A stretch of 40,213 bases of DNA from Methanotrichaceae archaeon (GTDB taxonomy: Archaea; Halobacteriota; Methanosarcinia; Methanotrichales; Methanotrichaceae): positions 1 to 40,213 of the forward strand of contig CAWDLW010000001.1 of the NCBI GenBank assembly GCA_963803145.1, read 5' to 3'. Under the pieces are notes generated by a model. That model was given only the letters and a program-made list of their open reading frames with translations, ran no database searches and had not been told where the DNA came from. Made by a program: the position numbers and the translations under genes. Shown here one piece after another: positions 1-40,213 of the stretch (the stretch's first letter is position 1; the number at the start of each line of letters is the position of its first letter).

Positions 1-260
1 ATGCCGATTTTTGAAGGATCTATGGCCGGGGATGTTAATGACCGCTAAATATAAAATTACTGATAACCTTCAGACCATACTATTCAAGATTAGCCTGTTG
101 ATGCCGATTCTATATTTGCCAATATGTACGGGGTTTGAGGTTCTCTCACGATAGTTCTTCGTTTGCTTATAATCTCTCCAATGCATTGCGGGCATAGTAT
201 TCTATATACAAAGCCAAAGTTTTTTCTACAATAAATAATAAATAATGATCAATTAACTTT

Positions 261-1761
261 ATGGAGAAACACAGTATGAAACGATCCATAATACTTGCGT
301 GTGCATTGGCCGTGTTAATAGGAACATGCAATGCACAGAATGCGACAACAGGAGATGTGAATGCTTTTAAACAGGCCTTAGAAAAGGATGGATTCACTGT
401 ACGAGAGGGCGGATTAGGTTATTTTGATTTTATGAAATTGTATAATATGGGAATATTGCCTTCTGCATATGGGAACAACCCATCCACAAAATATCTGGTA
501 TATCTTGTTCCTCCTGCATCTGGAAAGGTAACTGGAATAATAGCAAATATAATTAAGGCGCTTGGAGTAACTGCGAATATAACTCCGTTCCCTAATCTTC
601 GCGCAGCTTAACTCCTTGTTTTCGTAGGAAAAACACCGCCAGAATGCAGATACTTCAGTCTCGATTATTTTTTAATGGAGAGAACATATGGAAATAAGAC
701 TCGATGGATCTTCGCCAATCTGGTAGATACAATAAACAACCTAAATATCAAGACTGAAGGAACCCCCAATGGGTTGCCTGGGAATCCTTACAATCAAACC
801 ACGATAGTAATCACTACAGCCGATAAAGGCATTGATCAACGCATCCAGGCCGCTGCCCTATCAGCAGGGTATTCGGGCGACATAATAAACACCCAAGTGA
901 TTCCTTCAGCTATGTTTAATATGGGTGTAGAGAACAACTCTGATACATTTGGCGTATTCATCCTGGCTATCTCTATTCGCAGATGAGCGAGCTGGAGATG
1001 CTTACATCGCTAATAAACCCGCCAAAGTCTTCCGTATAACTCCCAATGAATCCACGAAACTGGACCCGTATAATATGCCAGAGATAAGAGTTCGCGGAAC
1101 GGGCAAAACAGAGTTTGATCTTATGCCAGATTTAGAACAGCTTAGGGAAGCGATTCTCAATAAATATGGCAATTTGAATGCCACTGAGCTTCCAAGCTTA
1201 GTCAAGGAGTCCCAGTAGGGAGCGATGGAATTCAGAGAGGAATCGATGCCATAGGCCCTACCAACGATGCATGCTATCTATGGACATCAAACCGAACTGC
1301 CGATTTGCCAACGCCGCCTTTCCCCAATCTCTCGCTATACTATGGTTTCTTGCAGAATCCACCAGTTACTTTGGGCAATGATCCCAATGAGTTTATAATC
1401 GTCTATGGGGTTAACCATGTAGCTACAGGAAAAGCAACATACGAGAACTTCGTACCGTACGGAGCGGATGCATTTAACGGCGTCGGAATGATCACTGACA
1501 CGGATTTCAATGGAACCGCCCAGGAATACCTGCCCGATAATCCCAATGCAAAATACCTCTATGTCTACAAGATCGCCAAGGAATTGCAGTGGTGATCAGC
1601 ATTGCTATAAGCTTCCCTACAATGCAAAAGGTTATGGTATAGATTTGGATCAGCCGCTTTTTATTGGGTGGAGGCTCTACCTGGAAAGGGCTACACAAAC
1701 CGGGCCATCTTACTCAGAGATAGTGTATGATCGGGCCATAAAGTTCAGTCCAAGGAAATAG
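261..1761 (+). pseudogene. Secreted hypothetical protein (~500 aa) broken by one in-frame stop and three frameshifts
   Basis: Five ORF pieces (261-611, 675-986, 949-1218, 1305-1595, 1510-1761) join into one protein-like sequence with an N-terminal signal peptide. TAA at 609-611 is in frame with 675-986; frame changes occur near 963, 1200 and 1578. Consensus error cannot be excluded. Confidence 0.75.
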
Positions 1762-1770
1762 GGTAAATGG

Positions 1771-1800
1771 AGCTGGGATAACAGGGCAAATCCCAGCTTT
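1771..1800 (+). terminator. Hairpin plus short T-run after the 261-1761 gene
   Basis: AGCTGGGAT (1771-1779) pairs perfectly with ATCCCAGCT (1790-1798), which runs into TTT. Confidence 0.5.
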
Positions 1801-1858
1801 AACCATATAACCTGTAAAATTAATGCGGAAATTCTAAAAAGTAGAAAGGAGGATTAGA

Positions 1859-2308
1859 ATGAGAAAATTTTGGCACTTGATATTGTTGGCTTTTTTGGCC
1901 ATGGGGATTTGTACAGCACAGGTTCCAAAGGCACAAGTTCCAAACCTAGTTGGAAACTGGTCTGGTTCTGAAAATGGATATTTTGCATCAAACGGATCAT
2001 ATAAACTGGTAGAAAATCTGAGCGTTAATCTTGCTATCGTTGAACAGAAGGATCGCCTCTTTACGGGAAATCTAACATTTCCGTCTGAAAACGGAACAAA
2101 AATTACCGAAGACTTATCTGGCGTAATTGGCTTAGATAACAAAACGCTTTACATTGCTGAATTTAAAGACGGATATGACCTAGGGACAATCATTTCCGAT
2201 AGCAAGATTGAGCTGATATATCTTCAGGAAGGCAAAATGGGAGGGACTTTGCTTTATGATCTTCACCGGATGACCAATCCTTTCCAAAATGTCAAAGGGA
2301 TAAGATAA
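1859..2308 (+). CDS. Secreted hypothetical protein, probably beta-rich
   Basis: GGAGGA ribosome-binding site, signal peptide MRKFWHLILLAFLAMGICTA, VPNLVGNWSG start of the mature part, several N-x-S/T sequons. Confidence 0.8.
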   Translation: MRKFWHLILLAFLAMGICTAQVPKAQVPNLVGNWSGSENGYFASNGSYKLVENLSVNLAIVEQKDRLFTGNLTFPSENGTKITEDLSGVIGLDNKTLYIAEFKDGYDLGTIISDSKIELIYLQEGKMGGTLLYDLHRMTNPFQNVKGIR

Positions 2309-2658
2309 TAAAAGTATGTGTAACCTCCAAATTCACCTTTTCATTTTTCGAACCTTATGGCCAGAATACAATTTACAAATATGTTCTTCGATCAAATATG
2401 CTAAGGATGCGCGATCCAGATTCTATGTTTGATTACTTGTAATCGCCAGGTACTATAATCAACTTACTGCCTAAAGATATTGGTTTTAGAGTAATGTTTA
2501 CGTGCGGGTGATAGATTCTCGCACGTTTTGTTGGCTTAACAATTTATGCCAGAAGAGCGCATATAACAGTCTGACGTATATGTATTGGGAACAACATTAT
2601 ATGCAATAGGACTCTTCTAACCACAATTGATAAAACGGTTGAAGATCTATCCAAATAT

Positions 2659-3564
2659 ATGAAAAACATTAAAATGTTCTATATATTATCTTTGATAGCA
2701 TTACTGCTTGTAGTCTCTTCTTTTGGAGGACTAGCAGAACCAAATACATCTGTAAACATGAACACCACCGCTCTAAAAGAACTGGTGATAAATTCAGAGA
2801 ACAACTTAAATTCCTATAGCTTAACCCTGTCTGAAAATGAAGACGTAATGATCGTCAACTCTACCAGTGGCAATACGACCTCCCGGGTCAACATACAGAC
2901 TCTAGGGGCTGGCGCTATCAATCGCACTAGCAAATCAGCGAAGATAGTCATTGCCTCCCTCGTTCTGCCGATAGGAGATATTGTGGATGCTGCTACCATA
3001 TCGGCAGAAGTATACTATATCAATGATACTTTATACAGCGAGGCTGACGGAAATTGGACTGCGATGAAGCTGACTTTGCCCGGAGCCTTTGGAACCAATC
3101 AGGACATGATGAGACAAACTGCGATGCTATTGAATGCATCCACTATCAGACTTGTAGGTATTGAGGCCATAAATGGCGAAAGGTACTACGTTGTAGAGGT
3201 ATCTCCCGAGAGCAGTGCAATCTCTTCCTATTTCGAACAGGAGCTTGGTTCTATCAGCTCTATGATTCCCCAGAGCATCGAGAACCTCAGTCATCTCTTC
3301 AATAATACTCAACTCAGATATGTCCTCTGGATAAATACGGCCAGCTATCTCCCATCGCAGACGTTTGCCATTGTAAACATTACGACCACGCCCGGAATGC
3401 TCGGCTATCCGGGAGGGAATAGCACGGAAATTTACATCAACTCCTCCGACACAGTGAGGTTCAGCGATTTGAATAAAACAACAAATATAGTGCTTCCTGA
3501 GGCCGCAAAGAGGGCAGAGATATTGCCTTTAAACAGCTCCGGCATGTCAGTGGCAATGCCTTAA
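2659..3564 (+). CDS. Secreted glycoprotein, DUF6612/LppX-LprAFG-like
   Basis: Signal peptide; EVYYINDTLY, G.E.ING..YYVVEV, LWINT..YLP and C-terminal FSDLNKTTNIVLPEAAK patterns; many sequons. Family assigned from memory of the pattern. Confidence 0.65.
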   Translation: MKNIKMFYILSLIALLLVVSSFGGLAEPNTSVNMNTTALKELVINSENNLNSYSLTLSENEDVMIVNSTSGNTTSRVNIQTLGAGAINRTSKSAKIVIASLVLPIGDIVDAATISAEVYYINDTLYSEADGNWTAMKLTLPGAFGTNQDMMRQTAMLLNASTIRLVGIEAINGERYYVVEVSPESSAISSYFEQELGSISSMIPQSIENLSHLFNNTQLRYVLWINTASYLPSQTFAIVNITTTPGMLGYPGGNSTEIYINSSDTVRFSDLNKTTNIVLPEAAKRAEILPLNSSGMSVAMP

Positions 3565-3583
3565 GTCCAGAGGATCAGCAGAG

Positions 3584-3644
3584 AATATGGCCCTTCCGAT
3601 GATGAAAACCAGAAAATAAGAATGATCGAGGGTAGGGCCATATT
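3584..3644. repeat. Inverted repeat (11-bp perfect arms) after the 2659-3564 gene
   Basis: AATATGGCCCT (3584-3594) and AGGGCCATATT (3634-3644). Confidence 0.6.
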
Positions 3645-4011
3645 TGCCCAGGTATGTATAACCTGATTCCTGCCATCCTTATTTTCCATCGACTATAGGG
3701 CTGGAAACAATTTCATAAACATCTTTCCGATCTACCAAGGCCAGTGTGTGCGCTCATGACCATATAGCACCATTTTTTTGTTTTAGCTGCTGCCGAAAAA
3801 TCGTCATGGGGAATTTATCGAAAATTTATTTCATAAAGTATGTGAACGATGAGTTATCTAAAACGCTAGTTAAGCCAATTTTAATAGTTCTTCAAGTTGT
3901 ATAATTTACCATGGCTAACCGGAGGGATGAATACGTTCAACCTCAAATACATCCTATGATATTTCTCATGTACCAAAAGCTCCATCAACCCCTCGAACAA
4001 TTCTTTTTTCC

Positions 4012-5352
4012 ATGGCTATTCATCCGATTGATTTCAGGTACGGCACTCCCGAGATGAAGCAGATCTGGGAGGAAGATTTCAGATTAAAATGCCTTTTCAA
4101 AGTAGAGGCAGCTCTGGCGAAGGCCGAAGAAGAGGTTGGACTGATCCCAAAGGGCGCGAGCAGTGCAATCGCATGTGCAGCCTCGGCGGCAAGCCCTGAA
4201 CGAGCAAAGCAGATTGAGGATGAGATCGGCCACGACATGATGGCTGTCGTCCTGGCGATGGCAGAGGTCTGCCCCGACTACGGAGAATGGATCCATCTCG
4301 GCGCGACCTCAAACGATATATTGGATACGGCCACAGGCCTGCAGATCAAAGCGTCACTCGGCATCCTTGAGCCCAAGCTGAAGAGGCTTCTCTCAATACT
4401 TTTAGACATGGCAATGAAGAATAAAAATCTCGTCTGCGCAGGCAGGACTCACGGCCAGATCGCAGTTCCAACGACCTATGGTCTTCGGTTCGCGATCTGG
4501 GCATCAGAGATCGCCAGGCATATCGATAGGCTTCAGCAGCTCCGACCACGTGTAGAGGTTGGCAAGATGAGCGGAGCCGTCGGAACTCAGGCCGCCTACG
4601 GTCCTCACGGCATGGAGATCCAGAAGATGGCCATAGAATATCTTGGCCTCAACGAGGTTGATGTCTCTAATCAGGTCATTCAAAGAGATAGACATGCAGA
4701 GATGATCTGCTGGATGGCGCTCGTTGCCTCAACGCTGGATAAGATCTTCGTTGAGATCAGGACTCTACAAAGAACTGAGATAGCAGAGGTTGAAGAGGGC
4801 TTCGGCAAAAAGCAGGTCGGCTCAAGCACAATGCCACATAAACGAAACCCGATAAAGTCTGAGCAGATATGCGGCCTGTCAAGAATCGTCCGCGCGCAGG
4901 TGCTGCCGGCATTTGAGAACATACCTCTCTGGGATGAGCGCGACCTCACGAACTCGAGCTGCGAGCGAGTGGAGTTTCCGGAGGCATTCGTCCTAACGGA
5001 CCACCTGCTCACCCTCGCATCACGTGTCCTATCCAACCTGAGGCTGCGGCATGAGAACATTGAGAGGAACTTAAACCTTCTTCACGGCTTGAACATGGCT
5101 GAGAATGTGATGGTTGAGCTTGCGAAGAAAGGTGTTGGACGCCAGCAGGCACATGAGATTATGAGAAAAGCATCGATGAAGGCATTTGAGGAGAAACGAG
5201 AGCTTGCTGATGTGCTGCTTGAGGAGAAGGTCGTAACTGAGCACCTCTCGCCTGAAGTGATAGGGAGCCTTCTTGATCCCCATAAGTACATTGGCACTGC
5301 GGTTGAGCAGGTTGAGAGGCTTAACTCAAAGTTACAGCGCTATCTTCAGTAG
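4012..5352 (+). CDS. purB: Adenylosuccinate lyase
   Basis: Fumarate-lyase signature GSSTMPHKRNP, plus IHLGATSNDI and GRTHGQ.A.PTT. Confidence 0.97.
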   Translation: MAIHPIDFRYGTPEMKQIWEEDFRLKCLFKVEAALAKAEEEVGLIPKGASSAIACAASAASPERAKQIEDEIGHDMMAVVLAMAEVCPDYGEWIHLGATSNDILDTATGLQIKASLGILEPKLKRLLSILLDMAMKNKNLVCAGRTHGQIAVPTTYGLRFAIWASEIARHIDRLQQLRPRVEVGKMSGAVGTQAAYGPHGMEIQKMAIEYLGLNEVDVSNQVIQRDRHAEMICWMALVASTLDKIFVEIRTLQRTEIAEVEEGFGKKQVGSSTMPHKRNPIKSEQICGLSRIVRAQVLPAFENIPLWDERDLTNSSCERVEFPEAFVLTDHLLTLASRVLSNLRLRHENIERNLNLLHGLNMAENVMVELAKKGVGRQQAHEIMRKASMKAFEEKRELADVLLEEKVVTEHLSPEVIGSLLDPHKYIGTAVEQVERLNSKLQRYLQ

Positions 5353-5476
5353 CGCTGTTGCGGTAGCCGGAATCAATGCAGTAAGGATGTGGCAGCGATG
5401 CAATAACGATGCAATAACAATGAAATTGTATCGGCAAGGGTAATGGTAATATCCGGCTACATCCTTCTTTTGTACA

Positions 5477-6097
5477 ATGCCCAGAGTGTTTCTCCTAAAG
5501 CCGGGATCAATCATCAGGGACGAATCCGGCGCAATTTTGGATGCAAGATCGTCAGTAACACTTGTAGTTTCCGGATCTAAAAAAATAATAGTGGATACTG
5601 GTCTTATGGGCGAGGAGAGACAAATTACTGAAGCCCTCGCTAAAAGGGGCATGAAGCCTGAGGATATAGATTTCCTGGTGAATACTCATTCTCATCCGGA
5701 TCATTGCGGCACCAATTATCTCTTTTCAAAGGCTAAGCTTTTGTATCCTAAGGAAGGCCAGATAATAGCTCCGGGGGTTAGTGTTATCGAGACGCCCGGC
5801 CACACATTAGACAGCATATCGGTGATCGTGGATACCGCCGACAGCATTGTGGGCTATGTACAGGACAGTAAACCAATGGATGGAAAGCGCATGCTGATAA
5901 AAAAACTAGCAATAGCAGGCGATGCTCTGCCAACCTTCAACAATTTTATCAAAAACGTTCCCCCAGCACTTCACGTGGACAGAACGATGGCAGTCTTGAG
6001 CATGGCTAGAATCGTAAGTATCGCGGATGCTGTTATTCCCGGACACGACCTGCCCTTCTCCATATCGGAAAGGAAATATATAAAGTTATTAGATTGA
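5477..6097 (+). CDS. Metallo-beta-lactamase fold hydrolase
   Basis: IIVDTG, THSHPDH, TPGHT, AGDA and IPGHD metal-binding motifs. Confidence 0.9.
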   Translation: MPRVFLLKPGSIIRDESGAILDARSSVTLVVSGSKKIIVDTGLMGEERQITEALAKRGMKPEDIDFLVNTHSHPDHCGTNYLFSKAKLLYPKEGQIIAPGVSVIETPGHTLDSISVIVDTADSIVGYVQDSKPMDGKRMLIKKLAIAGDALPTFNNFIKNVPPALHVDRTMAVLSMARIVSIADAVIPGHDLPFSISERKYIKLLD

Positions 6098-6238
6098 ATC
6101 CAAAATGCTGCATCGCAGTTATCGAATTGAAATTCGACAAAACTACTACTCCTTATCAGTCATATCTTCAGAAATGTTCTATATAGAAATCTAAGAAAAA
6201 GCAATCTATAAATACGTTGAAAAGTATATCTCTCCTTG

Positions 6239-7300
6239 ATGCAGCTAAAATTAACATCAAAGGAGAGATTAGTTCTTTACGGTCTTGCCAGATATCCTGG
6301 TTTCAGCGACATAGATCTCGCTTCAAATATTGGCGTGGATAGATCTACAATATTCAAAAGCAAACGTAAATTCAGAGACTGGCAACTGATCAAGCTTCTT
6401 AACGTTCCTTCAGGAGAAGCCGTAGGTGCAGAAATTCTGACAGCAGTCTTCGTCAAATATAAGCCTACAGCGCCCTTTGAAACAAGACAAGGAGCGGATG
6501 CTTCTGGAAAGTGGATAAATTATCCAAACTGCGTCTCACATACTGCTACTGATACAGATTCGGTCTCTATGTTTTACTCAAAGAGTCTTACTGATTTCAA
6601 GGTCAACTTTGATCCTCTTATAGACGAATATTACCTGAAGAACTTCGTAGATGATATCGAATACATTCATTATCCATTCCAGACATCAAACTACTCATCT
6701 GATGCTGCCCTGGCTGTAAATGGCATCTTCGATCTCGGCAGAGCAGACCTGCCAGAAGAGATCACATCTTCTGTGCATCCTTCCGCCGAGGACTCAAAGC
6801 TTACTGAGAAGGATAAGCTCACACTCTATGCATTCGTAAAGTATCCCATGCTCTCGGATCTCGAGCTTTCTCGCAGAACAGGTATATCCAGGCCTACAAT
6901 TTCCGGCAAAAGGACAAAGTTCTTCCAGAGCGGCCTTCTCATGCGCGAGGCATACATCGATTGGAAGAAGATCTGCTGCGAGCTCATGTCCTTCTATCGC
7001 GTCAAAATCCGCCACGGTCATGACAGGGAAGATCTAGCGAAGGTTCACAATGCCTTCCGCAGAATCGGGGCTCCACTATTCAGCTATCTTCAGCCGGGAG
7101 AGATATTCGGCGCATTTCTCTCAACAGGCTATCCTGAGTTAAAGAGCCGTATGGATAAGGAGATAAGGGCATTATCCTCTGAGGATCTGATAAGAGGTAA
7201 TCCAATTCTCACGATTATGCCGCTCGGCGAGATTAAGTACACTAGTGTCGATTATGCTCCAATGGTTGCAAAGATGCTTGGCATAGGCAAGGAGATATGA
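6239..7300 (+). CDS. Internally duplicated wHTH (Lrp/AsnC-like) transcriptional regulator
   Basis: Two homologous HTH segments (LTSKERLVLYGLARYPGFSDIDLASNIGVDRSTI and LTEKDKLTLYAFVKYPMLSDLELSRRTGISRPTI), each followed by a ~120-aa domain. ATGA overlap with the next gene. Confidence 0.75.
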   Translation: MQLKLTSKERLVLYGLARYPGFSDIDLASNIGVDRSTIFKSKRKFRDWQLIKLLNVPSGEAVGAEILTAVFVKYKPTAPFETRQGADASGKWINYPNCVSHTATDTDSVSMFYSKSLTDFKVNFDPLIDEYYLKNFVDDIEYIHYPFQTSNYSSDAALAVNGIFDLGRADLPEEITSSVHPSAEDSKLTEKDKLTLYAFVKYPMLSDLELSRRTGISRPTISGKRTKFFQSGLLMREAYIDWKKICCELMSFYRVKIRHGHDREDLAKVHNAFRRIGAPLFSYLQPGEIFGAFLSTGYPELKSRMDKEIRALSSEDLIRGNPILTIMPLGEIKYTSVDYAPMVAKMLGIGKEI

Positions 7301-8136
7301 ACGATGAGGTTGCCATAATCTGCTCCACGGCAGACCTGGCTAGCCTCAATATACTTCAGCATCTTCACGAGCTGGCTTCCTGGGAAAAACATGAGGATTA
7401 TGAATCCTCAGGCCCATTCAGACTTATTGTCCATAGTGAACGGCAGATCACACTTCATTGCCTTGATGCCCGGCTGACTGCGTTGGGCTTACATCCAAAA
7501 CTGATTATTTTTGCAAGCAGGCATAAATCTGAAAGTGGCAAGCCCTGGCTGGGAGGACATTTTACAGGCGAAAAAGTAGATGAAGAGCTTGAGTTGTCAG
7601 CGGCTGCACCATCTGGCCTTAGATCTTTCCTTCATAATATAGCTGATAACACCCCTGAAGGCTTCGAAATATCGGCTGAGGCCACTCACCACGGCCCGAC
7701 TGACTTGACCACTCCATCCTTCTTCGCAGAGATAGGAAGCAGTGAGCAGCAATGGCAGGACCCACAGGCAGGAAAGGCAGTGTCAAGGGCGATACTCGAC
7801 ATTGAGTTATCTGACTTTCCGGTCTTTCTTGGATTTGGAGGAGGACATTACGTCCCGCGGCAGACAAGCCTAATGTTTGAGGCAAATATTTCTTTTGGCC
7901 ACCTCTTCTCAAGTTACCAGCTGGGCAATCTGGATACGGATATCATCTTAGAGGCACAGCGCAAATCAGGAGCAGAGTATGCCTATATCGATAGAAAATC
8001 TATGCGATCAGGCGAAAGGCACTGGATCTCCGAGATGCTGGATAGCATCGGCATTCCAATTCTCAGAAGCAAGGAAATTCGCACAAAGTTCCCTGCTGCG
8101 AAGAAGGATATGCCCTTGAACGCTTCAGTTGAATAG
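7297..8136 (+). CDS. dtdA: Archaeal D-aminoacyl-tRNA deacylase (DTD2)
   Basis: FASRH.S, EATHHGPT, F.EIGS.E.QW.D and GFGGGHY motifs. Confidence 0.93.
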   Translation: MNDEVAIICSTADLASLNILQHLHELASWEKHEDYESSGPFRLIVHSERQITLHCLDARLTALGLHPKLIIFASRHKSESGKPWLGGHFTGEKVDEELELSAAAPSGLRSFLHNIADNTPEGFEISAEATHHGPTDLTTPSFFAEIGSSEQQWQDPQAGKAVSRAILDIELSDFPVFLGFGGGHYVPRQTSLMFEANISFGHLFSSYQLGNLDTDIILEAQRKSGAEYAYIDRKSMRSGERHWISEMLDSIGIPILRSKEIRTKFPAAKKDMPLNASVE

Positions 8137-8435
8137 ACTATTGATGATTACTGAACAGATAAGTTTATAGTCCCATTAATTTATAAGGAGATACTAATAA
8201 GGAACATCGTTTTCTAAAGTCTTATAATGCAGATGCTATTTTCCTTTTATGTTAAAAATGTTTGTTGTAATTCTAGAAAAAGTAAACTTAAAGACCTATA
8301 TTTTGTGTAATATATTGCTATAAAATAGCACAAAGCCTCACAAAGGATATATACCACTAAGAGCGATAACTAATTGATAACTCTATATTAAAAAAAATCC
8401 TGTTTGCCATACACATCGGGCGTCCTGAGGCATTG

Positions 8436-8793
8436 ATGTCAGAATTGGCGGAACGCATACTTGCAAAAGGTTCCATAGAGGAGAAGGCCATAGAGCTTAT
8501 AAGCTCCAAGACAGACGGTTTGTACCAATCGGAGCTGAGAAAGCTTCTGGGCATCAATAGCAGCTGCTGTTCAAAGATCGTACTGAGTCTAGAACGCGAG
8601 AGGGTCATATGCAGAGAGAAACCCTCGACAGGTGACCGTCGTACCTATCGGATAATGCTGAGCAGTCCAGTCAGCGATAGTCAAATCAGCGATGTTGAAA
8701 TTAAGCATTTCGGCAAAATATCCCCTCCACCTAACATCGATACATACTTAACTGAAATATATCTGCTATACCTCATGCGCAGCAGAGAGATAG
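8436..8793 (+). CDS. Small wHTH (MarR-like) regulator; true 3' end uncertain, as the open frame runs to 9140
   Basis: GLYQSELRKLLGINSSCCSKIVLSLERERVICRE HTH segment. After ~YLLYLMRS the frame overlaps the next gene; an off-frame TAG at 8791 follows an AG repeat. Confidence 0.6.
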
Positions 8794-8814
8794 GCTGCCC
8801 CGAAGAGGACTTGA

Positions 8815-9645
8815 ATGAAGGTTTTTCTAGAGATACTGCGACCTATGAATTGCCTGATGGCAGGAGTAGCGGCGATAATAGGGTTATTGATTGCAGCCGG
8901 ATGGAAGATCGAGACTGCCACGCTGATCTTTCTAGCCGTGTTCCTGATAACGGGCGCGGGAAACTCAGTGAACGACTTCTTCGACCGCGAGATAGATGCA
9001 GTCAACCGACCGAAGAGGCCAATTCCCAGCGGGCGGATCAGCTCAGACGCTGCTCTGAGATGGTCATTGGCGCTATTCGTAAGCGGTTGCGCTCTCGCTG
9101 GCCTAGTAAATCGATTCTGCCTGGGCTTGGCATTAGTTAGCTCGGTTCTCCTCTTCTTTTATGCCAGAAACCTCAAGGCAATGCCTCTGGCCGGCAACCT
9201 ATGCGTTGCCTATCTGACGGGCTCAACATTCATCTTCGGCGGGGCAGCATTCGGCTATAAGGGGATGGAGGCAAACATCATACCGTTCTTTCTATCATTC
9301 CTTGCAACAATGAGCAGGGAGATCGCCAAGGCGATAGAGGATATCGAGGGAGACCGCCAGGGCAATGCTAGGACTTTGCCTATTTTAGCAGGCGAGAGAG
9401 CATCAGGCGTTCTGGCCATCGCATTTGCTGCTGTCGCCATTTGTCTAAGCTACCTAGCGCCATTTGGAAGGGCATACATTGCAATAGTAAGCTTGGCAGA
9501 CATCTTCTTCATTGTATCGATAATAAAAATAGTAAAAGGCGATGCCTCAGGTGCTCAGCGTGCTCTGAAGCTGGGAATGGCCGTTGCGCTTGCATCCTTT
9601 TTAGCCGCAGCGCTAACACAAAACGCCTATTTGTGGGTGAAGTAG
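8815..9645 (+). CDS. Digeranylgeranylglyceryl phosphate synthase (UbiA family)
   Basis: LRP.NCLMAG, NDFFDREIDAVNRPKRPIPSGRIS and REIAK.IEDIEGD motifs; multiple transmembrane helices. Confidence 0.93.
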   Translation: MKVFLEILRPMNCLMAGVAAIIGLLIAAGWKIETATLIFLAVFLITGAGNSVNDFFDREIDAVNRPKRPIPSGRISSDAALRWSLALFVSGCALAGLVNRFCLGLALVSSVLLFFYARNLKAMPLAGNLCVAYLTGSTFIFGGAAFGYKGMEANIIPFFLSFLATMSREIAKAIEDIEGDRQGNARTLPILAGERASGVLAIAFAAVAICLSYLAPFGRAYIAIVSLADIFFIVSIIKIVKGDASGAQRALKLGMAVALASFLAAALTQNAYLWVK

Positions 9646-11306
9646 GCCACCACAGGTTCGCCCAAGCAATTTATGCGTACAAAACCATAGCGCTCGAATT
9701 GGACTACGTTGCCGAGCTCCTTAGCGATCCCAGCCTCCCCAACTCCAGAGTCCACTCCATCAGGCCTGAGCACGCTTACAGCAATACCGCTTGTAGGAGC
9801 CCAATGGATGATTTTCATCTTTTTGGAGACCTCAGTGCCGACAAACCGTGCCTTTGCAGGCTCGATGCTTGTGATCTCAATATTGCAGAAATCCTTCAGT
9901 CTAATTCTATCGCCCCGCGTAAGGCCATCAAGATCGCTCTTGCATATGAGAACATTATTTCCGGATGGAATCTCTCTATAGCCGCGATCGATAGCAGGAT
10001 GCAAAGGCGCGTGCACATCAGCAGGCACATCTCCATCGATCTCAAGTTGGACCGGGTTCCAGACAAAAAAGTACCTGTTCGCCTCAGGATCGATTAGCTT
10101 GCGGTTCTCGGCATAAATAGAATCCATGCTGATGCTGATATCCGTTTGCCCAACTCCCAGATCTATCATAAACTTTCGGAGGGCTTCAGGCCGAATTCCA
10201 CGACAGCGCATGGCCCTGACTGTCGGCACCCTGGGATCATCCCAGCCGCTGTACTCGCCTGCCTCTATCGCTTTTCTGAGTTTGCTGGTGCTGAATGAGC
10301 CAAACTGGTGAATCTTGATCCTTCCCCAATGGATTACCCTTGGATAGGTCCAGCCCATATACCCGTACAGGTACATCTGCCTTGTCTCGCTGTCAGCCAG
10401 ATCCTTTCCTCGCAGGATATGGGTCGTTCCGAGAAGGTGGTCTTCTACTGCAGATTCGAAGTCGAGCAGAGGCCAGACGCGATACTTGTCACCGATGATA
10501 GGATGAGGAGTAGTCACGATCCTGAATGCAGGCCAATCGCGTATTGCGGGATCTTTGTAGGACATGTCCGTCTTGATCCTAAGAACCGCTTGGCCTTCCT
10601 GCAGATCCCCGTTCAGCATCTTCTTCCAGAGGTCCATGTTCATCTCGGGCGATTGATCTCTGTGGAGGCAGGGTATTCCCTTTTCCTTATGCTCCTTGAA
10701 AACCTCCTGAGCACACTGGCATACATACGCTCCACCCCTGCGGATCAGCTCTTCAGCAACATCGTAATAGTATGGAACGCGCTCACTCGCAGTTATAACC
10801 TTATCAGGTTTTGCTCCTAACCATTCGCAATCTTCAAGATACCAGCCATAGGCCTCAGGCATAGGCCGTTTCTTGACAGGATCTGTGTCATCAAAGCGAA
10901 TTATGAACTCTCCGCCGTACTTCTTTACGTACTCTGAGTTTATGATAATCCCACGAGCACTTCCGAGTGTCGGCGGTCCATTTGGATTGGGCGCAAAGCG
11001 CATGATCACTCCATTTTCTGCGCCTTCTAGCGGCGGAAGTCCCCTTTCAGGTTCCTTATGAATAGAGAGCTCAGTAATTAGCTCAGGTGCAATGGCCTCA
11101 AGCCTCTTCTGCCACTCCTCAGGGCTCATCTTTTCAACTTCAGCCAGAACCTCCGCTATCTGGGGCGTGATCTCCTTGGCCTTCGAGCGAAGCTCCGGAT
11201 GGCCACCCATGAGCTTACCCATTACCGCTCCTGCATTCGGAGCAGCTTTGTACTTCACAGCATTCTGCAGCGCATACTTCTCAATGAGCTCTCTGATATC
11301 CGCCAT
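9627..11306 (-). CDS. gltX: Glutamyl-tRNA synthetase (archaeal type)
   Basis: RFAPNPNGP, RFDDTDP, THILRGKD, GWDDPR and QFERYGF motifs. Confidence 0.97.
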   Translation of the reverse strand: MADIRELIEKYALQNAVKYKAAPNAGAVMGKLMGGHPELRSKAKEITPQIAEVLAEVEKMSPEEWQKRLEAIAPELITELSIHKEPERGLPPLEGAENGVIMRFAPNPNGPPTLGSARGIIINSEYVKKYGGEFIIRFDDTDPVKKRPMPEAYGWYLEDCEWLGAKPDKVITASERVPYYYDVAEELIRRGGAYVCQCAQEVFKEHKEKGIPCLHRDQSPEMNMDLWKKMLNGDLQEGQAVLRIKTDMSYKDPAIRDWPAFRIVTTPHPIIGDKYRVWPLLDFESAVEDHLLGTTHILRGKDLADSETRQMYLYGYMGWTYPRVIHWGRIKIHQFGSFSTSKLRKAIEAGEYSGWDDPRVPTVRAMRCRGIRPEALRKFMIDLGVGQTDISISMDSIYAENRKLIDPEANRYFFVWNPVQLEIDGDVPADVHAPLHPAIDRGYREIPSGNNVLICKSDLDGLTRGDRIRLKDFCNIEITSIEPAKARFVGTEVSKKMKIIHWAPTSGIAVSVLRPDGVDSGVGEAGIAKELGNVVQFERYGFVRINCLGEPVVAYFTHK

Positions 11307-11414
11307 GCATCTTCTCCTAATCCAAGTGGGTCACTTGCATTTTACTATTGTTTACTATTGCCATTGTAAGCAATGTTTCATCGACCAGATAATGGGCTTG
11401 ATCGCAATTATACT

Positions 11415-11837
11415 TTAAGCTGATTGTTGATTATTCATCCCTAATCTCAGTGCATCGCTTATGATCTTTTCATGATCAAATGCCAGTGCCGGTAGGTTAT
11501 CGGGTCTGAAGATTTCTGCGGATTTGGCATCAGATCCAGACTTAAGCTCACCATTTCCTTGTGCCAAATAGCACACAGAAACAATATGCCCTCTGGGATC
11601 GCGGGCGGGGTCCGAATAGACGCCCACAAGACATAAAAGATCTATATCCAAGCCAGTTTCCTCTTTTGCTTCTCTTCTGGCTGCATCTTCGGTTGTCTCG
11701 CCAATCTCCACAAATCCCCCAGGAAGGGCATAGCTACCCTCGTAGGGCGGGTTTTTCCTTCTTATAAGCACTATCCCATTTTTGAAAAATATGACAGAAT
11801 CAACTGCCAGAAGGGGAGTTCTCACAGAAAATGGCAT
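11415..11837 (-). CDS. NUDIX hydrolase (ADP-ribose pyrophosphatase-like)
   Basis: Nudix box GGFVEIGETTEDAARREAKEETG; RDPRGH and LAFDH motifs. Confidence 0.93.
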   Translation of the reverse strand: MPFSVRTPLLAVDSVIFFKNGIVLIRRKNPPYEGSYALPGGFVEIGETTEDAARREAKEETGLDIDLLCLVGVYSDPARDPRGHIVSVCYLAQGNGELKSGSDAKSAEIFRPDNLPALAFDHEKIISDALRLGMNNQQSA

Positions 11838-12061
11838 ATCAAACGACCTCTATAATTATATTCTATATGGGCGAAAGGGTTATATGAGACAAACGCCGAT
11901 GAGTTGTACGGCGAAGGTCGATTTGATATCTATCTCCCTCCTTACCCTACATCCAATCGACCTTTTGCTATACTTCCGTTTAATGCCCTTTCTTTTAGTG
12001 TCTAGCCAAAATGATAATACTTTCGATCAGTCTCAAATAGGGATTCGGATATCCCCGGTTT

Positions 12062-12670
12062 ATGCCGTTCTATGTGCTCAAGCTTGGAGGCAGCCTCATC
12101 GCTTCTGCCAAGGATCTTATGCTCAGGCTTTCTGATCTTACTGTCGAGGGCTACAGCTTCCTGGTCGTTCCTGGAGGGGGTCCAATGGCCGATTTAGTTA
12201 GAAACGTTTTTACAGGGATGCATATCTCAGAGGAGGCTGCACATTGGATGGCTATACTTGCGATGGAGCAGTATGCATACCTTCTGGCAGACGGCACAGG
12301 TGCTAGGCTTACTCAGGAGATCAGAAGATCCAATGGCTTGGAGGTCTTACTTCCGTACCATGCCCTGCTTGAAAACGATGAGGGACTCTGCCACTCCTGG
12401 GATTATACGTCCGATTCAGTAGCAGCGATTGTGGCTGCTCGGCTTGACGCTGATATTATCAAGGCGACTGATGTAGATGGTGTAATTCGGGATTGCAGAG
12501 TGGTCGGGGAGGTGTGCGCGAATGAACTCCTCGGCCGCAGAACCTGCATCGATCAGGGAATGCTGCGCCTTCTTAAAGGCAGAAGATGTTTAATCCTGAA
12601 CGGCTCAGATCCTGAAAAGTTTGTTTCCATGCTGAAGTCGGGGACAGGTGGAACGGTTATTAGAGGCTGA
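12062..12670 (+). CDS. mfnE: Amino-acid kinase family protein, probably methanofuran biosynthesis kinase MfnE
   Basis: VLKLGGS, VPGGG.MAD, AHWMAILAMEQ, HSWDYTSDS and KATDVDG motifs; next to Zn-finger and EF-1beta genes as in other methanogens. Confidence 0.7.
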   Translation: MPFYVLKLGGSLIASAKDLMLRLSDLTVEGYSFLVVPGGGPMADLVRNVFTGMHISEEAAHWMAILAMEQYAYLLADGTGARLTQEIRRSNGLEVLLPYHALLENDEGLCHSWDYTSDSVAAIVAARLDADIIKATDVDGVIRDCRVVGEVCANELLGRRTCIDQGMLRLLKGRRCLILNGSDPEKFVSMLKSGTGGTVIRG

Positions 12671-12742
12671 AGCACAGTTCTAACAGAATCGATCCATGGG
12701 AAGGTTTATACCAGGTGATACATGAACCTTGAGGGAGATAAT

Positions 12743-12913
12743 ATGAAGGAAGAAATACCAGAGCGATGCATATCGTGCGGTGTAACGCTGACCGGCGTGG
12801 GCGGAACAAGGTTCCCTTGCCCAAGCTGCGGCACTGTGATCGCAAGATGCAATAGATGTAAAAAGCAGAGCAATGTCTACACCTGCAAGAGCTGCGGGTT
12901 CACAGGTCCCTGA
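12743..12913 (+). CDS. Small Zn-ribbon protein (HVO_2753/DUF1610 family)
   Basis: Four CxxC motifs, FPCPSCG and C-terminal CGFTGP; GAGGGA ribosome-binding site before ATG 12743. Confidence 0.9.
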
Positions 12914-12924
12914 GGTGACTGTAA

Positions 12925-13191
12925 ATGGGTGAGGTAGTAGCAGTGATAAAGGTCATGCCTGAGGGCGCAGATGTAGATATGTCTAAGATCATGGATGCAG
13001 TTAAGGGCGCCATACCATCTTACGCCAGGCTCCATGGCATGCAAGTCATGGATATAGCCTTTGGACTCAAGGCTTTGAAGGTCGCCGTCATCCTTGGAGA
13101 TAAGAGTGGAGGAACTGAGGAGATAGAGGCCAATCTAGCCAAGATCCCTGAAGTCGAGTCAGTGGAGGTTGAAGAGGTAGGTCTCCTCTGA
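12925..13191 (+). CDS. ef1b: Translation elongation factor 1-beta
   Basis: MGEV...IKVMPE and IAFGLKAL motifs, 88 aa, GAGGTGA ribosome-binding site. Confidence 0.95.
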   Translation: MGEVVAVIKVMPEGADVDMSKIMDAVKGAIPSYARLHGMQVMDIAFGLKALKVAVILGDKSGGTEEIEANLAKIPEVESVEVEEVGLL

Positions 13192-13220
13192 ACCTCTCAT
13201 TGTTTTAGCGGGAATACTCA

Positions 13221-13292
13221 GGGCTTGTAGATCAGTGGTAGATCGCCGCCTTCGCAAGGCGGAGGCCGCGGGTTCAAATCCCGCCAAGTCCA
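13221..13292 (+). tRNA. tRNA-Ala (anticodon CGC), no intron, CCA not encoded
   Basis: Acceptor stem GGGCTTG/CAAGTCC-A with G3:U70, anticodon arm CCGCC-TTCGCAA-GGCGG, T-arm GCGGG-TTCAAAT-CCCGC. Confidence 0.97.
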
Positions 13293-13730
13293 CTTACGCG
13301 ATTTTAAAAGTTCGTTTCCTTATCATTTCCTGTTTCTTTAGCTTTCTCTACCAATTTTCCTCCCAGGTCATTAAGACAAACTCAACGGTTTGATGTAATT
13401 GATTCTACCGTGTTTTACGTTAATTGTCTTAAACCGAAATCCTTATATTCGTCTATTGTCGTAATAGTGATGAGCAAAAGTCGAACTATTTTACTCCCTC
13501 CTTTACTCGACTTTTGCTTCCCCCTCCTTTTCTATACAATTCCCAACGGGATAGTCATCAGTGTCCCTTCAAAGTCAGATATCTTTATATAACTTAATAA
13601 AATATCTTATTATGTGTCTCCGGCTAAGGAAGACTAAATCTGAATCCGAAGCTGGTTAGGAATTGTAACTGTGATGATTTAGTTGAGAATTATCCTTACT
13701 AGATCATTAAAGTTGAAATGGAGGGAAACT

Positions 13731-16700
13731 ATGATAGTAGATATACGACCCAGAGCTAAATATAAACTGACGAGAAAAGTCCGTTTTAGAACGGAATCTA
13801 TAGGACTAATTCTTGCTATCGGATTTCTCTTTGCAGTGCTGGTATTGAACAGCGCTGCCGACAATCCGGGCATGGCAACAGCTAAAAACGCATTCAATAC
13901 ATCGATTAGCGGTGTTGTTAATGTATCAGATGCCAAGATACTAAGCGCAAATGGAGCGCCCCCTGGCACCGAGCTTCACTTCAGATCGAAAAAGCCAACA
14001 CCTGCGGAGAGAACGGCAGCTGCAGAGCGTTTCAGATTTATTCACGAGTCGGTACAGGCTAAAGCAGTAGCCAGCGGCCTTACGGCCGTGCCATCAATAT
14101 TCGACCCTGGTGGGATTCCTCACTATTTTGGTCCTTATGCAAACTGGGCCAACAGCCCAATGCCCAAGGGCGCTATAACCAGCATTACTCTAGTTAGTGG
14201 AGGCAGCGGATATGTCTCTCCAGCGGTCACGATTATTGATGCTTATAACGACACGGGCGTAACGCAGCATGCAACTGCTACAGCAACTGTTAACCCAACT
14301 ACAAGAGCCATAACTGGCATTACTCTGGTGAGCGGAGGAAGCGGGTATACTGCCCCTGTCGTCATCATATCTGGCCCGCCAGGCACCGGCGCCGATGCAA
14401 CTGCAACAATAGGTAACACGGCAGCGACTCGCCTTTCAGGCGGCATACATAAATTCGTTGACTCATTGCCAAATCTGACGGCTGCGGGCGCAAACGATCT
14501 CGGACAGTATATTCCTGTTGCAGTTCCAGATAAAATTACTTATCCGAAATCGGATTATTACGAGACTGCTGTAGTTCAGTACAAAGAGAAACTGCACAAA
14601 GATCTTCCTCCAACAACTCTGCGAGGCTATGTGCAGATCGAGACCAAGGTGAATAGGGGCACAAGTAAGCATATCGCTCTGATGTACCCCAATGGAACCC
14701 CCATATTGAATTCAACAGGAGGGCAAGTCTATGCCTATGACAGGCCGAACTACCTTGGGCCAATGATTGTTGCCCAGAACGGCCGTTCCGTTCGAGTGAA
14801 ATTCCATAACTACCTACCAACTGGTGCTGATGGCAACCTCTTCATACCGGTGGACACAACAGTCATGGGGGCTGGAATGGGCCCTCTGGGGATGAATGTT
14901 CCTCCAGGCATGCCGATGAACTATACCCAAAATCGCGCAACAGTTCACCTGCATGGTGGCGACACAGTTTGGATCAGTGATGGGACTCCCCATCAGTGGA
15001 TAACTCCCGCAAAGGAAAACACACCCTACCCGAAAGGAGTGAGTGTGACGTATGTTCCAGATATGGACAACGGGAATGAACCGCCGGGCACTTTGACGTT
15101 CTTCTATACAAATAATGAGAGCGCCAGGCTGATGTTCTACCATGACCATGCCTACGGCATCACACGTCTCAACGTCTATGCTGGAATGGCCGCTCCTTAC
15201 CTTCTAACAGACTCGGTAGAACAAGATTTGATCAACGCCACCAATAAGACAGGCGTTAACCCTGGCAATTTGAAGCTTCTGCCAGATCTTGGAATTCCTC
15301 TGATCATCCAGGACAAGACCTTTGTGGACAATACAACGATCTACGGGCAAGATCCGACCTGGAACTGGGGCACAGGACCAAAAGTGAATGGAAAAATCAT
15401 AAAGGCAATGACTGGCGACTTGTGGATTCCACATGTCTACATGCCAAACCAGAATCCATATGATCCTGGCGGAGCAAACGCCTTCGGCCGGTGGGATTAT
15501 GCTCCCTGGTTCTGGCCGCCAGCCGGGGATTTGGTCCACGGACCTATCAAAAATCCCTACTACGATCCGATCAATGCGCCTTGGGAGCCACCTGTGATGC
15601 CCGCAACACCTAACCCATCAATGGGTATGGAGGCCTTCATGGATACACCCATCGTAAACGGAGTGGCCTATCCAAATATCACTGTGGATCCAAAGCCCTA
15701 CAGGTTCCGCATACTGAATGCAGCGAATGATCGATTCTTGAACCTGCAGCTCTACAACGCAACCAACATCATCAGCAACATCTCCGTTAATAGCGGAGGC
15801 AGCGGATACACCAGCCCAGGCGTCGTCATCGCTGATCCTTACGGAAGAGGCGCTACGGCTGCGGCGATAGTATCAAACGGTGTCGTTACGGGCATCCAAG
15901 TTTTAACCGTTGGCAGCAATTATTCGATTTCACCTGTTATCACCATTACAGGTGCTAACACCAGCAAGGCCACAGCTACAGCGCATGTCTATACCGGGAA
16001 GACTGAAGTCGGAATGGTCCCGGCGGTCGCTACATCCGGCTATCCGGTCGGTTGGCCGACGGATGGAAGGGATGGCGGTGTACCAGACCCGGCTACAATG
16101 GGGCCATCGTTCATCCAGGTAGGGACTGAGGGAGGCTTCTTGCCTGCGCCTGCTGTGATAAGGGACCAGCCGGTGACCTGGATTAGGGACTTCCTGCTGT
16201 TCATGTTCGGAATTGTCGACAAGCGCGCTCTCGAACTGGGGCCGGCTGAGAGAGCCGATGTAATAGTCGACTTCTCCAAGTACGCCGGAAAAACCATAAT
16301 CTTATACAACGATGCTCCGGCGGGTTTCCCGAACAATGATCCGCGCTGGGACTACTACACAGGAGACCCAGATCAGGTCGACTCAGGCGGTGCTCCGACA
16401 ACTCAGCCTGGTTATGGCCCCAACACAAGGACCATAATGCAGATCAATGTAAAAAATATTGCTCCTGCAGCCGCTTACAACCTGACCAATCTGAATAAAG
16501 CATTTGCAAAGAGCAAGGGAAAGAGGGGTGTCTTTGAGGTGTCGCAGCCGCCGATCATAGTGCCGCAGGCAGCTTATGATTCGGCCTACAACAAGACCTT
16601 CACCACCAATGTGACCAAAGAGTACGTGCAGCTCTTCCAGCACACCCATACCTTCCAGAACATCACAGGCACGAACATAACGATCAGGTTAGAGCCAAAA

Positions 16701-18242
16701 TCCAGCCACGACGAGATGGGCGCGACCTACGACCAGGACTACGGCAGAATGAGCAGCATGATGGGACTCGAAGTGCCGAACGCCACGACGCTGACCCAGA
16801 ACTTCGTGCTTTACGGATACGCGAGCCCGCCTGTCGACCTCATTAACGACTCAATGATTCCGATGACCCCGCCGTCTGGCAAGGACGGTACCCAGATCTG
16901 GAAGATAGTTCACAACGGAGTGGACTCGCACATTTTCCACTGGCACCTGTTCAATGTGCAGCTCATCAACAGAGTTGGCTGGGACGGTGTTATGGTGCCG
17001 CCTGACGCGAACGAGTTAGGCTGGAAGGAGTCAGTCAGGGTGGACCCGCTCGAGCAGACTGTCGTGGCTTTAAGGCCGGTTGCCCCGAAGGTACCCTTCG
17101 AGGTGCCCAACAGCACTCGCCTTATTGATCCGACGATGCCTGCAGGCGCAACCTTACGTGGACCTCCGCTCGGAGGGTTCTTCGACCCGATGGGCAATGG
17201 AGTTACCGTAACCAACCATCTGGTCAACTTCGGGTGGGAGTACGTAATGCACTGTCACCTATTGAGCCATGAGGAGATGGACATGATGCAGGCGCAGGTG
17301 TTGGCCGTTCCACCGGAGGCGCCTTCCAACCTCGCTGCAAACATGGTTGGCTCAGTTGTTTTGACCTGGAAGGACAACTCCGCCGGTGAGACAGGCTTCA
17401 CCATCCAGAAAGCAGAAAATGCCGGCTTCACGAAGAATCTGACGACATTCAAAGTAGGACCCAACGTAGTAACGTACACAGATACAGCGATCGCTCAAGG
17501 CATGACTTATTACTACAGGGTAGTAGCCAACAACGTTGTCGGAGACACCCAGGTGTACCCGGCTCCAGCAATCGGCTTCCCCACTGCATCTTTCGATTCT
17601 GCATACTCCAACACGGCGACAGTAACGATATCAATACCTGCTCCGACTAATCTGCAGGCATCGATCAACTCGAACCCAACACGGATTACGTTGACATGGA
17701 CTGATGCTTCCACTGTCGAGACGAGCTTTGTGGTCTGGCGCTCTGATAATAACGGAGCATACGCCAATATCGGCACAGTTCCCCGAACGCCAGCCGAGAC
17801 TGTTGCAACTGGTGGTACTGTGATCTTCAATAACATAAACACAGCGACAGCTCCGTTAGTTGCTGGTCATACGTATAGGTACCGCGTAACCGCAGTCAAT
17901 GCCGCAGCTTCATCGCTGCCCTCCAACGTGGTTACTGTATCATTCTCGGTACCAGCAGCTCCGACAGGCTTAAATGGGGTAGTTGCCAGGATCCCTGGAA
18001 ACCTGCGTCAAGACGCTGTCACATTGACCTGGATAGACAATTCCAACAATGAAAACGGTTTCCAGATCCAGCGCTCCTTTAACCCTAATTTCGCCGCTTC
18101 GACTCCGTATACTGTCGGCGCCAACGTGGTGTACTTCAACCAGAATGTACCTCGTGTAGCAACTTATTACTACAGAGTCAGAGCTACCAACGTAATTGGC
18201 AATTCAGGGTGGTCCAACGTTGTGCAAGTAATCGCAGTGTAG
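13731..18242 (+). CDS. Large exported multicopper oxidase with three C-terminal fibronectin type III domains
   Basis: Full Cu-ligand set HLH, HDH, HIFHWH and HCHLLSHEEMDM; three P.AP..L...LTW.D.S..E..F FN3 repeats; hydrophobic N-terminal segment; GGAGGGA ribosome-binding site before ATG 13731. Confidence 0.92.
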   Translation: MIVDIRPRAKYKLTRKVRFRTESIGLILAIGFLFAVLVLNSAADNPGMATAKNAFNTSISGVVNVSDAKILSANGAPPGTELHFRSKKPTPAERTAAAERFRFIHESVQAKAVASGLTAVPSIFDPGGIPHYFGPYANWANSPMPKGAITSITLVSGGSGYVSPAVTIIDAYNDTGVTQHATATATVNPTTRAITGITLVSGGSGYTAPVVIISGPPGTGADATATIGNTAATRLSGGIHKFVDSLPNLTAAGANDLGQYIPVAVPDKITYPKSDYYETAVVQYKEKLHKDLPPTTLRGYVQIETKVNRGTSKHIALMYPNGTPILNSTGGQVYAYDRPNYLGPMIVAQNGRSVRVKFHNYLPTGADGNLFIPVDTTVMGAGMGPLGMNVPPGMPMNYTQNRATVHLHGGDTVWISDGTPHQWITPAKENTPYPKGVSVTYVPDMDNGNEPPGTLTFFYTNNESARLMFYHDHAYGITRLNVYAGMAAPYLLTDSVEQDLINATNKTGVNPGNLKLLPDLGIPLIIQDKTFVDNTTIYGQDPTWNWGTGPKVNGKIIKAMTGDLWIPHVYMPNQNPYDPGGANAFGRWDYAPWFWPPAGDLVHGPIKNPYYDPINAPWEPPVMPATPNPSMGMEAFMDTPIVNGVAYPNITVDPKPYRFRILNAANDRFLNLQLYNATNIISNISVNSGGSGYTSPGVVIADPYGRGATAAAIVSNGVVTGIQVLTVGSNYSISPVITITGANTSKATATAHVYTGKTEVGMVPAVATSGYPVGWPTDGRDGGVPDPATMGPSFIQVGTEGGFLPAPAVIRDQPVTWIRDFLLFMFGIVDKRALELGPAERADVIVDFSKYAGKTIILYNDAPAGFPNNDPRWDYYTGDPDQVDSGGAPTTQPGYGPNTRTIMQINVKNIAPAAAYNLTNLNKAFAKSKGKRGVFEVSQPPIIVPQAAYDSAYNKTFTTNVTKEYVQLFQHTHTFQNITGTNITIRLEPKSSHDEMGATYDQDYGRMSSMMGLEVPNATTLTQNFVLYGYASPPVDLINDSMIPMTPPSGKDGTQIWKIVHNGVDSHIFHWHLFNVQLINRVGWDGVMVPPDANELGWKESVRVDPLEQTVVALRPVAPKVPFEVPNSTRLIDPTMPAGATLRGPPLGGFFDPMGNGVTVTNHLVNFGWEYVMHCHLLSHEEMDMMQAQVLAVPPEAPSNLAANMVGSVVLTWKDNSAGETGFTIQKAENAGFTKNLTTFKVGPNVVTYTDTAIAQGMTYYYRVVANNVVGDTQVYPAPAIGFPTASFDSAYSNTATVTISIPAPTNLQASINSNPTRITLTWTDASTVETSFVVWRSDNNGAYANIGTVPRTPAETVATGGTVIFNNINTATAPLVAGHTYRYRVTAVNAAASSLPSNVVTVSFSVPAAPTGLNGVVARIPGNLRQDAVTLTWIDNSNNENGFQIQRSFNPNFAASTPYTVGANVVYFNQNVPRVATYYYRVRATNVIGNSGWSNVVQVIAV

Positions 18243-18261
18243 GCCGATAAGCTATAGACAT

Positions 18262-18298
18262 TCGGGGAGCGATCGCCTCCCCGAGTTATCTTTTCTTC
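18262..18298 (+). terminator. GC-rich hairpin plus T-rich tract after the multicopper oxidase gene
   Basis: TCGGGGAG (18262-18269) pairs with CTCCCCGA (18277-18284), followed by GTTATCTTTTCTTC. Confidence 0.6.
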
Positions 18299-18661
18299 TG
18301 CATGATTTACAATCAAATGATGATATGGATGAGCTCTTCCCGAGATTCTATTGATTCTTTCAGAATTTTGGTTCAAATGACCAGGAATGATTTAAAATAG
18401 TTTCTAACGTATCTGTGTCTGCTATTATCGTTAGCTTCTGGAGATCTTTTGCACCTCAATGGTTAACTCAGCAATCCGAGCAGATATAAGATTATTCTCG
18501 AATAGACCATTTCTATCAATAGCATACTTATGGTTATGCCATTGGCCTATATTTTAAATAAGTTCAGCAGCTTGGAGAATCGAAGAACAATTTGCATTTT
18601 TGCTTGCCATTAATAGGGATGATATAAAAATAGTAGGTGGCACTGAGAGCCACCTCGTGAC

Positions 18662-21600
18662 TTATGTTACCTTTACAGGCACAACCTTGGCGGATATGCA
18701 TCCATCGATGTTGGCTCCGATCTTGAATGTCTTATCCCCAGGCGCTCCGAACACTGAGCTGAACTGGAGTGTTCCCAAAGAGATCCTCTGGAGCTGATCC
18801 GTCGGTCTGGCAGAATCCTGCGGTGGGATAAAGCTCAGATCCATTGGGTCCGTCAGCTCACCGTAGTCGTTGTAGAACCTCAAGGTGAGCGTATACGGGC
18901 TGTTGGCCCTCGTGGAGCTGAAGGACGGGACTATATCACAGGGCTTCAGCTGGCTTGGCATCGCTAACGTCAAGGGCTTAACGTAAATGTTCTGGCCGGT
19001 TGGATCTGCGGAGGCATATGCCACCCAGTACATCCCGTCAAAGGTGCTATAGGCCATGGACGATGACATCTGGTCGCCAGGCGCTGCCACTGCCACTGTG
19101 CTATCGATGGGCGTCCAATCTCTCAAGTACCTGTCCAAATACACATCGTAGGTGACTGCCTTATTTGAATCGTACAGCAGCAAGAACTGACCATTGATCC
19201 AGTTCAGCGATGGGTAGTCATGGTCTGAGCTGTCATATGTCATTCTCCTTGTATTGAGCAGGTTCAGGTTCGGATCATAACTCCTGACAAAGATGTTCTT
19301 GTTTCCTGTCTCATTGGATGTGTAGGCTACATAGAAGCTGCCGCTTGCGAATACAATAGATGGATGATCCTGGTACGATATCAAATTGGTCACCTGAACG
19401 TTCGCAATCGGATTCCAGTTCTGGTCAAACCTGGTGATGAATATGTCACCGCCGTTCTGAGAGCCTGTATCCCATGACTGGTATGCCATGAAGAACTGGT
19501 TGCCAACTCGCAGAAGCGATGGCGAATCCTGGTCTGTCACCGAGTCAGTGAGCTGCTTAGTATCGATGTAGTTCAGATTAGCGTCAAATCTCTTGAGGAA
19601 TATGTTCAGCACACCAGTCTGCCTTGAGGCGTATGCAACATAGTAGTAGCCGTTGGCGAAAATGACTGAGGGAGATCCCTCGTATGCAGTATCATTTGAT
19701 GCCCAAACGCTCCTAAGCTTATTCCATGTAGGATCGTATCTCTCCAGGTAAATATCTCCTTGGTAGCTCGGCCCAAGTGCAAAGGACTGATAAGCCAGGA
19801 GATATCCGTCGCCGGTGAAGACCAGCGACGGCTTGTTCTTCAGTGCTGCACCTGCCGTGAGCATTCTTATGGCCAGAGGATTCTGTAGTGTGTAGCGCTG
19901 GCCGAGGGCACTATCGTATCCTCCAGGACCTGCATGATACCCATCCCTTGCATATACGTAAACTGAGTAGTCGCCGGTGTCACTGGGTGCAGAAGCCCAT
20001 ATCCAGGTGTTGCTGTATGACCAGTCCTGAACGACCTTCCAGGTATTCCCTGTTGTTGGTCCTTTCAGCCAGAACCTGTAGAGAACTGGATCGTTATCAG
20101 GATCGGTGGCTAGAGCAGTCCATTTTACAGGTACGCCGGCATATTGCGGGCTGGGTTTATCAGGTACAAGGCCAGTGAGCTGCGGCGGCAGGTTAGGCCG
20201 CAGGATTGTGAATAGGGCGCTGGCATCGTCATCCCATCCCTGTGGCCCGGCATGGAATCCATCTCTAACCTGAGCATCGACTAACGTTATGCCAACATCT
20301 GCTGGCGTTGTCAGCCATGTCCAGGTGCTATCGGTGGACCAATCGCGGGCCAGCTTCCAGAGCCCTCCAGTTGATGGGCCCTTTACCCAGTACCTGTAGA
20401 ACAGCAGATCTCCATCGGGGTCGAATGCATTTGCCTTCCACTGGACGGCTGCTCCTACAGGCTCAGGGCTTGGTACGTTCGTAGCCAGGCTTGTTATTAC
20501 CGGCGGCGTGTTGACTGCCAGTATGGAATAGCCTGCAACGTCATAGTCATCCCATCCGTTGGGTCCTGCATGGTGCCCGTCCCTCACCAGAACTAGAACC
20601 TCGCTCGGACCTACATCAAAGCCTGTTGTCCGCCAGATCCATCTATTGTTTGGCGTCCAGCCGGTCTGATCCTCCCAGAAGCCGAAGGTTGATGGGCCTC
20701 TGAGCAGATACCTGTACTGTATCTGGTCGCCATCAGGATCATGTGCTACCGTTGTCCACTTCACCCAGCTTCCTGCGAACTGCGGGCTCGGCCTGTCTGC
20801 AAACAGGAAGTCAACTTCTGGAGGCCGATTGCCCGGAGTCAAGGTAAAGCTCGACGTCGTGCGGATATCGTAGCTGTTGGGACTCGCATGATATCCATCC
20901 CTTATCCAGACCTCGGCCTGGTAAGTTCCAGGGAACAGGCCTGCTGTATTCCAGACCCATGTGTTGCTGGTTATGTAGTTTGTATCCTTCAGCAGTGCAC
21001 CGCCTGGCGCTCTGATGAAGAACCTGTATTGCAGCGGATCTCCATTTGGATCAGTTGCGGTTGCCGTCCAAGTGATCGGCACTCCCGCGGGTCGTGGGCT
21101 GGAGGGGCTGGGAGTCAGTGTCGGATTGATCGGCGGCGGGTTATAGTTGCCGAAATCGATTCCAATCTTGCTCTCGCCTGAATGAAGGAGGATGGAGTAG
21201 CTGCCGCCTGATGGCGCAGTCTGCGTCCATCCCGTCTTTGTAACTTCGCCCACAACATAGTTGCCCGGCTGCAGATTGATGAAGCTGTATCCTCCATATG
21301 CATCCGTTGTCGCAGTTCTGACAACTGTGTTATTCGTGGCGTTCTTAAGCTGAATCGTCCAGCCTGCTAAACCTGGGTCGCCGTTATTAATTCCATTTCC
21401 GTTCAGATCGTTGAACTTAACACCTGAGATAGAGCCAGTTCCTGGCGGCGTCAGGAGTCTGTTTCCGAAGTCCTTGCCTGTTGCTGTAGATGGCGGAGCT
21501 CCGAAGTTGAAGGTCACTGTGTAGGATCCGCCTGATGGCGCTGTCTGTGTCCATCCAGTTCTCGATACCTCGCTGACTGTATATGTTCCAGGTAAGAGAC

Positions 21601-24600
21601 CGCTGAAGGTATATGATCCATCTGCGGCTGTGTTGACAGTCTGAGACGGGAGTGGGAAATGGAACCATGTAGTTCCTGTCAGCACAATGCCCCAGCCGGA
21701 TATGCCAGGCTCACCTGCATCTTTCACACCGTTCCCATTCAGATCGTTGAACTTCATGCCGGATATGGCGTACGGTCCTATTATGCCGAAGTTGGCGTTG
21801 GATATGACTGTGGTCGTGCTTGTTACCGTCACTGTGACCGTTGAAGAGGTGGTCACAACGAATCCACTCGGCACTGGATCGACTACTGTGTAAGTTCCAG
21901 GGAGGAGCCCATTGAACGTATAGGATCCGTCGCTACCGGTTGTAGTTGTAGCGATATCCTGGCCGTTCTCCTGCAAATGAACTGTAAGTCCAGGTATTCC
22001 AGGCTCGCCAGGGTCCTGTATTCCGTTTTTATTGATATCGAAGAATTTCTTGCTCGATATCGTCACATTGCCCTTGTTTCCAAAGTCCATGCCGCTTACA
22101 TCTTTGTCGACCAGGTTCACTGAGTAAGATCCGCTCTTGGGCTCTGTCTGTGCCCAGCCGGACTGAAGCTCCTCGCTCACTGTATAAGACCCGGGTGCAA
22201 GGCCTGTGAACTTATATGAGCCGTCTGCAGCTGTGCTGGTGCCGTTGATAACGCTGCTGCCCTGAGCAAGCTGTATCTTCCAGCCTGCAAGGCCTGACTC
22301 ATTTCCGTCCCTAGCGCCGTTTCCGTTCAGATCATTGAACTTCATGCCGGATATGGAGTAAGTGGCACTGACCTTGTTTCCGAAGTCTATGCCGGTTACG
22401 TCCTTATCCTGCACCGTTACGGACTGGGGTCCACTCTTCGGCGCCGTCTGAGTCCAACCTGTCTGCAATACTTCACTCAAGGTGTAGGCACCATTGGCCA
22501 AACCCTCGAACGTGTACGAGCCATCAGCTCCTGTGGTGGTCGTGTTGATCACGTTGCCATCTCTAGCAAGTTGGATCTTCCAGCCTGCCAGGCCTGGCTC
22601 GCCGTCATTCACTCCGTTTCCATTCAGATCGTTGAACTTCCGACCGGATATCGAGAAGGCGCTAGCTTTGTTTCCAAAGTTGGCATCTGTTATGTCAGAA
22701 TTGCCAAGCGTTATCTTCTGTGATCCTCCAGCAGGAGCAGTTGCGCTCCAGCCTGTCTGGGCAGTCTCGCTAACTGTGTAGCTGCCAGGTGTCAGGCCTT
22801 CGAACTTGTACGAGCCGTCAGCTCCTGTGAGAGTACCGACTTGTGAGCCATCAGGCTTTGTCAGAGTGATTCTCCAGTCTGCGAGTCCTGGCTCGTTAGC
22901 ATCCTTAACTCCATTGCCATTCAGGTCATTGAACTTCACACCAGAGATGTTCTTGGTAGGTGCCGTTATTGTGAAGTATGCAACCTGCTCGCTGTCGAAG
23001 CTATTCGCATTTGCATGCTTGCCATCTCTGACCCAGACTCTGATCTGGTTCTGGCCGACATCCGCTGAGGATGCTGTCCATGTCCATGTATTGCTTGCAG
23101 CCCAATCAGTCTCAGGCTTCCAGGAACCGCTTGTGGATGTCCCGTTGAGGAAGAACCTGTAGAGTATTTGGTCTCCATCTGGATCAGTCGCATTTGCGGT
23201 CCAGACTATGCTCGTGCCCGAAAGCTGCGGGCTCGATTTATCTGGAGTCAGGCTGCGTAAGGCAGGTGGCGTGTTGTTCTCCACTGGAGAGACTGCAGGT
23301 TTTGTGACATTGGCCTGTGGAGTTATGTTTCTGGATGGCGTCGCGTTAATTGATGGTGTAACATTAGCCGGTGATGTAACATTAACCGGTGTTGTGACAT
23401 TCTTGACTGGAGTTACGTTCTTCACTGCTGGAACCGGCGCCGGTCTGGCAGTTATGGCGAATGTACCGATCTTGTTGCTATCGAAGCTGTTCTCATTCGC
23501 ATGCGTTCCATCTCTAGCCCAGACTTCGATCTGGTTGCTTCCAACGTCAGCATCGGTTGTATTCCAGGTCCATGTGTTATCCGTTGTCCAGCCAGTCTTT
23601 CCAACAGATTGGCCTTTTGTTGATGGTCCCTTCAGGAAGAACTTGTAAAGAATCTGATCGCCATCAGGATCGGTTGCATTTGCTGTCCAGTTTATGACAG
23701 TTCCTGCTACTTGCGGGCTCTGCTTATCTGAAATTAGACTATTCAGGACAGGCGGACTGTTGACCTTTGCAGGCGCTGGCGGAGTTACATTTCCAGTCGG
23801 CGTAATGTTCTTCGCCGGTGTAACATTCCTGGTTGGAGTTACATTTTGCACCGGCGTAATATTTACTGGCGTGACAGCAGGCTTAATCACAGGCGGTTTT
23901 GGCGCTGGAGCAGTTATTGTGTAACCCATCGTCTTATGGTCATCAAAGCCACTAACACCAGCATGCTGTCCATCCCTTACCCTGACCTCAACCTGATTAT
24001 TTCCAACATTTGCTGCAGTCGTATTCCAGGTCCATGTGTTATCTGCATCCCAACCTGTCATCGGCTGGCCATTCAAGAAGTATCTGTAGAGTATCTGATC
24101 GCCATCAGGGTCGATTGCATTTGCAGTCCAGGTTATGTTAGTTCCTGCAGCCTGTGGGCCGGGTTTGTCGGATGACAAGCTGTTTAAAACTGGTGGTTTA
24201 TTTGGCGGCGCAGCTATAGTAAACTGAGCAGTCTTCGAGTCATCTCCATTTGGATTATGCTTTCCATCCCTAACGCTGACTTCAATCTGGTTATCTCCAA
24301 TACTGGCGTTAGTTGTTGCCCAGATCCACTTGTTATCAGTTATCCAATCAGTTGCTGGCGTACCGTTCAGGAAGAACCTGTACTGAATTGGATCGTTATC
24401 AGGGTCTGCAGCAACTGCAGTCCAAGTTACTGTTGTTCCAACTACCTGAGGACTCTGTTTGTCAGATGTTAAGCTGTTTACAACCGGCGGCCTATTTGGC
24501 GGCGCAGCTATAGTAAACTGAGCTGTCTTGGAATCATCTCCATTTGGATTATGCTTTCCATCCCTGACGCTGACTTGAATTGAATGAGATCCGATATCAG

Positions 24601-26992
24601 CCGTTGACGTCATCCAGGTCCATGACGGATTGCCAGACCAATCCATTTCAGGCTTATTATCAAGGAAGAACCTGTACTGAATTGGGTCATTATCAGGGTC
24701 GGTTGCGTTTGCAGTCCAGTTTATGACAGTTCCTGCCCCTTGCGGACTCTGCTTGTCAGATGTCAGGCTGTTTACAACTGGTGGTTTATTTGGCGGTGCA
24801 ATTATAGTAAATTGAGATGTCTTGGAATCGTCTCCATTAGGATTATGCTTTCCATCCCTAACACTGATTTCAATTGAATGAGACCCGATATCAGCAGTTG
24901 ATGTGTTCCAGGTCCACGAAGGATTGCCTGACCAATCTGTCGCAGGCTGATTGTCCAGGAGGAACCTATACTGAATTGGATCATTGTCAGGGTCACTCGC
25001 CTGAGATGTCCATGATATGGCTGTACCTGCCGCCTGAGGACTGGACTTATCTGATTTCAAACTATTTACAACAGGCGGCTTATTTGGCGGCGCAATTATG
25101 GTAAATTGAGATGTCTTGGAATCGTCTCCATTAGGATTATGCTTTCCATCCCTAACACTGATTTCAATTGAATGAGACCCGATATCAGCAGTTGATGTGG
25201 TCCAAGTCCACGAAGGATTGCTAGACCAATCCGCCTGAGGCTGATTATCAAGGAAGAACCTATACTGAATTGGGTCATTATCTGGATCTGTTGCGTTTGC
25301 AGTCCAGTTTATGACAGTTCCTGCCCCTTGCGGACTCTGCTTGTCAGATGTCAGGCTGTTTACAACTGGTGGTTTATTTGGCGGTGCAATTATAGTAAAT
25401 TGAGATGTCTTGGAATCGTCTCCATCAGGGTTATGCTTTCCATCCCTAACTCTAACTTCAATTGAATGAGATCCAACATCAGCTGCCGATGTGGTCCAAA
25501 TCCACGAAGGATTGCTAGACCAATCTGCCTGAGGCTGATTATCAAGGAAGAATCTATACTGAATTGGATCGTTATCAGGATCAGCTGCATCTGCAGTCCA
25601 GGTTATAGTTGTTCCCGCAACCTGAGGACTCTGTTTGTCAGGCTTTAGACCATTTACAACTGGCGGCTTATTTGGCGGTGCGACTATAGTAAACTGAGCT
25701 GTCTTTGAGTCATCTCCATTTGGATTGTGCTTTCCATCCCTAGCGCTGACTTGAATTGAATGAGATCCGATATCAGCCGTTGATGTAGTCCAAGTCCATG
25801 ATGGATTGCTCGACCAATCCGTTTCAGGCTTATTATCAAGGAAGAATCTATACTGAATTGGATCATTATCAGGATCACTGGCCTGCGAAGTCCATGCTAT
25901 GGTTGTGCCTGCGACTTGCGGGCTGGAATTATCGGGTATCAGGCTGCCGATCACTGGAGGCTTATTAACCGGCGCAACAGGCGTTGGCGCAGGTGCAAGC
26001 GTAGGTGCACTTATAGTAAAGCTGGCAGACTTGCGATCATCGAAGCTATTCTCGTTTGCATTCTTGCCGTCTCTAACCCAGACTTCAACCTGGTTCTCCC
26101 CAATATCTGCCTCGCTTGTAGTCCATGTCCAGGTGTTGTCTGTAGTCCAGCCTGTCTGAGGCTTCGATACGCTGCCTGTTGATGGCCCGCTCAGGAAGAA
26201 TCTGTAAAGGATTTGGTCTCCATCAGGATCGGTTGCATCTGCAGTCCAAGTTACTGCTACGCCAGCGGTCATAGGGCTCATTGGGCTTGGTATGAGACTA
26301 TTGACTACAGGCGGCGTATCCTTCTGGACATTCCCTGAGGTTTGTGTCTGGGTTGGTATTTGAAGGGTTTGTGTTGGTTGTTGAATTTGCGTAGGTAATT
26401 GCATTTGCTGAGTCGGCGGCTGAGTTAACGTCTGCCCAGGCATTTGCACTGATCCAGGCTCAGGTGATGCGATCGTACTCTGAGGTTGAACAGGCGCCGT
26501 TTGAGCAGGCGCTGTTTGGACAGGAGCCGTTATCTCATAACTCTCAACCTGCATTGCGTCGTAGCCATTTGGTCCGGCATGGTTGCCATCTCTTGCCAGG
26601 ACGCGAATCTGGCTTTGGCCCACATCAGAAGACGCTGCCGTCCAATCCCAGCTATCGTCACTAGACCAATCGGTCACATTCTTCCATATGCTGCCCGTCG
26701 AGGGCCCCATCAGCTGGAACTTATAAGAGACCGTATCGCCATCAGGATCGAACGCTTTCGCTGTCCATGTTATGGTTGTACCTGCCCCTTGCGGACTGGG
26801 CTTATCAGGTACTAGACCGGCAATTACAGGAAGCGAATTCTGATCCGGTGTGCTTCCAGTAGTCATAGGAAGCCCACCTTGAGGGGTTTCTGTTGGAAAT
26901 CCCGTCAAAGGTTGCGCTGATGCTGATACTGCTAATAGTACTCCAAATACGATTACAACTAATAGCATGAGGAGTATATCTATATATTTCAT
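18662..26992 (-). CDS. Giant secreted repeat protein (adhesin-like): 15 Ig/PKD-like repeats, 6 SdrD-B-like repeats, a propeller-like region and a small C-terminal domain
   Basis: Signal peptide from MKYIDILL (ATG 26992; the ORF extends to 27079). Repeats counted by eye from PPV..SL..DK.SPQ...DPD.D...YRF...RDG.H and ISG.KFNDLNGNG motifs. Confidence 0.9.
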   Translation of the reverse strand: MKYIDILLMLLVVIVFGVLLAVSASAQPLTGFPTETPQGGLPMTTGSTPDQNSLPVIAGLVPDKPSPQGAGTTITWTAKAFDPDGDTVSYKFQLMGPSTGSIWKNVTDWSSDDSWDWTAASSDVGQSQIRVLARDGNHAGPNGYDAMQVESYEITAPVQTAPAQTAPVQPQSTIASPEPGSVQMPGQTLTQPPTQQMQLPTQIQQPTQTLQIPTQTQTSGNVQKDTPPVVNSLIPSPMSPMTAGVAVTWTADATDPDGDQILYRFFLSGPSTGSVSKPQTGWTTDNTWTWTTSEADIGENQVEVWVRDGKNANENSFDDRKSASFTISAPTLAPAPTPVAPVNKPPVIGSLIPDNSSPQVAGTTIAWTSQASDPDNDPIQYRFFLDNKPETDWSSNPSWTWTTSTADIGSHSIQVSARDGKHNPNGDDSKTAQFTIVAPPNKPPVVNGLKPDKQSPQVAGTTITWTADAADPDNDPIQYRFFLDNQPQADWSSNPSWIWTTSAADVGSHSIEVRVRDGKHNPDGDDSKTSQFTIIAPPNKPPVVNSLTSDKQSPQGAGTVINWTANATDPDNDPIQYRFFLDNQPQADWSSNPSWTWTTSTADIGSHSIEISVRDGKHNPNGDDSKTSQFTIIAPPNKPPVVNSLKSDKSSPQAAGTAISWTSQASDPDNDPIQYRFLLDNQPATDWSGNPSWTWNTSTADIGSHSIEISVRDGKHNPNGDDSKTSQFTIIAPPNKPPVVNSLTSDKQSPQGAGTVINWTANATDPDNDPIQYRFFLDNKPEMDWSGNPSWTWMTSTADIGSHSIQVSVRDGKHNPNGDDSKTAQFTIAAPPNRPPVVNSLTSDKQSPQVVGTTVTWTAVAADPDNDPIQYRFFLNGTPATDWITDNKWIWATTNASIGDNQIEVSVRDGKHNPNGDDSKTAQFTIAAPPNKPPVLNSLSSDKPGPQAAGTNITWTANAIDPDGDQILYRYFLNGQPMTGWDADNTWTWNTTAANVGNNQVEVRVRDGQHAGVSGFDDHKTMGYTITAPAPKPPVIKPAVTPVNITPVQNVTPTRNVTPAKNITPTGNVTPPAPAKVNSPPVLNSLISDKQSPQVAGTVINWTANATDPDGDQILYKFFLKGPSTKGQSVGKTGWTTDNTWTWNTTDADVGSNQIEVWARDGTHANENSFDSNKIGTFAITARPAPVPAVKNVTPVKNVTTPVNVTSPANVTPSINATPSRNITPQANVTKPAVSPVENNTPPALRSLTPDKSSPQLSGTSIVWTANATDPDGDQILYRFFLNGTSTSGSWKPETDWAASNTWTWTASSADVGQNQIRVWVRDGKHANANSFDSEQVAYFTITAPTKNISGVKFNDLNGNGVKDANEPGLADWRITLTKPDGSQVGTLTGADGSYKFEGLTPGSYTVSETAQTGWSATAPAGGSQKITLGNSDITDANFGNKASAFSISGRKFNDLNGNGVNDGEPGLAGWKIQLARDGNVINTTTTGADGSYTFEGLANGAYTLSEVLQTGWTQTAPKSGPQSVTVQDKDVTGIDFGNKVSATYSISGMKFNDLNGNGARDGNESGLAGWKIQLAQGSSVINGTSTAADGSYKFTGLAPGSYTVSEELQSGWAQTEPKSGSYSVNLVDKDVSGMDFGNKGNVTISSKKFFDINKNGIQDPGEPGIPGLTVHLQENGQDIATTTTGSDGSYTFNGLLPGTYTVVDPVPSGFVVTTSSTVTVTVTSTTTVISNANFGIIGPYAISGMKFNDLNGNGVKDAGEPGISGWGIVLTGTTWFHFPLPSQTVNTAADGSYTFSGLLPGTYTVSEVSRTGWTQTAPSGGSYTVTFNFGAPPSTATGKDFGNRLLTPPGTGSISGVKFNDLNGNGINNGDPGLAGWTIQLKNATNNTVVRTATTDAYGGYSFINLQPGNYVVGEVTKTGWTQTAPSGGSYSILLHSGESKIGIDFGNYNPPPINPTLTPSPSSPRPAGVPITWTATATDPNGDPLQYRFFIRAPGGALLKDTNYITSNTWVWNTAGLFPGTYQAEVWIRDGYHASPNSYDIRTTSSFTLTPGNRPPEVDFLFADRPSPQFAGSWVKWTTVAHDPDGDQIQYRYLLRGPSTFGFWEDQTGWTPNNRWIWRTTGFDVGPSEVLVLVRDGHHAGPNGWDDYDVAGYSILAVNTPPVITSLATNVPSPEPVGAAVQWKANAFDPDGDLLFYRYWVKGPSTGGLWKLARDWSTDSTWTWLTTPADVGITLVDAQVRDGFHAGPQGWDDDASALFTILRPNLPPQLTGLVPDKPSPQYAGVPVKWTALATDPDNDPVLYRFWLKGPTTGNTWKVVQDWSYSNTWIWASAPSDTGDYSVYVYARDGYHAGPGGYDSALGQRYTLQNPLAIRMLTAGAALKNKPSLVFTGDGYLLAYQSFALGPSYQGDIYLERYDPTWNKLRSVWASNDTAYEGSPSVIFANGYYYVAYASRQTGVLNIFLKRFDANLNYIDTKQLTDSVTDQDSPSLLRVGNQFFMAYQSWDTGSQNGGDIFITRFDQNWNPIANVQVTNLISYQDHPSIVFASGSFYVAYTSNETGNKNIFVRSYDPNLNLLNTRRMTYDSSDHDYPSLNWINGQFLLLYDSNKAVTYDVYLDRYLRDWTPIDSTVAVAAPGDQMSSSMAYSTFDGMYWVAYASADPTGQNIYVKPLTLAMPSQLKPCDIVPSFSSTRANSPYTLTLRFYNDYGELTDPMDLSFIPPQDSARPTDQLQRISLGTLQFSSVFGAPGDKTFKIGANIDGCISAKVVPVKVT
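24190..25970 (-). repeat. Tandem array of about six 294-bp coding repeats
   Basis: TTTGGCGG(C/T)GC recurs every 294 bp (about 24201, 24495, 24789, 25083, 25377, 25671). Confidence 0.92.
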
Positions 26993-27118
26993 TTTAAAAA
27001 ATTCTTTATAATCTGTTTTAAAATTACCCTTACCATCTGGGTATTCCATCGCCACACACTCCTTTTTTGTTTTCCCCATTCACGTTAAGTTCATTCATAT
27101 CTTAAACTTTACAGATAA

Positions 27119-27142
27119 GATTTAAGTAGCTATTTTTCATAT
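27119..27142 (-). promoter_or_regulatory. Shared promoter box, copy D, upstream of the giant surface protein gene
   Basis: Minus strand reads ATATGAAAAATA-GCTA-CTTAAATC. Confidence 0.6.
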
Positions 27143-27205
27143 TGGTGCTCTATAAAGGTTCCTTAGAGCTCTTAGTTCATATGAATCCTTTATAGATCAT
27201 ATTTC

Positions 27206-27713
27206 TCAAGCGAAGGGATGCTTTGCGGAATCTTTCTTTGCGAGAACCTCCTTTACCGTAGGCTTCCCTATGACTGCACGCTCAATAGCGAATTTAGTCG
27301 CTTTATAATTATTATCATAAACCTTTTTCTTATCAGTAGCATCCCACTCCACGAACACTGAAACTATTATCAAGATCTCCTCAGCCATTTCCTCCGGTAT
27401 GATACCTTCTGAGACGGAGTCCATTACGGCCTTGGCAACAGCCGCCTGCGCAGGACCAAACATCAGTACGGCCTGCTGGACTCCTTCAATTGTAACCTTA
27501 TTTACTATTAGCGTGGCAGGCTTCGCGGGGAGGTTGGGCTCCAGTAACTGCTAAGAGAGGAGTATGACCCATCGCGGGTGATGCCAGGGAGTTCACAAAT
27601 GCCTGCTCTACGGCACTGCCTTTGCTTCCTATTACAAGGTCTATATGGGCTACCTCAGGGCCCTCACCAACTAGCGCCTCGCCTATTAGCGTTCCTTTAA
27701 AATGATGCGTCAT
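27206..27713 (-). pseudogene. fae: Formaldehyde-activating enzyme with a single +1 frameshift
   Basis: [28 protein letters not shown] joins [32 protein letters not shown] if one base near 27546 is removed. Confidence 0.88.
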
Positions 27714-28105
27714 ATTGAACCTCTAGAGTATTTTTCGTATATATCTATACGCCTCATGCGAAATAGTGTATCTGTTAAAACTGATTAAGCTGCATAAAAA
27801 ATAGGTAAGATCGCCTAGTTCGAGCTTTTTTCCTTGATCCATATTTACCAATATGGATAGGTGCCCCATGTGAAGTTTAACACTAGAAGGAATTATGCTG
27901 AATACATTATATATCATAATAATATTAATTAACCTCTATCAGGATTTCAGATCCATATAAATAAGTTATACTCATTGGTTTTAATCTTTTCCTCACCCCT
28001 AAAATTTAGAAAACTAGGGTATTACGCTAGCCAAGCCAGAGCTATTTATGTAAGAGCTCGATTGGGCCACAAAATATATCATCATAATACGTATCTGAAT
28101 CTACA

Positions 28106-28651
28106 ATGCGTGTGCTAGTAATCAACAATTATGGGCAGTTCAATCACCTAATCAGGAGAAGTATCAGAGATAAGGTAGAGACAGATCTAATCTCTAACCA
28201 AACGCCGCCCGAGAATATTCAAGCGGATGGATTGATCTTCGGCGGCGGGCCAACCCTCGACCGCGCTGGGAGATGTGCGGATTATCTTAGAGATTTGGAT
28301 ATTCCCATTCTCGGCATCTGCCTGGGAATGCAGGTTATGGGCACTACCTTTGGTGGAAAGGTTGCTCCCGGAAGCATTGGGGGATACGCGGAAGTGGATG
28401 TCGAGGTAGTCAAGGAGAATGATATCCTGAAGGGAATCCCCTCTAGATTCAAAACCTGGGCATCCCATGCAGATCAGGTGGTGGAGATGCCTACAGAGTT
28501 CGAGATTCTTGCGAGATCCAATGTTTGCGATATAGAAGCGATGAAGCATGTAAAAAGACCGCTTTATGGCGTCCAATGGCACCCCGAAGTAGTGCACACA
28601 GAACACGGCCAGGAGCTTCTTGATAACTTTATAGCCCTTTGCAAGAGATGA
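28106..28651 (+). CDS. guaAA: GMP synthase subunit A (glutamine amidotransferase)
   Basis: PILGICLGMQ, SHAD.V and GVQWHPEV class I glutamine amidotransferase motifs. Confidence 0.95.
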   Translation: MRVLVINNYGQFNHLIRRSIRDKVETDLISNQTPPENIQADGLIFGGGPTLDRAGRCADYLRDLDIPILGICLGMQVMGTTFGGKVAPGSIGGYAEVDVEVVKENDILKGIPSRFKTWASHADQVVEMPTEFEILARSNVCDIEAMKHVKRPLYGVQWHPEVVHTEHGQELLDNFIALCKR

Positions 28652-29280
28652 ACCTGAGAGGCTTTCCAGAAGAGAAGAAGAAACGCCTTGAAGAGCTTCG
28701 ACGTAAATTAGAGCTGGCAAGAGGAATCTCAGCAGAGAGTCTGGCTGCGCAGATCAGGCAGATCGGATTTAAGTGCAAACGCTGCGGAGAATGCTGTACG
28801 GGTGAGGATAACAGCGTTGTTGTCTTTCCATTTGAGATCAGGCATATTCTGAAAGCCACCAAAGAGCCCTGGCAGGAGATTGTTGAGCCTCCAACTGAGG
28901 GCGAGTGGGACAGTAGCGGCAACTTCCATACATTAGAGTGGAGGCTGAAGAAGGAAAAAAGCTCTTGCAAGTTTTACTCCTGTGAAAGGTGCAGATGCTA
29001 TGAATCCAGGCCGCTGCTCTGTGGAACTTATCCCTTTTACTTAGATGACGGCATTTTGTGTTTCTCCGAATGCCGGGGGCTTGGCGGGAAGATCGGCATA
29101 AAAGAGTCCGAGGAAATTGCCGCCAAGCTGATAGAGAGAAATGTGACTGAAATCATCGAAGCCATAGCTCTGCTGGAGAAATACGAGGACTTTGAGCGCG
29201 GCAGGCCCTCAGTAAATGGGGCTTGCGTAGTTCATGACAGTGAGGGCGAGCATAGAATACCGCTGGACAATAATCATTAA
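28648..29280 (+). CDS. YkgJ family cysteine-cluster protein
   Basis: FKCKRCGECC, C.FY..C..YESRPLLC.TYPF and ECRGLG motifs; ATGA overlap with guaAA. Confidence 0.88.
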   Translation: MNLRGFPEEKKKRLEELRRKLELARGISAESLAAQIRQIGFKCKRCGECCTGEDNSVVVFPFEIRHILKATKEPWQEIVEPPTEGEWDSSGNFHTLEWRLKKEKSSCKFYSCERCRCYESRPLLCGTYPFYLDDGILCFSECRGLGGKIGIKESEEIAAKLIERNVTEIIEAIALLEKYEDFERGRPSVNGACVVHDSEGEHRIPLDNNH

Positions 29281-29639
29281 GCTTGTTCTTTCCACCATCC
29301 AACAATAAGCGGGCTTATAAAAGTCAGCGCGTAATACAGATACACGTCAAGCTTGTAATATCCATCTGCTGGGTTCAAGGCCTTGATGATAAATAAGTAA
29401 TCAAATATGATAGCAGTCGCGGTCCAAGCTATAGATAGAATAAAATAATACCTAATGGAGTCAGCTTTCACTTCTTTAAACAAAACCCATAATGTGATAA
29501 TTAGGCCAATTGGCATAACAGCCCAACCGATCATCGAGGTGGGTAGAATAAAGAAAAAGATGAAACCAAGAGAATAGCCGATTAACCAAAGAATAGTACC
29601 CCAGCCTATTGAATCTCTTAATAATTGCTTATCCATCAT
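29277..29639 (-). CDS. Small four-helix membrane protein of unknown function
   Basis: Four hydrophobic segments in a 120-aa open frame. Confidence 0.8.
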   Translation of the reverse strand: MMDKQLLRDSIGWGTILWLIGYSLGFIFFFILPTSMIGWAVMPIGLIITLWVLFKEVKADSIRYYFILSIAWTATAIIFDYLFIIKALNPADGYYKLDVYLYYALTFISPLIVGWWKEQA

Positions 29640-29776
29640 ATCCCTACCAATCGAACCATATATTACAGGTCTATCATGCTGGAAATTACTTAATCCGGCA
29701 TTTCGATGTTTGGAGGCTTTAGAATAGGCTTATCATTAAGGCGGAGATAGCATGGAATCGATATGCTCGACTATTT

Positions 29777-30475
29777 TTATTTCTTAGCTTTTGCCTCTGT
29801 GATTATCTCGCCTAAAAGCCTCTTGCCTTTCTCAGACCCAAAAAGTGGCAGCTCCCAGTCCTCACTAATCCTGCCATCCTTTCTGTAGACCAGAACTCCA
29901 CGCCGCTCCCACGCAGGAGTTTTTGCAAGATTTATTCCTCTGCGAAAGACTTGCTCATGGATCTCGCTCTCTTTCATACCTCGAAGCTCACTCATCGCCT
30001 GATCGCGGCTTTTGCCGTTCCCAACAAGCATATAAAAGCCGTATGATAAGACATGATTTCTCCAAGTCTCATCCTGGCGCTCTCTGAGATATCCCGCCAC
30101 TTCGCCCTCACATACAGGAATAACTCTGGAGTCCATAGACACAACACATCCCAAATCAAGAGATAGAACTCCAGATATGAAGCTAGCAATAATCGAATCT
30201 ATCTTCTCGATGCGGCCTGCAAAAGGTGAATCCAGGAACAGTATATTTACTTCATCTGAGAAGACAAACACCAGTGAGGGAGAGAGGCCTGAGCTATCGA
30301 AAAGTCTAACAGCCGAACTCACAATTGACTTTGCAAAATTCAGGTCGTATGGCTTCTTGCGGTCTTGAAGCAATTTCTTGAATCCACGACCATCAGCGCG
30401 CACAATCAAAGGCGGACGGGCTTTGATCTGGGAGTAGATCTCCCAGCTATCCGTCTTTCCTCTCAACCCTCGCAT
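29777..30475 (-). CDS. thg1: tRNA(His) guanylyltransferase Thg1-like protein
   Basis: VRADGRGF, FSDE, GRIEKIDS, MDSRVI, RQ.E.WRN and P.WERRG motifs. Confidence 0.92.
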   Translation of the reverse strand: MRGLRGKTDSWEIYSQIKARPPLIVRADGRGFKKLLQDRKKPYDLNFAKSIVSSAVRLFDSSGLSPSLVFVFSDEVNILFLDSPFAGRIEKIDSIIASFISGVLSLDLGCVVSMDSRVIPVCEGEVAGYLRERQDETWRNHVLSYGFYMLVGNGKSRDQAMSELRGMKESEIHEQVFRRGINLAKTPAWERRGVLVYRKDGRISEDWELPLFGSEKGKRLLGEIITEAKAKK

Positions 30476-30707
30476 TTTTTGTTAGATGCCTCATGATAAC
30501 AATATCGCCGACTGCAGTGATCCATCTATAAGGTATGACAATGCCCCTGCCTTTCTGGTCAAAAAGCTCCTTATTAACGCCGCCTAGAGCAAGGCCGCTG
30601 ATTATACCATTCTCTGTGTCAAGCACTGCATCATCCACCTTTCCTACGAAGATGCCCTTTTGGGTATATACCTCCAGGCCCAGGAGCGATGTGATATCTG
30701 CCTGCAT
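30447..30707 (-). CDS. PRC-barrel domain protein
   Basis: LLGLEVYT..G.FVGKVDD..LD and IPYRWITAVGDIVI motifs. Confidence 0.9.
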   Translation of the reverse strand: MQADITSLLGLEVYTQKGIFVGKVDDAVLDTENGIISGLALGGVNKELFDQKGRGIVIPYRWITAVGDIVIMRHLTKNARVERKDG

Positions 30708-30795
30708 TTCAGTCCCATAATAAATCGGGTTTTGGATATTAAGTTTGCGATGTTTGGAAAAGCGTTATATGCTTTTTCGTATTTGTAAGAAGGTG

Positions 30796-31389
30796 ATGGA
30801 CTTGATGGTACTTGGCATCTCGGGAAGTCCCAGGAAAGTGGGCAATACGGAGTTCCTGCTGGATGAGGCGTTAAAGACGTCTGCCGAGAGGGGATTTCAG
30901 ACGGAAAGACTTCTTTGTTCCGAGCTTGAGATCGATTACTGTAGGGATTGCGGCGGATGCAGCAAAGGCAAGCCTTGCCCAACAGAGGATGATATGGCCG
31001 CGGTTCTGGCGACACTGGAGAAGGCTGACGGGATTATCGTGGCCTCGCCGGTCTACTTCGGATCAGTCACTGCACAGCTCAAAGCCATATTTGACCGTAC
31101 TATTCCCCTAAGAAGGCAGGGCTTCAAGCTCAAAGATAAGATCGGCTGCGCTATAGCTGTGGGCGGTGCGAGGAACGGCGGCCAGGAGAAGACAATCGAG
31201 ACCATTCATGCCTGGATGCATATCCACGGGATAATTGTTGTAGGAGATAACAGCCATTTTGGAGGCATTGCTGTGCGACCTGCATCTGAGGATAGGATCG
31301 GAAGGAATACGGTTGTTGCAAGTGCGAACAAGCTATGCGATCTATTGGAGCGAACGAAAAGGCAGAGAAGTTGCTGGAGAGGAGATTAA
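30796..31389 (+). CDS. isf: Iron-sulfur flavoprotein (flavodoxin-like)
   Basis: GISGSPRK.GNT, compact CX2CX2CX5C motif (CRDCGGCSKGKPC), SPVYFG and RNGGQE; AGGTG ribosome-binding site. Confidence 0.88.
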   Translation: MDLMVLGISGSPRKVGNTEFLLDEALKTSAERGFQTERLLCSELEIDYCRDCGGCSKGKPCPTEDDMAAVLATLEKADGIIVASPVYFGSVTAQLKAIFDRTIPLRRQGFKLKDKIGCAIAVGGARNGGQEKTIETIHAWMHIHGIIVVGDNSHFGGIAVRPASEDRIGRNTVVASANKLCDLLERTKRQRSCWRGD

Positions 31390-31409
31390 ATGGGATTATA
31401 GCTTTTCAG

Positions 31410-31602
31410 TTATCTCTTCAGCGATCTTCTTCTGTTGCGGCTTAATTCTACAATTATTATTGCGTCTTTCAGGATCTTTTGCTCAACCGAGCCTAGGAAA
31501 TCCTTTAGCACCTTATTCAATTGTCGTGACGTGAACTCAGCTTATTACCTCAGCGCTGGATTTGGGCATATCGGCATCCAGAAGAAACTTCTGATCAGGC
31601 AT
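31410..31602 (-). pseudogene. DUF5615 (PIN-like) toxin remnant with an internal deletion
   Basis: N-terminus MPDQKFLLDADMPKSSAEVIS* overlaps the DUF433 stop. A C-terminal-like piece, FTSRQLNKVLKDFLGSVEQKILKDAIIIVELSRNRRRSLKR*, follows in another frame; the middle is missing. Confidence 0.75.
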
Positions 31603-31819
31603 AGGCACATATATCTTCTCCTGCTACGACCTTCGCCGCATATGCTAATGCAGCCAGAATATCCTCTTTCTCTATATCATATTCCTTGATTATTTCAGCA
31701 TTATCCATGCCTCCGGCAAGGGAGCCAAGAATAATATCAACTGGAACTCGCGTGCCCTTGATAATAGGCTTCCCATGCCTTATCTCAGGATTAATAATGA
31801 TTCTGCCCTCGTACATCAT
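31595..31819 (-). CDS. DUF433 family antitoxin
   Basis: IIINPEIRHGKPIIKGTRVPV..IL..LAGG...EI..EY.I..EDI.AAL.YA pattern. Confidence 0.93.
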   Translation of the reverse strand: MMYEGRIIINPEIRHGKPIIKGTRVPVDIILGSLAGGMDNAEIIKEYDIEKEDILAALAYAAKVVAGEDICAYA

Positions 31820-31931
31820 ACCTCACCAGCAAATGAACAATTGAGCTTTATGGGCATTAATCTTGTTGGCAGCAAATCTTATCTACCAATTTGCAGCTAC
31901 CGACTATACAAAATCCAATATCGGAGAAACG

Positions 31932-32735
31932 ATGTCGCTAGTATCGATTAATGCTTCAAATGTGCTGGAAAAAGTCAGAACTCAGAAGCCCGTGGTCCAC
32001 CACCTCACGAACTGGGTAACCATTTATGATTGTGCAAACATCGTTAAAGTATTTGGGGCATCGCCTGTGATGGCACATGCGAAAGAAGAGGTAGCCGACA
32101 TGGCAGGCATAGCCTCAGCCCTGGTACTTAACATCGGCACGCTGACTGCCGATTTTGTTGAGTCGATGTTGCTCGCCGCTAGAAGCGCCAATAGCAAGGG
32201 CATCCCAGTGGTCCTCGACGTCTGCGGAGCGGGAGCTACTAAAATGCGCGATGACGCCTGCTTTAGGATCCTGGATGAGGCGAGGGTGGACATAATAAAA
32301 GGGAATGCCTCAGAGATAGCACGGATTGCCGGAGAAGATGTTCATACCAAAGGAGTCGATTCCGCTGGAGTTGAGAAGAACCTTCGGGAAATGGCATCGA
32401 TACTAGCGAATAAGAGGAAATGCACCGTAGTCATCACCGGCGTTGAGGATATTATAGCCGATGAAAACAGGGTTGTGCTTGTCAAAAACGGTCATCCGAT
32501 GATGGCTAGCATCGTTGGCACAGGATGTATGGCCGCATCTGTGATAGGTACCTTTGCCGGTGTCGAAAAGGATCTAGTCTGCGCTTCGGTGGCGGGACTG
32601 GTCTGCTATGAGATTGCTGCAGAAATGGCTGCTGCGGAGGCGAATGGTCCAGGCAGCTTCAAGGAGAAGCTGTACGATGCAGTGTATAACCTTGATGCCG
32701 ATACCATTGATAGGATGCAGAAGGTCGGAGCTTGA
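31932..32735 (+). CDS. thiM: Hydroxyethylthiazole kinase
   Basis: P.VHHLTN.V, GASPVMAH, LNIGTL, IKGNASEI and GTGC motifs. Confidence 0.95.
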   Translation: MSLVSINASNVLEKVRTQKPVVHHLTNWVTIYDCANIVKVFGASPVMAHAKEEVADMAGIASALVLNIGTLTADFVESMLLAARSANSKGIPVVLDVCGAGATKMRDDACFRILDEARVDIIKGNASEIARIAGEDVHTKGVDSAGVEKNLREMASILANKRKCTVVITGVEDIIADENRVVLVKNGHPMMASIVGTGCMAASVIGTFAGVEKDLVCASVAGLVCYEIAAEMAAAEANGPGSFKEKLYDAVYNLDADTIDRMQKVGA

Positions 32736-33343
32736 AGGGATACTATTTCATAACAGACTCCAGCTTGAGCAGGGCGGGGAATATCAACGATGTGCAGCGA
32801 GCCGAGGCCTGCGGTGTCAGAGTTGTGCAGTACAGGAATAAAAATGCCGAAACAAAGGAAATGTACGAGGAGGCATTGAAGCTCCGGAAGATATGTAGAA
32901 ATGCCCTTTATCTAATCAACGATCGGATCGATGTTGCCCTTGCTGTAGATGCGGATGGTGTGCACCTTGGACAGTCGGATATGCCCTACACTGCAGCACG
33001 AAAGATTCTTGGGCCAGATAAGGTAATCGGGATCACTGTTCACAATCTCTCCGAGGCCCTCGAGGCGCAAAGAATGGGAGCCGATTATCTGGGTGTATCG
33101 CCTATCTTTTCGACGGCGACGAAACCCGATGCTGGAAAACCGGCAGGAATTGTCCTGATCGAGGAGATTCGAGTCAGGATTGACATTCCATTGATCGCCA
33201 TAGGCGGCATAAACCTTACAAACGCTCCCGAAGTCGTCAGGGCTGGAGCTGATGGACTGTGCGCCATATCTGCAGTTGTTGGCCAGGAAGATATCGGTCG
33301 GGAGATCAGTAAATTTCAGGACCTATTTAAATGGCAAGATTAA
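32732..33343 (+). CDS. thiE: Thiamine-phosphate synthase
   Basis: VQYRNK, INDRIDVALAVDADGVHLGQSD, T.TK.D and AIGGI motifs; TTGA overlap with thiM. Confidence 0.95.
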   Translation: MKGYYFITDSSLSRAGNINDVQRAEACGVRVVQYRNKNAETKEMYEEALKLRKICRNALYLINDRIDVALAVDADGVHLGQSDMPYTAARKILGPDKVIGITVHNLSEALEAQRMGADYLGVSPIFSTATKPDAGKPAGIVLIEEIRVRIDIPLIAIGGINLTNAPEVVRAGADGLCAISAVVGQEDIGREISKFQDLFKWQD

Positions 33344-33378
33344 TTCCTTTGGTAAGTGGTGATTAAAAAAGAATGAGT

Positions 33379-33417
33379 GGGCCGATATAAGCCAAAAGTC
33401 CCATATCTGGCCCTTTT
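33379..33417. terminator. Hairpin between the convergent thiE and curlin-like genes
   Basis: GGGCC-GATAT pairs with ATATC-T-GGCCC, followed by TTTT; an A-run lies on the other side. Confidence 0.45.
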
Positions 33418-33434
33418 ATATTATCCGTTTTAGC

Positions 33435-34131
33435 TCAAGTAGGCCCTATCCTGACCTCATTCGTGCCGTACTGAATCACATTGGCACCTGGGCCCGCCCT
33501 TGTCTTGAAGTTCGTGCTCTGATCATACTGGTTGTAGTTCTTATCGATAGACTGGCCGAAGTTGCTTCCTGTCTGAGTTACTGGCGAGCTGCTCCTGCCA
33601 GCGACAACTATGCCTGATGCCTGCTGGTTGACCTGATTGTAGGAGCCTGTTAGGTATGCCGTATTTCCCAGCGTCTGATTTGTTCTGTTCGCGTACGTCT
33701 GTGCATAGGCGAGCATTCCCTGGATCAGCACGCTATTATTTCCTGTAATTGAACCTGTATTCCAGCCGTTCTGGAATATATTCTGGCCATAGGCTCCCTG
33801 GGCAACTTGCTGATTGGCATAATTATTGTTGCCCAAAACCGCTAACGCGTTTGAGCCGCTCTGAGTGATCTGGCTGCCGCGGGCATGCTGACCCTGCACA
33901 ACATTGTATTGTTCCCAACAACACAGCATTCGCCGCTCGATCTGGCTGCGGCGTCTGGGAGACGCCCTGAGTGATGTGGTTATTGTTGCCCGATACTACA
34001 GCTGCGTTCGCAGCACTCTGGCTAACCTGGCCGCTGCCTGCCATATTGATGCTTTGCTTTACCACATTGCCTGCAGATGCTGAGGATATCAGCAAGAGCA
34101 GCAAAGCTACTATAACTGCTAAGCTTCTCAT
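33435..34131 (-). pseudogene. Secreted Q/N/G-rich ~29-aa repeat protein (curlin-like beta-solenoid), frameshifted in repeat 2
   Basis: Signal peptide MRSLAVIVALLLLLISSASA; repeats such as SQITQSGSNALAVLGNNNYANQQVAQGAYG. ORFs 33823-34146 and 33435-33929 join across a damaged patch near 33885-33955. Confidence 0.7.
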
Positions 34132-34191
34132 TTTTCTTTTCCCCACTTTCTACCATTTTATTGTTGAATCAGCCTTGGGTCCCGAAATTGA

Positions 34192-34283
34192 ATCCGAGGC
34201 AGGCGAGAAGGCCGGAGGGATTGGCCCTCCCGCCCTTCGGATCTTCTGGACATGGCGATATACCCGACTCCCCTATCGCCATG
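34192..34283 (-). ncRNA. Two-hairpin element, copy A (5' leader of the curlin-like gene)
   Basis: Stem CATGGCGATA/TATCGCCATG with loop GGGGAGTCGGGTA, then a GGAGGG/CCCTCC hairpin; similar to copies at 35760-35834 and 37565-37640. Confidence 0.55.
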
Positions 34284-34300
34284 CCCATCCAGTCCACTCG

Positions 34301-34324
34301 CAAATAAAGCTCTATTTTTCATGT
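34301..34324 (-). promoter_or_regulatory. Shared promoter box, copy A
   Basis: Minus strand reads ACATGAAAAATA-GAGC-TTTATTTG. Confidence 0.6.
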
Positions 34325-34624
34325 AGGGGTTATATCGGGCTGAGCTAACTCGGATGAGCATTTTTGGCAACCGAATGGTGGAAAACAAAAACATTCATCG
34401 AACCAAAATGAAATATCCTAAATGCCTCGCGAGGTATAAAATAGCGTCAGCAGTGATATTATAGAATGACGATAATATTATGATACGGGCATTTCATTGA
34501 TTTTAGGCGAAAAGACTGGTGGCCGCAGCCCCACACCTTATAAAGGGTGACCGCCAAAGATAGCATTCCCATTAAGGTCTAGTGGACTGTGGATCTGGCA
34601 ATCCAGATTATGGCAGGATGATAA

Positions 34625-35728
34625 ATGGCAACAATCGAGGAGCAGATTAAGGCGCTGGAAGAGGAGATCCTCAATACTCAGAAGAACAAGGCTACAGAGC
34701 ATCATTTAGGCAAAATCAAGGCCAAGATCGCGAAGCTGAAAGCGCAGCTTGAGCTTCAGAAAATCAAGGGCGGTGGAGGCGGCCGCAGATTCTATATCAA
34801 GAAATCGGGCGACGCAACCGTGGCTCTGGTCGGCTTTCCATCCGTGGGTAAATCGAGCCTCCTGAATCTGATGACTGGAACCGATTCCGCGGTTGCAGCC
34901 TATAATTTCACCACTCTTGAGGTTATCCCAGGCTTAATGGAGTATAAAGGTGCAAAGATTCAGATCCTGGATATGCCGGGTTTGATTCGAGGCGCCGCAA
35001 AAGGCAAAGGTAGGGGCCGCGAGGTCATCACAGCCGCCCGTGCTGCAGATGTAATTCTACTATTGGGAGATGTCTTCAACTACAGGCTCGATATTCTGGA
35101 AAAAGAGCTTTACGACGCCGGCATTAGACTGGATAAGCAGCCACCGAATATACACATCACAGAGGATACCAGAGGCGGCTTAATTGTTCGCAGCACTGTC
35201 CAGCTGACTAAGATGACAGAGAAAGAGATCGCCGAGATCATCCAGGCATATGGTATTATGAATGCCAATGTCACAGTTCGAGAGAATATCGATACAGATA
35301 GCCTCGTTGATTTTCTTGCCGGGAACAGAGTTTACATACCGAGTGTTGTAGCCATCAACAAGTATGACCTGAATTATCCTGGCGCTGATGAAAAGATAAG
35401 AGGAAACATCGGCAGGGATTATCTGCCTGTTTCGGCAGCCACTGGTCTCGGGATTGAGGAGTTGAAGGCGGAGCTCTATAATACACTCGGATTCATCCGC
35501 GTCTACCTCAAGCCCAAAGGGGAAAAGGCGGATATGAATGAGCCGCTGGTATTATTGGAGGGCTGTACAGTCAAGTCAGTCTGTGAGCATTTACACCGAG
35601 ATTTCGTGGACCTCTTCAGATACGCCCTTGTCTGGGGAGAAAGCGCGAAGTTTCCGGGTCAGTCAGTAGGGCTGGAACATACACTTTTGGATTGCGACGT
35701 TATCTCCATCATAACCAGAAGAAGGTAG
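34625..35728 (+). CDS. DRG/Rbg family (OBG superfamily) GTPase with TGS domain
   Basis: NKATEHH, GFPSVGKS, YNFTT, DMPG and NKYD motifs; C-terminal WG.SAKFPGQ.VGL.H.L.D.D. Confidence 0.95.
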   Translation: MATIEEQIKALEEEILNTQKNKATEHHLGKIKAKIAKLKAQLELQKIKGGGGGRRFYIKKSGDATVALVGFPSVGKSSLLNLMTGTDSAVAAYNFTTLEVIPGLMEYKGAKIQILDMPGLIRGAAKGKGRGREVITAARAADVILLLGDVFNYRLDILEKELYDAGIRLDKQPPNIHITEDTRGGLIVRSTVQLTKMTEKEIAEIIQAYGIMNANVTVRENIDTDSLVDFLAGNRVYIPSVVAINKYDLNYPGADEKIRGNIGRDYLPVSAATGLGIEELKAELYNTLGFIRVYLKPKGEKADMNEPLVLLEGCTVKSVCEHLHRDFVDLFRYALVWGESAKFPGQSVGLEHTLLDCDVISIITRRR

Positions 35729-35759
35729 TTTTAACAAAGCAAACACAAGGTAAATCATG

Positions 35760-35834
35760 AAAAATCATGAAATGGGAGGGAGGAGAATCCTCCCACTTGA
35801 AAATGGCGCGATCCCCACTCTCCTACTCGCCAAT
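35760..35834 (-). ncRNA. Two-hairpin element, copy B (putative stand-alone sRNA)
   Basis: TGGCG-AGTAGGAGAGTGGGGATCG-CGCCA, then TGGGAGG-ATTCTCCTC-CCTCCCA, then a T-rich tail; convergent with the GTPase gene. Confidence 0.55.
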
Positions 35835-35852
35835 ATGATATGGCGCCGTTGA

Positions 35853-35876
35853 AGGTTAAAGCCTTATTTTTCATAT
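35853..35876 (-). promoter_or_regulatory. Shared promoter box, copy B
   Basis: Minus strand reads ATATGAAAAATA-AGGC-TTTAACCT. Confidence 0.6.
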
Positions 35877-36055
35877 AAATGTGATGTAGATAAGATCTAG
35901 ATTATGACGCAACACTATCTATCTCAGTCTGTCTAAGAGGGTTTTCTATCAGTTTGCTGTCAACCCAAATATATAAAATTTTAAATTTATTATTTACGAA
36001 CCTATCATCAGTATCATAAGTAGGGTATTTGTATTAGTAGTGCAATCGTCGCTAC

Positions 36056-37540
36056 ATGCGCGGTCCGTCAATGCTGTACCTGATATCTCTGCTTCTTTCA
36101 CTTATTGTCGTGGGCTCGTGCATGACTGATCTGGATTATAGATTAAGTAAAACAAAGGACTCAGATTCGGCGATAACCAGCGAGGAAAGTTTTCACGGCG
36201 ACGTCTCCGCAAGACTCTCTGTGAAGAATGCTGGAAATTATGCGAGAATTATGATCTATATGGATGAGCCCATACCGATAGAGGAGCTAGATAGTCTGAG
36301 CATGCAGGTAGATCCCATTTCAGGTGACGGAGATGCCCAAATAGAGATCTTCCTGGACGGAGACGGCGATGATAGCTATAACAGCGGCGACTCGAATGAT
36401 GTTAGGCTGCGCACGATCAAAAAGTCCTGGTCGGAGACAGGTATTCAGCCGGGAGAGTGGAGCGAACTTGATGGAACTGATCTGAGTTACGAGAAGTATG
36501 GAGACGATAGCTTCGGCACCAAAAGTTTTGAGGATTGCCGAAAGGCGCTGAGCGGTAAAACTGCTGTAAGAATGTACATCACCGTCTACAAGGATTCCGC
36601 AGTTAACACAACGACTGCATATATCGATTACCTAAAGATCGGGGATCAAATTATAAGCTTCGAGCCCCTGGAAAGAGAGTTGGCCAAATCAGCGCCAAAA
36701 TCAGCCAGTCCAGGCAGCGAGATGACATATACCATAACCTATGGAAATAATTTTCTTGAACCTCTTAATCTTCAGATAAGAGAAAACTATGATCCAAGAA
36801 CCCTCTTTGTAAGCGCCGATCCTGTGCCTGATGAAGGCACGAATAACATCTGGACGATACGCGATCTGCCGCCGGGGGAGCACGGCCAGATTAGGGTATT
36901 GGTGAGGACGGGGAAAATAAGCTGTAAGGCAGATATCAAGGGCACAGTTTCAGGCATAGGTTACGCCTCATCAAACGGCCGTCTTTCGACCGACCTAATT
37001 GGATTTACAGTAACAAATAGCGTTGATATCGTATCCAGCAAATTCAACATCACGGCCTCTGCCTCAACTTTAATCAGGTCGATTGAAGGATCAACCATCG
37101 CATTTAGAGAGCACGGCTCAGGATATTATAGCTCTGAAGAGCAACTGAGCTATTCGGCTACTAGGGTCTACGCTTTTCGCGACATAAATGCCAGCAGATC
37201 TTATTATGAGACTAATACCTCTCCATCTCTGTTGAGTGGGTTATTCAATAGAAGCTGGTATGCTAGTGTCCTCTGTGAAGACAAGGCAAAGGATATGATG
37301 ATGAGCGAGGCTTACGCCGAAGGGATGTATCTCGATCTAGACTCACAAGCCTATCTAAGCAAGAAAAGTTCCTATTTTGATGCCACCTCAAGCTTTTCAG
37401 GCTTTTCAAAGCACACTTTGCGCTTGGAGAATAACGTTTATGTCGAACGTTTCGTGGGAAATTTCACAACAACCAACAATGCAAGAGCAAAGTCAGATAC
37501 AACAAGCGAAAGCAGTGACGATGATGAGTGGCTGAAGTGA
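36056..37540 (+). CDS. Secreted protein with a central DUF11-like domain
   Basis: Signal peptide; KSA..SASPG.E.TYTITYGN...YDP...FVSADP.PD....W....L.PGE.G.I.V.V pattern. Confidence 0.8.
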   Translation: MRGPSMLYLISLLLSLIVVGSCMTDLDYRLSKTKDSDSAITSEESFHGDVSARLSVKNAGNYARIMIYMDEPIPIEELDSLSMQVDPISGDGDAQIEIFLDGDGDDSYNSGDSNDVRLRTIKKSWSETGIQPGEWSELDGTDLSYEKYGDDSFGTKSFEDCRKALSGKTAVRMYITVYKDSAVNTTTAYIDYLKIGDQIISFEPLERELAKSAPKSASPGSEMTYTITYGNNFLEPLNLQIRENYDPRTLFVSADPVPDEGTNNIWTIRDLPPGEHGQIRVLVRTGKISCKADIKGTVSGIGYASSNGRLSTDLIGFTVTNSVDIVSSKFNITASASTLIRSIEGSTIAFREHGSGYYSSEEQLSYSATRVYAFRDINASRSYYETNTSPSLLSGLFNRSWYASVLCEDKAKDMMMSEAYAEGMYLDLDSQAYLSKKSSYFDATSSFSGFSKHTLRLENNVYVERFVGNFTTTNNARAKSDTTSESSDDDEWLK

Positions 37541-37564
37541 TGCCCTGAAAGTCCGGAATGGAAA

Positions 37565-37640
37565 TTTGGAGTTGGGAGGTCGGAGAGAAGCCCTCCCAGG
37601 GAGGTCTGACGGTTACGATCCCACTCTCCTATCCGCCAAA
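37565..37640 (-). ncRNA. Two-hairpin element, copy C (putative stand-alone sRNA)
   Basis: TGGCGG-ATAGGAGAGTGGGATCGTAA-CCGTCA, then TGGGAGG-GCTTCTCTCCGA-CCTCCCA; the second stem is identical to that of copy B. Confidence 0.55.
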
Positions 37641-37656
37641 CGTACTTGGTTGTGAT

Positions 37657-37680
37657 TATTTAAATTACTATTTTTCATGT
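37657..37680 (-). promoter_or_regulatory. Shared promoter box, copy C
   Basis: Minus strand reads ACATGAAAAATA-GTAA-TTTAAATA (canonical TATA box). Confidence 0.65.
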
Positions 37681-37749
37681 ACACTTCATATAAGCTTTAT
37701 CTGAATGCATAACCGCAAGCCTATTATCCTCAGAACCGGCCTCTGGTAT

Positions 37750-38664
37750 ATGGCCATGAATACTGAGCGTTTTATTGATGACGCGATCGCGGAGATACGC
37801 CGTGACGTGAAAGGACGAGCCATAATTGGTTTATCGGGCGGCGTCGACAGCTCAGTCTGTGCAATGCTCGCCCACCGTGCTTTGGGCGACAGACTTGTTC
37901 CTGTTTATGTGGATTCTGGGCTGATGAGACAGTTCGAATCGGATAGGATAGAGACACTTTTCGAGGACATCGGTTTAGTCAGGGTAAACGCTGAAGACAG
38001 GTTCCTTGATGCTCTCAAGGGCGTGAAAGACCCCGAGGCGAAGAGAAAGATAGTTGGCGAGACATTCATAAGAGTCTTCGAGGAGGAGGCAAGAAAGATC
38101 GGAGGGGATACACTACTTCAGGGGACCATTTATCCCGATAGGATCGAGTCTGAGGGAGGAATCAAATCCCATCATAACGTCGGCGGGCTTCCAAGCGTCA
38201 TGGAGTTCAAATGCTTAGTCGAGCCTCTTCGCGAACTCTACAAGGATGAGGTTAGGGAAGTTGCAAGGACGCTCGGCCTGCCTGTAGAAATAAGCGAGAG
38301 GATGCCTTATCCCGGGCCAGGCATGGCTGTGCGTATCGTTGGCGAGGTCACTAAGGAGAAGCTTGAGGTCGTCAGAAAGGCCAATGCAATCGTCGAGGAG
38401 GAGGTCATGAGGTTTGGCCCATGGCAGGCGTTTGCAGCAATCCTCGGAAAGGCCACGGGCGTAAAGGGAGATAACAGAGTTTACGGCTGGGTGATTGCAG
38501 TCCGCTCGGTATCATCAAGAGACGCCATGACTGCAGATGTGATGGAGCTGCCCTGGGATGTTCTGAGACGCATCTCCAGCAGGATAACGGGTGAGATACC
38601 AACGGTTGTGCGAGTTGTTTACGATATCACGCCCAAGCCTCCAGGAACAATTGAGTTTGAATAA
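37750..38664 (+). CDS. guaAB: GMP synthase subunit B (ATP pyrophosphatase)
   Basis: [29 protein letters not shown] and [14 protein letters not shown] motifs; start at 37750 or 37756. Confidence 0.96.
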
Positions 38665-39447
38665 ATGAAACGAAATAATCCTCCATGCGATGATTATAGT
38701 TGGGATCAAGTCGATCCTTTTGATGAAAATGACGTACATCTATGGGTGAAGATAGAGCATTTATCTCATTACCTCTTTGCAGCCGATTTCTTAAAGCAAT
38801 ATCAACCGGATATCGTGGCTGATATCTCATGCGGAACTGGCTATGGCATTGTAGAGCTTAAGCGAGCAGCTAAGTCTATTATTGGCATCGATAATAGCCT
38901 TGATGCGTTAAAGATTGCATCCAAAAAAGTCGAGGACCCTGATATCAGATTCCTCCAAAAGGATCTTGATAATGACGATCTGATGCCGGATGTAGAGGAA
39001 GGATCTGTTGATGCAGTTGTCAGCTTCGAGACGATTGAGCATTTAATTGATCCGAACAGGGCAATTTCTCAATTCTCTCGAATTTTGCGGCCAGGCGGTT
39101 TTCTTATTTGTTCTGTTCCAAATGTATTATCAGAGTCACGCACTGTTGCATGTCTTCCAAGAAACAGATGCCATAAACAGTTGTTCAACTTTGGGTCGCT
39201 TCGCAAGATAATACAGAGCCATGGGATGCAAGTAGAATATAGATTGGGGCAGTCATGGTCTTATACGCTTCTAAAAAGGGAACAGCAGCTATCAAGTGCC
39301 AAGCTGATTAAGCGAAGGCTTTCCGATCTGCCAGAAATGCAATCTCCTGAGATTATCCGACTGCTGTCATACATTGTTGCATATCCAAACGTTGAGGATG
39401 TGGACGGATCATACTCGATTATTATCGTTGCAAGAAAGCTTCCTTGA
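38665..39447 (+). CDS. Class I SAM-dependent methyltransferase
   Basis: ADISCGTGYG, GID.S, D.VVSFETIEHL.DP and RILRPGG.L..SVPN motifs. Confidence 0.9.
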   Translation: MKRNNPPCDDYSWDQVDPFDENDVHLWVKIEHLSHYLFAADFLKQYQPDIVADISCGTGYGIVELKRAAKSIIGIDNSLDALKIASKKVEDPDIRFLQKDLDNDDLMPDVEEGSVDAVVSFETIEHLIDPNRAISQFSRILRPGGFLICSVPNVLSESRTVACLPRNRCHKQLFNFGSLRKIIQSHGMQVEYRLGQSWSYTLLKREQQLSSAKLIKRRLSDLPEMQSPEIIRLLSYIVAYPNVEDVDGSYSIIIVARKLP

Positions 39448-39484
39448 GTTTACGATTTTGATGTGTGATTTCAGTTTGCATTGC

Positions 39485-39663
39485 TGATTTGGGCAGATTC
39501 TTCGATGCCTCGCCTATGACTTCCAGGATCTGGATGGCTGCGAGGGTTTTCTCATCATTGCTGCAAAAAGTCTCAAATCAACGCCCAATGTTATTCTCTC
39601 GGCCATCTCTGCGTAGCGCAAAATATCATGCAGATAATCCCTGTAATCTCTCTTATCCTTCAA
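39485..39663 (-). pseudogene. hepT: HepT/DUF86 (HEPN) toxin remnant, frameshifted and truncated
   Basis: TTG start overlaps the MNT stop: KDKRDYRDYLHDILRYAE...; after a frameshift near 39575 it reads ETFCSNDEKTLAAIQILEVIGEASKNLP; the RX4H catalytic segment is absent. Confidence 0.8.
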
Positions 39664-39983
39664 ACAGCTACCACTTCCGCCAGGATGCGCTTTCCTATAT
39701 ATGGCCGGAGAGTTTTCTTCGTCACCAAATCTACTTTGATGCCCACTTGCTCACTGAGATAACGTTCCATGCGTATGAACTCATAGAGAGTGGGTGCCTG
39801 CTCAAACTCCACCAGTAAGTCCAGATCACTGGCCTGATTGGCCTCTCCGCGAACATAGGAGCCAAATACTCCAAGGTACTTCACCTTATAGCGCTCCTTG
39901 ATCTCGGGCATTATCCTTTGGAGAGTTGATTTTATCTCCTCCAGACTGGGACGCTCCGTAGTGGAAGGCGGTTGGTGGGACAT
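39660..39983 (-). CDS. mntA: Minimal nucleotidyltransferase (MntA-type antitoxin)
   Basis: GVFGSYVRGE...SDLDLLVEF and KVDLV motifs; exact start uncertain. Confidence 0.92.
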   Translation of the reverse strand: MSHQPPSTTERPSLEEIKSTLQRIMPEIKERYKVKYLGVFGSYVRGEANQASDLDLLVEFEQAPTLYEFIRMERYLSEQVGIKVDLVTKKTLRPYIGKRILAEVVAV

Positions 39984-40213
39984 GAAATTCGCCGACATTT
40001 GTGATTGCTTTTTCTTGCCTTGTTGCAAATATCTTGCTCATTGCACTTGAAGCCATCGCAAATGCTTCGTCATTGAGACCTGAAACCAGAGGCCAGTGCG
40101 ATTCTAGGCGCAGTGGACCAGCTAAAAAATCCGCCAAACTGTGGCGAAGGACTGGAGCCACTCATACCTCCTATCATCTGCGATGCGAATGGAAAGATCC
40201 TGGCCTCCTGTGA

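Follow-up and report, generated by a model that had tools for sequence, protein, structure and literature searches.

Three copies of a candidate structured RNA family in the Methanotrichaceae, with a possible role in Shine-Dalgarno-type pairing

The window analysed here, the whole stretch of 40,213 nucleotides at the start of a Methanotrichaceae contig, carries three copies (A, B and C) of one short element, all on the minus strand. Direct reading of the sequence places them where the original prediction had put them; the observation holds, and its extent is greater than first claimed. Read along the minus strand, each copy has the same order of parts: an archaeal promoter (composed of TAcATGAAAAAtAg and a TATA-like box), ~22 nt of variable spacer, a 5' hairpin bearing (U)AGGRGAGUSGGG, and a GC-rich hairpin 2.

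Copy A (34191..34283) has a hairpin 1 (34283-34251) closed by CAUGGCGAUA/UAUCGCCAUG around the loop UAGGGGAGUCGGG, and a long hairpin 2 (34243-34191) with the loop AAUCCCUCC. Among the ORFs of the window, no plus-strand gene lies upstream of it. Downstream, on the minus strand, is a gene for a curlin-like secreted repeat protein (33823..34131), split here into two overlapping ORFs, the second at 33435-33929; searches of Pfam and NCBIfam placed its product in no family. Orthologues of copy A are present in genomes G001, G002, G017 and G042. A single ORF of ~240 aa lies downstream of the A-type copy in three of the four other genomes compared and in G119, a single-contig genome of 1.88 Mb with A- and C-type copies; G002 keeps copy A, but with another ORF downstream. 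In G119 the A-type unit is followed directly by the Shine-Dalgarno sequence and start codon (AUG) of the curlin-like gene. The proposal that A is the 5' leader of this gene is borne out in four of the five genomes compared, and in G119 as well.

Copies B and C stand alone, as had been proposed: no same-strand gene lies downstream of either, and both aim into the 3' ends of opposite-strand genes. Copy B (35771..35832, minus strand) is convergent to a gene for a DRG-type GTPase (34625-35728), 43 nt beyond its end. Its hairpin 1 (35832-35804) pairs UGGCG with CGCCA around a loop with UAGGAGAGUGGGG; hairpin 2 (35798-35771) pairs GGGAGG with CCUCCC around UUCUCCU. The T-tract said to end B is there (T5 at 35764-35760), but as a feature of this genome only: the two genomes of the same genus do not conserve it. 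Copy C (37573..37638, minus strand), convergent to the gene for a 494-aa secreted protein (36056-37540), has a hairpin 1 (37638-37607) of UGGCGG/CCGUCA with one G·U, a linker, GACCUCCC (37606-37599), predicted to be single-stranded, and a hairpin 2 (37597-37574) whose loop contains CUCUCC. As predicted free-standing units, B and C would be ~62-66 nt long. No conserved small ORF was seen in them; the sole candidate, in B, lies where the G001 and G002 sequences diverge from this one.

The promoter of A (34302..34326, minus strand) consists of the box CTACATGAAAAATAG followed by the TATA-like CTTTATTT; that of B (35854..35878, minus strand) of TTATATGAAAAATAA and then CTTTAACC; and that of C (37658..37682, minus strand) of GTACATGAAAAATAG and then ATTTAAAT, back to back with the promoter region of a GMP-synthase subunit gene (37705-38664, plus strand). 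In all three, the GGCG of the hairpin begins 31-33 nt past the final base of (C/T)ATGAAAAATA(G/A). An alignment of 46 sequences (A5) has the box, the TATA-like element and a GC..GAGT.GG motif invariant or nearly so; the ~20 columns separating the TATA-like element from the motif are unconserved. From box through TATA-like element, the B promoter is identical in its G001 and G002 orthologues, and the spacer downstream differs. This conservation, together with a likeness of box and TATA to the tRNA promoters of the same genome (GAAA..TTTAWWT), upholds the promoter-like boxes claimed upstream of all three copies. The best explanation of these signals is that each copy would be transcribed from its own predicted promoter of a common special type, the predicted transcription start most likely being the base of the 5' hairpin.

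The pattern ATGAAAAATA-N28-36-GGCG-N1-3-TAGGRGAGT matches three times in the window and never in any of 100 dinucleotide-preserving shuffles of it. The strict promoter box occurs nine times in the 4.13-Mb genome, four of them inside the window, and TAGGRGAGTSGGG five times, against ~0.5 expected from length by simple arithmetic. A profile of promoter plus motif (model R2) has exactly three matches in this genome, at positions syntenic across genera: A (34250-34326, E 9.9e-11), B (E 7.8e-12) and C (E 1.5e-15). A fourth copy of the box (27130..27141, minus strand; TATGAAAAATAG + CTACTTAAAT), which has no hairpin and stands ahead of a 2805-aa ORF (18662-27079), gives only a partial R2 match (E 0.19). 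Across the Methanotrichaceae, R2 matches 101 of 105 genomes and all 16 genera, one to three times per genome and in many genomes at spacings of 1.5-3 kb; all seven genomes of genus g6 are matched, though g6 contributed no sequence to the model. In a class-wide sample, 48 of 49 genomes of the family were matched, as against one of 51 from other families, marginally (E 9.7e-4). Synteny is kept with the curlin-like gene, with the 488-494-aa secreted protein and often with the DRG GTPase, downstream of which B-like copies lie in other genera. Conserved, covarying homologues are thus found across the family, and A, B and C are best explained, from their sequences, as three paralogues of one short structured RNA family specific to the Methanotrichaceae.

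The family had been described as unrecognised, and Rfam 15 agrees. Over the whole window, the gathering threshold is reached by a tRNA at 13221-13292 alone; the four matches in region 33900-38000 with E up to 10 all fall far under gathering, the best on an element being mir-1249 (18.8 bits against a gathering score of 83); and 20 related loci gave no match. With three syntenic copies in this genome and no match to the element among 50,697 phage and 72,556 plasmid records, a mobile-element end, MITE or REP was rejected. No description corresponding to these RNAs was found in the searchable literature, nor anything in print on regulatory RNAs of Methanothrix and its relatives. This would be the first defined non-coding RNA family for the Methanotrichaceae, a group of acetate-using methanogens, and almost all of the genomes searched have it. 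Among producers of biogenic methane, Methanothrix and its relatives rank with the most important, and they are difficult to culture; an RNA family with a readily recognised promoter of its own, tied in a fixed way to a cassette for uncharacterised, secreted, amyloid-like surface proteins, offers short, concrete targets for Northern, RACE and metatranscriptome work.

The case for structure rests on relatives rather than on folding energy, since the single-sequence fold of A is significant (-48.6 kcal/mol, z -3.86; equalled by none of 200 shuffles), that of B gives a weak signal (z -2.2; equalled by 3 of 200) and that of C no significant one (z -0.24; equalled by 76 of 200). Comparison with relatives bears out the statement that stems stay paired while spacers diverge. 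In alignment A4, of 20 B-type sequences, pairing holds in 96.1% of 415 cells and falls to 58.2% at most with the partners slid, and the covariation score is reached by none of 500 shuffles; compensatory changes occur in 5 of 21 pairs, every one in hairpin 2. The C-type alignment, A6, is 94.4% paired, with compensatory changes in 3 of 12 pairs. Changes on both sides of a hairpin 1 pair were found in neither A4 nor A6, so that support for its pairing comes from one-sided changes to G·U: 19 of the 20 B-type sequences have G·U at one pair, several more pairs alternate A-U or G-C with G·U, and one C-type pair is A-U in 8 of 15 and G·U in 7. Since a G·U pair on the minus strand is an A·C mismatch on the plus strand, these pairs and the compensatory changes argue for an RNA on the minus (G-rich) strand. 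The motif lies mostly in the stem, under a GGGG apical loop, in most B-type copies, and in a large loop in this genome; its sequence is kept in both settings.

Our best guess for function is translational control via RNA pairing. The reading we favour, though tentatively, is that these family-specific paralogues, A as a leader and B and C free-standing, act by Shine-Dalgarno/anti-Shine-Dalgarno pairing. The 5' hairpin would present the near-invariant (U)AGGRGAGUGGG(G), a bulged complement both of the 16S rRNA 3' end and of CCUCC segments, with the GC-rich hairpin 2 next; nearly all members would expose at least one CCUCC-type (anti-RBS-like) segment in linker, loop or tail, and these segments could cover the ribosome-binding sites of target mRNAs in trans. 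Alternatively, the 5' motif could mask them in cis. Of 59 distinct elements, 52 have CCUCC somewhere downstream of the motif and seven do not; the mean of 1.46 CCUCC per element compares with 0.18 in mononucleotide shuffles, a null that overstates independence for GC-rich, related sequences such as these. A(G/U)ACCUCC stands in the linker of 15 of the 59, and the RNAalifold consensus for C-type copies is a motif:linker helix. The 16S rRNA terminates in ...GGAUCACCUCCUAA (the tail reads ACCUCCUAA); in most other C-type copies the linker is AGACCUCCU(A), which is the final 7-8 nt of 16S rRNA, and the linker of copy C in this window has 6 nt in common with that end. Predicted pairing of motif with 16S tail amounts to -12 to -13 kcal/mol for B, C and two further loci, D and E (top 1.3% of 2000 random 17-mers), and is poor for copy A (-8.9 kcal/mol). 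The 16S-tail link was noticed post hoc. Within the motif, invariance is highest at GAGUGGG and not at the Shine-Dalgarno core, AGGAG, and another partner therefore fits better than simple Shine-Dalgarno mimicry. U-tracts of at least 4 follow hairpin 2 in only 25 of the 59 elements.

That partner might be a protein, in line with the analogy to CsrB/RsmZ drawn in the original prediction. In CsrB/RsmZ systems, a motif in GGA-containing hairpin loops is common to an mRNA leader and stand-alone small RNAs; here, hairpin 1 would be a putative protein site by which the curlin-like mRNA, through leader A, is regulated in its translation or stability, and B and C would titrate the protein as decoys. 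An identical near-invariant motif does recur in one leader and in the stand-alone RNAs of one conserved cassette; its maintenance in loop or stem suits sequence recognition over a purely structural role, and its GAGUGGG core is better conserved than the Shine-Dalgarno-like portion. However, CsrB/RsmZ RNAs have a conserved A(N)GGA core in many motifs, as an efficient sponge would, whereas A, B and C have the GAGUGGG core and one hairpin-1 motif each; multiple GGA-containing loops were not found in any of the three. A search of this genome (99.3% complete) for CsrA (PF02599) gave no matches, the control giving matches in 3 of 14 reference genomes, and G002 retains copy A with a different downstream ORF; this reading seems doubtful. 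The partner might instead be RNA. At two other places in the genome are invariant hairpin loci, D (upstream of an M50/CBS protease gene) and E (downstream of a larB-like gene), that carry the A/B/C motif and are apparently transcribed from the opposite strand, with chance-level matches only in Rfam (E up to 10); their C-rich RNAs (D' and E') would pair with the G-rich A/B/C motif, one set regulating or sponging the other by loop-loop pairing. GAGCGGGUAGGRGAGUGGGGGUU is shared without change by all 13 distinct D sequences and by 16 of the 17 distinct E sequences, the remaining E copy departing from it at its last bases; the motif pattern is present in all 24 family genomes examined for it. At a fixed ~22 nt on the far side of D/E stands a canonical BRE/TATA (GAAAG.TTTATAT), aimed into the hairpin, and a pyrimidine precedes the predicted start in 30 of 30 sequences. 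The predicted RNAs would hold CCCCACUCYCCUA, the exact complement of the motif, for whose core no complement was found in the rRNA operon; B and D', and likewise C and D', are predicted to gain 12-16 kcal/mol of stability over the monomers by forming heterodimers, the B-D' duplex reaching -48.6 kcal/mol (200 shuffles: mean -29.5, best -40.0). Extended, this would make a family-wide RNA-RNA circuit, one hairpin module used in both orientations in a trans-encoded network controlling translation of cell-envelope genes: D and E would make C-rich mimics of the 16S anti-Shine-Dalgarno end (CACUCUCCUA against CACCUCCUA in rRNA), the products of A, B and C, G-rich and Shine-Dalgarno-like, would complement them exactly, B and C would be sponges for D'/E', and leader A would place the curlin-like surface-protein mRNA among the targets. 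Yet the D inner stem has five G·U pairs, formed on the G-rich strand only; the C-rich strand of most copies has a T4-T6 run in the loop, upstream of the complementary segment, which could end C-rich transcription early; D/E are invariant while A/B/C motifs vary, so the partners lack co-variation; and common descent of all the hairpins would explain the shared sequence without pairing. We consider the pairing unlikely, and the circuit built on it unlikely too.

Two further readings dispense with a minus-strand RNA as the active agent. In one, TAGGRGAGTGGGG would be an operator for a DNA-binding regulator just downstream of the start sites, and the RNAs would be by-products. The motif occupies roughly +5 to +20 in the A/B/C units, a region in which archaeal repressors often bind; it faces the nearest promoter in one orientation in A/B/C and in the other in D/E, which a double-stranded DNA site would tolerate, and the upstream box common to A/B/C and the 2805-aa gene suggests joint transcriptional control. 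A DNA site is nonetheless quite unlikely: it leaves unexplained the conserved 3' partner strands, the G·U-only substitutions, the covarying hairpin 2 and the conserved CCUCC segments. In the other, B and C would be hairpins in the 3' UTRs of the genes for the GTPase and the 494-aa protein, the box (read as CTATTTTTCAT on the plus strand) serving as an oligo-T terminator; at the four loci examined with flanks (B, C, L042 and L043), the element indeed lies just past the plus-strand-equivalent gene and T5-T7 comes next. This is very improbable, as plus-strand pairing is not maintained (A·C mismatches at one A4 pair in 19 of 20 and at one A6 pair in 7 of 15); ~25 nt around the T-run are conserved far past the needs of an oligo-T terminator and resemble BRE/TATA in the reverse direction; and copy A has no upstream plus-strand gene, its G119 counterpart leading into the curlin-like Shine-Dalgarno sequence and AUG.

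Shine-Dalgarno/anti-Shine-Dalgarno pairing, the reading we favour, has counterparts in Methanosarcina mazei, where, according to the review PMC5867862, sRNA154 uses its loop 2 to mask the RBS of glnA2, and the RBSs masked by sRNA41 lie within polycistronic ACDS mRNAs. Compared by description (A, B and C have no Rfam match), B and C resemble them in being intergenic, with stem-loops, their own promoters (here predicted from sequence, by a BRE/TATA-like box at a suitable distance) and RBS-complementary sequence (CCUCC in 52 of 59, with predicted exposure), and in having no ORF; they differ in their confinement to the Methanotrichaceae among genomes searched, special promoter box, invariant G-rich 5' motif and leader paralogue. 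Few such mechanisms are known from archaea; the three copies offer a chance to test anti-RBS or sponge-type regulation by RNA there. In Gram-positive bacteria, C-rich loops or linkers (UCCC/CCUCC-like) of RsaE/RoxS and RNAIII pair with G-rich Shine-Dalgarno regions. These too are short multi-hairpin RNAs exposing C-rich loops or linkers, but they are bacterial, unrelated in sequence and not known to carry a conserved G-rich, Shine-Dalgarno-like partner in the same molecule. CopA/CopT and RNAI/RNAII are kissing antisense pairs, cis-encoded on opposite strands of one locus; perfect complementarity of at least 13 nt in hairpins of two RNAs would be common to them and to the present system if D'/E' are made, whereas the partners here lie at unlinked loci and the C-rich transcript is only predicted. 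Copy A is like a cis-regulatory leader or riboswitch, a conserved structured 5' UTR before one orthologous gene, with no known aptamer (in Rfam) and no recognisable expression platform. B and C, unlike riboswitches, have no same-strand gene downstream, and a co-oriented single gene class follows A only, so the riboswitch/leader class does not extend to the whole family.

Copies A, B and C, the three two-hairpin elements of the window, belong by sequence comparison to a conserved and structured family that lies here on the minus strand and is equipped with predicted promoters. All three can be read directly in the sequence and are present as the original prediction described them. Copy A has a first hairpin at 34283-34251 (CAUGGCGAUA-GGGGAGUCGGGUA-UAUCGCCAUG) and a second, long and GC-rich, that extends to 34191; in copy B, hairpin 1 (35832-35804; UGGCG...UAGGAGAGUGGGG...CGCCA) is followed by hairpin 2 at 35798-35771 (GGGAGG/CCUCCC); in copy C, the two lie at 37638-37607 (UGGCGG...UAGGAGAGUGGGA...CCGUCA) and 37597-37574 (GGGAGGG/CCUCCC). 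Ahead of every copy stands the promoter-like box that had been claimed for it, TACATGAAAAA, in the form (C/T)ATGAAAAATA(G/A) and accompanied by a TATA-like TTTAWWT. The pattern of box, spacing and motif has three matches in the window and none in any of 100 shuffles; the strict box occurs nine times in the 4.13-Mb assembly, four of them within the window, and the 13-nt motif five times. The folding energy (z of -3.86 for A, -2.2 for B and -0.24 for C) is convincing by itself for A only. Neither B nor C contains a conserved small ORF.

Conserved homologues, another expectation of the original prediction, are found throughout the Methanotrichaceae. The motif TAGGRGAGTSGGG was present in 24 of 24 other family genomes in a first sample, and, in two sister families, in one of three and none of 13 genomes; the pattern from promoter to motif (RTGAAAAA-N38-62-GAGTSGG) has matches in 94 of the 105 family genomes, which represent 13 of the 16 genera. 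A search model built on the common B-type, R1, was too narrow, with seven matches across 46 sources at an E cutoff of 1 and none at the window's own copies; it was replaced by R2, a sequence-only promoter-plus-motif model made from 46 promoter-plus-5'-motif sequences. R2 matches 101 of the 105 family genomes and all 16 genera, many matches in genomes that supplied model sequences being there by construction; genus g6, which contributed no sequence, is matched in 7/7 genomes. There are one to three matches per genome, with exactly three (A, B and C) in the window's own, and copies on one contig are typically 1.5-3 kb apart; the family total is roughly 200 copies, with the B-type represented in mesophilic Methanothrix genomes. 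In a class-wide sample, R2 matches 48 of 49 family genomes versus one of 51 others, that one at E 9.7e-4.

Conservation is distributed unevenly along the unit. In the 46 sequences behind R2, variation is absent or almost absent from the box, the TATA-like element and GC..GAGT.GG, and some 20 columns that separate TATA from the hairpin show no conservation; the same holds when the window's genome is compared with its two congeners. In this genome, the tRNA genes carry GAAA(G)-N2-5-TTTAWWT some 30-38 nt ahead of the mature 5' end; the boxes of A, B and C match this form, and a start at the hairpin base is therefore predicted. The box might instead be read on the plus strand, as a T5-T7 terminator behind the genes for a GTPase and a 494-aa secreted protein. 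This reading is rejected, as G·U pairs speak against it: 19 of 20 B-type sequences have G·U at one hairpin-1 pair; among 15 C-type sequences, one pair of the helix is divided between A-U (eight) and G·U (seven); and copy C's own stem holds a G·U. The same box with CTACTTAAAT is also found at 27130-27141 on the minus strand, with no hairpin, ahead of a 2805-aa ORF (18662-27079), and several other family genomes contain box plus TATA-like strings, in a comparison that covered the strings themselves; this would point to a promoter type common to cell-envelope genes.

The covariation expected among homologues is borne out for hairpin 2 and not for hairpin 1. Twenty sequences of the commonest B-type were aligned; over 21 pairs, pairing is 96.1% versus at most 58.2% with partners slid, and the covariation score is reached by 0 of 500 shuffles, controls that overstate independence because the sequences are related. 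Five pairs show compensatory changes, all in hairpin 2; changes in hairpin 1 are confined to one side, and its support is thus weaker. In this type AGGAGAGU is paired with ACUU-A-UCCU beneath a GGGG loop; in the window's genome it is located in a large loop instead. For the C-type (15 sequences), the motif GGRG-GU forms a helix with the linker ACCUCC in the RNAalifold consensus (six pairs, 98.9% paired), and hairpin 2 has compensatory changes at three pairs; judged from loop lengths, the motif:linker helix and the hairpin-1 stem would form a strained pseudoknot or else be alternatives. Kissing of loops 1 and 2 (GGAGA/UCUCC in B and C; GGGGA/UCCCU in A) was considered as covariation and dropped, since loop 2 keeps UCCCUCC in A-type orthologues whose other loop has GGAGAG or UGAGAG. 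Alignments were made by MAFFT, and the two architectures in the mixed B set were misaligned.

The genes around the elements are placed as first described. An A-type copy lies upstream of an orthologous secreted repeat-protein gene of ~240 aa (…GNVVKQSI.M.GSGQVSQSAANAAVV…) in four of five genomes compared, and in G119, a relative assembled as a single 1.88-Mb contig, the A-type unit leads directly into AGGUGAU-N4-AUG of the curlin-like gene, which marks copy A as the 5' leader it was thought to be. In the window this gene (33435-34131, minus strand), a single ORF in relatives, is split into overlapping ORFs (33823-34131 and 33435-33929) by a frameshift or an assembly error; its product falls in no Pfam or NCBIfam family. 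Copy B does point into an opposite-strand gene, being convergent to, and just past, that of a DRG-type GTPase (MMR_HSR1+TGS); copy C lies beyond the gene for the 494-aa secreted protein, which belongs to no family, and adjoins the promoter of a GMP-synthase subunit. In G119 the cassette is compact (L177 1265-3830, equivalent to G119:C1 about 1566760-1569330): curlin-like gene, A, a 488-aa gene and C, without the GTPase; the 488-aa secreted-protein gene is divergent, with a weak DUF11-repeat match. The accessible parts of two papers give the major sheath protein MspA as Mthe_1069 (PMC10470525) and its size as 60.9 kDa (PMC6242892); size and position do not suggest that the 494-aa neighbour is MspA.

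The family corresponds to no described RNA family, as had been supposed. Over the window, Rfam 15 finds a tRNA and nothing else; on the A/B/C elements and 20 related loci no score comes close to threshold. Copy B with its promoter is without match in phage or plasmid collections, and a mobile-element origin was rejected on these zero matches. The portion of the literature on Methanothrix/Methanosaeta small RNAs and RNA motifs that was accessible yielded no regulatory RNAs of these organisms. By eye, the sequence has no GA·AG arrangement for a K-turn/L7Ae site, no stable upper stem for an H/ACA guide and no boxes for a C/D box RNA.

The motif recurs at two hairpin loci elsewhere in the genome (assembly G000). 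D (L001 2331-2391, equivalent to G000:C25 about 67830-67890; G-rich strand minus) lies between class II aldolase and M50/CBS protease genes, upstream of the latter; E (L002 3113-3165, on G000:C44, and L003 about 2370-2425, on G000:C45) lies ~100 nt after a larB-like (AIRC) gene, and E is often directly behind a cbiO stop codon. Both read GAGCGGGUAGGRGAGUGGGGGUU closed by UACCCGCUC, invariant in 13/13 distinct D and 16/17 distinct E sequences, one E copy deviating in the last bases. Neither matches Rfam, and ARAGORN found no tRNA-like or split tRNA in L001-L003. Origin-recognition boxes and NikR operators were discarded by eye: each locus stands alone and outside any cluster, and the half-sites are spaced variably or too far apart.

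How A, B and C act we infer, and the motif's composition bears on it. Over 59 distinct elements GAGUGGG is the invariant core, preceded by a variable UAGGR. Post hoc, CCUCC was seen downstream of the motif in 52 of the 59 (mean 1.46 versus 0.18 in shuffles) and A(G/U)ACCUCC in the linker of 15; in most of these linkers the sequence is ACCUCCU(A), identical to the final 7-8 nt of 16S rRNA (GGAUCACCUCCUAA), copy C's ACCUCCC matching that end in six; and the motif is a bulged complement of the 16S tail, with a pairing energy of -8.9 kcal/mol for A and of -12 to -13 kcal/mol for each of B, C, D and E, where 1.3% of random 17-mers reach -12. No complement of the GAGUGGG core lies in the rRNA operon. 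Of the 59 elements, 25 have a U4 tract behind hairpin 2; in the genus-g8 sequences examined such tracts are mostly conserved as CCCUUUUGC. Ranked first is base pairing: the A/B/C RNAs would be regulators of anti-RBS type, whose Shine-Dalgarno-like 5' motif may act in cis, by masking the anti-RBS segments, or in trans, as a competitor. Their action would be comparable to that of M. mazei sRNA154 and sRNA41, as the accessible part of PMC5867862 presents it. Simple Shine-Dalgarno mimicry is disfavoured, because GAGUGGG is conserved more than AGGAG; the same fact keeps alive the reading ranked second, the protein-binding motif with decoys of the original prediction, against which stands that CsrA was not found in the genome.

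That conservation likewise sustains the reading ranked third, sense/antisense pairing in trans with D' and E', predicted RNAs from the C-rich strands of D and E. The only well-placed promoter at these loci (a canonical BRE/TATA, GAAAG.TTTATAT, ~22 nt from the hairpin) is on the far side and directed into the hairpin, and the base ahead of the predicted start is a pyrimidine in 30/30 sequences; RNAs from it would be exactly complementary to the A/B/C motif, and for B+D' and C+D' the predicted dimers are 12-16 kcal/mol more stable than the monomers. Transcription of the C-rich strand is, however, counted against by five G·U pairs in the D inner stem, on the G-rich strand only, and by a T4-T6 run that most D/E copies have in the loop on the C-rich strand. 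Action as a DNA operator is ranked fourth, with the anti-RBS reading still preferred.

A stretch with the larB-like gene, a gene of 408 aa and the E hairpin is present twice, close to the ends of contigs C44 and C45 (L002 3262-5296; L003 245-2279); assembly contamination is reported at 6.77%, so this may reflect two strains and not a true duplication. A genus-specific small-RNA-like unit at L004 2545-2640, minus strand (G000:C49 about 40040-40140), also in the same-genus genomes G001 and G002 (L031, L038), comprises a TATA box and two hairpins, the second (GGAGA-GUGGGG-UCUCC) carrying the motif, then several U-tracts; the ORF ~100 nt downstream we take, from a motif recognised by eye, to be an EPSP-synthase-like N-terminus. 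The M50/CBS protease gene beside D is seemingly leaderless, with a conserved CAAAAGATCTATTAAT ~22 nt ahead of its ATG (L001 about 2395-2470, D alignment); some genomes have a further occurrence of its palindromic AGATCT core upstream of D, and this core might serve as a site for a regulator or as a bidirectional promoter.
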